64,000 nt of DNA from an uncultured cyanobacterium (GCA_963793425.1 CAWCAG010000001.1:1-64000), one strand, 5' to 3'; numbered from the stretch's first letter, positions 1-64,000 are shown. The notes: generated by a model from the sequence alone, not told the origin. A program made the numbers and translations.

Positions 1-442
1 GTAAGTTTCTGCTTCTGCATACTTTCCTTGCTCCATGTATGATAGTGCCAAATCATTGATGCTAGCTGCTATATCAAGATGTTCCTCTCCCAATAGGCGC
101 TTCTTCATATCTAAAGCTTGGAGGTAATAGGATTCAGCTTCTTTATACCTTCCTTGGCTTTCGTACAGCAATGCTAAATTATTGAGGCTATTAGCTACAT
201 TAGGATGCTCATTTCCTAACTTTCTGGACAATAGCTAATACTTCTTCAGCTAAAGAAATTGCTTCACTGTATTTTCCTTCCTCATAAAGTTGAATTACCT
301 GTTGATTAAGCCTTTCTGCTTCAGCCAATTCTTCACCTTGAGCCACCAAAACAGCAGAATCTTCCTGCCCCACAACTAACCCTGGCTGCAAAACCAACAA
401 CCCAGCAACCCCCACCAAACCCACTAACTTAATAAACCTCAT
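1..442 (-). pseudogene. Signal-peptide-bearing TPR protein (kinesin-light-chain-like repeats, type often fused to CHAT), frameshifted near 220-230; runs off the window
   Basis: ORF 209..442 stops after VLAIVQKVRK. A shifted frame continues LGNEHPNVANSLNNLALLYESQGRYKEAESYYLQALDMKKRLLGEEHLDIAAS..., which is a canonical TPR. Could be a true frameshift or a sequencing error. Confidence 0.75.
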
Positions 443-1246
443 CTCTCCCCCAACTCAACTAACTTCTGCTCCAACTCTTCAACCTTTTCCTCATCCCCCA
501 AAACCCGATAACTAGCCAAAGCCCCCTCATAAAACTCTGCTGCCAACTGCAACTCATCAATCGCCTCCTCCATCGTCCCCAACTCAACCTGACTAATCCC
601 CTGTGCCTCCCAATTCCCTTCCTCCTTAGCCAATTCCAAAGCCTGCAAATACCCTTCCTGTGCCAAAAAGCTCAAATCCACATCCTGATAAACTTCAGCC
701 AAAAGCAAATGAACTGCCGTAGTTTCACTTCCCCCTGCCACCAACTTCGCCAAAACTTCAATGGCTTCTGATTGCAAACCCTTACGACGATACAAATGCG
801 CTAAAGCTAAAGCCTTTCCTTTACCCTGCAAAGGCTGTTGCTGCAATTCCTCAACTTCCCTACTAACCCTTGCTGCCTCTTCTGCTTCCAACAAAGAAAA
901 ACGTGTATATGATTCTTCCTGAGAAGATGCTCCGTTGTCAGCAGTAACAATTACTGAATAACTATTTTCTGGTTGCAAAGGTTTCTCACCCCCATAACCC
1001 TCTTCTGTCAGATTCCGATTTTTCCTATTATTTGAACTTCCTGGACAAATGATATACTAGGGAATGCAGAGTGCAATAATCGAATTTTGGCAATTTTGCT
1101 GCTTGCAAGAATTTTTAGGAAGAAAAAATATTGCGATCGCATACTATACAAAAGCTCCAGAATTTAGAAATGACTTTTGTTTCCGGAGATTGACAGAAGA
1201 GGGATAAACCACCTCCGTCCCTTCAACCTCAGTTTGCCAAACAAAG
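439..1246 (-). pseudogene. TPR-containing protein, interrupted by a MITE and missing its 5' part
   Basis: Removing 998..1203 plus one ATAA restores the frame SFVWQTEVEGTEVVY|GGEKPLQPENSY... into ORF 439..978. The upstream part ends at a second inverted-repeat element starting at 1247. Confidence 0.75.
998..1203. mobile_element. 206-bp MITE with 13-bp perfect TIRs and 4-bp TSD
   Basis: CCCTCTTCTGTCA (998-1010) and TGACAGAAGAGGG (1191-1203); ATAA duplicated at 994-997 and 1204-1207; no ORF inside. Confidence 0.9.
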
Positions 1247-1539
1247 CTCACGGGGTGACAGGTGTCTTAAAACCGATTCAGTTAAGGCTTTTAGCTCGCT
1301 GACCTTCAAAAAGATTAGAGCTTATTGACAGGTCTATTGATACCTAGATAGCGCTCAACATGGTGACAGTTGAGTCGCTTACGATTTATACTATTCAAGT
1401 GCTTTCATCCATAGCGATCGCATATTAGATTACCTAATTTTATAGTCAATAAGGGTGTCAATAAGCGTCACTTTTTCGGAGGGTCAAATAGCTGGAAGCC
1501 CTGTATGCATAGCTTTCCAATCCCTTGTCACCCCGTGAG
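1247..1539. mobile_element. 293-bp non-autonomous IS-derived element with long imperfect terminal inverted repeats
   Basis: CTCACGGGGTGACA (1247-1260) and TGTCACCCCGTGAG (1526-1539) form a perfect IR. Inner imperfect IR blocks are also mirrored (TGACC..AAAAAG and GCTTATTGACA). No TSD is visible. Confidence 0.75.
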
Positions 1540-1699
1540 GAAGTATTATTTTGAATATTGAGCAAATGCTTATTCTCAATAAAGTTTAAAAGTCAACTTC
1601 CTTGAGAAATAAATACGTTTATTACATAGGGGTAGTATAGCAAGATTATTACCTTTGTTAATTAAATAGTAATATTTACAGGCAAAGCATTTTGCCTAA

Positions 1700-2404
1700 T
1701 TATTCTTCTGGCAATTCCCCAAAACGCTCCCTATACTGAGCTAATAAAGCTTCAGCTTGTTCAGCCCTTTGTTGTTGTGCGATCGCAACTTCTTCTGGTG
1801 TAGGAATTAACTCCCTTTTATCTGTAAAAAAGCGTAGTTTTTCTTCGTGAACACCTAAATACAATCCTAATTGCCCACTCCAAAGCAAGCCTTCCTCATT
1901 AGGCTGCATTTTCTCATAGGTTCCTCGAATTAAGGCAAACCCTTCAAATTCCAAACTCTCTGGATCAAGCCAAAAATATTCTGGTGTACGAAAAGTATCT
2001 TGATAAATCTGCTTTTTCAATCCCTTATCTGTTTTTGTCGTTGAACTAGACAACAACTCCACAATTACATTAGGATACTTGCCCTCTTCCTCCCAAACTA
2101 CCCAACTCTTACGAGGTTTACGTTCTGTATCCAATACCACAAAAAAATCTGGCCCTCGGAAATCTTCTGACTTTCTTTGTTTCGGGCTATAGTAAATGGT
2201 CAAATTACCAGTAGCGAAATAGTCATTACGTTCTCGCCACCACCAATCTAAACATTTAATCAGCAGCAACATCTGCTGCAAGTGGAGATATGTTTCCAAG
2301 GGTGGTTCGTTACTTTCTAACTCACTAAAAGGGAAGAGTATCTCTTCTGAGACAACATCTCCATTGATGGCATTAAGAGATTTTACATCCTGAGTAAAGG
2401 ACAT
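1700..2404 (-). CDS. Uma2 family (DUF820) PD-(D/E)XK putative endonuclease
   Basis: GPDFFVV...RKSWVVWEE...PNVIVELLSSST...YQDTFRTPEYFW motifs; short coiled-coil tail. Confidence 0.9.
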   Translation of the reverse strand: MSFTQDVKSLNAINGDVVSEEILFPFSELESNEPPLETYLHLQQMLLLIKCLDWWWRERNDYFATGNLTIYYSPKQRKSEDFRGPDFFVVLDTERKPRKSWVVWEEEGKYPNVIVELLSSSTTKTDKGLKKQIYQDTFRTPEYFWLDPESLEFEGFALIRGTYEKMQPNEEGLLWSGQLGLYLGVHEEKLRFFTDKRELIPTPEEVAIAQQQRAEQAEALLAQYRERFGELPEE

Positions 2405-2492
2405 GGCAAAAAGTTGGCAAGATGGGGGTTGGGAATTTAATACTTCCAGTTTAACTAATTGTTGCTTTTATGTTGTAGAGGAGAAGATTAAA

Positions 2493-2542
2493 GAATCTGT
2501 CCTCTAATAACGGAGTTTTAAACCTTTTTTTGTTTCGATAAA
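2493..2542 (-). mobile_element. Solitary IS200/IS605 left-end remnant
   Basis: GAATC..CGGAGTTTTAAACCTTTTTTT..TTTCGATAAA closely matches the left end of the tnpB element at 9384-9434, but no transposase or tnpB follows. Confidence 0.6.
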
Positions 2543-2554
2543 ACAGAGGTTATT

Positions 2555-3685
2555 TTACCTACTAGCAGCAATAAAATCAAGCATCTTTTCTTTCACTGAA
2601 GCAGTTTCTACATTCTCTTGAGGATTTCTTCTCACAATCCCAGCATTCTTTAAAAATGCCTTACCTAAAGTAGCCAAAACTTCTATATTATAAGGACTCG
2701 CATCATCTATCGCTTCAATAACCTCAATACGTCCTCTTTTAATCTTCTTTCTTTCCTCTTCATCCAAACTACTTAATAATTCTTGCTTTAATTCACTATC
2801 CATTAAGCTAGCTAAATATTGAGTTGATAAGTTGGGTTGCAAACGTAAATAACGGTCTGGTTTATCTTCACCAAAAAGGATTTCTCTAGCTATATAATCA
2901 TTAATATCTAAAGGCCCATCCATGAGAACATCAATAATATGTCCTGCCCAATTTAATACTCCCCAAGTTCTCGCTTCTTCATAGGAAATGGGTTTAGTCA
3001 CATCACCTGTACCAATAGAAAGTACACTAATATTTCTCAAATCGTTGCCCAATCTTACTGCCTCCGCCAAAGCACAAGCAACAGGATTATTTGCACTAAC
3101 TCCACCATCAATACCCGAAAATTCCTCGTCTCTAGGTTTAGGAATTCTGTAAGCAGGAAAAAAAGTTGGTGCAGATGCAGAACAAACACAAAGTTCCCAG
3201 ACAGGAATATCGGCATACCACATTTTATGTCGCCAACTTTTGAAAACTTCAGGGCGACGGGTAATCGTATCATAGGAAGTAATTAATAATTTCCCAGGAG
3301 ATTCAACACTGGGAGTAAGTTCTCCTAGGGTTGTTTTTGCTCCAAACTGTTCTTTTAAAACCTCAATCAAACCATCATGGGAAAATTTCGGTGCAGAAAG
3401 ACCACGTTCTAAAACTATTTTTAATCTCCGGGGATTAAAATATCCCCAAGTTCCGCTATAGGGAAAAATTCTGTGACCGTTTTCTCTGTATAAATTAAGT
3501 AAGTCACGAGCAGATTTTTTACCAGCAATTCCCGTAGCAATAATCGAACCGGTAGAAGTTCCAGCAATTAAGTCAAAATATTCATGCAAAGGTTGATCAA
3601 CTAATTTTTCAAACCCTTCTAAGATTTGTGCAGCTAGAGTACCGCGAATTCCACCACCATCCAGACTCAAAATACGATAGGGCAT
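2555..3685 (-). CDS. Patatin-like phospholipase
   Basis: DGGGIRG oxyanion motif, GTSTG nucleophile elbow, SASAPTFF, DGG catalytic Asp. Confidence 0.92.
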   Translation of the reverse strand: MPYRILSLDGGGIRGTLAAQILEGFEKLVDQPLHEYFDLIAGTSTGSIIATGIAGKKSARDLLNLYRENGHRIFPYSGTWGYFNPRRLKIVLERGLSAPKFSHDGLIEVLKEQFGAKTTLGELTPSVESPGKLLITSYDTITRRPEVFKSWRHKMWYADIPVWELCVCSASAPTFFPAYRIPKPRDEEFSGIDGGVSANNPVACALAEAVRLGNDLRNISVLSIGTGDVTKPISYEEARTWGVLNWAGHIIDVLMDGPLDINDYIAREILFGEDKPDRYLRLQPNLSTQYLASLMDSELKQELLSSLDEEERKKIKRGRIEVIEAIDDASPYNIEVLATLGKAFLKNAGIVRRNPQENVETASVKEKMLDFIAASR

Positions 3686-3764
3686 ATTGTTTTAGGCAAT
3701 AGTAATACAGTCGTGCTAAATATAAGTATGCCAAGAGTATGCCAATTATCAAAGCGGAACACAT

Positions 3765-3798
3765 TAAAAAGAAAAAGGGTAGCCAATGACTACCCTTT
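3765..3798 (-). terminator. Intrinsic terminator hairpin
   Basis: AAAGGGTAG-CCAATGA-CTACCCTTT stem followed on the minus strand by T-rich tail. Confidence 0.6.
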
Positions 3799-3947
3799 AG
3801 TTAGGTATGTATGGTCGTAGTGTGCATAACTACTGCTTTAATGACTAGATTATTTAAGGGGAAGTTTCCTAAATCAAGTTCTCTAAAGTATTATTAAGCT
3901 TAAATAAACTACTAAGAACGAAGTTAACAATGCGATTCCAGGGACAT

Positions 3948-3978
3948 GAAAATAGGCCAGGTATTGTAACCTGACCTA
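3948..3978 (-). terminator. Intrinsic terminator hairpin
   Basis: Minus strand TAGGTCAGG-TTACAATA-CCTGGCCTA-TTTT. Confidence 0.6.
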
Positions 3979-4093
3979 ATTAGATCATGTCTGAGGATTT
4001 TTAACTAAGTGTGAGGACAAATGTAGTTACTTAATGTCCGCCCTTAATATCTTCTTACTCAAGGGTAATGTTAAATCTAAGAAAAGATTAAGG

Positions 4094-4579
4094 TTAAGTA
4101 TTTTTATTGCTTTGAGATTTAATTTCCTGCAACAAACCCGAACAAGCATCTAAAAGCAAATCAATTACATTATCAAACCCTTCGGGGCCACCATAATAAG
4201 GATCAGGAACTTCTTTCTCTTGATGTTCAGAAGCATAATCACACATCAAACGTACTTTAGATTGATATTTGCTTTCTTGATCTAAAGCCAGAATATTATT
4301 ATAGTTATCTCTATCCATCGCTAAAATCAAGTCAAACTCCGCAAAATCTGACCTGATAAATTGCCTAGCTTCACCTTTAAGTTCAATGCCTCGTTTCTTC
4401 GCAGCAGAATTCATACGCCGATCCGGAGGAGAACCAATATGATAGCTAGAAGTCCCTGCCGAATCACAAACAATTTCATCGGTCAAACCAGCTTCAGCAA
4501 TTAAGTGGTTCATAATATTTTCTGCTGAAGGAGAACGGCAAATATTTCCTAAGCAAACAAAAAGTAGTTTTTCAGCCAT
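4094..4579 (-). CDS. Low molecular weight protein-tyrosine phosphatase
   Basis: FVCLGNICRS P-loop and DPYY motif. Confidence 0.95.
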   Translation of the reverse strand: MAEKLLFVCLGNICRSPSAENIMNHLIAEAGLTDEIVCDSAGTSSYHIGSPPDRRMNSAAKKRGIELKGEARQFIRSDFAEFDLILAMDRDNYNNILALDQESKYQSKVRLMCDYASEHQEKEVPDPYYGGPEGFDNVIDLLLDACSGLLQEIKSQSNKNT

Positions 4580-4705
4580 TGTTTCGGAGATTTAGGGAAT
4601 AAAGAAATGGACGAGGGATCGCTCTTTCACCCTAATGACAAATGTCAATGGCATGGAATGCCCCTATCGCCATTTCTTTTAGTCTTTTTTAATCTAGACC
4701 CCCAA

Positions 4706-5059
4706 CTACATACCTGGGAGATTTAAACCACTGGTGAGTTCTTCCATACGCCCTCGCATTGTCTCTGTGGACTTACTGTAGGCATCTTTCATTGCTTCTG
4801 TCACTAATGCCGAAAGCGCTTCTTCTCCTTTAGCTATAGCATCAGGGGAAATAGTTACACTCTTTGGTTCTTGATTACCACTCATTACTACCCTAACAAG
4901 CCCATCCTCACTTTGCCCTTCAATTTCCATTGCTTCTAGTTCAACTTGGAGTTGTTGCGCTCCTTGTTGAACTTGCTGAGCTTTTTTGAACGCTTCGGTA
5001 AGTTCTTTCATTTTACCCAAACCAAAACCGAATCCTTGTCCTTTGTTCCCTTTGTTCAT
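4706..5059 (-). CDS. ybaB: YbaB/EbfC family nucleoid-associated protein
   Basis: KKAQQVQ...[17 protein letters not shown] pattern; located next to murB. Confidence 0.88.
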
Positions 5060-5169
5060 ATCTAGTTCTCAATTGTCTTCAACTTACCAGCTTACCTTAG
5101 CCTAGTGAAAAGGCGATCGCCTCAAGATTATCTAACTAGCAATTTCATTTGCTGGTTAGATAACCGTCC

Positions 5170-6138
5170 CTAAAACTTGCCTAACATTTTAACTTCTGGT
5201 TCTAAACATAACGACCAGTGTTGTTCTACTTGCTCTTGAATATAATGAATCAACCGGAAAATATCGCTAGCAGTAGCACCACCACAATTAAGGATGAAGT
5301 TAGCATGGCGATGAGCTATTTGGGCCCCACCAATTTGATAGCCTTTCAAGCCCAATTGCTCAATTAACCGACCAGCAGAATGAGGTTTGGGGTTACGGAA
5401 AACACTGCCACAACTGGGGAGATGATAGGGTTGAGAACTTTTACGCTGTCGTAAGTTTCTGTTGGTGTCTTCCATAACTTCTGTGCGACTAAATCCTGGT
5501 TGTAACTGGAAAGTCGCTTGGGTTACTAAGTTATTCTCTCCTTGCAAGCTAGAAGTACGGTAACTGAAATTCAAGTCTGAAGCTTTAAGGCGCTCGACAT
5601 TACCCGTGGGAGAAAGAACCATCGTATCCACCAGGCTATCTGCTACACATTTACTATGGGCCCCTGCATTCATTACTACTCCTCCCCCTACGGTTCCAGG
5701 TATACCAACAGCCCATTCTAAACCTCGCCAACCCCGCTTAGCTGCTTGGTAAGCAATACGAGCAATAGGTTCCCCCGCACCAGCAGTAATTTGCCCTGTT
5801 TCGAGATCAAATTGAGTATGGCGCAAGTAGCGAGTGCCAACTACTAAGCCAGGAATGCCGCGATCGCTAACGAGTAAATTAGAGCCTGCCCCTAAAAGAG
5901 TAATAGGTAAGTCGCGAGATTTAGCCCATTCAAAGCTAGCTAATAAATCTTCCCATTGCCGTGGAGTAACATACCATTGGGCGGGGCCTCCTACACGGAA
6001 AGAGGTTATTTGCCCTAGATTGAACTGGGGCTTGATCAGACAATCACCTCCAGCTAAATTAATTGGAGACTTAGTAGATTTGTTGACACCAGAAAAGGTG
6101 GTTTTGGTTACGCTAGAAGGAGAATAGGACAGTGTCAT
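5170..6138 (-). CDS. murB: UDP-N-acetylmuramate dehydrogenase
   Basis: LGAGSNLL, GIPGTVGGGVVMNAGA, GSVFRNP, HANFILN motifs. Confidence 0.96.
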   Translation of the reverse strand: MTLSYSPSSVTKTTFSGVNKSTKSPINLAGGDCLIKPQFNLGQITSFRVGGPAQWYVTPRQWEDLLASFEWAKSRDLPITLLGAGSNLLVSDRGIPGLVVGTRYLRHTQFDLETGQITAGAGEPIARIAYQAAKRGWRGLEWAVGIPGTVGGGVVMNAGAHSKCVADSLVDTMVLSPTGNVERLKASDLNFSYRTSSLQGENNLVTQATFQLQPGFSRTEVMEDTNRNLRQRKSSQPYHLPSCGSVFRNPKPHSAGRLIEQLGLKGYQIGGAQIAHRHANFILNCGGATASDIFRLIHYIQEQVEQHWSLCLEPEVKMLGKF

Positions 6139-6242
6139 AAGAATACTTTTTTCAGGTGGGATCTAAACTAAACAGGTTTATAACTACTTGTGGAAGTAAA
6201 GCTCCCTGATGGTATTAATTTCTTCAGGGTTCTTAATCTTAT

Positions 6243-7739
6243 TTATCCCGCGAGCATCACTGGAATAGTTTGATTAAGATTTCCTGCTCCTAGAAATAGT
6301 GCCAGATCCCCAGGTTGAAGAATATCTGGCAAGAAGTTACTAAGAGAAGATAGGGGTTGATAAAACACTTGGGGATGATGTGCCGCAATGGCTTGAGATA
6401 ACTTTTGCCCGGTAATTTTCCCTGAATTAGGTTCTCCGGCACTATATATATCCGTAACTACTACTACATCAGCCTGACTGAAGGCTTGAGCAAATTCTTC
6501 TAGAAAAGTTAGGGTACGACTGTAGCGATGGGGTTGAAAAATTGCGATTACTCTTTTCAAAGAGCTATTTTGCTCCTCTTGGCATAGTCTCAAGCGTGCT
6601 GCTGTGAGGGTAACGCTTATTTCGCTAGGGTGATGGGCATAATCATCGATAAAGGTAACACCTTTATTTTTACCTCGGTATTCAAAGCGCCTTTTTGCCC
6701 CTTTAAAAGTTGCTAGGCCCTTGGCAATCGCCGCAAATTCTAAGCCGAGATGCCTGCCGACAGCAACGGCAGCTAGGGCGTTGCTAAGATTATGGAGTCC
6801 TAACAAAGGAAGTTCTAATTGCCCCAGGGCTGTTCCTTTTTCCCAAACTTCGGCCCTAGATCCCCAAGAATGATAAGTGACATTTTTTACTGTATAGTCT
6901 GCCCCTTTTTCTGGCTCAATACTGTAACTTATTTGCGGTTGGAAAGTGCTGCTTAGTGTTTCACAATCAAGACATCCCACTAATGTTTCACACTGACTCT
7001 CAAAGGTCCTAAAAATATCAACTACTTCTTCGATGCTTTGATAGTGGTCAGGATGATCTAATTCAATATTAGTTATGACACCAAGGCTAGCTGAAATTTT
7101 GGTCAAAGAGCCATCTGATTCATCAGCTTCTGCAACTAAGAATGGCCCACTACCTAAACGCGCATTTCCTTCCCAAGCATCCACTTCTCCACCCACAATG
7201 ATAGTGGGATCAACCCCAGCTTGGAGAAGCATATAACCAATTAAGCTGCTAGTGGTTGTTTTGCCATGAGTCCCTGCCACAGCAATGCTTTTATATTCTT
7301 TCACCAACGCCGCTAATAAATCAGAGCGATGGAAGATTGTACAGCCTTTTTCTTGGGCAGCTTGGTACTCAACATTGGTTGAGGTGATAGCTGTAGAACA
7401 AATTACTTGGGGTAAACTTACCCCTAATTGCTCTTGCTTATGGGGAGCCGTTAAGGTTGCTGTTTCTTGAGCTTTCCCTCTGACGGTGGCTGTTGCGCTT
7501 AAACGATCGCCCCTTACAGGCTTCCGATTTTGGAAATAATCTAAGTTAGCTGCTTGTTGAGAACTAAAGATATGAGTACCAACAGATTGCAAACGCTTAG
7601 TAATATGACTAGAACGGAGGTCAGAACCAGATACTGGTAACTGACGTTTGGCTAAAACATAAGCTAGAGCTGACATTCCAATACCGCCAATACCGATAAA
7701 ATGGAATGGCTTACCACTAAAGTTAACGGTTTTCGACAT
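6243..7739 (-). CDS. murC: UDP-N-acetylmuramate--L-alanine ligase (start moved to MSKTVNF, preceded by GAGGAG)
   Basis: HFIGIGGIGMS, GTHGKTTT, EADESD, DDYAHHP motifs. Confidence 0.96.
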   Translation of the reverse strand: MSKTVNFSGKPFHFIGIGGIGMSALAYVLAKRQLPVSGSDLRSSHITKRLQSVGTHIFSSQQAANLDYFQNRKPVRGDRLSATATVRGKAQETATLTAPHKQEQLGVSLPQVICSTAITSTNVEYQAAQEKGCTIFHRSDLLAALVKEYKSIAVAGTHGKTTTSSLIGYMLLQAGVDPTIIVGGEVDAWEGNARLGSGPFLVAEADESDGSLTKISASLGVITNIELDHPDHYQSIEEVVDIFRTFESQCETLVGCLDCETLSSTFQPQISYSIEPEKGADYTVKNVTYHSWGSRAEVWEKGTALGQLELPLLGLHNLSNALAAVAVGRHLGLEFAAIAKGLATFKGAKRRFEYRGKNKGVTFIDDYAHHPSEISVTLTAARLRLCQEEQNSSLKRVIAIFQPHRYSRTLTFLEEFAQAFSQADVVVVTDIYSAGEPNSGKITGQKLSQAIAAHHPQVFYQPLSSLSNFLPDILQPGDLALFLGAGNLNQTIPVMLAG

Positions 7740-8120
7740 TAAATCTCCTCGCACACCATACCACACACCAAAACCAAGTTGATAATACGCGATATCATAC
7801 CAAGAATTCTTTTTTAGAGATACACTAAATAAAAAATTTCTGATGATAAGTGCATGATTACTACAGGTTAATTTATCCATCAACACCGTTGTATTGCTGA
7901 TGAAAAATTATTTCTATACTAATCAGAGCAATTTCTTATTTGTCCGGAAAATCCCAATAGTCTGGCTGGTTAGATTCTTGTTTTTGACATCCTCCCCGCT
8001 CTAAAGAGACGGGGATTGCTCATCTACCCAAACAACGACAGTTGAACAGGTTTTAAGTGGGTTGACGTTTCTTTGGGTGCTGCTACGGTTGTAGTCTTAC
8101 GCTTCCCTCCACGTCCGTTT

Positions 8121-8168
8121 CTTGCTCCGCGTTCCCTTGCGCCTTTCGGCGGCGCGGGTTCGGTGCGC
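8121..8168 (-). repeat. ~48-bp GC-rich structured dispersed mini-repeat, copy A
   Basis: Minus strand GCGCACCG-AACCCGCGCCGCCGAAAGGCGCAAGGGAACG-CGGAGCAAG; homologous to 9018-9066 and 47601-47648. Confidence 0.85.
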
Positions 8169-9017
8169 TTTAAAGTCTCAGGGTGTCCCCCCGCGACTTT
8201 GATATTTACGGCAGCGTTAACATCTCTATCGTGAACTGCACCGCAGTTCAAGCAAGTCCATTCCCGAATAGCAGAGTTCCTGCTTGCCGCCTCTAAAACC
8301 ACACTCAAGAGCATCTCTGTGATGTGGGTTCCCATCTATCTATTACCCTAAATTCTCTGCCATACATTACTGATTTAGCTTCTAACATAGTTCTGAAACT
8401 ACGCCAACCTAAATCACTTATGGCACGGGACAATTTACGGTTTCGGAGCATTCCCGATACGTTTAAATCTTCTAGAATTATCGTTTGGTTTTCACGAATT
8501 ATCCTAGTTGACAGCTTATGTAGAAAATCATGCTCTGGTGTCTTTTATCTTGGCATAAAGCTTGGCTACTCTTTTTCTGGCTACTTCTCGCCTCTTACTA
8601 CCTTTAGTCTTTCTGGCAAGGTTGACGTTGTAGTTTCCTAAGCTTTTTTAGTTTCTTCTTTAAGGGTTTTGGGGCTTTAATTTTCTCTCCGTTACTTAAT
8701 GTGGCAAAGTCGGTTATTCCTAAGTCGATTCCTACACTTGAGTGTGACTTAGGTAAGTTTTGTGGTGGGATTTCAACTACGAAGCTTATGAAGTATCTAT
8801 CAGCACTATCTTTGATTACTCTTAGAGATGTGGGAGTTGAGGGAAGTTCTCTTGAGAGTATAGGGTTAATGTTACCAATTTTAGCTAGGTAAACTTGTTG
8901 CCCTTCCATTGAGAAGGCTGATTTGGTGAATGCTGCACTTTGTTGATTACTCCGCTTTTTGAACTTTGGTGGTAAGACTCTTTTACCTTTTCTTTTGCCC
9001 TTACATGAGTTAAAGAA

Positions 9018-9066
9018 GCGGATGCGACCCCGCGTCGGCGAAAGACGCAAGGGAACGCGCACCAAG
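9018..9066 (+). repeat. Structured dispersed mini-repeat, copy B
   Basis: GCGGATGCG-ACCCCGCGTCGGCGAAAGACGCAAGGGAACG-CGCACCAAG; adds 17 codons in frame to tnpB. Confidence 0.85.
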
Positions 9067-9915
9067 CAGTTCTTGTAGGCTGCGGCTAGGTTTCTTAAGG
9101 TTTGTTGTAAGGGGACTGCTGATACATCCCTTAGCCACTTTCTTTCTTCACTCTTTTTGGCTATGGTTAACAGGCTAGATAGTTTGTTGTAGTTTAATGC
9201 TTTGCCTAAGTTTTTGCATAGTGCCAGAGCATCGTTCCAAACGACGCGGATACAGCCAAATAGTTGAGCTAGTTTTGTTTTCTGCTCCTTTGTTGGGTAA
9301 AATCTGTATCTGTATCTAGCTTTCATGTTGGTTGCAACAGTTGCTATTGGCAAATTATGTTTATTGTACCTGAAAAAATCAACGAATCCGCCCTAAAACG
9401 GCGGGGTTTTAAACCTTTTTTTCGTTTTGATAAATTCCCAGGCAATGTTATAACTGTTGACTTCATAAGACTTACAACCTCCATTGATCAAGGGTGATAG
9501 GCAAGGTAAGTTGTCTATGATGAGTGCAACAATTGAGGGACTATTTAAGGTAGATAGTTCACCTGAATTTTATTGTTAAAACTTAGATATTTTCAGTATT
9601 CAAGCTATTGCTTTGATGCTTGACAAACTTCATGATTAAAATAATTTAATTCAGTGTAGGTGATGAAATAATCACTCTCTTGCTTTTATCGCATCTATCT
9701 TAGGTGGTAGGTGTTGACAAGCCAAAAACTCAGTAAACGCCCCCTCATATTCAAACAGATCCTTTCTTCTTTAATTGGCTTGTAGGCTGTGCCACTAGCA
9801 ACTAACCAAAAAATAATCAACCTTGCTAGTTTCGATTTGTTCTTGCTATGCGATATGATCGGGTTTATTAAGATTTTTTTAATGTATTCATCTTGAAGAT
9901 AGAGGGCAAGAAGTA

Positions 9916-10932
9916 GTGATTAGAGTAGCCATCAACGGGTTTGGACGCATCGGACGCAATTTTATGAGATGCTGGATCGGGCGAGAAAACAGCCAGTTAG
10001 AAGTAGTGGGGATCAATGACACCTCTGACCCCAACACCAACGCCCACTTACTAAAATACGATTCGATGTTGGGAAAATTCAACGCTGATGTTAGCGCTGA
10101 TGAGAATTCCCTCATTGTTAATGGTAAAACTATTAAATGCGTCTCTGACCGCAATCCTTTAAATTTACCTTGGGAGGCTTGGGGTGTTGATTTAGTTATT
10201 GAATCAACAGGAGTATTTCGTACTAAAGATACTGCTTCTAAGCATATAGCAGCAGGGGCAAAAAAAGTTCTCATTACGGCTCCTGGTAAAGGTGCAGATA
10301 TTGGTACTTATGTTGTCGGAGTTAATCACCAAGATTATGCCCACGACAAATATGATGTTTTAAGTAATGCTAGTTGTACTACTAACTGTTTAGCTCCTAT
10401 TGTTAAAGTACTCAACGATAACTTTGGCATCATCAAAGGGACAATGACCACAACCCACAGTTACACTGGGGATCAAAGAATTTTGGATGCTAGCCATAGA
10501 GATTTACGTCGGGCTAGGGCAGCGGCTATCAATATTGTACCCACCAGTACTGGTGCGGCTCAAGCTGTAGCTTTGGTTGTACCAGAAGTAAAAGGAAAGC
10601 TTGACGGTATTGCTTTGCGGGTTCCTACTCCTAATGTTTCTGTAGTAGATTTTGTTGCTCAAGTTGAGAAAAATACCATTGCACAGCAAGTCAACGATGT
10701 ACTTAGGGAGGCATCTGAAAAGTCCATGAAGGGTATTTTGGGTTATAGCGATTTGCCTTTGGTTTCCTGCGATTACCGAGGTACAGACGAATCTTCTACC
10801 GTGGATTCTAACTTAACCATTGCTTTGGGCGGTGATATGATTAAGGTTATTGCTTGGTATGACAACGAGTGGGGTTATTCTCAGCGGGTTGTTGACTTAG
10901 CAGAAATTGTGGCTGAACAATGGCCTTCCTAA
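9916..10932 (+). CDS. gap2: NAD(P)-dependent glyceraldehyde-3-phosphate dehydrogenase (Calvin-cycle type)
   Basis: [17 protein letters not shown] and the Gap2/GapA-type [15 protein letters not shown] loop. Confidence 0.95.
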
Positions 10933-10951
10933 GATTTATAAGGTAATAAAT

Positions 10952-10988
10952 AATTGAGGGGTAAGGTTATTTCGTTTACCCCTCAATT
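10952..10988. terminator. Probable bidirectional terminator between gap2 and argZ
   Basis: AATTGAGGGGTAA ... TTACCCCTCAATT inverted repeat between convergent genes. Confidence 0.75.
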
Positions 10989-11006
10989 TTCTAATTACGG
11001 GAAGCC

Positions 11007-13112
11007 TCAAACGCTATAAGGACTAGTTAACTTATCCAACTGCTGCACTAACAAACTGAGGAACAAGCCTACATCTGTCACCACACCCACAGATTCAACA
11101 GAACCGCGATCGCTTAATTTGGTCACTACTGCTGGATTAATATCGACACAAACCATCTTCACCCCAGCAGGGGTCATGTTACCAACACCAATAGAATGTA
11201 ACATAGTTGAAAGCATAAGAATCATATCTGTCCTTTCCAGCAACCGAGCATATTCTGTTTGCGCTTTCACTAAATCCATTTCCGTATCAGGTAAAGGCCC
11301 ATCGTCACGAATCGAACCTGCTAAGCAGAAAGGCACTTGGTTACGAACACATTCATACATAACCCCTTTACCCAAAAGTCCGGCTTCCACTGCTTTAGCG
11401 ATGCTACCGTAACGGCGAATAGTATTAATCACTTTTAAATGATGGCGATGTCCTCCCCTCACAGGGACACCCCGTTGCATATCTACCCCTAAAGAGGTTC
11501 CCATCATAGATTGTTCAATATCATGAACCGCGATCGCATTGCCTCCCAGTAAGGTTTGGACATAACCTTCGCGAATTAAATGGGAAAGATGATGGCTGCC
11601 CCCGGTATGGATAACCACTGGTCCTGCTGTGACAACCACTTTACCACCGCGATCGCGAATTTGGCGCAATTCCCAAGCAATTTGTTCTACCACTAATTCT
11701 ACCCGGCGTTCGCTGGAAACCCCTGCCCCCATAAAGCTAAACTCTTGGGTAGTGTTACGTTTTTGCCTTGATTCAGTTTTGCGGACGGTACGAATACCTT
11801 CTATTCCAGTAACTACCCGTTCACCATTTTCTAAGTCTCGCAAAATTTTACACTGGGCGACTACTTGATCTCCAGTTTTACTAATCGCGATAGCTGCATC
11901 CATGCGCTGTCCTTGTACCCTCAGCCATTCCCCATTGACCCGTACTTCCGTGGGATAAATGGTGGAAACATAGAAATCATCCGGGGCAACTCCTGCTTTA
12001 TTAATAGGTTCGAGAATCGCATCCCGTTCTTCCTGGGGTCGATCCACTACCCCCATATCAATGAGTTGGGCAGCAATCTCCTCCATCACTTCATGGGAAG
12101 GGGCAGAAACTTTAATCTCAGCCTGGGAAGTACTTTGACGCTGTTCCCCCAAATTAAAATTGAGGACTTGGAAACTACCACCACTACTCATGATAGAATC
12201 TAAAGCACGATTCATGATCCCGGCATCAAGAAGATGCCCTTCCATGCGGACAATGCGACTTTCTACCCCAACGTTAGCATGGACTTCTGCTAATACAGGT
12301 TCTGTTACCCGCAGGGTTAAGCATTTTGCCGCCCCTCCTGCTTTGAGAAATTCTGTTAAAGGAGTCTCTACTACTTCAAAACTTGCTTCTGTAAGGCGCT
12401 TTTTTAGGGAGTCGCTAGCCTTATTCATAACGACGGTAGAGTTGATGTTAACAGAGTTACAAGCAAAGTTAACAGCATCTGCTTCCTGGATAGCAATACG
12501 CTTTTCTTGGGGAACTCGCCTTTCAATAATTTGATTAGAGTAAGCATCAAAAGCCCCAGGATAGTAGAGTAGATAGCCTCCTGCTAAAGGACAAAAACAA
12601 GTATCAAGGTGATAAAAACGGTCGTCAATTAACCTTAAAGAAACAACTTCTACATCTAACCACTTAGCAATGTAGGGATGGGCATCAAGTTCGGAACGGA
12701 AACCATAACCAGCCCATAACCAACGCCCTTCACGGTCAAAAAGGGCATCTCCAGCCCCTTCAAAGGGTAAATCTTTGGGTAATTCGTAAACGGTATAACC
12801 TTGATCAGCAAACCATTGTTTGAAATGAGGTTCTTCTCCTTGACGTTCTTTATGGAGGAAACGACTGAGAACAACATTATCTCCTAATACAAGTCCAGCA
12901 TTAGCAGTGAAGACCATATCGGGCCAGCCCTTTTGCGGGGTGACTAACTCAACAATGCTACGGTCTTTGAGAACATAGTAAAGCTTTTGCCATTGTTCTA
13001 CGGCGCGATCGCGAGAAGATTTATGAATATTCCCTTCCATCCAAGGATTAATCACATAATCCACATCGTAATGGTCAGGAGAACACATGAGGAAACGAAT
13101 TGAGTCAGTCAT
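11007..13112 (-). CDS. argZ: Arginine dihydrolase ArgZ/AgrE (amidinotransferase domain fused to LOR/SDH-like domain)
   Basis: INPWM, DMVFTAN, FEGAGD, FYHLDTCF, GGAAKC N-terminal domain plus VSSERRV/GSIRDDGPLPD C-terminal domain; 701 aa. Confidence 0.9.
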   Translation of the reverse strand: MTDSIRFLMCSPDHYDVDYVINPWMEGNIHKSSRDRAVEQWQKLYYVLKDRSIVELVTPQKGWPDMVFTANAGLVLGDNVVLSRFLHKERQGEEPHFKQWFADQGYTVYELPKDLPFEGAGDALFDREGRWLWAGYGFRSELDAHPYIAKWLDVEVVSLRLIDDRFYHLDTCFCPLAGGYLLYYPGAFDAYSNQIIERRVPQEKRIAIQEADAVNFACNSVNINSTVVMNKASDSLKKRLTEASFEVVETPLTEFLKAGGAAKCLTLRVTEPVLAEVHANVGVESRIVRMEGHLLDAGIMNRALDSIMSSGGSFQVLNFNLGEQRQSTSQAEIKVSAPSHEVMEEIAAQLIDMGVVDRPQEERDAILEPINKAGVAPDDFYVSTIYPTEVRVNGEWLRVQGQRMDAAIAISKTGDQVVAQCKILRDLENGERVVTGIEGIRTVRKTESRQKRNTTQEFSFMGAGVSSERRVELVVEQIAWELRQIRDRGGKVVVTAGPVVIHTGGSHHLSHLIREGYVQTLLGGNAIAVHDIEQSMMGTSLGVDMQRGVPVRGGHRHHLKVINTIRRYGSIAKAVEAGLLGKGVMYECVRNQVPFCLAGSIRDDGPLPDTEMDLVKAQTEYARLLERTDMILMLSTMLHSIGVGNMTPAGVKMVCVDINPAVVTKLSDRGSVESVGVVTDVGLFLSLLVQQLDKLTSPYSV

Positions 13113-13279
13113 AATAATTTAATTTAGGTCACATCACCTAAGAATATTAATTCAGTCGCGTCTCTGACAAGACAAACATTTCATTGTATATTTCCTGGGG
13201 GAAGATCACAATTGGGAAATTGCGGTCGGGCGCAAGATTGTAAACTAGATACTGTAACCTTTCGTCACCTAAGCTAAAT

Positions 13280-14461
13280 ATGGAATATCGGCGGTTTGGT
13301 CGTACAGAATTATCAATGCCTGTCTTTTCTTGTGGTGGGATGAGATATCAACATAAATGGCAAGATCGTCCCCTTGCAGATATTCCCCAAGACAGCCAAG
13401 ACAACTTGGAAACAACCATCAAAAGGGGTTTAGAGGTTGGTGTTAACCACATCGAAACAGCAAGGGGTTATGGCACTTCAGAAATGCAGTTGGGACAAGT
13501 TTTACCTCAATTGCCCAGGGAGAAGTTAATTGTCCAGACGAAGGTTAGTCCTAAACCTAACCCCAAGGAGTTTCGCCGTCAGTTTGATAAATCCCTAAAT
13601 TATTTGCAACTAGATTATGTGGATTTGTTAGGACTCCATGGCATTAATAACGAAGAGGTTTTGCATAATAGTATTCGTCCCGGTGGCTGTTTTGCTGAAG
13701 CGAAGAAGTTACAAGCTGAGGGGAAAGTACGCTTTATTGGTTTTTCTACCCACGGCCCGACAGAGATTATTGTTAAAACCATTGAAACAGGTTTGTTTGA
13801 TTATGTAAACTTGCATTGGTACTACATCAATCAATTTAATTGGCCTGCCATTGAAGCAGCAACTAAAAAAGATATGGGAGTGTTTATTATCAGTCCTTCT
13901 GATAAAGGTGGGCAGCTTTACAACCCGCCATCCAAATTAGTTGAACTTTGCCAGCCCTTAAGCCCGATGGTTTTTAATGACCTTTTTTGTCTTAGCCATC
14001 CTCAAGTTCATACTCTTAGTTTAGGGGCTGCTAAACCAACAGATTTTGATGAACATCTTAAAGTTTTACCTCTTTTAAACCAAGCTGAGGAAATTTTGTC
14101 GCCGATTTTAGAACGTTTAGAGAAAGAAGCGATGGCAGTTTTAGGAGAAGAGTGGGTACGAAGTTGGTATGTTGATTTGCCTGATTTTACTCAAACTCCG
14201 GGACAAGTTAATATTCCAGTAATTTTGTGGTTAAGGAATCTTGCCCTTGCTTATGACATGGTAGATTATGGCAAAATGCGTTACAACTTGTTGGGTAATG
14301 GTGGTCATTGGTTTCCTGGTCAAAAGGCAGAGAATTTGTCAGGATTGGATTTCAGTTCTTGTTTAAAAAACAGTCCCCATAGATATAAAATTCCTGCTTT
14401 GTTAGCAGAAGCAGAAGAGATTTTAGGGGGAGGGGAAATCAAGCGTTTATCACAGAGTTGA
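13280..14461 (+). CDS. Aldo/keto reductase family protein
   Basis: MEYRRFGRT, IETARGYGTSE, LDYVDLLGLHG, GKVRFIGFSTH motifs. Confidence 0.92.
   Translation: MEYRRFGRTELSMPVFSCGGMRYQHKWQDRPLADIPQDSQDNLETTIKRGLEVGVNHIETARGYGTSEMQLGQVLPQLPREKLIVQTKVSPKPNPKEFRRQFDKSLNYLQLDYVDLLGLHGINNEEVLHNSIRPGGCFAEAKKLQAEGKVRFIGFSTHGPTEIIVKTIETGLFDYVNLHWYYINQFNWPAIEAATKKDMGVFIISPSDKGGQLYNPPSKLVELCQPLSPMVFNDLFCLSHPQVHTLSLGAAKPTDFDEHLKVLPLLNQAEEILSPILERLEKEAMAVLGEEWVRSWYVDLPDFTQTPGQVNIPVILWLRNLALAYDMVDYGKMRYNLLGNGGHWFPGQKAENLSGLDFSSCLKNSPHRYKIPALLAEAEEILGGGEIKRLSQS
14035..14461 (+). repeat. Direct repeat (left copy) of the aldo/keto reductase 3' end
   Basis: High identity to ~17522-17948, including long identical tracts. 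Confidence 0.9.
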
Positions 14462-14499
14462 TTTGTGTTTAGTTTCGCGACCTTGACCTAACCTACAGT

Positions 14500-14907
14500 T
14501 CATACTACTTTTAGAGTGAAATTGTACTTCTTTGTACAAAAAGGTGGTATAGTCATCCATTTCTCATAGTCCATTAACCCAATAACTATCTGTTTGGAGA
14601 ACTCTTTACTTTGAAACCAAGAAGGCGAAGGAGCTATTGAGCAGAGAGAAAACTCAAGTTGACCATTTCCAACAACAGGGGAACCATAGGCTGCAACTGT
14701 ATCAAAGTGAGCGCCTATACGATGTAAATTCTTGTCTTTAGCATCTGGGTATAAATTAGCAAAGAACTTACATGGAGTACGAGCAAAGTATTCAACTACT
14801 AGTTTCACTTCATATTGCTTAGCTTTAGAGACCGCGAAATAATATGAACCTTTTTCTAACTCTACAGGTTTAATAATTGAGATAGAATAGCCACTAACTT
14901 GTGTCAT
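14500..14907 (-). CDS. Hypothetical protein, predicted beta-rich; third gene of the NLR cassette
   Basis: 135-aa ORF with AGAGG RBS, co-oriented immediately downstream of the NLR gene; no family recognised. Confidence 0.65.
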   Translation of the reverse strand: MTQVSGYSISIIKPVELEKGSYYFAVSKAKQYEVKLVVEYFARTPCKFFANLYPDAKDKNLHRIGAHFDTVAAYGSPVVGNGQLEFSLCSIAPSPSWFQSKEFSKQIVIGLMDYEKWMTIPPFCTKKYNFTLKVV

Positions 14908-14926
14908 AAAAAACCTCTAACTTGTG

Positions 14927-16912
14927 TCATTGTTTAAAAAACATCATTAAATTCAAACTTGCAATACATCTTCCAAAAGGGAAAGTTATGAATATTTCAT
15001 CGTCTTTGTCTAGCACCATATCATTTTCATAATTTACAATCTTGGCTACTACGTAATCTCCTTTTTTTACTTTTTTCGATGGATCATACTTTAGCTTGGG
15101 AAGCCTTGAAAAGCCTTTGATAACAACTTTTCTACCAAACTCATTAATGAATTCACTACACTCATTTGGGTTTTTCTCACATATCTTTTCAAAATAATTA
15201 TCAACACTCAAAGTATTTTTAGTGAATTTATTCCATTTCTTACTTTTTGAATTTGATATTGATAATTCTAGATTTTTGAGCGAACACAATTCATATTTTT
15301 TGTCATCAATATTCTTTGATATTTGTAATGCTTCTTGATTACAAGCTATATCTTCTTGATACTTTCCCAGAGCCAAGTAAGTTCTAGCAAGGCGGTGCAA
15401 TAAATTGATTTTTATAAAATTAAAAGCATTTTTATCAAAATCACTTATACTATTAAGTAGAGATGATGCTTCCTGATAAGCATTTATAGCTTCTTCAAAA
15501 TTATTTAAAGAACCATGAATTGCATCACCTAAATGAATCAAATTTATAGTAATTATTAACTGCTCTTTAGAAGAAAAGTAATTTTCTAGCCATTCATTAA
15601 TCAACTGTTTGTATAAAGGTATTAGTAGACCATATCCTCCCCATTGCTTATTTAAAAACTCTACGCAATTTTCAATAATAAAACTTGCTCTAGTATAATC
15701 ATTTGCTTTGCAAAAGTGATAAAAAGATTCTATTTCTGCACCACAATCATCTGGTAAAAATTTCTTGCTATTTGTATTTTCTGAAAAGAAAATACCTGCT
15801 TTTAGGTGTGCTGCTTTAAAACTCTCAAGTTGCTCTAATTCTTTATAAACAAGCTCTTGTATTAGTGGATGCAAAGTCCAACGCTGATCTTCTGGCCTTG
15901 CTACTAAAAATGATTTCTCAGACAGAAGTTGAATATCTGCTATTTCTGCTTCTGGTGCTATCGCTTTAACCTCCCTCATGCTAAAGGCATTACGGTAAAC
16001 ACTAATACCTGTTAGTAACGTTCTTAAATTAGAATTTAACTGATTAAAGAGATTTTTGAATACCTTCTCAACTTTTGCTTCTAGCTGTACTTGATCATTC
16101 TGAAAGAGATTTTCAAAGAATCGAAGGTATTCTGAAGTTAGCTCAAAATATTCTAGTTTTTGCCCGTGTTGTTTAAGCCATACTATTACTAACTTAAGTA
16201 ATAGGGGATGTCCTTCCGTCGCAATTGCTAAATCTCTAACATGATTTGGATTATTACTTACAATACCAAGCTCGTTGAGAACTTTGTCAAACTGTTTTCG
16301 CTCCAAACCCTTAAGATGAATCCAGTGATCTGCTTCACAGAGCTTTCGCTTGGTAGTGAGTAGAAGTTTACTGCATTCTCCTCTTTCTAACCAATCTGTT
16401 AGAAAAGCTCTATATGAAGACCAATTTTCCGATGAAGCAATCATTTCTAATTGATCAATTATTAATAAGTATGGCTTTTCTCTCAAGTGTTTGAGTAATT
16501 CTAATGCGAGGTCTTGATCACTAGGTTGATAATTAATTTCTTCTACTTTGCACCCTAGTTCTCGTAGTAACCATAGGGCAAATAGGTTGAAGGGAATATC
16601 TTTAGGTATACTAATCCAAAGTTTTTTGCAAAATCCTGATGCTAAATTATGATATGCCCATGCTGCTAAACTCGATTTTCCAAACCCACCTAATCCAAAA
16701 ATGCCGATAAGCCTACTTTCAGATTTTATTCTTTTACATAAATCTTCTTGAATATTGTCACGATTAATCCAATTTTCAAGGGATGGTGGAACTGAATCAA
16801 TTCCTATAATAAGAATCTTTTTTAAAGACTCATTTTCTTTAAAAGTAAGTTCCCCTTCAGGGTTATTGATTACATATAGATCGCCAATATGACTCTCGTT
16901 TCTTTGGCTCAT
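14927..16912 (-). CDS. NLR-like STAND protein: short N-terminal motif, NB-ARC, TPR, small C-terminal beta domain
   Basis: Walker A GLGGFGKS, Walker B LLIIDQLE, LLLTT sensor, GHPLLL (GxP), LHPLI (MHD-like), then TPR-like helices. Confidence 0.9.
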   Translation of the reverse strand: MSQRNESHIGDLYVINNPEGELTFKENESLKKILIIGIDSVPPSLENWINRDNIQEDLCKRIKSESRLIGIFGLGGFGKSSLAAWAYHNLASGFCKKLWISIPKDIPFNLFALWLLRELGCKVEEINYQPSDQDLALELLKHLREKPYLLIIDQLEMIASSENWSSYRAFLTDWLERGECSKLLLTTKRKLCEADHWIHLKGLERKQFDKVLNELGIVSNNPNHVRDLAIATEGHPLLLKLVIVWLKQHGQKLEYFELTSEYLRFFENLFQNDQVQLEAKVEKVFKNLFNQLNSNLRTLLTGISVYRNAFSMREVKAIAPEAEIADIQLLSEKSFLVARPEDQRWTLHPLIQELVYKELEQLESFKAAHLKAGIFFSENTNSKKFLPDDCGAEIESFYHFCKANDYTRASFIIENCVEFLNKQWGGYGLLIPLYKQLINEWLENYFSSKEQLIITINLIHLGDAIHGSLNNFEEAINAYQEASSLLNSISDFDKNAFNFIKINLLHRLARTYLALGKYQEDIACNQEALQISKNIDDKKYELCSLKNLELSISNSKSKKWNKFTKNTLSVDNYFEKICEKNPNECSEFINEFGRKVVIKGFSRLPKLKYDPSKKVKKGDYVVAKIVNYENDMVLDKDDEIFITFPFGRCIASLNLMMFFKQ

Positions 16913-16951
16913 GTTTTCACCACAACTCTTTGAGCAAACAAGTTACTTTAG

Positions 16952-17341
16952 CTAACCACCTAGTCTGAGATTACCTGTTGGATTGTTGATCACATACATA
17001 TCTCGCCCATTGCTGTTATTGATTTGTTGAAGTTTGTTTTTTTGCTGAGTCTGATGGAGATTCCCAATTTGTTGAGCTAATTGCTTGACTTGTGTTGCAA
17101 ATTTGGGATCAAACTTCATTTCATTTGCTAAGCACTTTGCAAGACTATCTATACTTACCTCATTTTTCCGAGTTGCTACAGCTCTAAGGACATTCTCATT
17201 TTGTTGTTTTCCCTTGAATTTCTCAGCAATTACATTCCATAGTTCCTCAACTATTTTTTCACCAGCTTTTCCCACTCCCCCTTCCATAAACTTGCTAGCG
17301 GCAAGGGCGGCTACAGTCATTGCAGTAATAGGCTCTGTCAT
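16952..17341 (-). CDS. Small helical Bell/HeLo-like effector with C-terminal N/Q/G-rich candidate amyloid motif
   Basis: N-terminal hydrophobic/Gly-rich helix (ITAMTVAALAASKFMEGGVGKAG), LW..I..KF and D..FA..V..L patterns; tail matches the NLR N-terminus. Confidence 0.7.
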   Translation of the reverse strand: MTEPITAMTVAALAASKFMEGGVGKAGEKIVEELWNVIAEKFKGKQQNENVLRAVATRKNEVSIDSLAKCLANEMKFDPKFATQVKQLAQQIGNLHQTQQKNKLQQINNSNGRDMYVINNPTGNLRLGG

Positions 17342-17521
17342 AGGTTAACCTTTGTTGAGTTGAAAAGTATTCACTCATTCGCAATTATACTGACACCCTA
17401 TAATTTCTTATAATACACATTCAATTAAAAACTTGTAGTTCATTTTCTAGCTAAATGTACTTGTAAAGCTCAAGTAGCTATAGCAGCACTCAGTAAAACC
17501 AAAAGAATCAGTTCCAAAACT

Positions 17522-17948
17522 GCTAACGGATTTTAATGAATATTCAAAAGTGTTACCTCTTTTAGAACAAGCAGAGGAGATTCTCTCGCCAATTTTAGAA
17601 CGTTTGCAAAAAGAGGCGATCGCAGTTTTAGGAGAAGAGTGGGTACGAAGTTGGTATGTTGATTTGCCTGATTTTACTCAAGCTCCGGGACAAGTTAATA
17701 TTCCAGTAATTTTGTGGTTAAGAAATTTGGCTCTTGCCTATGATATGGTAGATTATGGCAAAATGCGTTACAACTTGTTGGGTAACGGTGGTCATTGGTT
17801 TCCTGGTCAGAAAGCAGAGCAATTATCAGGATTAGATTTAAGTTCCTGTTTAAAAAATAGTCCCCACGCAGCTAAAATCCCCGCTTTATTAGCAGAAGTA
17901 GAAGAGATTTTAGGAGGAGGGGAAATTAAACGTTTATCCCAAAGCTAG
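17522..17948 (+). pseudogene. Displaced 3' fragment of the aldo/keto reductase gene
   Basis: 132-aa fragment nearly identical to the C-terminal third of 13280..14461; lacks the 5' two-thirds. Confidence 0.9.
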
Positions 17949-17984
17949 CGCATCCAGATTAAATTGTTGATTATCAATCAGCAA

Positions 17985-18857
17985 TTAACTCGACAGTTGC
18001 CCTCCGGTAACATCATATAAAGCTCCGGTAACAAAACTACTATCACTACAAGCTAAGAAAACATACACAGGAGCAAGTTCTTCTGGTTGGGCTGTGCGTT
18101 TAATAATGCCATCTTTATCGTAGTTGTCTACTTTTTCTTTAGGCATAGTAGCAGGAATATTCGGAGTCCAAACCGGTCCGGGGACAACAGAGTTGACGCG
18201 AATCTTGCGATCGCCCAGATTCAAAGCCAGGGCCTTTGTGAAGGTATGTACCGCTCCTTTGCTAGTAGAATAATCTACCAACATTCCTTTACCCATTTTG
18301 CCGACGATACTACCAGTATTGATGATGACATCATCTTCTTTAAGATAGGGCAAAGCCGCTTTTACCATATAAAAATAGCCAAAAACATTAGTTTCCATGG
18401 TGCGACGAAACTGCTCTAAACTAATATCTTCAAACTTCTTTTGAGTCATTTGGTAAGCAGCATTATTAATTAAAATATTGAGCTTACCAAACTTTTCTAC
18501 TGTTTGCTCAATAGCCTTTTCACAATTGGCAAATTCCCTCACATCTCCTTGAATTACCAAACATTGCTGACCTCTTTTTTCTACAGATTCTTTCGTAACT
18601 TCAGCATCTTCTAAATTCTGGTCAAAGAAAATAGCCACATCTGCCCCCTCCATAGCATAGGCAATAGCGATCGCCCTACCAATTCCAGAATCACCCCCAG
18701 TAATAAAGGCCACTTTACCCTTAAGTTTCTCAGCAGGTTTGTAGTTAGATAAGTCGCTATCAGGCTGAGGAGTCATGTCTGCTTGAGAAGCCGGATAATC
18801 TAGTTTTTGCCCAGGAATTTCTTCAGGAGTAGGACGACGTTCTGATGTTTTCGTCAT
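17985..18857 (-). CDS. SDR family oxidoreductase (YhdF/YghA-like)
   Basis: TGGDSGIG, NNAA, YSTSK motifs. Confidence 0.92.
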   Translation of the reverse strand: MTKTSERRPTPEEIPGQKLDYPASQADMTPQPDSDLSNYKPAEKLKGKVAFITGGDSGIGRAIAIAYAMEGADVAIFFDQNLEDAEVTKESVEKRGQQCLVIQGDVREFANCEKAIEQTVEKFGKLNILINNAAYQMTQKKFEDISLEQFRRTMETNVFGYFYMVKAALPYLKEDDVIINTGSIVGKMGKGMLVDYSTSKGAVHTFTKALALNLGDRKIRVNSVVPGPVWTPNIPATMPKEKVDNYDKDGIIKRTAQPEELAPVYVFLACSDSSFVTGALYDVTGGQLSS

Positions 18858-19138
18858 TATTAAAATAGCCTCATTTCATATTACTTATTTTGACAGGAAA
18901 AATTGCTTTCAAGCGACTTGACAATGTTCCCAATCAAGAGTTTCTCTTCAATTGCTTTATTGAAAATAATAATTAATTTATTTGTAAAAAGTCATATCCC
19001 TTGGGTGAGATTAATTGACTAATCTCCTACCTATATAGAGCTAAAAAGATTGAAAAAATAGCACTACGTGCTAGGAAGCAGGAAGCAGGAAAGATTAGAA
19101 TGTTTACATAAGTTTCGAGATTTAGAGATGTCCTAACC

Positions 19139-19819
19139 TTGTTTCTAATTCAAACGAAGTTATCATTAAAGGAAAGATTAAGTTATGTAAACACTCTTTC
19201 TATAACCTTGACACCTACACACAGCATCAATAGAGAAACAGCTTGGCATCGCCTCCAACCCATTTGGGAAGGGGGAGAAGAAGTGGTTAAACAAGGACTT
19301 CCTCACTCTCAACTTGCCCCTGCATGGCAGATCCTGCTTTTAGGAGATGGTTCCCCCACTCGTCACCTCAAACTTCTTACTCGTGAACCTACGGAGGTAG
19401 ACGTAATCGATATGTCTCCTATTGGTAACGACGATGACTATGCCCCAACCCTGATTGAAGCAGTACCCGAACCAAGATTAAGGCGACAAGTATGGCTGCG
19501 TACAGCTTCTGGTCAGCGCCTTGCCTATGCTGCTTCTTGGTGGGATGCTAACCATGTAGACGAGTATTTACAGAATCGCTCTTTGCCTATTTGGGAAAGT
19601 CTCTCGCGCTTGCATACAGAGCTATATCGAGATATTCAAGGTATTTATTATGGTCATTCTGAAGCCTTAGAAGTTGCTTTTGAGCAAAAAGGGCCTTTTT
19701 GGGGCCGCCATTATCTCTTTTGGCACGACAAGAAACCACTAACTCTCATTTACGAAGTATTTTCCCCCTATTTAAGAAAATACTTAGGAGAAACAATTTC
19801 AATGAGCAATGAACATTGA
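19139..19819 (+). CDS. ubiC: Chorismate lyase (UbiC-like, cyanobacterial DUF98 type); true start probably further downstream
   Basis: LLGDGSPTRHL, RRQVWL...LAYAASWW, LTLIYEVFSP motifs. Confidence 0.82.
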   Translation: MFLIQTKLSLKERLSYVNTLSITLTPTHSINRETAWHRLQPIWEGGEEVVKQGLPHSQLAPAWQILLLGDGSPTRHLKLLTREPTEVDVIDMSPIGNDDDYAPTLIEAVPEPRLRRQVWLRTASGQRLAYAASWWDANHVDEYLQNRSLPIWESLSRLHTELYRDIQGIYYGHSEALEVAFEQKGPFWGRHYLFWHDKKPLTLIYEVFSPYLRKYLGETISMSNEH

Positions 19820-19886
19820 TAACTGATCATTGAAAAGGACGCGCTACAATCCGAGAAGAAGAAAAAGTTTTATGAGGAGTTTTTCT

Positions 19887-20099
19887 ATGTTCATTAGTGA
19901 ATTAGTACCTATTGCCAAAGAAATAGCTCAACAACCTCTTGCTTTTATGGGTGGTTTGTTTTCTGGCGTATTCAAACTAGATATTTCTGAAGATCCCCTC
20001 AAAAGTTGGCTAGAAAATCAAGGAGTCTCTACCCATAGCACCAGTCTAAACAAAATAGTCAACACAGAAGAAGGTCCCCAATCTATTTCTATAGAATAA
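19887..20099 (+). CDS. Conserved small cyanobacterial hypothetical protein
   Basis: QQPLAFMGGLFSG..L....DP..SWL and GPQSISIE C-terminus; AGGAG before the ATG at 19887. Confidence 0.7.
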   Translation: MFISELVPIAKEIAQQPLAFMGGLFSGVFKLDISEDPLKSWLENQGVSTHSTSLNKIVNTEEGPQSISIE

Positions 20100-20267
20100 A
20101 TCATTGATAACTGTAGGGCTTGCCCTTGTCGAAGACATCACTGATAATCAATCATTGACAACCTGAAGCTAGTCTAAAGTTACCAAGCAAATTAGCAATA
20201 CATCCTTAATATGTAGATAGACCAAGCAAGTCAAACTCAGCGTTACTCGACAGGAGGATTGATATAT

Positions 20268-21329
20268 ATGGCCAATCAGGAACAGCCTGGTACTCAAGAG
20301 TACGCTTTAGATAGGGACTGCACTACCTTATCTCGTCATGTCCTACAGCAGCTTCAAGGGTTTTCGTCAGAAGCTCAGGATATCAGCGCTATTATGAACC
20401 GCATTGCTCTAGCTAGTAAACTTGTTTCTCGGCGCTTGAGCAAAGCAGGTTTAATGGCTGGGGCATTAGGATTTACTGGCGAGATTAATGTGCAAGGGGA
20501 ATCCGTCAAAAAGATGGATATTTACGCCAACGATGTCTTTATCTCTGCTTTTAAGCAAAGCGGCCTTGTTTGTCGCCTAGCTTCTGAGGAGATGGAAAAA
20601 CCCTATTATATCCCCGAAAACTGTCCTATCGGTCGTTATACTCTGCTCTACGACCCCATTGATGGTTCTTCTAATGTGGATATTAACCTTAATGTTGGCT
20701 CCATATTTGCCGTCCGACAACAAGAAGGTGATGATCTAGACGGCGACGCCAAAGATTTATTACAAAAAGGAAACAAGCAAATTGCAGCGGGATATGTGCT
20801 TTATGGCCCAAGTACCATTTTGGTTTATTCCATCGGTCATGGGGTTCACTCCTTCATCCTTGATCCTAGCTTGGGGGAATTTATCCTGGCTCAGGAAAAC
20901 ATTAAAGTTCCCCAACATGGGCCAGTTTACAGTGTTAATGAAGGAAATTACTGGCAGTGGGACGAGTCGATTCGGGAATATATCCGTTATGTCCACCGCC
21001 ACGAAGGATATACTTCTCGCTACAGTGGTGCATTAGTGGGGGATTTTCACCGTATTCTTCTCCAGGGTGGAGTTTTCTTATATCCAGGTACTATCAAAAA
21101 TCCCCATGGTAAGCTGCGGCTTCTTTATGAGTCTGCACCTTTAGCCTTTTTGATTGAACAAGCAGGAGGCAAAGCGAGTACGGGAACTCAAGGAATTTTG
21201 GATGTTGTACCAGAACAACTACACGCTAGGACACCTTTGGTAATCGGTAGTACGGAAGATGTCAACTTAGTAGAATCTTTTATCCAAGATTATGTGAGGA
21301 GAGTGTCCGATGAAACAGTTAGTGTCTGA
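20268..21329 (+). CDS. fbp: Class 1 fructose-1,6-bisphosphatase
   Basis: [28 protein letters not shown]; first gene of the fbp-tal-zwf-opcA cluster. Confidence 0.96.
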
Positions 21330-21435
21330 GGAAAAAGTTATGGTAGTTATTGCCTGAAAACATTTACCTCTTAAGACAGATGCAGACTTCTGACAAATCA
21401 AAAAATTAGACTTTAAAATAACCACAGGAGAAATT

Positions 21436-22587
21436 ATGACAGCCACAGCTAAAAATCCCATTTTTGAAATTGACCAAAAATACGGTCAAAGTATCTGGAT
21501 GGATAACTTAAGCCGGGATATTATCGAGTCTGGTGAATTGAAGGAGATGATTACCGGTCTTGGAATTCATGGAATCACTTCTAACCCCGCTATTTTTGAA
21601 AAGGCGATCGCCGGTAACAAAGTTTATGATGCTGATATCGCTAAGGGCATTGAGGCGGGCAAATCGACAACAGAAATTTATGAGTCTTTGGTTTTTGAGG
21701 ATATTTGTAATGCTTGCGATATTTTCAAAGGGGTATACGAAGAAACCGACGGTTTAGATGGCTATGTGAGTATTGAAGTTCCCCCCAATTTAGCCAAGGA
21801 TACTGAAACCACGATTAAAGAGGCGGTTCGCTACTACGAAGCCCTCGGTCGGGAAAATGTCATGATTAAGATTCCTGGCACTTCCGAAGGCTTGCCAGCA
21901 GTAGAAGAGGTGATTAGCAAAGGCATCAATGTTAATGTCACTCTCCTATTCTCCGTAGACAGTTATGTAGACACAGCTTGGGCTTATATCAAAGGTTTGG
22001 AAAAACGAGCTGAAGCAGGGGAAGATATTAGTAATATTGCTTCTGTAGCTAGCTTCTTCCTCAGCCGCATCGATAGTAATATTGATGGCCGTCTTGATGC
22101 CAAGCTTAAAGGGGTAGATCGTTTAGAGAAAAAAGCGAAGCTCGAAGAACTCAAAGGTAAAATTGCGATCGCCAATGCTAAAGTTGCTTACCAGAAATAT
22201 AAAGAGATTTTTGGTAGTGAACGTTGGAAAGCATTAGAAGCCAAAGGAGCAAAGGTGCAGCGTCTACTCTGGGCAAGTACCAGCACCAAAAATCCAGAAT
22301 ACAGCGATGTTATGTACGTAGATGAGTTAGTAGGGCCAGATACTGTGAATACTCTCCCTCCTAATACCATTGAAGCCTGTGCTGATCATTGCGATCCCTT
22401 CAGCCGTATTGAAACCGATGTTGACAAGGCTTACCAAACCATCGAAGGTTTAAAAGATCCTGATGTTGACATCAACCTTGATGAAGTAATGGCTGAACTT
22501 CTTGATGAAGGCATCGATAAATTCATTAAACCCTTCGACTCTTTAATGGACTCCCTAGACTCCAAAGTTAAGCAAATAGCCGCTTAA
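21436..22587 (+). CDS. tal: Transaldolase
   Basis: GITSNPAIF, MIKIP, NVTLLFS, LWASTSTK. Confidence 0.96.
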   Translation: MTATAKNPIFEIDQKYGQSIWMDNLSRDIIESGELKEMITGLGIHGITSNPAIFEKAIAGNKVYDADIAKGIEAGKSTTEIYESLVFEDICNACDIFKGVYEETDGLDGYVSIEVPPNLAKDTETTIKEAVRYYEALGRENVMIKIPGTSEGLPAVEEVISKGINVNVTLLFSVDSYVDTAWAYIKGLEKRAEAGEDISNIASVASFFLSRIDSNIDGRLDAKLKGVDRLEKKAKLEELKGKIAIANAKVAYQKYKEIFGSERWKALEAKGAKVQRLLWASTSTKNPEYSDVMYVDELVGPDTVNTLPPNTIEACADHCDPFSRIETDVDKAYQTIEGLKDPDVDINLDEVMAELLDEGIDKFIKPFDSLMDSLDSKVKQIAA

Positions 22588-22596
22588 ATTTACACC

Positions 22597-22654
22597 GGGC
22601 GACCCAATAAGACTACAGTAATTTCTGACATACCAGAAAATGGGTCGCCTCTAC
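22597..22654 (-). repeat. GTAG-type REP-like hairpin in the tal-zwf spacer
   Basis: Minus strand GTAGAGGCGACCCA...TGGGTCGCCC. Confidence 0.5.
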
Positions 22655-22734
22655 CTACAAAGCAGTCTTACTGATAACTAACTGTACGGCGTAGCCGTTG
22701 CCGCAGGCTAAATTGACAACTGATAACTGAACAA

Positions 22735-24264
22735 ATGGTTACTCTCCAAGAAAATCCCCTTCGAGTCGGACTGCGCCAAGAACGTTCTCCAGAACCATTA
22801 ATTATGGTTATTTTTGGTGCTTCTGGCGACCTTAACCAGCGCAAATTAGTTCCGGCAATATACAAACATAAATTAGAGCGAAGATTACCCCCAGAATTTA
22901 CCATCGTTGGTGTCGCCCGTAGAGATTGGAGCCATGATTATTTTCGCCAGCAAATGCGCGAAGGTATTGAAGAATTCTCCGATGGTATTCAATCAGAGGA
23001 AGTTTGGGAAGACTTTGCTCAAGGTTTATTTTACTGTTCCGGTAACATGGACGAACCGGAAAGCTATGAAAAATTGAAAGCTTTCTTAGCAGAATTGGAT
23101 GGTAAAAGGGGAACCCAAGGTAATCGAGTTTTTTATCTTTCGGTTTCCCCTAACTTTTTTGTTCCCGCCATCAAAAACCTTGGTGCAGCAGGGATGTTGG
23201 AAGATCCTGCCCATCATCGCCTGGTTATTGAAAAGCCCTTCGGTAAAAATTTAACCTCTGCTCAAAACCTCAACAAAGTAGTCCAAGATGTTTGTCGAGA
23301 AGAACAAGTTTATCGTATCGACCACTACTTGGGTAAAGAAACAGTCCAAAACCTCTTGGTATTTCGTTTTGCCAACGCCATTTTTGAACCGTTGTGGAAT
23401 CGGCAATTTGTCGATCATGTGCAGATCACTGTTGCAGAAACCGTTGGTGTAGAAGAAAGGGCCGGTTACTACGATACCTCCGGGGCCTTGCGGGATATGA
23501 TCCAAAATCACCTGCTTCAGCTTTTCGCCCTGACAGCCATGGAACCTCCTAATGGTTTAAACGCCGATAGCATTCGTAACGAAAAAGTTAAAGCCCTGCA
23601 AGCCGCTCACCTAGCTGATATAAATAACCTGGATCGTTCTGCTATTCGTGGTCAATATTCTCAAGGTTGGATGAAAGGTAAACCTGTACCCGGATATAGA
23701 GAAGAGTCAGGAGTTAACCCAGAATCAACTACGCCAACCTTTGTGGCGATGAAACTTTTGGTAGATAACTGGCGTTGGAAGGGAGTACCTTTTTATCTCC
23801 GTACAGGTAAGAGGTTGCCGAAGAAAGTCTCGGAAATTTCCATCCATTTCAAAGAAGTTCCCTTACTGATTTTCCAATCGGCCGCTAGGCAAGTAAGCCC
23901 TAATGTTCTGGCTATGCGTATTCAACCAAATGAAGGCATATCCTTACGCTTTGAAGCGAAAATGCCTGGTACAGAATTACGTAGTCGTTCTGTAGATATG
24001 GACTTTAACTACGGTTCCTCCTTTGGTATGGCAACGGCTGATGCTTATAACCGCCTCCTCCTCGACTGTATGTTAGGAGATCAAACCCTCTTCACCCGTG
24101 CCGATGAAGTAGAAGAAGCTTGGCGAGTAGTTACCCCAGCCTTAGCTGCTTGGGATGCCCCCGCCGATCCTACCACCGTTCCCCAATACGAAGCAGGTAC
24201 TTGGGAACCCACAGAAGCAGAATTCCTCATCAACCGCGACGGCAGAAGTTGGCGACGGTTGTAA
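22735..24264 (+). CDS. zwf: Glucose-6-phosphate 1-dehydrogenase
   Basis: [20 protein letters not shown]. Confidence 0.97.
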
Positions 24265-24379
24265 CAACTAAAAATTCATGGCTAGGGTGTGAAACACCAT
24301 CACCAACTCACATAAAATCGTGGGTATTGCACGGAGGCGTTTTTTTCACACACAGCAAAAGTAATAGTATCTAATTAAA

Positions 24380-24409
24380 CTTATTACTTATTACTTATTA
24401 CTTGTTACT
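24380..24409. repeat. Heptamer tandem repeat (CTTATTA)n, STRR-like
   Basis: CTTATTA x3 plus CTTGTTA. Confidence 0.85.
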
Positions 24410-24453
24410 TTTGACCTAGCCCTGCTCCCCACTCCCTACTCCCTTAGAAAAAA

Positions 24454-25824
24454 ATGGTACTTACAAAATCAGCCCCGATTGTTTCTCTCCAAACTCCTAA
24501 AGATGTCTCCATTGATGACATCGAATCAGAATTGCAAGAAATTTGGCAAAATTATGGTGGCGAAGATGGCTCTGCTACTAGGGCAACTACCTTTAGTTTT
24601 ATAGTTTATGAACCAGATGGAACCCAACAGCTATTAGCTGCCTTGGGGTTTTATCAAGGTGCAATTGATGGCATTGCTGGGCCTCGGACTGCTGCGGCGA
24701 TTAAGGCAGCACAGAAAAAATATCAATTAGAGGTTACGGGCAAATCTCATGCCGATTTCTTAAAGAGATTGGAAGAAGAATTTGCCAAAGCCAAAGAACA
24801 AGATCAATTAACCTCAGAAAACGAAACAGCAGCGATTAAATATTCCCCGGATTTAGAAGGGGCTGGGATTGCTGATGCGATCGCCGTTTCTAACCCTTGT
24901 CGGATTATTACCCTTTGCCCCATTGCTGGGGAAGATCAAGGGGTAGAAGCCCAAGTTTCTGCCTATTGTCCTATTCAGAAACGGAATAAAAACTCTTCTC
25001 TGATTTGCTGCGAATATATTACTCTACGGGGTACAGCAGAGGCCCTTGAACGCATTGGCGGAGTTATCTCTGCTTTGTTGATTAGCGGTTTGCCAAAATA
25101 TATTTGGTGGAAAGCTACCCCTGATCCTGAATATGGCTTATTTAAGCGCTTAACAGGAAGTAGCGACACCATCATTTTTGACTCTAGTAGTTTTATGTCT
25201 CCCGAAGCTGACTTAACTAAAGTTGGCCAACTATTGGAACAAAAAAATATCGTTGCTGACTTAAACTGGGGTAGATTAGCAGCATGGCAAGAACTAGCAG
25301 CAGAAGCTTTCGATCCTCCAGAAAGAAGAGCGGATATTAAGAAAGTTGACCGTGTTACCATCGATTATGAAAAAGGCAACCAGTCTCAAGCTTTGATGTA
25401 TTTGGGTTGGTTAGCAAGTCGTCTGAAATGGCAGCCTGTTTCTTTTGTTAAAGAAGGAGGAGACTATGATATTCGGCGCATCAAATTTACTACTGATGAA
25501 CAAGTCACCATAGAGGCAGAATTAGCCGGTATTCCCACCGCCGATTGGGGAGATGTACCTGGAGATTTAACTAGTTTGCGCCTTACTTCTACTGATTTAG
25601 ATGCTGATTGTTGCACTGTTTTGTGTTCAGAAACTACAGGCTGTATGCGAATGGAATCTGGCGGTGGCGCACAATCTTGTCGTATTCAGCAAGTAACTCC
25701 TTTATTTGACCAGAAAACCGAGGATTTGTTATCTGGGCAACTTCAACGTTGGGGACAAGATACCCTTTATCAAGAAAGTATGGAAGTAACTTACAAAATT
25801 CTTCAATTGCTTAAGGAAAATTAG
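24454..25824 (+). CDS. opcA: G6PDH allosteric effector/assembly protein OpcA
   Basis: Directly after zwf; RATTF, peptidoglycan-binding-like IDGIAGPRT segment, CCEYI, DLNWGRL. Confidence 0.93.
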   Translation: MVLTKSAPIVSLQTPKDVSIDDIESELQEIWQNYGGEDGSATRATTFSFIVYEPDGTQQLLAALGFYQGAIDGIAGPRTAAAIKAAQKKYQLEVTGKSHADFLKRLEEEFAKAKEQDQLTSENETAAIKYSPDLEGAGIADAIAVSNPCRIITLCPIAGEDQGVEAQVSAYCPIQKRNKNSSLICCEYITLRGTAEALERIGGVISALLISGLPKYIWWKATPDPEYGLFKRLTGSSDTIIFDSSSFMSPEADLTKVGQLLEQKNIVADLNWGRLAAWQELAAEAFDPPERRADIKKVDRVTIDYEKGNQSQALMYLGWLASRLKWQPVSFVKEGGDYDIRRIKFTTDEQVTIEAELAGIPTADWGDVPGDLTSLRLTSTDLDADCCTVLCSETTGCMRMESGGGAQSCRIQQVTPLFDQKTEDLLSGQLQRWGQDTLYQESMEVTYKILQLLKEN

Positions 25825-25856
25825 AAAGCTATTTTGTCGTTAACTTCATTTAATCA

Positions 25857-25885
25857 ACCCGGATTATTCTTAATCTGGGTTTTTG
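25857..25885 (+). terminator. Terminator after opcA
   Basis: ACCCGGATTA-TTCT-TAATCTGGGT-TTTT. Confidence 0.7.
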
Positions 25886-25915
25886 CTCAAATCCCCATTA
25901 ATTTTGCCATCCTGC

Positions 25916-26896
25916 TTAATGAGAAAAAGTAGTAAGGCGCGATCGCAAGTGAATTTCTCCTGTGGCAATAGCTAATATCGTAATAAGCAAACTCAACCAA
26001 CTACCGAAGCTATTGAGAGTTGCGATCGCTAAAGCAATGATGCCAGTAAAGGTTAAATAAATTAAAGCAACCTGGCCATGAGAGTAACCAGATTGTTGGA
26101 GACGCTGGTAAATATGGCTGCGGTGTCCTTGAAAGATATTTTCTCGACGTAGCAGGCGACAGCATATGGTATAAATAGCATCTCCAGTGAGAGGCAGGGT
26201 AATAGCTAAAGCTGTCCAAGCTTGGGAAGGATTTGCGGCATTGAGGAAGGCGATTCCAATAGTTGCCCCCAAAAAGGTGCTACCTACATCCCCCATAAAG
26301 ATTTTAGCGGGCGACCAATTCCAGTAGAGGAAACCAGTAATTGACCCCACTAGGAGCAAGAAAACAGGTTGCTGGAGATAGAAAGCCAAGAAGGTAAGTT
26401 GCATAATGCTAACGCTAGCTACCAAGCCGTCTAAGCCATCCATGAAGTTGTAGAAGTTAATCAGGGCAGTCATACCAAAAATTGTGAGGGCGATCGCAAC
26501 TATTTCTCCCCCCATACCAAAATACTCCAACCTAGGAATAGTCATAAAACCAAGACTAGCTACTGCCATACCTGCTGCACTTAGTTGAACAATATATCTA
26601 ACTAACGCAGGAACATTACCGCGATCATCAAGAAAGCCAACAACGGCAATAGGAGTGAGAATAAGCCAAAGAGTAACAAGATTAGCTAAATCCAGGGTAA
26701 AAGAAGCGATTACGCTGGTTATAGCAAAAGCAACAATAAACCCTAAACCACCACCTCTGGGGGTCGGTTGAGTATGAGAACTGCGATGGTTGGGAATGTC
26801 AAGAAATTGGCTTTGAAAACCCTGGCGAAATAAGGCAGTTAGCGCGATCGCAATGCCAAAACTTAGAAATATCAGGGCAACTAAAACTTTACTCAT
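25916..26896 (-). CDS. MraY/WecA/WbpL-like polyprenyl-phosphate sugar-1-phosphate transferase
   Basis: DIPNHRSSH..PTPRGGG, GFLDD, NFMDGLDG, IFMGDVGS. Confidence 0.92.
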   Translation of the reverse strand: MSKVLVALIFLSFGIAIALTALFRQGFQSQFLDIPNHRSSHTQPTPRGGGLGFIVAFAITSVIASFTLDLANLVTLWLILTPIAVVGFLDDRGNVPALVRYIVQLSAAGMAVASLGFMTIPRLEYFGMGGEIVAIALTIFGMTALINFYNFMDGLDGLVASVSIMQLTFLAFYLQQPVFLLLVGSITGFLYWNWSPAKIFMGDVGSTFLGATIGIAFLNAANPSQAWTALAITLPLTGDAIYTICCRLLRRENIFQGHRSHIYQRLQQSGYSHGQVALIYLTFTGIIALAIATLNSFGSWLSLLITILAIATGEIHLRSRLTTFSH

Positions 26897-26932
26897 CTAA
26901 AATGTCTTCTTGTGACAATTGTAGGGGGTATA

Positions 26933-27574
26933 TTAAATGCTATCAGGATCAACCCCTAAAGCTCTTAATTGAGAGGCTAATCGCTCTGCTCTTTGGTATT
27001 CCTGTTCAGCCCGTTGCTCTAACTCTAAGGAAGTAAGAAACTTGCATCCATCTGGGCGATAAATCTCTAAAGATTCTTCAGTTAGGACAAAGGTAATTCC
27101 TAGTTTAGGGCTAGTCCAATTGTTCATCTCTTCAATCACACTTAGCCTCTCTTCAAGATAATGTAGCCCATGTAAATCGTTGCGTTGTGGATCATAAATA
27201 TAATATTCTTTTACCCCATAGCGCTCATAAAAGTGTAATTTCTTGGTCATTTCTTTGAGGGTATTTCCTGGGGAAATAATTTCAAACACAACTTGAGGAG
27301 CAATATTATTTTCTTCCCACTGTTTATAAGAGCCGCGTTCGCCTCTTGGTCTATTAAAGGCTACCATTACATCAGGAGCAACACGTATTTTGGGCTGACC
27401 TTTCACTGGATACCAAAGTAAATCCCCTGCTACAAAAACTTGAGGATTATCTGCAAATAGCAGGTCTAAGTTCTCTTTAATTAGGACAATCCAACGAAAT
27501 TGTTGAGTATTATCTGCCATTGGTTGGCCATCACTATCAGGATAAACAAGATCACGGTCAAGAGAGAGAGTCAT
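26933..27574 (-). CDS. Uma2 family endonuclease
   Basis: YPDSDGQPMADNT, APDVMVAF, PQVVFEIISP; close paralog of 29176..29880. Confidence 0.9.
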   Translation of the reverse strand: MTLSLDRDLVYPDSDGQPMADNTQQFRWIVLIKENLDLLFADNPQVFVAGDLLWYPVKGQPKIRVAPDVMVAFNRPRGERGSYKQWEENNIAPQVVFEIISPGNTLKEMTKKLHFYERYGVKEYYIYDPQRNDLHGLHYLEERLSVIEEMNNWTSPKLGITFVLTEESLEIYRPDGCKFLTSLELEQRAEQEYQRAERLASQLRALGVDPDSI

Positions 27575-27674
27575 AGCAATTTATAATTTCACAATTTTCT
27601 GTTTCTAATTTGCCAAGGGAGTAGATAAGGATTAACAGCAGAAGTATAAACACAACAAAAAGAAGCTCGATTAC

Positions 27675-28121
27675 TCAATCTGAGGCATCATTGTCAGTTG
27701 TAGGCGAAATCAAAGTGAAAGCTTGCTCAATAACAGCTTTTCGGTCAACCATTTTTTCTAAAGTAGCCGTATCGTAAATTCCTTCTTCCACTTCTAAAGA
27801 GGCACAATCAATGGCCATCGGATAAGCAACTTCTAGAATCTGGTATAACTCTTCTCCTTTTAGGTAATAACCTCCGGCTTTGCGACGTTTGTTTTTTTCT
27901 TGGATTTCCCTAGTGCTGTTGCGGATGGAGACATCCCAAGAACGGGTTGTACGGTTTTCGGCTTGTTGTTTAATTAAATGGAGGAGCAAGATTTTTGCGT
28001 AACTGCGAATATTATTGATTTTGTCATCACGACTCATTTCTTCGAGTTCTTCTACAATAACTAATGCCCCAGAGATGTCGCCGTCTAACAATAAGCTTTT
28101 GAGTTCGAGGAGTTCTTCCAT
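27675..28121 (-). CDS. DUF29 family protein
   Basis: EELEEMSR...LLLHLIK.Q....SW..SI.N. Confidence 0.85.
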   Translation of the reverse strand: MEELLELKSLLLDGDISGALVIVEELEEMSRDDKINNIRSYAKILLLHLIKQQAENRTTRSWDVSIRNSTREIQEKNKRRKAGGYYLKGEELYQILEVAYPMAIDCASLEVEEGIYDTATLEKMVDRKAVIEQAFTLISPTTDNDASD

Positions 28122-28251
28122 AATTGATACCTCAGATTAGGTACTTCTTTATTTTAGGGGCATTTAAACATCAGCTATTTAATCTAATAGATAATGATAG
28201 TGGTTAAAAGAAAAGGTTGTAGGAGAAGTAACAAGCTTAAGGAGGTTAAGT

Positions 28252-28566
28252 ATGGCTACTAGCTTTCAAAATTGGAACCAAGTTGCGCCTTTACAGGTGA
28301 AATTTACTCTCTCAGTTAACAATATTCCTAAGTCAGTACAAGAAGTTGCTCTAGCTAGAGCAAAAGAAGCGTATATAATAGCTTTGTTAAAAGCTGGCGA
28401 GATTAGTAGTGGTAAAGCAGCAAGTTTGCTAAATATTCCTCGTACTGAGGTAATTGAATCTATGGGCAAATGGGGAATTTCTTTATTTGACGATTCTTTA
28501 GATATTGAAGATTTAGCACGGGAAGTCAAGCAGGCAAATATCTCATTGGATGATGATTCTGCATGA
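28252..28566 (+). CDS. UPF0175 family putative antitoxin
   Basis: GEISSGKAASLL motif; ATGA overlap with the PIN gene. Confidence 0.85.
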   Translation: MATSFQNWNQVAPLQVKFTLSVNNIPKSVQEVALARAKEAYIIALLKAGEISSGKAASLLNIPRTEVIESMGKWGISLFDDSLDIEDLAREVKQANISLDDDSA

Positions 28567-29051
28567 TTGTTGTGTCTGATACTACTCCAATCAGTGAGCT
28601 AACAAAAGTAGGACATCTAAACTTGCTTCACGATTTGTTTGGACAAGTTGTGATTACAAAAGAGGTTTATTCTGAACTGACCACAGGTAATCATCCTGCC
28701 ACAAGAATCGTACCACAAGTAAATTGGCTAGAAATTAGAGAAGTTGCTGATTCCCAGCAAATCAGAGTTTTGCAGTTACAATCTAATCTAGACCTGGGTG
28801 AAGTGTCTGCAATCATCTTAGCAGAGGAACTTGAAGCTGACCAATTGTTAATAGACGAAAGAGCAGCACGACAAGTTGCTTTGGCACGCCATTTACCTGT
28901 AATTGGTACAGTAGGCATTCTGATTTTGGCTAAGCAAAGAGGATTCCTTGAGAGTGTAAAGACTATTTTGGATGCAATGATAGGAAATGGAACAAGGATA
29001 GGAAAAAGTTTGTACGAGCAAGCAATCCTTTTAGCCCAAGAAAATGAGTGA
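28563..29051 (+). CDS. DUF3368 PIN-domain putative toxin
   Basis: IVVSDTTP, LDLGE, LIDERAAR, GTVGIL. Confidence 0.88.
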   Translation: MIVVSDTTPISELTKVGHLNLLHDLFGQVVITKEVYSELTTGNHPATRIVPQVNWLEIREVADSQQIRVLQLQSNLDLGEVSAIILAEELEADQLLIDERAARQVALARHLPVIGTVGILILAKQRGFLESVKTILDAMIGNGTRIGKSLYEQAILLAQENE

Positions 29052-29175
29052 TACCAAATCATTGTTGAGTTACACAAATTATATGATGGGGCAATCACTC
29101 CATCATTTCGGTTCCTAAACTAACTGCCCATCTTAATCCAATTGAAGAGTTGATTAGCAGTAAGTTTAATCATTA

Positions 29176-29880
29176 TTACTTACTATCAGGGTCAACTCCT
29201 AAAGCCTTCAATTGAGCAGCCAATCGTTCAGCCCTTTGGCGCTCTTGTTCGGCTCTTTGGCGCTCTTGTTCAGCCCTTTGGTATTCTTGCTCGGCTCTTT
29301 GATGTTCTTGTTCAGCTTTTTGCTCTAATTCCAAAGAAGTAAGAAACTTACCTCCATCGGGGCGATATATTTCTAAACTTTCTTCAGTTAACAGAAAACG
29401 AATCCCTAATTTAGGACTAGCCCAATTATTGGTTTCTTCAATGACATTGAGACTGCCTTCTGTGCGAAGTAAGCCATGAAAGTCATTACGTTGTGGGTCA
29501 TAAATATAATATTCTTCTACTCCATAGCGCTCATAAAAGTGTAGTTTTTTGGTCATTTCTTTAAGAGTGTTTCCAGGAGAGAGAATTTCAAAGACAACTT
29601 GAGGAGCAATATTGTTTTCTTCCCACTGTTTATAAGAACCTCGGTCGCCCTTGGGTCGATCAAAAGCTACCATAGCATCAGGGGCAGCCCTAATTTTCGG
29701 CTGACCTTCTACAGGATACCAAAGCAAATCCCCCGCGACAAAGACTTGAGGATTATCGGCAAATACCAACTCTAGGTTTTCTTTGATAAGAACTATCCAA
29801 CGAAATTGTAGAGTATTATCTGCCATTGGTTGGCCATCACTATCAGGATAAATAAGATCACGGTCAAGAGAGAGAGTCAT
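29176..29880 (-). CDS. Uma2 family endonuclease with expanded AEQExQR heptad tail
   Basis: Uma2 motifs; four 21-bp tandem units near the 3' end. Confidence 0.9.
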   Translation of the reverse strand: MTLSLDRDLIYPDSDGQPMADNTLQFRWIVLIKENLELVFADNPQVFVAGDLLWYPVEGQPKIRAAPDAMVAFDRPKGDRGSYKQWEENNIAPQVVFEILSPGNTLKEMTKKLHFYERYGVEEYYIYDPQRNDFHGLLRTEGSLNVIEETNNWASPKLGIRFLLTEESLEIYRPDGGKFLTSLELEQKAEQEHQRAEQEYQRAEQERQRAEQERQRAERLAAQLKALGVDPDSK

Positions 29881-29974
29881 AGGAGTTATGATTGCACTGT
29901 TCTTTGTTTTTAAGTTTAAGGGAAAAGGAATTAATCATTAATGCTCACATTGTTTGTGACAAGATAACTGTTTT

Positions 29975-30571
29975 CTATCGCAGCATTTCGTACAAAATAC
30001 CTATTATCTTATCAACTTGATTGACATAAACATTACTTAAGTCAATTTTAACTTGTTTATTTTCTAATCTTAAAAACTTCCAAATATCCCCAGTAGTAAC
30101 TGCACCATTAATAACTCGAATTTCTTGGCTTTCATTTTGATTAAATATTTGTGCTGCTACCATAGCGGCAATACATTGACCCAAACCCCCTTTGAGATTT
30201 TCATTTTTAGCTTCAACAATAATGGCCACAGGGGAATCAATGAATAATTGTTCGAGTGAGTCACTAATAATAAAATCACAATAGCCGCTTAACCCTCTTT
30301 TGTTATCCACATTAAACTCAGTCCCAGAAAAAAGGCTAACTTGATTATTCAACTTACGCCTAACTTCTAGTAAAATAGGCGTAATAATCATCTCAGAACG
30401 AGCTTTTTCAGTATTAATAGCCAAAGCTAAAGGGACTGTTTCGGCTAAAGTTACTTTTAGATAATCACTAATTTCTATCGGCTTAATTTCAGAAAATAAA
30501 TCAGGGTTTTCTGAAATTATTAAACATAGTTCCTTTTTAACTCGACTCAAATTAAAATCACTATAGACCAT
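29975..30571 (-). CDS. Conserved cyanobacterial putative PD-(D/E)XK-fold protein
   Basis: EKARSE..I.PIL, GYCDF, VEAK, GQCIAAM, GAVTTG..W.F; paralog of 51993..52601. Confidence 0.75.
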
Positions 30572-30640
30572 AATTTTACTTTAGTAGTGGCGTGGGTCAA
30601 GTCGGGCTTAAGGTATCACTTAACTATTTTTATTCATAAA

Positions 30641-31204
30641 CTAACCACCCATTTTCAGCCAGCTAAAGAGTTGATTAGCTGTGAGGTTGAGTTCAATTTC
30701 TTCTAATACTGGGAGGAGATCGTCGTTTTCTCGGAAGATGGGGGAGCGATCGCGCAAAAAAATCAATACGCTACAGTCATCAGGATCGAGAAACCAGCCT
30801 AATTTAGAGCCATTTTCCAGACAATACAAAATGTTGCTAATGACTTTGTTAGGTTTCTGTCCTGGAGAAAGAATCTCAATTACCCAATCGGGAGGAATCG
30901 TAAAGCGGTCTGGTACTTCTCCATCTGGTAGGAAAGGGATGTTTGACCAGAGGAAAACGGAAAGGTCGGGGACAATAGAGCGACTCCCAAAACTACATCG
31001 TAGCTCAGGAAAGGCATAGGCGATTTTGGCACTTTTTGTTACTTGATTGATTGCGTTACAGACTTCGTATTGTAAGCAACTATGTCTTCCTTTAGGCATG
31101 GGCTTTTGAATAACTTTTCCAGCAATAAATTCACTAGCAGGTTTGGTTTCTGGTAATTGGAGGAATTGTTCTAGGCTGAGGGGTTTTGCGGCAGCGATAG
31201 TCAT
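30641..31204 (-). CDS. Uma2 family endonuclease
   Basis: PETKPASE, IVPD, PDWVIEILSP. Confidence 0.9.
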   Translation of the reverse strand: MTIAAAKPLSLEQFLQLPETKPASEFIAGKVIQKPMPKGRHSCLQYEVCNAINQVTKSAKIAYAFPELRCSFGSRSIVPDLSVFLWSNIPFLPDGEVPDRFTIPPDWVIEILSPGQKPNKVISNILYCLENGSKLGWFLDPDDCSVLIFLRDRSPIFRENDDLLPVLEEIELNLTANQLFSWLKMGG

Positions 31205-31343
31205 GTCGAGAGGAAGCAGATTTAGTCGGTTGTTTCACATTGTAGTTGAGAAGTATGTTGGGGCTATAAAAGCTAACTAACTATCATTTCAATTAAACTA
31301 TATAGAACAGCAAGATAAGTGAACAACTAACTATTAACCACCC

Positions 31344-32165
31344 GTGACTAGCTCAAGCAATTTACCTACCCAGAGTGATCCCCCTCTCCCCCCTTGGCAA
31401 ACTCTACCAACCATGTATGATTTACCAAGTGAATATGTAGGAGACTCTGGCTTGCCCGACGAATTTCATATTTGGCAAACTGAATTGCTAAAATTCACCT
31501 TTAAGCCCCAAAATTATCCCCAAGAGCGAGTTTTTACTGCCGTAGACCTCAATCTTTACTATGATGTTACCAACACTCTCTGGTATAAGCGACCTGATTG
31601 GTTTGCAGTAGTGGGTATACCCAGGCTCTATGAAGGTCACGATTTGCGCTTAAGTTATGTTATTTGGCAGGAGAGAGTCAGTCCTATGGTTGCAGTAGAA
31701 CTCTTATCTCCAGGGACAGAAGATGAGGATTTAGGTAGAACAGTTGCTCAAGCAGGAAAGCCCCCTACTAAGTGGCAAGTATATGAGCAAATTCTGCGTG
31801 TACCTTACTATTTCGTCTTTAGCCGTTATACTGACCAATTGCAAGCTTTCCATTTAGTGGGCGCTCATTATGAACCAATGTCAAGTATTGAGGGGCGTTG
31901 GTTGATTCCGGAGCTACATTTAAGTTTATCTTTATGGCAAGGCTCCTATGAAGGTGTTGAGCGTCTCTGGTTGCGCTGGATGAGTGCAGAAGGAGACTTG
32001 ATTCAGCTTAAGAGTGAAGAGGCTGTTGAGGCTAAGCAAGAGATTGCTGAGGCTAAGCAAGAGGCTACTGAGGCCAAGCAAGAGGCTACTGAAGCTAAAC
32101 AGAGGGCAGAACAGTTGGCTGCAAAACTGCGTGAGTTAGGAGTGAATCCAGAGGATTTAGATTAG
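31344..32165 (+). CDS. Uma2 family endonuclease with AKQEATE heptad tail
   Basis: LPTMYDLPSE, KRPDWF, VELLSPGT; same subfamily as 46810..47541. Confidence 0.9.
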   Translation: MTSSSNLPTQSDPPLPPWQTLPTMYDLPSEYVGDSGLPDEFHIWQTELLKFTFKPQNYPQERVFTAVDLNLYYDVTNTLWYKRPDWFAVVGIPRLYEGHDLRLSYVIWQERVSPMVAVELLSPGTEDEDLGRTVAQAGKPPTKWQVYEQILRVPYYFVFSRYTDQLQAFHLVGAHYEPMSSIEGRWLIPELHLSLSLWQGSYEGVERLWLRWMSAEGDLIQLKSEEAVEAKQEIAEAKQEATEAKQEATEAKQRAEQLAAKLRELGVNPEDLD

Positions 32166-32211
32166 GGGATAAAATTCTTTCTGATAGCGACAACAAAAAG
32201 AATCTCTACTG

Positions 32212-32658
32212 TTAATCTGAGGTATTACTCTCAGTTTTAGGTGAAATTAAAATTAAGGCTTGCTCAATAATAGTCTTTTGGTCAACCATTTTTTCTAAAG
32301 TAGCCGTATCGTAAATTCCTTCTGCTACTTCTAAAGAGGCACGATCAATGGCCATCGGATAAGCAACTTCCAGAATCTGGTATAACTCTTCTCCTTTTAG
32401 GTAATAACCTCCGGCTTTGCGACGTTTGTTCTTTTCCTGAATTTCCCTAGTGCTGTTGCGGATGGAGACATCCCAAGAACGGGTTGTACGGTTTTCGGCT
32501 TGTTGTTTAATTAAATGGAGGAGCAAGATTTTTGCGTAACTGCGAATATTATTGATTTTGTCATCACGACTCATTTCTTCGAGTTCTTCTACAATAACTA
32601 ATGCCCCAGAGATGTCGCCGTCTAACAATAAGCTTTTGAGTTCGAGGAGTTCTTCCAT
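32212..32658 (-). CDS. DUF29 family protein (duplicate)
   Basis: Near-identical to 27675..28121. Confidence 0.85.
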   Translation of the reverse strand: MEELLELKSLLLDGDISGALVIVEELEEMSRDDKINNIRSYAKILLLHLIKQQAENRTTRSWDVSIRNSTREIQEKNKRRKAGGYYLKGEELYQILEVAYPMAIDRASLEVAEGIYDTATLEKMVDQKTIIEQALILISPKTESNTSD

Positions 32659-32788
32659 AATTGATACCTCAGATTAGGTACTTCTTTATTTTAGGGGCAT
32701 TTAAACATCAGCTATCTAATCTAATGGATAATGATAGTGTTTAAAAGAAAAGGTTGTAGGAGAAGTAACAAGCTCAAGGAGATTAAGT

Positions 32789-33103
32789 ATGGCTACTAGC
32801 TTTCAAAATTGGAACCAAGTTGCGCCTTTACAGGTGAAATTTGCTCTCTCAGTTAAAAATATTCCTAAGTCAGTACAAGAAGTTGCTCTAGCTAGAGCAA
32901 AAGAAGCGTATATAATAGCTTTGTTAAAAGCTGGTGAGATTAGTAGCGGTAAAGCAGCAAGTTTGCTGAATATTCCTCGTACTGAGGTAATTGAATCTAT
33001 GGGCAAATGGGGAATTTCTTTATTTGACGATTCCTTAGAGCTTGAAGATTTAGCACGGGAAGTCAAGCAGGCAAATATCTCATTGGATGATGATTCTGCA
33101 TGA
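32789..33103 (+). CDS. UPF0175 family putative antitoxin (duplicate)
   Basis: Near-identical to 28252..28566. Confidence 0.85.
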   Translation: MATSFQNWNQVAPLQVKFALSVKNIPKSVQEVALARAKEAYIIALLKAGEISSGKAASLLNIPRTEVIESMGKWGISLFDDSLELEDLAREVKQANISLDDDSA

Positions 33104-33465
33104 TTGTTGTGTCTGATACTACTCCAATCAGTGAGCTAACAAAAGTAGGACATCTAAACTTGCTCCACGATCTGTTTGGACAAGTTGTGATCACAAAAGA
33201 GGTTTATTCTGAACTGACCACAGGTAATCATCCTGCCACAAGAATCGTACCACAAGTAAATTGGCTAGAAATTCGAGAAGTTGCTGATTCCCAGCAAATC
33301 AGAGTTTTGCAGTTACAATCTAATCTAGACTTGGGTGAGGTGTCTGCAATTCTCTTAGCAGAAGAACTTGAAGCTGACCAATTGTTGATAGACGAAAGAG
33401 CCGCACGACAAGTTGCTTTAGCACGCCAGTTACCTGTAAAAAGTACTCAAACAATCATGCAATGA
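33100..33465 (+). pseudogene. DUF3368 PIN toxin, 3'-truncated
   Basis: Matches 28563..29051 up to ...LPV, then unrelated sequence; about 49 C-terminal residues lost. Confidence 0.85.
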
Positions 33466-34682
33466 AAGCACGGTACAAATACAGATTCTATCCAACTATT
33501 GAGCAAAAGAACTTCCTTGCTCAACTGTTTGGCTGTACTCGTGTAGTGTGGAACGATGCACTAGCATTATGCAAAAGTATAGGCAAAGCAATCAACTACA
33601 ACAAACTATCTAGCCAATTAACCGAAGCTAAACAAACGGAAGATAGAAAATGGCTAAAGGATGTCTCCTCAGTCCCCTTACAACAATCATTGAAAAACCT
33701 AAGCCAAGCCTATAAGAATTTCTTTGACTCGGTGCAAGGAAAAAGAAAAGGTAAAAAACTCAGACCACCAAAATTCAAAAAACGGCATAACAAGCAAGCA
33801 GCTACCTTCACCAAAGCAGGATTCCAAGTCAAAGGGAGTAAAGTCTACCTAGCTAAAATAGGCGACATCTCACCTGTATGGTCTAGGGAGTTACCATCTG
33901 CCCCTAGTTCAGTAACAGTAATCAAAGACAGTGCCGAGAGATACTTTATAAGCTTTGTCGTAGAAATCAACCCAAAGAAACTACCAGACAACGGTAAATC
34001 AACAGGAATTGACTTGGGAATAACAGACTTTGCCACATTAAGTAATGGAGAGAAAATTAAAGCGCCAAAACCTCTCAAGGAAAAGCTCAAAAAATTAAGG
34101 AAGCTACAACGTAACTTAGCTAGAAAGACCAAAGGTAGCAAAAGGAGAGACAAAGCGAGGAAAAGAGTAGCTAAGCTTAACGCCAAAATCAAAGACACCA
34201 GAGGTGATTTTCTACACAAACTATCAACTAAGATAATTCGCGAAAACCAAACAATTGTCTTAGAAGACTTAAACGTATCGGGAATGATTAGAAACAGAAA
34301 ACTATCTCGTGCTATTAGCGATTTAGGTTGGTATAGTTTTAGGACTATGATTGAGGCCAAAGCGCTAATGTATGGAAGAGAGTTTAGGGTTATAGATAGA
34401 TGGGAACCTACCAGCCAAAAATGCTCTAATTGTGGGTTCAAGGGTGGCAAAAAGGAACTATCTGTCAGGGAGTGGACTTGCTTAAACTGCGGTGCAGTAC
34501 ATGATAGAGATGTCAATGCTGCTGTAAATATCTTAGTCGCGGGGGGACACCCTGAGACTTTAAACGAACGTGGAGGGAGGCATAAGACTACCAAGCTAGC
34601 AGCACCCGTAGAAGCGTTAACCATCCAGTTAGAATTGTTCTAGTTGGAATCCCCGTACCTTCTAGGTCGGGGAGGATGTCAA
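33440..34682 (+). mobile_element. IS200/IS605-family tnpB element lacking a recognisable left end
   Basis: Right end GGAATCCCCG..CGGGGAGGATGTCAA at 34646-34682; only 22 bp between the PIN junction and the tnpB ATG. Confidence 0.85.
33462..34643 (+). CDS. tnpB: TnpB RNA-guided endonuclease (intact ORF)
   Basis: HTH N-terminus, RuvC residues GIDLG / LEDL / DRDVNAA, CxxC..CxxC zinc finger. Confidence 0.95.
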   Translation: MKARYKYRFYPTIEQKNFLAQLFGCTRVVWNDALALCKSIGKAINYNKLSSQLTEAKQTEDRKWLKDVSSVPLQQSLKNLSQAYKNFFDSVQGKRKGKKLRPPKFKKRHNKQAATFTKAGFQVKGSKVYLAKIGDISPVWSRELPSAPSSVTVIKDSAERYFISFVVEINPKKLPDNGKSTGIDLGITDFATLSNGEKIKAPKPLKEKLKKLRKLQRNLARKTKGSKRRDKARKRVAKLNAKIKDTRGDFLHKLSTKIIRENQTIVLEDLNVSGMIRNRKLSRAISDLGWYSFRTMIEAKALMYGREFRVIDRWEPTSQKCSNCGFKGGKKELSVREWTCLNCGAVHDRDVNAAVNILVAGGHPETLNERGGRHKTTKLAAPVEALTIQLELF

Positions 34683-35653
34683 TTTGTTACCGAGTGCAGA
34701 GTTTCTGCCAGACCTTGATCTACTGTATAGAGAGGTTGCCAGTTTAGGGTTGTACGAATGTGGCTATTATCAACGACTAAAGAACCCAATAGGCGATCAA
34801 TGGTAGGGGAGTTTATTGGTAATGGTCTTTTCAGGATAGGTTCTAATTTATCTCCTAGTTTACCGGAGATTCTGAGGAGATTAGGAGGGATTGGTAGTAG
34901 GTGAGAGGGGAGTTGTAAATGATGGGAGATTTTTTTTATTAGTTCTAGTGTGGAGAGGTTTTCACCATCGCTGACTATGAAGGTTTGATTCCTGGCATGG
35001 GGATGAGAGAGGCAGGTGATGATTGCATCTACTAGATTACCAACGTAGAGGAAGCTACGGCTATTTTTTACTGCGCCAAAGGGGAGGGGTAAGCCTAGTT
35101 TTATGAGTTGGATGAGGCGTGCCATGTTGCCTGGGTTGCCTGGGCCATATACTAAGGTGGGGCGGAGTATTGTCCAAGTCATGTTGCTATTGCTAGCTAG
35201 GTTAATCAGGGCTTGTTCGGCTTGGAGTTTGCTTTTGCCGTAGGGAGTGTCAGGGTTGCAGGGGGAGTTTTCGTTGAGGGTTTGTGGGCTTAGGGTAGCC
35301 ATTGCACCGATAGAACTGATGAAGATGAAGTGTTTTACTCCTGCGGCGATTGATTGTTTGACTAGGTTGGCTGTACCTTGGGTGTTGACTTTGTGGAATT
35401 CTTGTTCGGGGTTGGGGGTGTCGTCTTGTAGGATGTGGGCGCGGGCTGCTAGATGGATTACTGTGTCGATGTTTGTTAGGGCTTCTTGCCATTGAGTTGA
35501 ACCGTTAATGTTGCCTACATTTGTGGTGGGTACTTCAAGCTCATTTGTCTGATTACGAATAGCTGCTCTTACGGAGTAATCTTGTTGTAGAAGCGATGGT
35601 ATAAGGTTGCTGGCGATAAATCCTGTTGAACCAGTGACTAAAGCAGATTTCAT
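34679..35653 (-). CDS. NAD-dependent epimerase/dehydratase (UDP-sugar 4-epimerase/reductase type)
   Basis: TGSTGFIA, HLAARAH, YGKSK, LRPTLVYG. Confidence 0.92.
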   Translation of the reverse strand: MKSALVTGSTGFIASNLIPSLLQQDYSVRAAIRNQTNELEVPTTNVGNINGSTQWQEALTNIDTVIHLAARAHILQDDTPNPEQEFHKVNTQGTANLVKQSIAAGVKHFIFISSIGAMATLSPQTLNENSPCNPDTPYGKSKLQAEQALINLASNSNMTWTILRPTLVYGPGNPGNMARLIQLIKLGLPLPFGAVKNSRSFLYVGNLVDAIITCLSHPHARNQTFIVSDGENLSTLELIKKISHHLQLPSHLLPIPPNLLRISGKLGDKLEPILKRPLPINSPTIDRLLGSLVVDNSHIRTTLNWQPLYTVDQGLAETLHSVTN

Positions 35654-35841
35654 CTAGTTTGCTTTCCAATTAAAGTCTTCACGAAGCCTGCTCTGTGGTA
35701 AGCTAAGTGGGCGAATACTAAGCTCACAGTAGCAATAATAATTTCTTTTTGTACTTTAACCAATTAAAGGAATAATTTAAAATCGTGAGACATCGGCTCT
35801 AATTGTCTAGCATCCGTCCAGTAGATAATCTGAGAGAAAAC

Positions 35842-37164
35842 ATGGAGAATAAAAAGAAAATTGCCATTTTAGGTGGAGGGGTCACCGGAGTTGTTTTAGC
35901 TGGTGAGCTATCTACTAGCCCTTCTTTTGAAGTGGAGTTAATAGAAAAAGCCCCAGTTTTAGGAGGTCTTCACCGTAACTTCACTACGGATAACCTAAAT
36001 TATGATATTGGAGCTTTTGTACTTCCTATAGATCATAGCCTGTTCACAACCTTCCCTAGTCTCAAAGATTTGTGTTTACAAATCAAGAATCGGATGGGTT
36101 CTTTAACTCCAGGAGGAAGTGTAGATAAATATCCCTGTACTCTGAAAGGCTATATCCAAGATAACGGTTTGGTTAACTTTGTTTATGCTTGTTTAGATTT
36201 AGCTTACTGTAAACTTAGATACTGGAACCAAGAAAGTGTACCAGCCTTCGTTAAGTATTACATCGGAACAAACGTTTACCAAAAAAGCGGGCTGAAAAGT
36301 TACATAGAGCGTCTTTATGGAATTAAGGATGAAGAAATAGACCTTGAATTTGCTACAAAAAGGTTAGGGGAGATTGGCAAAGCTGCTTCGTTAAGAGCGA
36401 TCGCTTCTAAACTATTCCAGGGTGGAAATACTGCTTTAGTAGAGCCTCCAACTATGAAGGAAGTTGTGGTAAGACCACCAGAAGGTTTTCAGAAAATATA
36501 TGAGGCGGCTAAAGAGGTTTTGTTGTCTCAAGGAGTAAAAGTTTCGACTAACTGCGAAATGAAAGCAATTACTCGTGAAGGTGATGGCTTTGAGATAGAG
36601 TTTTCCGAAGGCAAGAGATATTATGACAGAGTGGTTTCTACTATTCCGATTGCAGCAATATCTCGGTTAATTGGTAAACCTCTAGAAAAAGACTTGGAGT
36701 ATAGGAAGTTGTTGTCTCTTTTCTATCGGTTTAACGGGGAGTTGGGATATGGTGATAATATTCTTCACAACTTTACTACTCAAGAAGCATGGAAGAGAAT
36801 TACAACTTTCTCCAAGTACTATGGAACCCATGAAGGAGATGACTATTTTGTCGTCGAGATTACTTTAGATAAGGATACTCAACCAGATATTTCTCAACAA
36901 CAAGAGGATTTTGAAAGTCACGTTCAGAGTTTGGGTTTGTTTAAAGGGAAACTAAAGTATCAAGGTAGTTTGGTGATACCCAATGCTTATCCAGTTTATC
37001 GGCGCGATCGCCTTAATGAGGTGATAGAAGCGAAACAAAGTTTGCAGGAATGGGGACTGGATTTGGCAGGTCGCCAAGGAGATTTTGACTACATTTCTTC
37101 CTATGATGCTGCTGCTAATGCTAGAAGTCTCGCTGAGAAAATCAGGGCAGATTATTGCAGCTAG
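35842..37164 (+). CDS. FAD-dependent oxidoreductase (UDP-galactopyranose mutase/protoporphyrinogen oxidase-like fold)
   Basis: ILGGGVTG..IEK...LGG Rossmann motif; AYPVY and GRQGDFDY C-terminal motifs. Confidence 0.75.
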   Translation: MENKKKIAILGGGVTGVVLAGELSTSPSFEVELIEKAPVLGGLHRNFTTDNLNYDIGAFVLPIDHSLFTTFPSLKDLCLQIKNRMGSLTPGGSVDKYPCTLKGYIQDNGLVNFVYACLDLAYCKLRYWNQESVPAFVKYYIGTNVYQKSGLKSYIERLYGIKDEEIDLEFATKRLGEIGKAASLRAIASKLFQGGNTALVEPPTMKEVVVRPPEGFQKIYEAAKEVLLSQGVKVSTNCEMKAITREGDGFEIEFSEGKRYYDRVVSTIPIAAISRLIGKPLEKDLEYRKLLSLFYRFNGELGYGDNILHNFTTQEAWKRITTFSKYYGTHEGDDYFVVEITLDKDTQPDISQQQEDFESHVQSLGLFKGKLKYQGSLVIPNAYPVYRRDRLNEVIEAKQSLQEWGLDLAGRQGDFDYISSYDAAANARSLAEKIRADYCS

Positions 37165-37188
37165 ATATTGGGAGATATTAGGTGTAGC

Positions 37189-38352
37189 ATGAGCGGCATT
37201 GTTCATATAATTACGGCTTTAGAAAGGGGAGGGGCGCAGCGCAATACCCTGGAAACTGTAGCACAGCTACATTGCCCTGAAAGACCGCAATGGCTGATTG
37301 TTGGTAGTTTGGGTGATGCTAATTTAATAGAGGAAGCGAAAGAGCGCCTTGGTGAAAGGCTGATTGTTATTCCTACTTTAAACCGTCCCATCAAACCTTG
37401 GCAAGATGGACGTGCTTTTCTGGACTTGTACCAATGTTTACAGCAATTACGTAACTCCTTGGGAGAGCCTCTTGTGGTTCACACTCATAGCAGTAAAGCA
37501 GGAGTCTTGGGTAGATTAGCGGCTCGTGCTGTAGGTAATTGTCATATCGTTCATACTGTGCATGGTTTCGGATTTGGAGTTGCTACTTCCTATTCCCAAT
37601 GGCTGCTAAAAACCGCAGAGCGTATTGCGGGGAAAGTAACAGATGTGCTTATTTTTGTTAGTGAGGCTGATCGGGATTTTGCTCAACAACTCAAGTTAGC
37701 CCCGCAAGCAGTCTATAAAGTAATTCGCTCTGGTATTGATCCTGCTCCTTTTGCAGCTATGAGGGGAGATTTAGTAATGCGTAATAAGGCTCGTCGTCAG
37801 TGGAATATTCCTGAAGATGTTCCATTGGTGGTAACTGTTGCTAACTGCAAGCCCCAAAAAGATCCTTTGTTTCATATTGAAGTATTTAGGGAGTTTTTGA
37901 AGCTTGAGCCAGAAGCTTGGTTTCTTTTTGTAGGGGATGGGGTTTTGAAACCTGCTTTAGTAAGTCGTATTGCAGAGCTAGGACTGACTGAAAAAGTTGT
38001 CTTACCTGGGTTTATCCCTGACTCCAGGTTAGCTTTGGCAGCAGGTGATGTCTTTTTGTTAGCTAGTCGTTGGGAGGGACTGCCTCGCTCTGTATTAGAA
38101 GCAGTTACTAGTGGTTTGCCTGTTGTGGTAAAAAACTCTGGTTGGGTAAGAGATATTGCTTGGGCTGGAAATATCATTCATACTTTAGATACAAATTCTT
38201 CCTCTACAGCTTTTGCTGAAGTACTTGGAAAGACTCTTACTAAAAAAGGAATAGATTTTCATACTACTTGTAGTGACTTGCCGGAAGAGTTTAATCTTTC
38301 TGGTATGCTATGTAAACTAGAAAATGTCTATAAAAGGCTTTTGCCATCCTAG
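37189..38352 (+). CDS. GT4 glycosyltransferase
   Basis: GGAQR, HTHSSKAG, HTVHG, EGLPRSVLEA. Confidence 0.9.
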   Translation: MSGIVHIITALERGGAQRNTLETVAQLHCPERPQWLIVGSLGDANLIEEAKERLGERLIVIPTLNRPIKPWQDGRAFLDLYQCLQQLRNSLGEPLVVHTHSSKAGVLGRLAARAVGNCHIVHTVHGFGFGVATSYSQWLLKTAERIAGKVTDVLIFVSEADRDFAQQLKLAPQAVYKVIRSGIDPAPFAAMRGDLVMRNKARRQWNIPEDVPLVVTVANCKPQKDPLFHIEVFREFLKLEPEAWFLFVGDGVLKPALVSRIAELGLTEKVVLPGFIPDSRLALAAGDVFLLASRWEGLPRSVLEAVTSGLPVVVKNSGWVRDIAWAGNIIHTLDTNSSSTAFAEVLGKTLTKKGIDFHTTCSDLPEEFNLSGMLCKLENVYKRLLPS

Positions 38353-38404
38353 CTATTAGGAAACTTTCAAGAAGTTTAAAGACACAACAAGTTTCTTAAA
38401 TTGA

Positions 38405-39325
38405 TTAAAGAGGTATTCGTTTGTAGCCGTATTTCTTTAGTAAAGGTAGCGTTAGTAAAGATAGAAGTTTTATCTTTATGGGTGATTTTGTCTTCCATTC
38501 CTCATCTTTGTTGAGATGTATCGATCCTTTTCTACGCATACGATTACCGGCAACTCCGTGACCAGGATTGAAGTCTGCATTAGCTTCTACAAGGTCAACT
38601 AAGTCTTTGGTATCAATCTTAATAAAGTTTTCAATTCTTGAAATTTGACTGCTAGGGTCAGAAACAATATCTTCATACCTTAAAAACAATAAATCAGAGA
38701 GATTTATTTCGGATTTCATTCTCTCAATATAACTATTAACTACAACCCAACCAATCAGTCCTCTGACAACACCACCGAATATCTTTGCTGGTGAACCTGC
38801 CTCAAGTCGGCGGTTAGAGCCTCTATTTATTGACCACATAACGGCTCTTGGATCACGAACTAAATGGATTATTTTGATATTGAAAGAACTACTTTGCATT
38901 AGAAGTAAAACTCTGTTGAAGGTCTCTCTTGAGGTTTTAGAAGAATCCACAATTATTCTCTTATCGCTTACTTCAATAATGGACTGAAGTGTAATTTGCC
39001 AGAGTTTTTCGTAGCTAACCGGGTGTCTAAATGGAAAATGTAATTTTTCTGTGCTTCTAGTTAAGTAAGCAGCATCATTAGCATTCATATCAGGAAACGC
39101 AGTGTATACTTTACCTAAAACTTGAGACCAGAAATTACAATCTTGATACCGTTTTCCACAGGAGCAATTCGAGTTTTCTGCTACTTGTCTAAAAAGAAAA
39201 GATAATTCACCTGCTCCAAAGATCGCCTCATGATTGTTGAGTATAGTATCTACCAAAGTAGAGCCGCTACGACCATAACCTACTACATAAACTATTGTTG
39301 GTTTGATATTATCTGAATCTACCAT
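38405..39325 (-). CDS. Sulfotransferase
   Basis: GYGRSGSTL 5'-PSB loop, VDSSK, LVRDPRAV, RYED. Confidence 0.9.
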   Translation of the reverse strand: MVDSDNIKPTIVYVVGYGRSGSTLVDTILNNHEAIFGAGELSFLFRQVAENSNCSCGKRYQDCNFWSQVLGKVYTAFPDMNANDAAYLTRSTEKLHFPFRHPVSYEKLWQITLQSIIEVSDKRIIVDSSKTSRETFNRVLLLMQSSSFNIKIIHLVRDPRAVMWSINRGSNRRLEAGSPAKIFGGVVRGLIGWVVVNSYIERMKSEINLSDLLFLRYEDIVSDPSSQISRIENFIKIDTKDLVDLVEANADFNPGHGVAGNRMRRKGSIHLNKDEEWKTKSPIKIKLLSLLTLPLLKKYGYKRIPL

Positions 39326-39354
39326 ATTTATTCATGTTTTTTTATTATATGTTG

Positions 39355-40527
39355 TCAAAGATTTTCTATAGATTGATTAGAATTACAAAGTTTTTTATAT
39401 AGTTTACTATAGCTTTTGTGCATCCGCATGAGAGAAAAGTTTTGTTCAACAACTGCTCTGTTTTGTTGTCCTAGCTTTTCTAGTGTCCCTTTTGGTTCTA
39501 AACTCAGTTCTCTAATCGCTGTTGCCCATTCAGAAATATTCAGATCAAGTACTTTCACCCCATTTTTACTATGTTTAGCGATTTCCTGATATGGACTTAT
39601 TTTTGACAAAATTACGGGAAGTTTCAATGCCATTGCTTCTAGCACCGCATTGCCAAGTCCTTCCCAAATGGAGCTTGAGATGTAGATATCTGAGTTGAAA
39701 ACTTCTTTATATACGTCTTCGCGTTTAAGAAGACCAGTGAAAAAAACTCGATTGCTGAGATTTAGTTTTTCTGCTTCACTTTGCAAGCTCATCAGTAGAG
39801 GTCCATCACCCACTAGGGTCAGAGTAAAATGGTGCGGTAATTGCGTAAGGACTTCTAATAGAAACGATAAATTTTTCTGTTTGACGGCTCTATTCACAGA
39901 GACCAGTTTAAACTGTCTATTATCACTATTAGTAATGGAAAAAGATTCTTTTGCCACAGAGTCTATTGCATTGATATCTATGCCGTTATAAATCACAGAA
40001 GATTTGCTTTTTATAATTTGTCTAATTCTATATGGCGTTGCTTTGTAACTTGAGTAACTATTAAAACCAACTATATGACTCAAGAGAATATTTAACACCG
40101 TTCCTATTTTGTTAAGTGAACTATATCTATTATAAACATTGTGAACAGTGTATAGTTTCGGGATATCAAATCTACTTCTTAACAGAAGTAGCAGAGACAG
40201 AAACTGAAATATACAAGCTATTTTTGGATGATGTAAGTGGCACAATAAAGGTTGTTTTCGCTCAATAGTATCTTCAATAAGACGAAATATATTTTGGTAA
40301 AATATTCTTAATTTTTTATTGCACTCAACTAAACTGATGTTATATGCAGCTAACCGAGACTCATAGAGGTATTTAATCTCCTTAGCTATAGGAAAAAACA
40401 CAATCACAAAGTGCTTTTCTTCTGGATATATCTTAGCTCTATACAAGACAAATTCATTAAGAGGCATACTAGTCGGATCGATATCGTTAACTATATTAAT
40501 AACTACTCGTGATTGCTTTTTGGACAT
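39355..40527 (-). CDS. GT4 glycosyltransferase
   Basis: IYNGID, QKN, GDGP, EGLGNAVLEAMA. Confidence 0.9.
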   Translation of the reverse strand: MSKKQSRVVINIVNDIDPTSMPLNEFVLYRAKIYPEEKHFVIVFFPIAKEIKYLYESRLAAYNISLVECNKKLRIFYQNIFRLIEDTIERKQPLLCHLHHPKIACIFQFLSLLLLLRSRFDIPKLYTVHNVYNRYSSLNKIGTVLNILLSHIVGFNSYSSYKATPYRIRQIIKSKSSVIYNGIDINAIDSVAKESFSITNSDNRQFKLVSVNRAVKQKNLSFLLEVLTQLPHHFTLTLVGDGPLLMSLQSEAEKLNLSNRVFFTGLLKREDVYKEVFNSDIYISSSIWEGLGNAVLEAMALKLPVILSKISPYQEIAKHSKNGVKVLDLNISEWATAIRELSLEPKGTLEKLGQQNRAVVEQNFSLMRMHKSYSKLYKKLCNSNQSIENL

Positions 40528-41773
40528 ACTTTTTCTGTTGTTCGCTGTACGTATTAAAAATGATCAGAAGTATCCAGAGGAAAGGATGATAAAAAGTTGA
40601 GATAATGAATAGGTGCATAGTTCCTGACAGAAATCCTGTCAGGAACCATAGTTTTCCTGGTAATTGTGACACTGTTATCCTGTACAAAGAAAGGCATAAA
40701 AACAAAGCAATCGGTAAGAAAGAAACTAATCCACCCTCAAGTATTAAAAATAAGTACCAGTTTAGTGAGCTATCTAAATTATTGCTTGATTGAGAGCCTA
40801 CCCCCTTACCAAGCAAAGGAGCTTTTGGTATATTCTTGAGACTAGCTTCCCAAGCTGCTAGTCTCGTTTGTGCGCTTCCGTCTTGCTGAAGAGTGACTTT
40901 TGTCCAGATAGGGAACGTATATTTTTTTATAATAGATTGTGTTTGGAAAATATCCAAGACAATAGTAGTAGATAGCAAAATAATTACTAACAAAGTTAAG
41001 ATTATTTTTGCTATATATTTGCGAGAAAGATTGATTGAGTAATTATGTGAGCATATTAATAATGTTGTAATTAGGAAGCCTATAGGCAAAAATACCATAG
41101 CTGCTGAAAATGTAGTCAACCAGGCAAAAACCACAAGCAAAGTTATAGAACTTTTTATTAGGTTAGAGATAGTAACAGTAAATTTACAAATACTCTTCCC
41201 TTTCCATAAAGTCCACAAAGCAATAGGAGTAAGTGTGTTCAGGTAAAATGCTAATATAGTTGGCTCATGTGCTAAACCATAGCTTCTAGAAAATTGACCT
41301 AAATAAGTTGCTCTAGCTACATTTTCTCTAGGTATAAGTGTTTGAATATCAAAGTTAGTCAAAAGCTCTATCAGAAACTCAGATGCTGTAAAAAAGCTAA
41401 TGAAAATTACAGCAATTGTATTAATTTTAAGTAGAGCATAATAGCTAGCATTTTTATAAGCAATACCTTTTAATACTAAATATCCTAAAATCAATACACA
41501 GAAGTAGGCTAATATGTAACTTAGCGTCTTTTCATTCCAATTGGCAATTCCTGACAAACATACTCCTATGAAGCAGGCAATAACAAACAAATCCTCTGTC
41601 TTGTATATATGATGAGAGATTTTTCGCTTACCAACAATAGACGCGAAATATATTCCTATTATAACCAATAGTATTAAAATACTTATAGGTAGATTAGGAG
41701 CTAAAGAATAGGCATCTGTCCAGCTTACAAAGAAAATATAGCTGCAAATTAATGTTTGCAAAATTGACTTCAT
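40496..41773 (-). CDS. Wzy polymerase / O-antigen ligase family membrane protein
   Basis: Many TM segments, RSYGLAHEP, SAQTRL..W, PLLGKGVG, EGG. Confidence 0.8.
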   Translation of the reverse strand: MKSILQTLICSYIFFVSWTDAYSLAPNLPISILILLVIIGIYFASIVGKRKISHHIYKTEDLFVIACFIGVCLSGIANWNEKTLSYILAYFCVLILGYLVLKGIAYKNASYYALLKINTIAVIFISFFTASEFLIELLTNFDIQTLIPRENVARATYLGQFSRSYGLAHEPTILAFYLNTLTPIALWTLWKGKSICKFTVTISNLIKSSITLLVVFAWLTTFSAAMVFLPIGFLITTLLICSHNYSINLSRKYIAKIILTLLVIILLSTTIVLDIFQTQSIIKKYTFPIWTKVTLQQDGSAQTRLAAWEASLKNIPKAPLLGKGVGSQSSNNLDSSLNWYLFLILEGGLVSFLPIALFLCLSLYRITVSQLPGKLWFLTGFLSGTMHLFIISTFYHPFLWILLIIFNTYSEQQKKYVQKAITSSY

Positions 41774-42612
41774 TTTTTATCTCTAAAGTTTTTATCTAGA
41801 GTTAAAGTAGTGCGCCCCTGCTTTAGCTTAACTCTTTCATACAAATGAAAGGTATCCAAAATTGTTTTTGTAATATCTCTAATTAATCTGTAGACAATAC
41901 CTAAAACTATGCGTGGAAGAGTATATTTATTTTTTTGAAGAACTCTAAATATTTCTACAACAGGTGCAATTTTCATAGAACTAGTAATACCCACCTTTCT
42001 GAAATGAGTTATTATTTCATTGATATAAACAGTTTTCACACTTTCTGAATGGTAAGCTTGCAACATAAAGTCATAATCAGCAGAAGTTTCAAAGCTTGAG
42101 TCGAAAAAACCAACCTTTGAATAATATACTCTTCTTCGTACAAAACAAGTAGGATGACTAAATGGTGCTTTTTCTACAAAAGAAAATCGGCTTTTTCTAA
42201 AGCCACAAATACTTTCTACTGCACCTTTATAATCACAATTTGCCATTGCACCGTGTACAATATCTAAGTTCTCATCATTGAGAAAAAGCTTAATAGCTTT
42301 CTCTACAGCAGAATGACTGTACCAATCATCACTGTTTAAAATACCAATAATCTTGCCACTTGCCGTTTTAATTCCTTTATTCATAGCATCGTAAATACCT
42401 TCGTCTGGTTCAGATATAAAACGAATTTTTTGAGGGGATTTAGATTCGTATTTTTTAATAATAGATAATGTATTATCTGTAGACTTACCATCTACGAAAA
42501 TATACTCAATATTTGTGTAAGTCTGATTCAAAACTGATTCTATTGCTTCTTTAAGATATTTTTCGCTATTGAGACAAACAGTAATCACTGACACTAATGG
42601 TTGTTCTTTCAT
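41770..42612 (-). CDS. GT2 glycosyltransferase
   Basis: VSVIT, DGKSTD, GIYDAMNKG, LNSDD. Confidence 0.92.
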   Translation of the reverse strand: MKEQPLVSVITVCLNSEKYLKEAIESVLNQTYTNIEYIFVDGKSTDNTLSIIKKYESKSPQKIRFISEPDEGIYDAMNKGIKTASGKIIGILNSDDWYSHSAVEKAIKLFLNDENLDIVHGAMANCDYKGAVESICGFRKSRFSFVEKAPFSHPTCFVRRRVYYSKVGFFDSSFETSADYDFMLQAYHSESVKTVYINEIITHFRKVGITSSMKIAPVVEIFRVLQKNKYTLPRIVLGIVYRLIRDITKTILDTFHLYERVKLKQGRTTLTLDKNFRDKK

Positions 42613-42622
42613 ATCGATACTC

Positions 42623-43540
42623 TTATTTAACTCGCTCTAACCAAAAGCATCCAGGCCATCCGTCATCTCGATTACTCAAACCAACTAGAGATTCTTCCAT
42701 CAATTTAGGGTATTTTCTGTACATATAATTACCAGCAAATAGAACTCTAAAGCTGTTGTTGTAAGTTAGAAACATCTGAAGTAAATATTGTTCATTCCAA
42801 AATTTCTTTCCCTTGATTAGCCACTCTTTAGGATATTCGTATGGGAAACAGATGTCATGTATATGTACTATTGTTCCTACTGGCACTCTTGATAGTAATT
42901 TGAGGTAAATAAAATGCACATCATTACCACATTTAGCAACATGAGATGAATCAATAAATAATATATCTCCACTACTTATATGCTCAAGAAGTTTATCACC
43001 TAACTTCTCTGCTTTCATTTGAAGAAGTTCTACATTGTTACTTTGTTTAACAAGTTCGAGAAGAAAGGCATTGGGATATGGCTCAATTGAACTTACTTTT
43101 CCATAATGCCCTTCTTCTTCGTTCCTCTTTAAGGCAGTTGACGAAACTTTAGTAGAAGAACCTGCTCCTATTTCCACTATTCGCTTCGGTTTATATTCTC
43201 TAAGCATACCGTACAAAACTGAGCCATCGCCATTTGACTCATAACCGGAGTGAGTGTAAAGACTAGAATACTCTTCTACATACCTAGTTATTTCACCCAA
43301 CAAATTAAGCATAGCTTGATCATCAAAATTAATCCCTTCCAAAGGAAATATTTCACTGAAGTCATAGCTTTTCAAATCTGCTGTATCTGGGATAGGCCAA
43401 TAGAAATGATTGGGAGAAATGTGGACTCCTAATTTTTCCCACAAAGTCCAAGTTTTTATACAAAATTTCCTAATCCCTTTTTCTGTCAAAGTATTTAAGT
43501 TTATCATTTTGTAGCTTTTACCTCCTGATAACTTCTTCAA
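42623..43540 (-). CDS. Class I SAM-dependent methyltransferase
   Basis: VEIGAGSST, LFIDSSH, HIHDI, WNEQY. Confidence 0.88.
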   Translation of the reverse strand: MKKLSGGKSYKMINLNTLTEKGIRKFCIKTWTLWEKLGVHISPNHFYWPIPDTADLKSYDFSEIFPLEGINFDDQAMLNLLGEITRYVEEYSSLYTHSGYESNGDGSVLYGMLREYKPKRIVEIGAGSSTKVSSTALKRNEEEGHYGKVSSIEPYPNAFLLELVKQSNNVELLQMKAEKLGDKLLEHISSGDILFIDSSHVAKCGNDVHFIYLKLLSRVPVGTIVHIHDICFPYEYPKEWLIKGKKFWNEQYLLQMFLTYNNSFRVLFAGNYMYRKYPKLMEESLVGLSNRDDGWPGCFWLERVK

Positions 43541-43552
43541 TAAATATCATAA

Positions 43553-44296
43553 TCACTCTTTTACAAAAATACTGTCTTCCTGTAATATTCGACCACTTTT
43601 ACGACTACGTAAATCTTCAAGTGAGCCTGCGTAAGTAAAGCCCCAATTTACCAGTTGCTTATATATATCGTTGAATAGCGGCTGAGATTTGTATAATTCC
43701 TCAAATGAAGTTTCTAAGATAATAACTTTGGCTCTTTTGATAGTCTTTTCACCACCTCGCAAAACTTTATCTTCATAACCTTGAACATCTACTTTAATCA
43801 AAAGAGAATCGATAATAGTGAGCTTATCAGCAATAGTATCCAGCCTTTCAACCGTTATACTGATAGGTTTGCTGTTGCTAGTTTTGGGAAATTCTGTCTT
43901 GTGCAAGTTAGTCATCTCTAGTAGAGATGAAGATGGTGTAAAGTCATTCCATTCAATTATTGAATCTCTGCACTCATCTCCTAGTGCTATATTGAACCCT
44001 GTGAAGTTTTTCACGTTTGCCATTCTTCTCTGTAACTTCTCAAAGCATTTTGGCAAAGGTTCAAATGAGTAAATTTGTGCTTGTGGAAAAATAGCATTGA
44101 TGGTAACCGCAGATATACCAGCATGAGCGCCTATGTCAATTACAGTTCTAATGTTAAGTGATTTAAGCCAGGGCTGATCGAGTGAGATGAATTTGTTAAT
44201 CGAACCTCCCTTGCGTTTCAACAGTAAAAGCTTTGGGTTTTCAATTATATGAGTTACTATTTGGATTCGATAAGCTATTTTTGAGAGTAAAGCCAT
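43553..44296 (-). CDS. FkbM family methyltransferase
   Basis: IDIGAHAG, SFEP, IKVDVQGYE. Confidence 0.92.
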   Translation of the reverse strand: MALLSKIAYRIQIVTHIIENPKLLLLKRKGGSINKFISLDQPWLKSLNIRTVIDIGAHAGISAVTINAIFPQAQIYSFEPLPKCFEKLQRRMANVKNFTGFNIALGDECRDSIIEWNDFTPSSSLLEMTNLHKTEFPKTSNSKPISITVERLDTIADKLTIIDSLLIKVDVQGYEDKVLRGGEKTIKRAKVIILETSFEELYKSQPLFNDIYKQLVNWGFTYAGSLEDLRSRKSGRILQEDSIFVKE

Positions 44297-44305
44297 GTAT
44301 TGTTC

Positions 44306-45248
44306 TTATGTTAGTTTCTGTTTTGTGGCTATAAAATTATAAATTTTCTTACCAAAGTTGTTACGGTAATCTTTGATTTTGACTAAAAGGTTTGCTTTAT
44401 CAAAATAGTATAGCAGTTCTCAATCACATGAGGTACACTAGCATTTTCTAATGCTCCCTACTCCCTCAAACCAAGGTCTTTTGTACCTAACTAGTACGAG
44501 AATTGCTATATAAGTTTATTCCCAAGTTCATTAGTTCTTCTAGCAAATCTTTAACTGAATAAGCAAAGCCAATTGTATTTAGGTCAGAAGCTTCAAAGAT
44601 AATTAATAATTTTTCATTAGAAAATAAAACATTTTTTAGTCCTTCAAAAACAAGTTTCTCTGCACCCTCTACATCTATCTTTATGCAATCTACTTTATTT
44701 ACCTTATAATCTTCTGCAAACTTATCTATGCTAACTGTTGGGACAGAACACCATTCCTCTATCTGTTGCAACGGATGATTGTTTTTAGCCATAGAGTTCA
44801 TAGCACCATCTTCAGAAATTGCAAACTTAGCCGTACCATTTTTGTTACTGACAGCAGACTCTATAACTGTTACATTAGTCAGATGATTAATCGCAATATT
44901 ATGGTGAAGTAATTTCAATTCTCGTTGTCCTGGTTCAAAAGCGTAGACATGACCAGTTATTCCTACTTGCTTTGCTGCTATAACTGTAAAAAAACCAGCA
45001 TTAGCACCTACATCAAGAAAAATATCGCCAGGCTTTAACAAATTTAGCAAAAACTTAGCTTCAACAGTTTCAAAGCCTCCACAGAATAAGGCACAGCCAA
45101 TAGCAGTTTTCAGTGGATAGTCAAAGCGAGAGCCATCAATCAAAGAGAAAGTGCTAACTTCATCTACTGGCAAAATACATCTTGCCTTAAATACATATAA
45201 CAAAAAGCGACGGCGAACCCTAGACAATAAATTACTAATAGTCAACAT
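44306..45248 (-). pseudogene. FkbM family methyltransferase truncated by a MITE
   Basis: LDVGANAG, FEP, KIDVEGAE. ORF stops inside the MITE; excision restores ..GINLY|YFDKANLLVKIKDYRNNFGKKIYNFIATKQKLT*. Confidence 0.85.
44411..44508. mobile_element. 98-bp MITE with TA target duplication
   Basis: Imperfect TIRs TAGCAGTTCTC..GAGGTACA and TGTACCTA..GAGAATTGCTA; TA at 44409-44410 and 44509-44510. Confidence 0.85.
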
Positions 45249-46708
45249 TTTTTAGTCAAACTCTGAATTAGATCCTGGAGGTTGATTCCTCTCACTGAAT
45301 TAAACCAAGCCAAAACAATAATAACTTGCACTACAAGGATCAATACTCTATAGACCAGTGAATCAGGAGAAATTATACTGATAAATGTAATCAATAAAAA
45401 CCAAGCTACTGGTACTTTCAGCCAATGTAACCATAATTTGGTACGAATGGTCAATTTTTTCATCGCAAAAAATGTTAGTAACCAGACGAACAAGTAACCA
45501 GCATTTCCTACAGTTGCTCCTAACAAACCAAAATTATATGAACCAATAGTTATAAAAATAAGCGATATGCTTCCACTAATAAACTGAATGGCCGTGAAAC
45601 TTCTTGCAAAGCCTAAACCAAGAAGAATGTAGTAACCAACTGCGTTAAGAGAATAAAATGAATAAATTACTGTGGCAAAGTAAAATGCTAGTGTGTATGC
45701 AGCAGTATACTTGCCCGGAATCATAACTTCTACTACTTGAGGCGCAAGTGCCATAAGTATTGCACCTGTTCCCAAAGCAAATACACAATTTATCTCTAAT
45801 GATTGTTTCACTTGCCTTTGCAGGACTAGCTTATCGAATTTCCCTTGAGCAGTCTGCTTGCTTATTGCTGGAAGTAAGGGTTGAATAGCCAAAGCAGAGA
45901 GTGAATTAATTTGTACTGTTATATTAGTAATCGCTGCATAAACTCCTAACAAGGTAGTTCCTAATGAAGCTCCAACCAATATCCGATCAACTCTGCTGAA
46001 GAGTGCGCCCCCTAGTGAGCCTAACCAGGTTGTCAAGCTATATTTAGCAATAGTTAATCCTTTATTTCTATCCCAAGTTGGGCGTATTTTCATACCTCTA
46101 AAAAGCAACCAGACAACCAAACAATGGGCAATTAAAATTCCTATGCTTGTTACTGCGTGCCACTGCATTAGCTCTTCTGTTTTTCCACCAAGCCAAGCAA
46201 CCACTAACATACCGAAGTTAATAAAAACTATCTGGATTGTATTAATAATATTGATTAATGCGTACTTTTGATAAGCCTGTTCAACTCCAATAAAAACTCT
46301 TTGGAGTAATTGTGTCCAGACTACTACTGCACCAACCTGTAGAGCTTTCACAATAGGTGAATGCTGACTTTGAGGTAGTCTAGGTAATAATTCTACTAGC
46401 TCCGGAGCAATAATCAATAAGCAAATAGCTGCTGAGGTTGCCAACAGTAACATAGTGCCTAATGCTACTGTTAGCGTCTGAGAGATACCATCAACATCCT
46501 TATTAGCTAAATCCCTAGATAAAAAGACAGTGGTAGATACAGAAAGACCAGCTTCTGCTAAACCGACAATTCCAACCATAGTTGAAGCCAGCGTCCATAC
46601 ACCATATTCTTCAATACCAATGAGGCGTATAAGTAGCGGAATAGTCAGTGTAGACAATCCTATACGAATTACTGCACCTAAAACATTATAAAGCCCATTT
46701 TTTAGCAC
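45242..46708 (-). CDS. Wzx-type oligosaccharide flippase
   Basis: KNGLYN..G, PLLIRLIG.EEYGVW, DRILVG..LG...LGVY; multi-TM. Confidence 0.9.
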   Translation of the reverse strand: MLKNGLYNVLGAVIRIGLSTLTIPLLIRLIGIEEYGVWTLASTMVGIVGLAEAGLSVSTTVFLSRDLANKDVDGISQTLTVALGTMLLLATSAAICLLIIAPELVELLPRLPQSQHSPIVKALQVGAVVVWTQLLQRVFIGVEQAYQKYALINIINTIQIVFINFGMLVVAWLGGKTEELMQWHAVTSIGILIAHCLVVWLLFRGMKIRPTWDRNKGLTIAKYSLTTWLGSLGGALFSRVDRILVGASLGTTLLGVYAAITNITVQINSLSALAIQPLLPAISKQTAQGKFDKLVLQRQVKQSLEINCVFALGTGAILMALAPQVVEVMIPGKYTAAYTLAFYFATVIYSFYSLNAVGYYILLGLGFARSFTAIQFISGSISLIFITIGSYNFGLLGATVGNAGYLFVWLLTFFAMKKLTIRTKLWLHWLKVPVAWFLLITFISIISPDSLVYRVLILVVQVIIVLAWFNSVRGINLQDLIQSLTKKC

Positions 46709-46809
46709 TTATACGTTTTCATAACTCCTAGTAAGCTTTTCTGGTATTGACACTTGATCAAGGATTATTTGAAGGGTTATGATTCTAATTTCATAAGTTG
46801 CTATCATAA

Positions 46810-47541
46810 CTACTTTGGCAATTCTCCAAAAACTTCCCGATAACGCTCCAACTCAGCCTCCAACTCTAAAACCCTTCGCCGCTCCCCCTCCGCAATCGTA
46901 GGAAGCCAACTTCCCTCCCCATCAAACCAACGCAACCAAAGCCGCTCAATGCCATCATACCTCCCCTGCCATAATCCCAACCCTAACTCTAGACTAGGAA
47001 TCCAGAAACGAGACTCAGAAAGCTCAATAGAAATGTAACGGTCAGCTTGAAGAGTAAAAACTTGCAACTCATCGTTGTAGCGGTCAAAAACAACATAATA
47101 AGGAACACGCAAAACCTGTTCATAAACCTCCCACTTCGTAGATGGTTGATTAACCTCCCGCAAAGTTTGCCCCAAATCCTCCTTCTCCGTCCCTGGTGAC
47201 AGCAACTCCACCACAATAAAGGGATTAACCCCTTCTTGCCAAACCACATAACTCAACCGCAAGTCTCGCTCTTCATATAACCGGGAAACCCCCAACACAG
47301 CAAACCAATCCGGACGCTTATACCATTGGCTATGGCGGGGGTCATAGTAAAGATTGAGGTCAGTCCCTGTAAAAATCTGGTCAGGAGAATAACCCACCGG
47401 GCGAAAAGTCTCCCGTAAAAGCTGGGGTTGCAAGTTGTGAAATTCGTCCGGCAAACCAGGCTCTTCTGGATCTTCGCTCTTGAGATCATACATTGTCGGT
47501 AAAACTTCTTTTGGGGGTTTGGGAGGGTTGGTTTGGTACAT
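46810..47541 (-). CDS. Uma2 family endonuclease
   Basis: LPTMYDL, KRPDWF, VELLSPGT. Confidence 0.9.
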   Translation of the reverse strand: MYQTNPPKPPKEVLPTMYDLKSEDPEEPGLPDEFHNLQPQLLRETFRPVGYSPDQIFTGTDLNLYYDPRHSQWYKRPDWFAVLGVSRLYEERDLRLSYVVWQEGVNPFIVVELLSPGTEKEDLGQTLREVNQPSTKWEVYEQVLRVPYYVVFDRYNDELQVFTLQADRYISIELSESRFWIPSLELGLGLWQGRYDGIERLWLRWFDGEGSWLPTIAEGERRRVLELEAELERYREVFGELPK

Positions 47542-47600
47542 TGTTATAGCGAGTAGTAGTCTGTCAATTTCCAATTGACGGTTAAAGGGTAAGGGGGAAA

Positions 47601-47648
47601 GCGCCGAGACCCCGCGTCGGCGTAAGACGCAAGGGAATGCTCGGTAAG
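47601..47648 (+). repeat. Structured dispersed mini-repeat, copy C (intergenic)
   Basis: GCGCCGAG-ACCCCGCGTCGGCGTAAGACGCAAGGGAATG-CTCGGTAAG within a TAAGGG-like tract. Confidence 0.85.
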
Positions 47649-47736
47649 ACAGGGTAAGGGTAGTACACTTGATACTTAAGTTATACCCAAATTCAAGGTA
47701 ACTTCCATAAGCTGCTCCTAGTTTTTACTGAAGATA

Positions 47737-48186
47737 TTACATAGATTTTAAATCAGGCAGAAAACTTCTCTCCAAAATCTCCCCTAACTCAAAAGGACAA
47801 GACAAGGGAAACACTTCCTCAGAAAGACCAGTTTCTCTAGAAGCATCCCGCACCGCCTTCGGGTAAACCATCTCCAGCCCTGCCTCTAACTTCCCCCGCA
47901 AACTAGGACTATCCAACAACAACGCTTCAATTTCATCCCTCTGATGCTCAATTGTTACCAACCAACTCTTGCTTTGCTTTTCCGGTTGGTATTGCCATTT
48001 GAGGAGGTGCATCACTAAAACTTGTAAGCGGCTACGCAGTTGACGCAGATCAAGCTTCCCCATACTTTCTAATTCTTCAGCAATATGCTCACCATCAATT
48101 TCTGTCAGACGACCATCTCGTAACAACTCCACATTTTTATTCAGCCAAGCATGGAAATCTAGATCGTATTCAGCCTGTAAATCCAT
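47737..48186 (-). CDS. DUF29 family protein
   Basis: YDLDFHAW, EELESMG, HLLKWQYQP, SPSL, FP..CPF. Confidence 0.92.
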   Translation of the reverse strand: MDLQAEYDLDFHAWLNKNVELLRDGRLTEIDGEHIAEELESMGKLDLRQLRSRLQVLVMHLLKWQYQPEKQSKSWLVTIEHQRDEIEALLLDSPSLRGKLEAGLEMVYPKAVRDASRETGLSEEVFPLSCPFELGEILERSFLPDLKSM

Positions 48187-48221
48187 CGTCCCTCATGCTC
48201 CTATCTCAAACTAGAAACCAT

Positions 48222-48932
48222 TTATCCATTACTAGGTAAATTATTGGGATCTATACCTAAAGTACGCAAATATTCTGCTAACTGTTCCGCTCTTTGTTTT
48301 TCCTGAAGGGCAACTTCTTCTGGCAGCAAGTAGCGATCGCCAAATTCATCATACCAAGATAGAAACTCCTGTTCAATTCCACCAATAACCCCTTGATGTC
48401 TGCCTATTCCCAAACCAACTTCCGCCAGCCATAAAGGTTCGCCTATTTGTAGCTGATAATTACCCTCGACCAATTTATAAACTTCCAGAGGTTGATGTTG
48501 ATCCCGTTGCCAATATTCGGGGTTATAAATGATGTAATAAAGTACCCCTAATTTTTGATAAATTGCTAACTTTTCCTCATATTCGTTCCCTGGAGTGTAG
48601 GATACTATCTCTAACGTCAGAATTGGTACTACTTCCTTCTCTTCCCAAACAACATAGCTTCTGCGGGATTTGCCACCTTTTTTACGTTCTACCCCCAAGC
48701 TAAGAAATCCATCTGGGACTATAGGCACTCTAGGATTAAGACCTGTTGTATGGTAAATTCCCATATCTACACCGAAAAACCAATCAGTACGGTTAGTCCA
48801 GATTGAGTTCAGCAAAAATAGGAGAATATTAGGCAGAAAATTCTGGTCTTCATTGTCCACTGGTATATCATCCGAACAAGCTAATTCCTCGCTACTGGGT
48901 AAATCTATAAGCTTAAGTTGATCTAAGGACAT
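48222..48932 (-). CDS. Uma2 family endonuclease
   Basis: SDDIPVDNEDQ, VPDGFLSLG, LEIVS. Confidence 0.9.
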   Translation of the reverse strand: MSLDQLKLIDLPSSEELACSDDIPVDNEDQNFLPNILLFLLNSIWTNRTDWFFGVDMGIYHTTGLNPRVPIVPDGFLSLGVERKKGGKSRRSYVVWEEKEVVPILTLEIVSYTPGNEYEEKLAIYQKLGVLYYIIYNPEYWQRDQHQPLEVYKLVEGNYQLQIGEPLWLAEVGLGIGRHQGVIGGIEQEFLSWYDEFGDRYLLPEEVALQEKQRAEQLAEYLRTLGIDPNNLPSNG

Positions 48933-49008
48933 AAGCTGTTAGGGTAAGGTGATATTTAATTGTAGCGATTGTCTTAAATGTCAAGGTAAAAATCAAAAAA
49001 TCAGCCTT

Positions 49009-49132
49009 GTAGGGTGCTGTTAGCCGAAGGCGTAACGCACCATGTTTTTTGGGATTAACTTTGGTGCGTTACGGCGCGAACTCACTGAATGGGTTTGAGG
49101 TTAAAGTTAAATGCGCCCCTAACACACCCTAC
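49009..49132. repeat. Inverted pair of GTAG-family REP-like palindromes (BIME-like)
   Basis: GTAGGGTGCTGTTAGCCGAAGGCGTAACGCACC ... GGTGCGTTACG...CTAACACACCCTAC. Confidence 0.75.
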
Positions 49133-49162
49133 TAAAAACCCAAGTAGGGGCAAAAGATAAGA

Positions 49163-49639
49163 TCAGCCGACAATATCACTAATAATTGCCCCTGCTAAGG
49201 GATTGTCGAAACTACTATGGCGGAATAACCAATTAATTAATTGAGGCTCTATATTAAATACTTCTGCCGAAACTTTACCTTCTAAAAATAGCAAAACTAA
49301 TTCAAGTTGTAAGGTGATTTTGTTTCCTTGGGCATCGTAGATATTTATTCTGGAAAACTCTTGGGGATATTCGTTAATATCGTCGCCAAAATCTTGGAAA
49401 TAAGCATCAACTCCTAGATTTTCAGGGACAATAGATTTTAGCTTCGTAAAGAAATCTGCAACGTTATTTTCAAACAAATTAGGCTTAAGTGTTCCTTTGA
49501 AATTATTATCATCAAAGTTCAGATCAAATAGCTCTAAATTAAATCTTTCATCAATCAACTGTTTCAGTTGCTGAGTCGTTAATGTTGAGTTTTTAGTTTC
49601 AAAGCTTTTAACTACACCAAGTCCATAATAAGTTCCCAT
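49163..49639 (-). CDS. Hypothetical protein
   Basis: ORF with GGAGG RBS before MGTYYG; no family recognised. Confidence 0.65.
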   Translation of the reverse strand: MGTYYGLGVVKSFETKNSTLTTQQLKQLIDERFNLELFDLNFDDNNFKGTLKPNLFENNVADFFTKLKSIVPENLGVDAYFQDFGDDINEYPQEFSRINIYDAQGNKITLQLELVLLFLEGKVSAEVFNIEPQLINWLFRHSSFDNPLAGAIISDIVG

Positions 49640-49710
49640 TTTAGACCTCCCTAGTCGCAACTACTCTAAATGATGATATTAAATTAATGTAATCTTGAAA
49701 AAGGTTTGAT

Positions 49711-50034
49711 ATGAGTGGACATCAAAAATTCTCTAACCTAACTCAAAGTTTTTCGACCCAAAGGAAAGCAAAAATAGCGGCGAAAAAAACACAGCTATAT
49801 GAAGAAGTAGTCCTTGATGAATTGCGCCAAGCCTTAAAAATATCTCAGACAGAACTCGCAGCAAAACTAAAAGTCAAACAACCTGCTATTTCACTGTTGG
49901 AAAAGCGTACCGATATGTATGTTAGTCATTTGCGTCAAGTAATCCAAGCAATGGGAGGTGAGCTAGAAATAGTAGCACGTTTTAGGGATAGTGAGGTGAA
50001 AATTGAAAACTTCAGTGAGTTTACATCGAAATAG
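49711..50034 (+). CDS. XRE-family HTH protein (HigA-like antitoxin type)
   Basis: LRQALKISQTELAAKLKVKQPAIS..E...DMYVS.LR..I.AMGG.L. Confidence 0.85.
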   Translation: MSGHQKFSNLTQSFSTQRKAKIAAKKTQLYEEVVLDELRQALKISQTELAAKLKVKQPAISLLEKRTDMYVSHLRQVIQAMGGELEIVARFRDSEVKIENFSEFTSK

Positions 50035-50152
50035 CTTTCCATTAGAGCAAATCTACAACGCTTCTGGCTTACGACACAAAGTTTTTATAATGTGAGTATG
50101 TCTCAATTTTACTGCCTTAAGTAGCGCCATTTCTTAGATGGAAACCTTGACC

Positions 50153-50779
50153 CTACTGTCTTTCCAGTTTACCCAACATAATTAAGCTTTCTAAATCTTC
50201 TGTGGCACTATCTAAATATTGTTCAACTACTTCCCTTACCTTTCCTAATTGCGAGTCTGTCGCCCCTCCTAACATACGGCTAATATCTGCTAAATCCTGG
50301 CTTCTTCCTGCCAATAATTTCATCAATACTAAATAGGGCAAATCTATAATCGGTAGACCATCAGGGGCATAATTAGGATTAGTTATCGCTTCTTTTGCCC
50401 AGGCTTCCCCCACCTCCAAAACATCTAAAGCTGTCCCATCTGTTAATTGCCATTGACTTCCTGCAATACTCAACTCGCCTATTTTTTGATTTCCTCCTTG
50501 TTCAAGATCCTCATAAACAAGTGCGGCATCTTCCAACTTTACTAAAATATCCAAATCCAACGTCATTCTTTCCGGCATATAAAGCCTAGTAGCAACCCCA
50601 CCAACCACCACAAAAGGAGCTTGTTTGATGATTTCATTCAGATTAGTCACAGCATGATTCCAAGTCCTTCGGTTTAAGAAATTTATACTACTTCCTGTTC
50701 CTGGCTGAACTCGTTTTTTAACTAAACGAATAAAATATTTGCGTCTTTCACTATGAGGATCAGCAATTGGTTGCTTCAT
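50153..50779 (-). CDS. Nucleotidyltransferase-fold protein
   Basis: VVGGVA...R.T.DLDILV and MKLLAGR.QDLAD motifs. Confidence 0.72.
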   Translation of the reverse strand: MKQPIADPHSERRKYFIRLVKKRVQPGTGSSINFLNRRTWNHAVTNLNEIIKQAPFVVVGGVATRLYMPERMTLDLDILVKLEDAALVYEDLEQGGNQKIGELSIAGSQWQLTDGTALDVLEVGEAWAKEAITNPNYAPDGLPIIDLPYLVLMKLLAGRSQDLADISRMLGGATDSQLGKVREVVEQYLDSATEDLESLIMLGKLERQ

Positions 50780-50782
50780 AAA

Positions 50783-51361
50783 TTATCCCATAGCCTGGAG
50801 AAATTCTGTTACCGCGTCATATTGGTCAGCATACATAATATACCGACTCAGTAGAGCAATATCTAACTTAGGCAACAATTCACTGTGGTTAACCTGCTCA
50901 TACTCTTCTCGTAAACAAAATATTTTTAGTAAGCCATCTTCCCAAAACCAAACTTCAGGAACACCTATTCGTTTATAAAACTGTAGCTTATCTATTCCTC
51001 CACTAGTAAAAATAACTTCAACTACCAAATCGGGAATCGCTTTTTTAGTTTCCAGGTTGTAGGATTCATCAGGTTCCTTTCTAGAATTTTGTTCTTTGCT
51101 TCCTAAAGTAGGACTACCTCTGCCGTAAAAACGTATGCCTTTATGCCTCATGTAAGCTTCAAGCAGCAAACCTATTGTTTTCTTCGCCTCCTCATGTTCT
51201 GGACTAGTAACCATAATCTCTAAAACGCCATCTAGGTAAGCTAGCTTTACTCCTGCTATCTTCTCAAACGCCGTTTCAATTAGCTCTAACTGTGACCAAC
51301 TAATTCCTGAAAAAGTAAGACACTGTTGTTGATTTTCTGGTGTAACTAGAGCTACCGTCAT
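50783..51361 (-). CDS. Uma2 family endonuclease
   Basis: YLDGVLEIM..SPEHE, EPDESY, PDLVVEV, GVPEVWFW. Confidence 0.9.
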   Translation of the reverse strand: MTVALVTPENQQQCLTFSGISWSQLELIETAFEKIAGVKLAYLDGVLEIMVTSPEHEEAKKTIGLLLEAYMRHKGIRFYGRGSPTLGSKEQNSRKEPDESYNLETKKAIPDLVVEVIFTSGGIDKLQFYKRIGVPEVWFWEDGLLKIFCLREEYEQVNHSELLPKLDIALLSRYIMYADQYDAVTEFLQAMG

Positions 51362-51380
51362 AAGCTACAAATATTTAATC

Positions 51381-51815
51381 TTAACCCATTGCCCCAAACT
51401 TCCTGATACCACATCCTATACGAGCTTGGCGACGGGTGAATTCCCCTACGGATGGGTTTCCTTCCGGATGAATCACCCCCATAGCTTGATGCCATAAATT
51501 TGGTGGCACAGGCTGAACTTCATATTCCCGCTCACCCTTCCTACAAATATGATACCACCGCGTTTCCTGACATAAAGGACACCAAAAGGCTTCTAGCCAC
51601 TCTCCATCTAAACGTATTGCTGTACGACTAGCTACCAACATCAGAGCCGATAAACGATTCATCCCTCGTGCGCGTAATATTTCTGCTGATTCTGTATAAA
51701 GAGAATACTTTTGGCTAACACTATCTAAAAAACAACCATGTTCTGGGCAGTAAATCCTTCGTCGCTGGGAGCGTTTCCGATTTCGGACACACTTCTTCTG
51801 CACTTCGGCCTCCAA
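51381..51815 (-). CDS. Hypothetical protein with CxxH/CxxC putative zinc ligands
   Basis: CPEH and CPLC motifs; start codon uncertain. Confidence 0.65.
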   Translation of the reverse strand: MEAEVQKKCVRNRKRSQRRRIYCPEHGCFLDSVSQKYSLYTESAEILRARGMNRLSALMLVASRTAIRLDGEWLEAFWCPLCQETRWYHICRKGEREYEVQPVPPNLWHQAMGVIHPEGNPSVGEFTRRQARIGCGIRKFGAMG

Positions 51816-51992
51816 TAAAATACCTCAATTCTGGACGAGTATTAAAATAAGAAGGTTGCGGCGAAGAGACTGAGATCAATAAGACCATCGAAGCCCACTT
51901 CAATTAATCTGAATAATGAATTTTCCTTTAGTACCATACACCATAATTCTAGTTTTGTGTTAATTAAATTCTCCAAGATGGGCTATGGCCCC

Positions 51993-52601
51993 CTATGAGG
52001 AGACAGAAGTAAGAAAACTACGTAGTATTCCCAGGATTTTCTCTAGATTTTTCAAAAAATATTCATCTAAATCCACTTCTATGCTTTTATCCGTTAAACG
52101 CATAAACTGCCATAAGCTTCCTGTAGTAACACTTCCATATATGGTTGTTATGTTTTTCCCTCTCGCTTCATTAAACATCTGAGCAGCAATCATCTCTGCC
52201 ATACATTGCCCTAAACCAGAGTTAAGATTATCATTTTTGACTTCAACCAAAATTGTCACGGGGGCTTCAATTATCAACTGAGAGGGAGAATTACTAATTA
52301 AGAAATCGCAAAATCCCGTCAAGCCCTTTTGTGCATTGACATTAAACTCCTTACCAGAAAAAATACTAACTTGGTCTTGGAGTTGTTTTTTGATTTCGAT
52401 GAGTATAGGTAAAATAATTGCTTCTGATTTGACTTTTTCCGTTGCGATCGCCAAAGCCAGAGGAATATTATATTTTAAAGTCTCTGCTAAAAAATCGCTA
52501 TATTGAACTTCTGGTACTTCGGCAAAAAGTCCAACTTTTTCTTGAATAGTAACGCTAAAGTCTTGTTGAACTTTTTCGAGGCTAAATTGGCTATAAGGCA
52601 T
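51993..52601 (-). CDS. Conserved cyanobacterial putative PD-(D/E)XK-fold protein
   Basis: Paralog of 29975..30571 (GFCDF, VEVK, GQCMAEM, GSVTTG). Confidence 0.75.
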   Translation of the reverse strand: MPYSQFSLEKVQQDFSVTIQEKVGLFAEVPEVQYSDFLAETLKYNIPLALAIATEKVKSEAIILPILIEIKKQLQDQVSIFSGKEFNVNAQKGLTGFCDFLISNSPSQLIIEAPVTILVEVKNDNLNSGLGQCMAEMIAAQMFNEARGKNITTIYGSVTTGSLWQFMRLTDKSIEVDLDEYFLKNLEKILGILRSFLTSVSS

Positions 52602-52603
52602 GA

Positions 52604-53380
52604 CTAACGCAGTAGTTTCTCTCGCAACAATCCATCTGCCCAAACTTGGTCTTCTCCTTTCAAAGGGGGTATTGCTTCAATGGTGTAATTTAAAGTAAGA
52701 TCGAAGCTAGCCCTTTCGTAAACTTGTTCTAAGACGGTTTGCAAATTTACCAAAGGTTCTTGGTCTTCTGAACGTAATGGCAGTGGAAAAGAAGGAATTT
52801 CTTCCCGGACACCAAACAAATAAAGTTCAGCAAAGGGTCGTTTGTTACTACGACTTATTAAAATACTATAATCTCCAGGTGACCTCTGTTCCAAAATTTC
52901 CATTGGCTTTCCCCTTCGGAGTAGATCAATCTCAATTAAATGGGTTAAGCTACCTAATACTTCTAAGCGTTTTCTTTCATAGGTTGCTCGTCCTACTCCT
53001 GGACGCTTGTTCTTCGGTGATAAAATTTCTATGGCTGTTACCACTGCTTCTGTACTAATTTCTCGAATTTCCAGGTAACTTTCCCGAAACTCCTCTGGCA
53101 TTGGTGTTCTAACTGTTATAGCTTTAGTCTCTTGCAAAAGAGTTGTTGAAGATGGCTCTTTTTCAGTTACCTTTTTAGAAGAGATAGTAACATCAGGCAA
53201 ACCAATTAAAGCTGACTCAGCCCTGTCAATATAGGTTCGTTTCTCTACCGCCACTCGATACTTTGGCCGTAATTGGGGCCCAAGAATATCTGCTAGGTTA
53301 ACAATAAGGCGATTATGAACTTCTGACCACAATTGGGGATGTTCTAAATAAGGATTCATGCCAGGAAAAGGATAAGGCAT
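52604..53380 (-). CDS. DUF4058 family protein
   Basis: PFPGMNPYLE, IEILSP.NK, HLIEIDLLR.G. Confidence 0.88.
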   Translation of the reverse strand: MPYPFPGMNPYLEHPQLWSEVHNRLIVNLADILGPQLRPKYRVAVEKRTYIDRAESALIGLPDVTISSKKVTEKEPSSTTLLQETKAITVRTPMPEEFRESYLEIREISTEAVVTAIEILSPKNKRPGVGRATYERKRLEVLGSLTHLIEIDLLRRGKPMEILEQRSPGDYSILISRSNKRPFAELYLFGVREEIPSFPLPLRSEDQEPLVNLQTVLEQVYERASFDLTLNYTIEAIPPLKGEDQVWADGLLREKLLR

Positions 53381-53441
53381 ATTCAAAATATTTTTTCTCA
53401 ATTAAAAGCCCTCACTTATCCTAACAAAATTACCGGGCAAA

Positions 53442-54143
53442 CTAGTCTTTTCCATTACCCGCAATCTTGTCAACAAAAGCCTGATGTTCTTCTGAATTTA
53501 AGCCTTCTTGCAGTACAGTTAAAACTTGCTGCATTTCTCCTTTTAAAAGTGCCTGTACATCCAAATTTAAACCAGGAAAAACTGAACTAGTTAAGATACC
53601 AGAAGTATTGGTTGGCTGTTGTTGATATTCCCCTTCTTTTAAAACATACCAACGGAACTGCTTTTCTGGCACAATCCAAACCAGATATTCCTGTACACCA
53701 TTACGACGATAGACTTGCAATTTATCATACAAATCATAAGAAGCACTACTAGCGGCCACCTCAACAATTAACTCTGGTGCGCCTTCTATGTAATCATCTT
53801 CATCAATTCGAGATTGTCCCCCACAAGCCTCATTTAAGCGCAGCAAAGCATCTGGCTGGGGTTCATTGTCTAAATCTAAGCGCACTGTGGCATTATCTGC
53901 TAATTCAACCCCAGGTGTAGCAACTTTATAAGTACCTAGCCAAATCATTATGTCTGCATGGGGTTCAGCATGACGCTTGATTCTCACAGGTGATGCCACG
54001 TAAACAACTCCTTCTATTAATTCTGCTTTTTTCTGGTGAGGCATAAGCTGATAAAGCCGCTCAAATTCTTTGCGACTTAGGCGATCGCCATTTTCAAAAG
54101 CAGTATTTTGGGGTGAAAGAGTCAGATTAGAGTTCATTTCCAA
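53442..54143 (-). CDS. Uma2 family endonuclease
   Basis: ENGDRL, AELIEG, EPQPD, PELIVEV, GVQEY. Confidence 0.9.
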   Translation of the reverse strand: MEMNSNLTLSPQNTAFENGDRLSRKEFERLYQLMPHQKKAELIEGVVYVASPVRIKRHAEPHADIMIWLGTYKVATPGVELADNATVRLDLDNEPQPDALLRLNEACGGQSRIDEDDYIEGAPELIVEVAASSASYDLYDKLQVYRRNGVQEYLVWIVPEKQFRWYVLKEGEYQQQPTNTSGILTSSVFPGLNLDVQALLKGEMQQVLTVLQEGLNSEEHQAFVDKIAGNGKD

Positions 54144-54706
54144 ACCTCCGTTAAATCCAAAATAAAACCAGGTAAAACATCTTCTCCGGAGACACTTTGA
54201 GGATGTTCTAATACTTCCTTATCAACGCCAGGGCGGTAAATTTCTACTCTCCGGTTTTTCCTATCTAACAACAAACCCAAACGAGTACCATTGTCAAGAT
54301 ACTCCTGCATTTTTTCTTGTAATTTCTTTAGGCTATCTGAAGACGAACGTAATTCAATAACAAAATCAGGACACAAAGGAGCAAAACCTTCTTGCTGTTC
54401 TAAGGTAAGATTGTCCCATCTTGGCTGACTTACCCAAGCCGCATCAGGGGCGCGAATTGCACCATTAGGGAGCGTAAAGCCGCTTGAAGAATTAAACGCC
54501 TTACCTAACTGGTTTTGACGATTCCATAACCATAGTTGCCCTTCAATATCTAAGTTGCGATTGCCGGTAATACTTCCCGTTGGTGGCATAACTACTAACT
54601 CTCCTGTGGCTGTTAATTCTAACTGCCAATCTCGATTAACCCTTGCTAATTGGGCAAATTGTTCATGGGTTATTTTAAAGGTTTCAGGGATTGTTAAATT
54701 AACCAT
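54134..54706 (-). CDS. Uma2 family endonuclease
   Basis: GELVVMPP, APDAAWV, CPDFVIELRS. Confidence 0.9.
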   Translation of the reverse strand: MVNLTIPETFKITHEQFAQLARVNRDWQLELTATGELVVMPPTGSITGNRNLDIEGQLWLWNRQNQLGKAFNSSSGFTLPNGAIRAPDAAWVSQPRWDNLTLEQQEGFAPLCPDFVIELRSSSDSLKKLQEKMQEYLDNGTRLGLLLDRKNRRVEIYRPGVDKEVLEHPQSVSGEDVLPGFILDLTEVWK

Positions 54707-54842
54707 GTTAAACGAAGTTCTTTAGGTTTCAAGCAAAACGAAATAAGAGGTAAACGTTACTTTTACTGTATCTTAGGCTAACGAAAAGTGAAAAAAGAAA
54801 ACCCAGAGAGAAGGAAAAGTAAATTTGGTGAAATAGAAGTTT

Positions 54843-56456
54843 TTACCATTCCCGAAAAGAAGAATTCCTTTTCTCCCAATCATCTTCTACCCTTTCCAAT
54901 TCAACTTCAATTTCCGCTTCTAATTCGTTTTCAATAGGAAGATGATCTTTGAGAGGTTTAACTACTTTAACGATGGCATCCTGAACAAAAGACTTAAGAA
55001 ATTCATCCTTGCGAGAAAGCTGAAATTGCCTTTGTACAACCTCGGTTATGCCCCCGTCTCCCCAATCTTGATCGTGGCGAAAATATTCAATGAAACTTTT
55101 GCCGGCGATGCGAGTTAAATAAGCGGCGGTTACTCCTTGAATCGCTTTACCAATTAGGTAGGTAGCTACGTTTAATTGTAAAACCCTCGCAATTAATTCC
55201 GTTGCCCCTTTAACTACCCCCAAACTAACTAAAGTTTTACCTAAAGAAAGGGCTAATTCTCTTCCCCTTTCTACATTTAATTCACAACCATAAATGCGAC
55301 CAATTTCTACTACCATTTGGGCATTAACAGCAGCGGTGGCTAACATATCAATTACTGGTAAAGGAGTAACAGCAATCACCCCTGCCCCAATCCACTGAAA
55401 GCGTTCGATAATTTTATCTGCTTGCTTGCGACGCTGTTTGTCAATAAGCTTGCGGGCTTCTTCTCCTAAACGCTGGGATTGTAAGAGGATGTTATCTGCA
55501 ACTAAGTCTTCTCCTTCAGCCCGTAAGACCGCTGCAAGGCGTTTAATGAGGGGCATTACTTCTGACTCTGGTTTGACTATTTCTCCGCTTTCTAAGGGAA
55601 TAGGTTGAGGGTTCGCGGCGATCGCCACTAAATCTGAAGCGGCGATGAAACCTTTGATTCTTTCCCTTAATCTTGCTAAAATCACTTCTTGATCTTGTTG
55701 GGAATAGAGGTCAGTTTTGTTTAAAACTAATAGCGATCGCTTACCAATTTCTGCTAAAGCTTTTAAGGGTTGATATTCTGATTGACGTAAGTCGTTATCA
55801 ACAATAAATAATAGTAAGTCTGCTTCTGTGGCTAACTGTCTGGCTAACTCTTCTCGTTCCGTTCCGGCAATGCCTGCTTCTAATATACCTGGTGTATCTG
55901 TAACTAAAATATCTCGACTCAAACCGCGCATTTTCATGCAATAGGTTTCCCCCACTTGGGTAGTTCCCATGGGGGCATTAACTTCCCCAACTACCCTACC
56001 AATTAAACTATTTACCACAGAAGTTTTACCCGCCGAACCTGTACCAAAAACAACAACCCGTAACTCTCCCCTAGCCAAATTTGCTTCAATTTCCCGTGAA
56101 CGACTTAACAAAGCTTGGCGAGTTACTTCGTCTTGAACTTGCGTTACTTGCTGTTGAATCGCTTTTAAATTTTCTTCTGCTGCTTCGGTTTTTTGTTCCG
56201 GCAATCTGGCGGCAATACGTCGCATCTGTTGCTTTTTACTGGAACGTCGATTAGGAGAAGCATAGAAGTAGTAAATAAATACCCCAACTAACAGCCCCAA
56301 CAAAGTGATTATTAGCAATAACAGCAGAAAAGCGAGAAATGGTGAGGTGAAAGAAGCTTGCCAATAAAGTCGATGCAGGGCAATAATCAGCCAAATAACC
56401 AGCCCCAAAATGAGACTGAGGCCAATAATTAAAGTGAGTAAACGAGACAGGGGCAT
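54843..56456 (-). CDS. Membrane-anchored GTPase with YcjF/DUF697 domain
   Basis: Two N-terminal TM helices, GTGSAGKT, DTPG, NKTD, PLPVID. Confidence 0.85.
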   Translation of the reverse strand: MPLSRLLTLIIGLSLILGLVIWLIIALHRLYWQASFTSPFLAFLLLLLIITLLGLLVGVFIYYFYASPNRRSSKKQQMRRIAARLPEQKTEAAEENLKAIQQQVTQVQDEVTRQALLSRSREIEANLARGELRVVVFGTGSAGKTSVVNSLIGRVVGEVNAPMGTTQVGETYCMKMRGLSRDILVTDTPGILEAGIAGTEREELARQLATEADLLLFIVDNDLRQSEYQPLKALAEIGKRSLLVLNKTDLYSQQDQEVILARLRERIKGFIAASDLVAIAANPQPIPLESGEIVKPESEVMPLIKRLAAVLRAEGEDLVADNILLQSQRLGEEARKLIDKQRRKQADKIIERFQWIGAGVIAVTPLPVIDMLATAAVNAQMVVEIGRIYGCELNVERGRELALSLGKTLVSLGVVKGATELIARVLQLNVATYLIGKAIQGVTAAYLTRIAGKSFIEYFRHDQDWGDGGITEVVQRQFQLSRKDEFLKSFVQDAIVKVVKPLKDHLPIENELEAEIEVELERVEDDWEKRNSSFREW

Positions 56457-56513
56457 TACACTAAATTTAGCTTTGCTTGCATGGGTTATTGATGGGGGTA
56501 GGGAAAGAGCAAA

Positions 56514-56543
56514 AGTAATAAGTAATAAGTAATAAGTAATAAG
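56514..56543. repeat. Heptamer tandem repeat (AGTAATA)4, STRR-like
   Basis: Same unit as 24380-24409, on the opposite strand. Confidence 0.85.
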
Positions 56544-56576
56544 TTCGACATATATACAATCATGATAAATTGATGA

Positions 56577-59102
56577 TTGATAATTGATTTCGGGTGCATC
56601 GTGTTTTCTAAAGTATTTACTCCTTTGCTAAGTTTAGGTTTAGCTAGTATTAGCTATGGGGCGATCGCAAATCCTCTTAATCCGACAGTAGTTAATGGTA
56701 GGGTTGAGTTTCAGGGTTTGGGGACAGAAAATTTACAGATTACTAATTCTCCTGGGGCGATTATTAATTGGCAAGACTTTTCCATTAACAATGGGGAAAT
56801 AACTCGCTTTTTACAAGAAAACTCTCAAAGTGCCATTCTCAACCGCGTTACTGGAATTAATCCTTCTCAGATTTTTGGTACTTTACAATCGAATGGGGCA
56901 GTCTTTTTAATTAATGGTAACGGTATTTTGGTGGGCAGTGGGGCAGTAGTTGATCTACAAAGTTTAGTTCTTTCTACTTTAAATATAAGTGATCAAGATT
57001 TTCTCAACGGTAATTATCAGTTTAACCAGATTGGTAATGGTAGTCCGATTGTGGTAGAAAATGGGGCGCAAATTACGACGGTTAATGGGGGTCAGGTTTG
57101 GTTATTAGCAAAAACCATTAATCACCAAGGACAGATTACCACCCCCACAGGACAAACTATTTTAGCAGCGGGGACTCAGGTAAAAGTATCCGAGTCTGCT
57201 TTGGGGAGAATGGTTTTCAACCTGACAACTGATGGTAGCAACAGTGTTGAACAGTTAGGAGAAATTGCCGTACAACAGGGAGTTGTGGCACTATTCGCTG
57301 ATCATATTGCTGTAGAGGATAACGCGAGAATTAGTGCTGATGGTATTGGGAATAGCAATGGTGGACAGGTAATTATTCAAGCAGCCAACCAGTTAACCAT
57401 TGCTGGGCAAGCAGAAGTATCTGCTGATGGAGGCTTAAGCGGGGGCGATGGCGGTACTGTTACTTTAACCGCTTATGATTTGCAAGTATCCCCTGTTGCC
57501 AATAGTTATAGCAATGTTCGTGCCAACCGTCGCCACAGTAGCGGGGCTAATGGTACGGTGAGTTTAACGGAGACGGGAAGCCATGATTTAATTCCTGTAG
57601 GTGGCGAATTTGCTGTTAATACTTTTACCGATGAAGGGCAAGATACCGCCGATGTTACCGCTTTAAAGGATGGTGGTTTTGTGGTGGTCTGGGAAAGTGA
57701 AGATCAAGATGGTAGTGTTCAAGGGGTTTATGGGCAGATTTATGATCAGCAAAATAGTAAGGTGGGAGGAGAGTTTCAAATCAACACAGCTACTACTAAC
57801 TCCCAAGAAGATCCTCATGTTACTGCTTTGAGGGATGGTAATTTTGTAGTGGTTTGGGAAAGTAATAATCAAGATGGCAACAATCGCGGGGTTTATGGAC
57901 AGATTTATGATAGTCAAGGTAGTAAGGTGGCAGGGGAGTTTCAAATTAATACCACTACTAACAACTCCCAGGAAAATCCTAGTGTAACCAACTTAGCTGA
58001 CGGCGGATTTATGGTTACTTGGGAAAGTCGGGGGCAGGATGGTGATGGAGATGGTATTTATGGACAGCGTTACAACAGCAACGGCAATGTGATTGGTAAT
58101 GAATTTCCGATTAACACCACTACTAACAATGATCAAACTGTTCCTACGGTAGTTGGTTTAGGCGATGGTGGTTTTGTTACTATTTGGGTTAGCAGAGATC
58201 AAGATGGTAGCGGAGAGGGAATTTACACTCAACGTTTTGATGGGAGTAGTAATCCTGTCGGGAATGAGTTACAGGTTAATACAGAAACCATTAATGCCCA
58301 AAGAGATCCTCATATCACTGGTTTAAACGATGGTAGCTTTGTTGTTACCTGGGAAAGCAATGATCAAGATGGTGATGGTAAAGGGGTTTATGCCCAAGTT
58401 TATGATCTTAACAGCAACACTATCAGCAACGAAATTCAAGTTAATTCCTTCATCACCCAAAGCCAAGAAAACCCCAAAGCTACAGCCTTAGCAGATGGTG
58501 GTTTTGTGATCGCTTGGGAAAGTTTAGGACAAGATGGTAGCAGTGATGGGGTTTATGGGCAACGTTATGATCGCCAAGGAAATAAAATTGGTAGCGAGTT
58601 TGCCATCAACACCACTACTAACGATGCCCAAACTAACCCTTCCCTAATTGGTTTAGCTAATGGGGGCTTGGTGGTAGTTTGGGCAAGCAAGGAACAAGAT
58701 GGTAGTAGTACAGGAATTTATGGGCAAAGCTTCAGTAAAAATGTTGTGATCGCCCCTCTTGGGGCAACTCTAACCAGGGAGTTGGGGCAGTTTCCTAATT
58801 TTGATACTATTGCTGATACTAGTGATAATGTTTTGATTGTTCCTATGATGCCGACAATTCCGACAGGACAATCTTTACCCACTATCATACCAACAATTCC
58901 CGTAACAAACTTATCACCTAACTCGTCTCCTAGCTTGCCAGAAACAACCAACTTAGTTGCCCCCTTCTGTTTTGACTTCAACCTGGCACAACCCAGTTTT
59001 CGCCCCGAATATTGTCAAATCAACAGAGTTTGGTATCACTCTTCAGGTTCAACCCAGCGATCATCAGCTTTAATCAAACTAATCAACTCTTTTACCCCCT
59101 GA
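56577..59102 (+). CDS. Filamentous-haemagglutinin N-terminal (TPS) domain exoprotein with seven 55-aa repeats
   Basis: Signal-like N-terminus, [27 protein letters not shown]; seven EFxIN...DGGFVVxW...DG...G[VI]Y repeats. Confidence 0.85.
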
Positions 59103-60256
59103 TCCTCTGGTACTTTCTTAATCTCTTCTCGCCCTCGATATAGAGATATATAACCTGGTTGCTTGCCAACATAACCATAATCTGCATCAGCCATTTCTCC
59201 TGGCCCATTCACGATACAACCCATCACCGCAATATCTAAACCAGTCAGATGTTTAGTTGCTTCGCGAACCTTAGCTAAAACTTCTTCGAGGTTAAATAAA
59301 GTTCTACCACAAGAAGGACAAGCAACATACTCAACCATCGTCTTCCGTAAGCCCAAAGCTTGGAGAATGCTGTAACAAACAGGAATCTCTTTTTCTGGGG
59401 CTTCTGTTAAGGAAACGCGGATTGTATCACCGATACCTTCTGCTAATAAAGTACCAATTCCCGCCGTAGATTTGATCCTTCCATATTCCCCATCCCCTGC
59501 TTCTGTAACTCCTAAATGGAGAGGATAAGCCATACCCAACTCATTCATTCGCTTAACCATTAAGCGATAAGCTGCTAGCATAACAGGAACTCGCGAAGCT
59601 TTAAGAGAAAGAACTAAATTATAAAAATCTAGTGACTCACAAATTTTAATAAATTCTAGGGCGGATTCTACCATTCCTTCTGGAGTATCGCCGTAGGTAA
59701 ACAACATTCTTTCAGCTAAAGAGCCATGGTTAACCCCAATACGCATAGCTTTCCCTTGATCCCGTAAAGAAATTACCAAAGGTTCTAAGGTTTGACGAAT
59801 CTTCTGCCCAATTTCATTAAATTCGGCTTCAGTATATTCGTTGCGATCTGTCTTTGGTTTCTCAAAGACATAGAGTCCTGGATTAATCCGCACCTTATCA
59901 ACGTGCTTAGCCACCTCCAAGGCAATTTTCATGCCGTTGTGGTGGACATCAGCTACCAAAGGAACTGTTTGATAAGTTTGGGTTAATTTTGCCCTAATTT
60001 CCCTTAAAGCCTTAGCATGAGCCATGCTAGGTACGGTAACACGGACAATTTCGCAACCAATCTCATGAAGACGGCGTATAGCGGCAACGGAGCCATCTAT
60101 ATCTAAGGTATCTTCATTAATCATTGATTGCACCACTACTGGATTTCCGCCGCCAATAGTAATGTCACCCACTCTTACCGGATGAGTTTTGCGCCGTACA
60201 ATAGCGGTATCGATGGGAGCGGTGATAATAGTTTGAGGATTTTCGAGAGTTTGCAT
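59036..60256 (-). CDS. ispG: (E)-4-hydroxy-3-methylbut-2-enyl diphosphate synthase
   Basis: [43 protein letters not shown]. Confidence 0.97.
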
Positions 60257-60405
60257 AACCTGTAGGCTGAATTTTCCTTTAAAAGTATCAGCTATGTTTT
60301 TTCTTTATTGTCTCAGGTTGCTGACTTGCTTGCAGAGATTTTGACAAAATTCATACTAAAGCGGCCCCTTGTTGACTTCCAGATTTATTGTTAATTATTA
60401 GCCAG

Positions 60406-61227
60406 TCATAAAGAGCTAGAATCTAGACTTTCGGCTTCATCAAAGGTTTGGGGTAAATGAATGCCGCATTCTTGCTTAAGCCCTTGGAAACGGGTATCCC
60501 TTTCGTGTCCGTCGTCTGGGGTAAAGGGGCGGCTAGAGTGCCAATCGCCCACGGTAGTATAGCCTTGGTCAAAGAAGGGGTGATAAGGCATATCATTAGT
60601 AGTCAGGTATTGATACACATCCTTGGCATTCCAGTCAAGTATAGGTAAAATTTTGTAGATATCTGATTGGATGCCCACAAAAGGTAGATTTTTGCGGTGA
60701 TCGGTTTGGTGGCTTCTTAATCCTGCTAACCAAGCTGTAGCCCCTAATTCCTTTAAAGCCCTTTGCATTGGCTCTACTTTGCGGATTTGATCGTAGAGAT
60801 TGAAAGCTTCTACAGTCCCTTTTTCCCAAAGACGGCCATAAATAGCTTCCATACGGGCTGGACTAATAGAGGATTGATAAACCTTTAAGTTTAAGTTGAG
60901 GCGTTTGCTTAACTCTTCAGCAAATTTGTAGGTTTCTGGGGGGAGATAGCCTGTATCGACCCAGATGATGGGAATATTGGGTACTATCCTCGTGACGAGA
61001 TGCAACATAACCGCTGCTTGAATGCCAAAGCTTGTGGTCATGACTAACCCATCACCAAAAGTATCTGTAGCCCACTGAACTATTTGATGAGCATCAGCTC
61101 CAGCAAACTGTTTGTTGATAAAATCTATGTCTATTTCTGTAGGGTTTGACTCCATGGAAGTAGTCGATTCTCGGTGGTTTGATCGCCTCTGGCTGGGGTC
61201 AGAAATGCTTAGATTTAGTTGTGGCAT
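60406..61227 (-). CDS. cysH: Phosphoadenylyl-sulfate (PAPS) reductase
   Basis: TSFG, DTGY, RKVEP, GY.TVGD, ECGIH; no CC/CxxC Fe-S motif. Confidence 0.93.
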
Positions 61228-61502
61228 AATTTTTCTTCTGGTTCAGTTGCAAAGAAATTTGCGATCGCCTGGTTAGTCTATGTTCCAGAGCATTTTTAGC
61301 TCAATATTTGTTGGAGTAGTTGCACTTTCTTTGATTTAGTTTAATTTCTCAACAAATTACAGCAACTTAGCTAATTTTAATTAGTTCAAGATAAATAAGT
61401 AAAATTTAATAATACTTGATGACTACTCCAAACTTATCAAAGAATACTTTACCAGTTTGTAAGTTATTAATAGAGTAAATTAAGATTGTTTTTCTTGATT
61501 AA

Positions 61503-62099
61503 TTATAATTTATTTTGGAACGAACGGTTAGATAAGACTGCTAAAGTCACCTCAACAATATCTTGCAAAACTTGAGTATCAGGTTTTGCCTTGGCCATAA
61601 CGCTTAAACCATTGGCACTGCTAGTCAAATAACGAGCGATCGCTCTTAAATTCAGACTTGGCTCAATTTCTCCTTTTGCTTGCCCATAAATCAAAGCTTG
61701 ATAAAAAGCATCTTCCATTTGTTGAAGATGAGCAGTAATTTTAGTTGCTGTATCTTGGTCATGAAGTGCCAACTCCACTAAGGTATTGGTCATTAAGCAA
61801 CCTTTACACTCTTTTTTGGTGGTGTAATATCTCAGAAGATTAGCAAAAAAGTTTCGGATAGCCGTAATTCCTTGAGGAGATGTCGCTAACTTTTTTAGGG
61901 CTAAACCATCGCCATAACGATCTAAAGCAGCGAGAAAGAGGCGGTGCTTATCACCAAAGGTATCATAGAGACTAGCTCGATTGATGCCCATATGCTCAAC
62001 CAAATCACTAATAGAAGTTGCTTCATAACCTTTGTACCAAAACAACTCCATCGCTTTTTTTAGTACTTCGTCCCGATCAAATTCTTTCTGTCTGGCCAT
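61503..62099 (-). CDS. TetR/AcrR family transcriptional regulator
   Basis: MARQKEFD..F..KGYEATS...GINRASLY.TFGDK, GCL motif. Confidence 0.93.
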   Translation of the reverse strand: MARQKEFDRDEVLKKAMELFWYKGYEATSISDLVEHMGINRASLYDTFGDKHRLFLAALDRYGDGLALKKLATSPQGITAIRNFFANLLRYYTTKKECKGCLMTNTLVELALHDQDTATKITAHLQQMEDAFYQALIYGQAKGEIEPSLNLRAIARYLTSSANGLSVMAKAKPDTQVLQDIVEVTLAVLSNRSFQNKL

Positions 62100-62305
62100 T
62101 TATTGCTTTTTGCTACGCCTCTATCCCCTATTTAAGTAGGAAATCTCTGAATTATCTAGCTAAAGCTACAATAATCAAGTGAAAAATGCTCCCTACTCTA
62201 ACAAATTAAGCCATGCAACAAAGGCAGATTTTGTATAACATGATGCAAAGATTTAGTTAAACCCCGGTTAAGATAAACTTAATAGACAAACTTCGGTTAG
62301 AAAAA

Positions 62306-63619
62306 TTGCAGACACTAACTTCGCAAGTTAACCAAACAGATTTTCCTGCCAGTATCTTCAAATTGGATAACGGTTTAACAGTTATCCATCAACAAATAGC
62401 TGCAACTCCTGTGGTAGTAGCAGATGTTTGGGTAAAGGCAGGGGCAATTAGAGAACCCTTAGAATGGTCAGGAATGGCTCATTTTCTGGAGCATATGGTT
62501 TTTAAAGGAACTAAACGTATTGCTCCGGGAATGTTTGACCAAATAATTGAAAGTCGCGGCGGTATAACGAATGCAGCAACAGGCCACGACTATGCCCATT
62601 TCTATTTGACCACAGCATCTACTTACCTAGGCGATACCTTACCTCATTTAGGAGAAATTCTTCTCCAAGCAGAAATTCATGAGGTCGAATTTATGCGGGA
62701 ACGTGAGGTGGTAATAGAAGAAATGTACTCTTGTTACGATGATCCAGATTGGTTGGGTTTCCAGGCTTTATGTAGCACCCTTTACCAACAACATCCCTAC
62801 GGACGTTCTATTTTAGGGGAAGAAGAACAGTTAAAAGGTTATACCCCCAACCAAATGCGTTGTTTTCATGCTTCCCACTATCAACCGGAGAATATAACTG
62901 TTTCTCTTGTTGGTGGAGTTTGCCAAGAAGAAGCTTTGTCCTTAGCAACAGAGGCTTTTGGCAACTTCAAAACCCGTTCAGAATCTCCTCCTTGCTTAGT
63001 AGAAGCAGAACCACCCTTAACGGAAAATCGCCGTAGAGAACTGCACCTACCTCGCTTAGAACAGGCAAGGCTGTTAATGGCTTGGATAGGGCCTGGCATC
63101 GGAGAAACTGTTGGTAGCTTAATCGATATTAAAGCACAATCTCCCCTGAAAGATGCTTATAGTTTAGACCTTTTAGCTGCCATCTTAGCTAGCGGTCGTT
63201 CCTCAAGATTGGTACGGGAACTGCGGGAAGAAAAACGCCTCATCCAAGATATTAGCTGTGATTTTTCTCTCCAGCAAGATTCTAGCCTCTTCACCATCAG
63301 CGCCTGGTTAGATGCTGAAAACTTAGAAGAAGTAGAAACCATTATCCGGAATCGCCTCCAAGAATTACAAACAACTCCCGTTAAACCAGAAGAATTAAAT
63401 CGCAGCAAACGCCTACTCTGCAATGACTACGCCTTTTCCACCGAAACCCCAAGCCAACTAGCAGGTTTATACGGTTACTACAACACTGTAGCCACAGCCG
63501 AATTATCTGTGGTCTATCCCTTCGGTATCCAAAGAACAACTGAGTTAGATTTACAACGCATCGCCAATCAATATCTTTCACCAGAACGATATGCAGTTAC
63601 AGTAGTAGTTGGTTGTTAA
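62306..63619 (+). CDS. M16 family zinc metallopeptidase (catalytic subunit)
   Basis: HFLEH (HxxEH) motif. Confidence 0.93.
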   Translation: MQTLTSQVNQTDFPASIFKLDNGLTVIHQQIAATPVVVADVWVKAGAIREPLEWSGMAHFLEHMVFKGTKRIAPGMFDQIIESRGGITNAATGHDYAHFYLTTASTYLGDTLPHLGEILLQAEIHEVEFMREREVVIEEMYSCYDDPDWLGFQALCSTLYQQHPYGRSILGEEEQLKGYTPNQMRCFHASHYQPENITVSLVGGVCQEEALSLATEAFGNFKTRSESPPCLVEAEPPLTENRRRELHLPRLEQARLLMAWIGPGIGETVGSLIDIKAQSPLKDAYSLDLLAAILASGRSSRLVRELREEKRLIQDISCDFSLQQDSSLFTISAWLDAENLEEVETIIRNRLQELQTTPVKPEELNRSKRLLCNDYAFSTETPSQLAGLYGYYNTVATAELSVVYPFGIQRTTELDLQRIANQYLSPERYAVTVVVGC

Positions 63620-63637
63620 ATAACTGATGATTAGATA

Positions 63638-64000
63638 ATGCCTGTCGAGCAAACTCAGAAGATTCATAGTGAAGTTTTAGCTAACGGTATCAAAATACTA
63701 TTTGTAGAAAATCCTGCTGCGGATATTATTTCTGGTCGGATTTTTTTTAAAGATGCTGGCATGAGGGCAATACCCCAAAAAAAGGCAGGACTAACTCATT
63801 TATTAGCCTCTGTAATCACCAAAGGAACTCAAGGATTATCCTCTGCCCAAATAGCGGAACGGATTGAATCTGTGGGGGCAAGTTTAGGGGCAGATGCCGC
63901 AGCAGATTACTTTTTAATCAGTCTTAAAACTGTTTCTAAAGACTTCTCGGCTATTTTCCAACTTGCAGGAGAAATTCTGCGATCGCCAAGCTTTCCTCAA
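63638..64000 (+). CDS. M16 family peptidase, second (non-catalytic-type) subunit, partial
   Basis: MPVEQTQKIHSEVLANGIK...GLTHLLASVITKGT...IESVGASL; lacks HxxEH; runs off the window. Confidence 0.85.
   Translation, partial: MPVEQTQKIHSEVLANGIKILFVENPAADIISGRIFFKDAGMRAIPQKKAGLTHLLASVITKGTQGLSSAQIAERIESVGASLGADAAADYFLISLKTVSKDFSAIFQLAGEILRSPSFPQ

Follow-up and report, generated by a model that had tools for sequence, protein, structure and literature searches.

A probable BASS8-type Bell/NLR amyloid-signalling pair with a conserved third gene in an uncultured cyanobacterium

Background

A stretch of 64,000 nucleotides from an uncultured cyanobacterium (GCA_963793425.1 CAWCAG010000001.1:1-64000), here called the window, encodes on its reverse strand a protein of 129 aa whose extreme C-terminus resembles the N-terminus of the NB-ARC/TPR protein encoded next to it. 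A sequence-only reading had interpreted the two as an effector and a receptor of the Bell/BASS type, coupled by a shared amyloid motif, D[ML]YVINNPxGxL, that it could not place in a known family. The locus raises the questions of whether this resemblance is genuine and maintained at the protein level, whether the motif is a new one, and how the two proteins might act together. We report that the resemblance is real, that the motif appears from its relatives to be a variant of the published BASS8, and that the two genes belong to a three-gene cassette in which they probably form a BASS8-type amyloid-signalling pair working by templated cell death.

Results and discussion

The cassette and its surroundings

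Gene 1, an ORF for the 129-aa protein (16952..17341, reverse strand, as are all features of the cassette), is collinear with gene 2, an ORF for a 661-aa NB-ARC/TPR STAND NTPase, i.e. an NLR-like receptor by its Pfam domains (14927..16912), from which it is separated by a spacer of 39 nt (16913..16951). Gene 3, for a protein of 135 aa (14500..14907), follows 19 nt downstream of the NLR; a tandem duplication of 23 nt is present at the junction of these two genes. Collinearity is the rule among described Bell/NLR pairs, of which 91.3% are so arranged with mostly very short spacers (10.1101/2020.01.06.895854). All three genes of the window are intact ORFs under purifying selection, with dN/dS relative to the orthologues in metagenome locus L067 of 0.15-0.23 (about 0.15 for gene 1, 0.23 for gene 2 and 0.16 for gene 3).

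The cassette occupies 3.06 kb of DNA with a G+C content of 26-35%, against about 40-48% in the flanks, and lies between two direct repeats on the forward strand. The left copy, of 414 nt (14038..14451), is the 3' end of an intact aldo/keto reductase gene (13280-14461) and the right copy (17525..17938) belongs to an orphan 3' fragment of the same gene (ORF 17550-17948); the two align without gaps over 414 nt at 88.4% identity. They are 87% and 84% identical to the reductase of a same-genus genome, values from which the incoming copy is not distinguishable, and the cassette DNA itself has no match in the same-genus genome G001. The neighbours of the cassette are housekeeping genes, with no defence island, and elsewhere the window encodes typical cyanobacterial genes such as ArgZ and OpcA. 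Promoter-like sites (15 versus 11.5 expected) and terminator-like sites (2 versus 1.5 expected) occur at chance level. PADLOC (PADLOC-DB 2.0) yielded no system-level match to the cassette, its generic TPR model alone being hit; the reason may be that the 2023 library is devoid of Bell/BASS systems.

The small protein belongs to the Bell-domain family

The proposed Bell identity of the gene 1 product is borne out by homology to described Bell-domain proteins. A protein of another genome, G355, whose tail is the published Bell entry C20_s014 (PMC8086366 supplement), aligns with it over the full length at 46% identity (E 1e-29). A word-based homologue search with the protein recovered only itself, and its family emerged from an exhaustive profile search, which gathered 1,568 representative clusters at E <= 0.001. 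These are helical proteins of about 120-155 aa that adjoin STAND NTPases and bear varied matched tails. Certain members (P0107, P0117 and P0081) are fused N-terminally to NB-ARC, the first two of them also with TPRs, and the collinear NB-ARC/TPR gene next to gene 1 presents the same association in the form of adjacent genes.

The AF2 model of the protein (mean pLDDT 69) has five helices (residues 7-16, 25-42, 46-58, 61-77 and 79-110) and a disordered tail, in which the motif region is modelled at pLDDT < 50. The Bell domain has been described as a five-helix bundle (10.1101/2020.01.06.895854) and the Bell-type fold as four helices cupping helix 1 (10.1101/2024.11.07.622273); with five predicted helices in a domain of about 100 aa, and a protein length within 120-140 aa, the model conforms to the all-alpha character of Bell proteins. 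The N-terminal region, residues 1-20 (MTEPITAMTVAALAASKFME; 17282..17341), contains the hydropathy peak of the protein (residues 5-19, Kyte-Doolittle 1.47 in a 15-residue window) and is presumed to be the membrane-attacking helix. The protein begins MTEPITAMTVAALAASKF, with E at position 3 and a helix start of MTEPIT, and the consensus start of the family is xxEPxTAxxIAxLAF. Both the hydrophobic N-terminal helix and the acidic residue at position 2 or 3 that forms part of the published Bell signature (10.1101/2020.01.06.895854) are thereby present, and a comparable 'MEPIS'-motif region has been noted in Bell-related proteins (10.1101/2024.11.07.622273). The last 26 residues are enriched in N, Q and G (46% versus 26% in the whole protein). 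The Pfam release used is itself without a Bell model, and its HetE-N reaches no more than two members of the 118 in the family, with E 0.0029 at best. Foldseek comparison of the model with the PDB gave nothing at E <= 0.001 and a wide VIA-align search peaked at Z 5.5, ties being numerous, while the Bell family sequence profiles retrieved designed or coiled-coil helical proteins from the PDB chains and no Bab, HeLo or MLKL chain.

The receptor

The NB-ARC/TPR identity assigned to gene 2 in the earlier reading likewise stands. Its Pfam NB-ARC domain (E 5e-10; 39.5 bits, the cutoff being 23.5) spans residues 52-193 (16334..16759) and includes a Walker A motif of the GxxGxGKS form, GLGGFGKS, at G73-S80 (residues 73-80; 16673-16696), and a Walker B-like LLIIDQLE around D153. 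The residues G76, F77, G78, K79, S80, D153 and E156 are invariant across 13 aligned NLRs. Further downstream lies a TPR-like, presumably sensory, region at about residues 393-576 (15185..15736; PADLOC TPR model, E 3.2e-6), within which the Pfam models TPR_12, TPR_1, TPR_2 and TPR_8 match residues 465-548; TPR_12, at 29.6, falls short of its cutoff of 30.1, and five other TPR models reach E < 1e-3. The protein accordingly has the order of elements expected of an NLR: the P-loop of the NB-ARC domain is intact, and repeats that form a superstructure come after it. As had been claimed, it has no other N-terminal effector domain, and the motif begins at residue 3. Among its 48 homologues, the closest of which are 49-52% identical, 12 begin with the BASS8 motif, and the starts of the orthologues read MIQ[KE]NNSYG[RH]DQ...

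A matched motif pair

The last 24 residues of the small protein (residues 106-129, QINNSNGRDMYVINNPTGNLRLGG; 16955..17026) align without gaps to residues 3-26 of the NLR (QRNESHIGDLYVINNPEGELTFKE; 16835..16906), with 12 of 24 positions identical (Q, N, S, D, YVINNP, G and L); a core of eight residues, YVINNPxG, is common to both partners. A scan of the genome translated in all six frames (10.57 million residues) turned up four instances of Y[VIL][VIL]NNP, two of which are the copies described here. When the 30-aa tail was scored by ungapped BLOSUM62 alignment against the first 40 aa of every ORF of >=100 aa (n=4,897), the adjacent NLR head came first with a score of 60, the runner-up reaching 37, and none of 5,000 shuffled NLR heads attained 60 (maximum 51). 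The rarity of the pattern in the genome, the first rank among 4,897 ORFs and the shuffling test together place the match beyond chance. Of the nine residues that the partners have in common within DxYVINNPxGxL, six (V, N, N, P, G and L) are specified by different synonymous codons, and the similarity is therefore one of the protein rather than of the DNA. The gap-free match and the protein-level conservation put forward in the earlier reading are both upheld, and the pair is confirmed as a real observation. Chance similarity (by the shuffling and the genome scan) and recent DNA duplication (by the synonymous codon differences) were rejected as origins of the motif.

The motif as a variant of BASS8

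BASS8 is one of ten BASS families, of which BASS 7, 8, 9 and 10 are specific to cyanobacteria (10.1101/2020.01.06.895854). The PMC8086366 supplement prints both members of the pair encoded in genome G355 (loci L010/L041), the Bell tail as C20_s014 and the NLR head as C20_s005, and its README equates C20 with BASS8. The tail of the window protein shares 14 of its last 20 aligned residues with C20_s014, and by eye it resembles the C20 entries seen in that supplement. A tail profile built from 15 other BASS8 loci, with the window left out, ranked the window tail first of all 74,936 segments from the genome's six-frame translation (E 5.1e-6, 28 bits). With a profile made from 23 other BASS8 heads the NLR head scored poorly (8.6 bits, E 5.5) because GRDQ of the consensus N-x-G-R-D-Q-x-[IV]-I-N-[NQ]-P-x-G-x-[IL]-[KR]-[IL]-G-G reads IGDL in it; in the nearest orthologues of genes 1 and 2 alike, the motif is canonical BASS8. 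Across 401 genomes from the phylum, a two-sequence profile of the window motif found a single convincing match beyond its own genome, that in G355, and of the lower matches the four that were inspected (L011, L012, L015 and L037) fall in no Bell- or NLR-like gene. Taken by its sequence affinities, the motif is best described as a variant of the published BASS8 and not as a new family.

Co-conservation and co-variation of the partners

Related loci, 15 of 16 of which come from cyanobacterial records and one of which is recorded as a Rhizobium sp. MAG, preserve this arrangement. A BASS8 tail is found in 14 of the 16 (genome contigs), and in the 13 with readable downstream DNA the following STAND NTPase, which may be of the NB-ARC/TPR, NACHT or nSTAND type, bears a BASS8 head in 12 (10 by profile at iE <= 1e-3 and 2 by eye). 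The co-occurrence of the motif on both partners, on which the earlier interpretation depended, is borne out in these related pairs. Moreover, tails match the heads of their own partners better than those of others: across 15 pairs the cognate scores average 65.9 versus 44.6 for non-cognate ones, a mean not reached in any of 20,000 permutations, and for the window tail its own NLR head ranks first among 15 BASS8 heads. The residue after GRD is Q in all 15 other tails and all 23 other heads; at this position the window pair has M (tail) and L (head), followed in both by Y.

Family homology, the BASS8 tail profile and this co-occurrence support the interpretation of genes 1 and 2 as a Bell-type effector and an NLR that would be coupled by a matched amyloid-signalling motif. 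A different reading of the divergence is that the locus is a decaying or silenced relic, whose genes remain open but whose NLR head, through divergence from BASS8, can no longer start nucleation, so that signalling is lost. This could account for the poor profile score of the head and its IGDL in place of GRDQ, and it would be in keeping with the tandem duplication at the NLR/gene 3 junction and with the fate of the two further Bell genes of this genome, each of which adjoins a broken, fragmented NLR gene, indicating that Bell modules do decay in this genome. Nevertheless, a relic would hardly be expected to retain three intact ORFs with the low dN/dS values given above, a YVINNPxG core that the two partners share while differing in synonymous codons, the replacement of an otherwise invariant Q by a hydrophobic residue on both sides, and a tail whose preference is for the cognate head over 14 heads of other BASS8 pairs; we regard decay as unlikely. 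Given the purifying selection, the identical core, the shared replacement of Q and the preference for the cognate head, the matched change of the two partners looks like co-adaptation rather than drift.

Proposed mechanism

By extension from homologous and analogous systems, the two proteins would probably operate as a BASS8-type pair in the following way. The NB-ARC/TPR protein would be the sensor, its TPR region meeting the trigger, upon which the NB-ARC domains would oligomerise and bring their N-terminal motifs together into a cross-beta nucleus. This nucleus would act as a template for the corresponding motif at the C-terminus of the Bell protein (129 aa), and the refolding of that tail would free the N-terminal hydrophobic helix of the protein to attack the membrane and kill the cell. 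Such a death would probably serve as altruistic defence against a phage or another parasite. With regard to templating, the 50% identity of the window motifs lies within the 43-56% range of BASS pairs that cross-seed experimentally (10.1101/2020.01.06.895854). As for anti-phage defence, a role that we infer for the window pair by analogy, abortive infection has been demonstrated only for the Bab/Agp pair of E. coli, of the BASS11 class, and the function of Bell/NLR pairs is described as still to be elucidated in the same preprint (10.1101/2024.11.07.622273).

An alternative to prion-like templating is that the motif is a non-amyloid docking or co-assembly tag through which the NLR regulates the small protein by ordinary binding, for instance by beta-strand addition in a defined hetero-oligomer or as a shared localisation or degradation signal. 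The published fibril and prion experiments, as far as the available text of these reports extends, concern BASS1, BASS3 and BASS11 and not BASS8 (10.1101/2020.01.06.895854, 10.1101/2024.11.07.622273), and the motif contains a conserved proline, a residue unusual inside a beta-strand. Yet every BASS tested in these studies both formed fibrils and cross-seeded, and the position, length, N/Q/G richness and gene context of the window motif are those of the BASS families. The proline, for its part, falls within N-[NQ]-P-x-G, which would fit a turn between two short strands, and the position-by-position co-variation of the partners is what in-register stacking predicts. A simple docking role is, in our estimation, improbable. 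That the motif founds an amyloid-signalling family apart from BASS1-11, as the earlier reading had allowed, is rejected as highly improbable: the two window motifs do not occur as exact strings in the part of the published training sets examined, where 'VINNP' has no occurrence, and the BASS8 head profile does not recognise the NLR head, but the leave-out profile finds the tail (E 5e-6), the tail relates it to C20_s014, the Bell protein is 46% identical to one whose class, C20, is BASS8, and the closest orthologues of both genes are canonical.

A conserved third gene

Gene 3 has six homologues at 64-73% identity (all of 135 aa save one of 133 aa) and one at 42%, and the Bell-NLR-gene 3 trio is kept in the metagenome loci L067 and L069; at 64-73% identity it is better conserved than the NLR (about 49%). 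Profile searches of Pfam, NCBIfam, PADLOC, PHROGs and the PDB returned nothing for it, and its best Atlas score, 0.81, is a lead only. Its AF2 model is all-beta (mean pLDDT 65), and fold searches gave generic jelly-roll or beta-sandwich matches, all below the noise bar of the respective tool, the best being a cyanopodophage tail-needle chain in Foldseek (E 6.6e-3) and the C-terminal domain of Pgp3 in VIA (Z 6.6). It is conceivable, though we hold it as a rather doubtful proposal, that the locus represents a three-part subclade of BASS8 in which gene 3 supplies a beta-sandwich partner and the recoded Q acts as a private amyloid 'key' that insulates the pair from the rest of BASS8. In such a system the gene 3 product would be, e.g., an adaptor that binds the trigger or a brake on the receptor.

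Comparison with known systems

The closest counterparts of the window pair are the BASS8 Bell/NLR pairs of Dyrka et al. 2020, with which it shares a cyanobacterial host, a helical Bell protein, about 130 aa long, bearing N-x-G-R-D-x-x-[IV]-I-N-x-P-x-G-x-[IL]-[KR]-[IL]-G-G at its extreme C-terminus, and a collinear adjoining STAND NTPase with the motif at its N-terminus. It differs from the family in the IGDL that replaces GRDQ in the NLR copy and in having, in both partners, a hydrophobic residue and Y where the family has Q-x. The NLR is also much the smaller when set beside that of G355 (661 aa with few TPRs, versus 1,757 aa), and the window has a conserved third gene, of a kind absent from the available text of Dyrka et al. 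2020.

In the Bab/Agp system of E. coli ECOR25 an adjoining sensor likewise carries, at its N-terminus, the same motif as its effector, and phage-triggered amyloid conversion, membrane damage and Abi have been shown experimentally (10.1101/2024.11.07.622273). Its motif, however, is BASS11, its Babybell domain measures about 80 aa against roughly 100 aa in the window protein, and the window family profile found no Bab chain among the PDB sequences. The fungal HET-S/NWD2 pair of Podospora anserina, a HeLo effector with a NACHT-WD NLR linked by the HRAM motif, follows the same logic and gene arrangement, the N-terminal motif of the NLR templating the C-terminal motif of the effector and freeing a membrane-targeting helix (10.1101/2024.11.07.622273). 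It is eukaryotic and has a HeLo rather than a Bell domain, and its effector contains two HRAM pseudo-repeats where the window tail has a single copy; no sequence relationship between the two pairs is detectable. The RHIM of RIPK1/RIPK3, the RHIM-like BASS3 and the fungal PP motifs are similarly short amyloid motifs in regulated cell-death signalling, but the window motif, whose class is BASS8 rather than BASS3, shows nothing RHIM-like.

At the level of the effector, the predicted Bell domain may be compared with the coiled-coil of the plant ZAR1 resistosome and with MLKL and its four-helix bundle, small helical bundles whose N-terminal helix is kept hidden until its release into the membrane. 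The ZAR1 CC domain (6j5t_G, residues 28-137) ranked second in the structure search with the gene 1 model, at a Z of 5.3 (rmsd 2.9 over 69 residues) that is tied with unrelated helical proteins and well within the VIA-align noise range for helical bundles. It is fused to the NLR instead of being separately encoded, and neither ZAR1 nor MLKL showed sequence similarity to the gene 1 protein.

Bell/NLR pairs represent in bacteria what HET-S/NWD2 represents in fungi and RHIM signalling in animals, and the present locus, as a further BASS8 member, leaves the picture of what such systems are as before. What it adds is a compact BASS8 example, with an NLR of 661 aa, clear co-variation of the motif and a conserved third gene, and these properties make it a convenient construct for questions of BASS8 cross-seeding and of specificity at the core positions.

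A Bell protein and an NLR linked by a shared motif

An ORF reading of the window places three collinear genes on the minus strand, namely a 129-aa ORF (gene 1; 16952-17341), a 661-aa ORF (gene 2; 14927-16912) starting 39 nt after it, and a 135-aa ORF (gene 3; 14500-14907) a further 19 nt on. The 129-aa and 135-aa proteins have no family match in Pfam, NCBIfam, PADLOC or PHROGs. Residues 52-193 of gene 2 match NB-ARC in Pfam (E 5e-10; 39.5 bits, cutoff 23.5), several Pfam TPR models fall on residues 465-548, and a PADLOC TPR model covers residues 393-576. Its P-loop, GLGGFGKS (73-80), and residues D153 and E156 are invariant across 13 aligned homologues, and the product is a STAND NTPase.

The last 24 residues of gene 1 (QINNSNGRDMYVINNPTGNLRLGG; the tail) align with residues 3-26 of the NLR (QRNESHIGDLYVINNPEGELTFKE; the head) with 12 identities and, as the sequence-only reading had claimed, no gaps. 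When the tail was scored without gaps against the N-terminal 40 residues of 4,897 ORFs, each of at least 100 aa, the adjacent NLR ranked first with 60 (runner-up 37), a score reached by none of 5,000 shuffles. The pattern Y[VIL][VIL]NNP occurs four times in the six frames of the 5.28-Mb genome, two of these being the window tail and head. Within DxYVINNPxGxL, six of the nine identical residues use different codons in tail and head; this rules out a recent DNA duplication as the source of the likeness, which is thus kept at the protein level, again as claimed.

The first reading also held that the motif might be new, a view that did not survive. A profile made from the window tail and head had one good match elsewhere among 401 genomes of the phylum (E 4.3e-5), in a genome (G355) where a 129-aa homologue of gene 1 (46% identity over its whole length, E 1e-29) ends in NANYGRDQFVINQPSGDLKLGGS and the next gene encodes a 1,757-aa NB-ARC/TPR protein whose start contains MENKITSQNTNYGRDQFIIYEPMG. 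These two strings are entries C20_s014 and C20_s005 of the supplementary archive of PMC8086366, whose README states 'C20 == BASS8'; according to the preprint defining BASS1-10, BASS 7, 8, 9 and 10 are cyanobacteria-specific (10.1101/2020.01.06.895854). Moreover, a BASS8 tail profile built from 15 other loci, with the window left out, found the window tail as its single significant match (E 5.1e-6, 28 bits) among 74,936 six-frame genome segments. At E <= 0.001 it also matched seven of the 150 top-ranking representatives of the family and the N-termini of 12 of 48 NLR homologues. The leave-out match and the published G355 pair together rule out a new family and, at the level of sequence, assign the motif to BASS8.

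The small protein and its family

A word-based homologue search with the 129-aa protein returned only itself. Of 41 related genomes searched in full, 9 contain relatives; its own genome is one of the 9 and holds two further paralogues. These relatives adjoin NLR-like genes, several with other matched tail and head motifs (e.g. L007, L008, L064). Searched against 1.84 billion proteins, a profile built from 16 relatives recovered 1,568 representative clusters (E <= 0.001), mostly of 120-155 aa, and in P0107, P0117 and P0081 the domain is fused N-terminally to NB-ARC/TPR proteins. The AF2 model (mean pLDDT 69) shows five helices, the tail being disordered from residue 103 onwards. Hydrophobicity is highest at the N-terminus, MTEPITAMTVAALAASKF, which fits the family consensus xxEPxTAxxIAxLAF.

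The published Bell domain has these same features, being described as a helical unit of about 100 aa modelled with five helices, having a hydrophobic first helix with an acidic residue at position 2-3, and occurring in proteins of 120-140 aa or fused N-terminally to NLRs (10.1101/2020.01.06.895854); a 'MEPIS'-motif region and a helix 1 cupped by four helices are also described (10.1101/2024.11.07.622273). The family profile, five-helix model, MEPIS-like N-terminus and G355 homologue thus bear out the proposed Bell-type effector beside an NLR. Fold searches contributed nothing further: a Foldseek search with the model gave no match at E <= 0.001, and the wide VIA-align search ranked the coiled-coil domain of ZAR1 second (Z 5.3; rmsd 2.9 across 69 residues), level with unrelated helical proteins and within the noise range stated for the tool.

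The Bell family shows further arrangements. The two additional Bell genes of the same genome, outside the window (G000:C9:340686-341186 and G000:C1:358753-359160), have other tails, one resembling by eye strings of BASS9 type among those published. Both adjoin broken NLR genes, one a NACHT fragment with a stop shortly after the P-loop, the other an NB-ARC/TPR gene that is fragmented into several ORFs and has no matching head. Bell/NLR pairs with other matched motifs (e.g. ...WNVIGKAEKNEFIDNKAPIIKDNTGTINISYGQ and ...WNVTGNAERNVYIDNKAPIIPGNQGTVNITYGQ) in L064 (3001-3462 and 3389-4777), L008 (1498-1878 and 2041-3279) and L007 (1501-1959 and 1964-3193) show modular tail exchange inside one Bell family. 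The Bell-family domain is also N-terminal to CHAT, TRADD-like N and TIR domains in P0063 (617 aa) and to a GUN4-like domain in P0021 (393 aa).

Co-occurrence and co-variation of tail and head

A scan restricted to one genome for each species yielded 16 related loci, 14 with a BASS8 tail and two (L063 and L064) with other motifs; the partner ORFs are NB-ARC/TPR, NACHT or nSTAND NTPases. With L058 left out, its contig ending 57 nt past the gene, tail and head occur together in 12 of 13 testable loci: the next ORF has a BASS8 head by profile in ten (iE <= 1e-3) and by eye in L057 and L065, and L062 has no clear one. BASS8 heads also begin small non-NTPase proteins (L054:589-1005, L054:1075-1638 and L057:761-1324), comprising a PASTA-domain protein of 139 aa (23.9 bits, cutoff 23.2), a protein without a family whose ORF runs off the contig end (at least 188 aa), and a protein of 188 aa with TPRs alone; the two L054 genes lie in a row behind one Bell gene.

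Fifteen pairs were compared, after dropping L058 and L062 for want of a usable head, L063 and L064 for their other motifs, L069 as a near-duplicate of L067, and L068 because gene 3 alone is present there. Tails score higher with their own heads than with others (mean 65.9 vs 44.6), a value matched in none of 20,000 permutations; related pairs are not independent, which overstates these statistics but leaves the direction clear. After G-R-D, Q follows in all 15 other tails and all 23 other heads, and the nearest orthologous pair, L067, has it on both sides; the window pair has M (tail) and L (head) at this position, with Y next in each. The window head has I-G-D in place of G-R-D and scores 8.6 bits (E 5.5) with the BASS8 head profile, and decay of the pair is the main rival reading; the window tail still ranks its own head first of 15, and we read the pair as diverged but co-adapted.

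The third gene and the origin of the cassette

Gene 3 has six homologues of 64-73% identity (five of 135 aa, one of 133) and one distant homologue. The metagenomic loci L067 and L069 preserve the order Bell-BASS8, 624-aa NLR with a BASS8 head and gene 3 homologue, at 58%, 49% and 68% identity to window genes 1, 2 and 3; dN/dS is about 0.15, 0.23 and 0.16, respectively, with dS near saturation. Gene 3 always follows this NLR subfamily (window 14500-14907; L067:3322-3726; L069:5001-5405; L071:1072-1827), occurs in two of the 401 sampled genomes of the phylum, its own included, and has no homologue at the other BASS8 loci examined. Distant homologues have a transmembrane segment, a membrane anchor being present in L071 and P0158. 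The model is all-beta (mean pLDDT 65), and fold searches returned nothing beyond generic jelly-roll or beta-sandwich folds; none of these cleared the noise bar, and they include two phage tail-needle knobs (Foldseek E 6.6e-3; VIA Z 5.4-5.8). The gene 3 start is tandemly duplicated over 23 nt (ATGACACAAGTTAG...; 14886-14930): the ATG of copy 1 overlaps the NLR stop (ATGA) and opens an 8-codon mini-ORF, and copy 2 starts gene 3 itself.

The 3.06-kb cassette (14462-17524) is lower in G+C (26-35%) than its surroundings (about 40-48%), and is bracketed by a 414-nt direct repeat (14038-14451 and 17525-17938; 88.4% identity, no gaps). The left copy belongs to an intact aldo/keto reductase gene, whose 3' end it forms, and the right is an orphan second copy of that end (ORF 17550-17948). 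The same-genus genome G001 has no DNA match to the cassette, and there the counterparts of the two flanks are on separate contigs. Around the cassette are housekeeping genes (MurB, Mur ligase, GAPDH, ArgZ, FBPase, transaldolase, G6PD/OpcA). The cassette looks like an acquired island integrated by recombination at the reductase 3' end, rather than part of a defence island. Elsewhere in the window, a 249-aa truncated IS605-type OrfB (TnpB-like) ORF lies among housekeeping genes (8604-9353), and there are two genes for putative Uma2-family endonucleases (26933-27574 and 29176-29880).

Proposed mechanism and comparison with known systems

Observed here are the gene layout, the family assignments, the joint conservation of the motif and purifying selection; the mechanism may be pictured as follows. 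Binding of a trigger by the TPR region would lead to NB-ARC oligomerisation; the NLR head would then nucleate and template the Bell tail, with which it shares 50% identity, and the released Bell helix 1 would damage the membrane and cause cell death. The layout, families and motif pairing first proposed stand; of the further steps, a putative role in defence has the least support.

For BASS1 and BASS3 only, NLR-side motifs are reported to turn Bell-side motifs to the prion state, the tested motifs forming cross-beta fibrils, and cross-seeding BASS pairs have 43-56% identity (10.1101/2020.01.06.895854). In the E. coli Bab/Agp system (BASS11), phage is described as triggering sensor-dependent amyloid conversion of a Bell-related effector, followed by membrane alteration and abortive infection (10.1101/2024.11.07.622273); in our search of newer literature on Bell/NLR amyloid signalling this preprint alone was directly relevant, and of the ten papers that a search for BASS8 listed, PMC8086366 alone discusses it. 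The window locus adds a further example of an already published kind of Bell/NLR pair. Particular to it are a divergent, apparently co-adapted motif pair and a conserved third gene, the latter of which could stand in the figures or tables of the published work.
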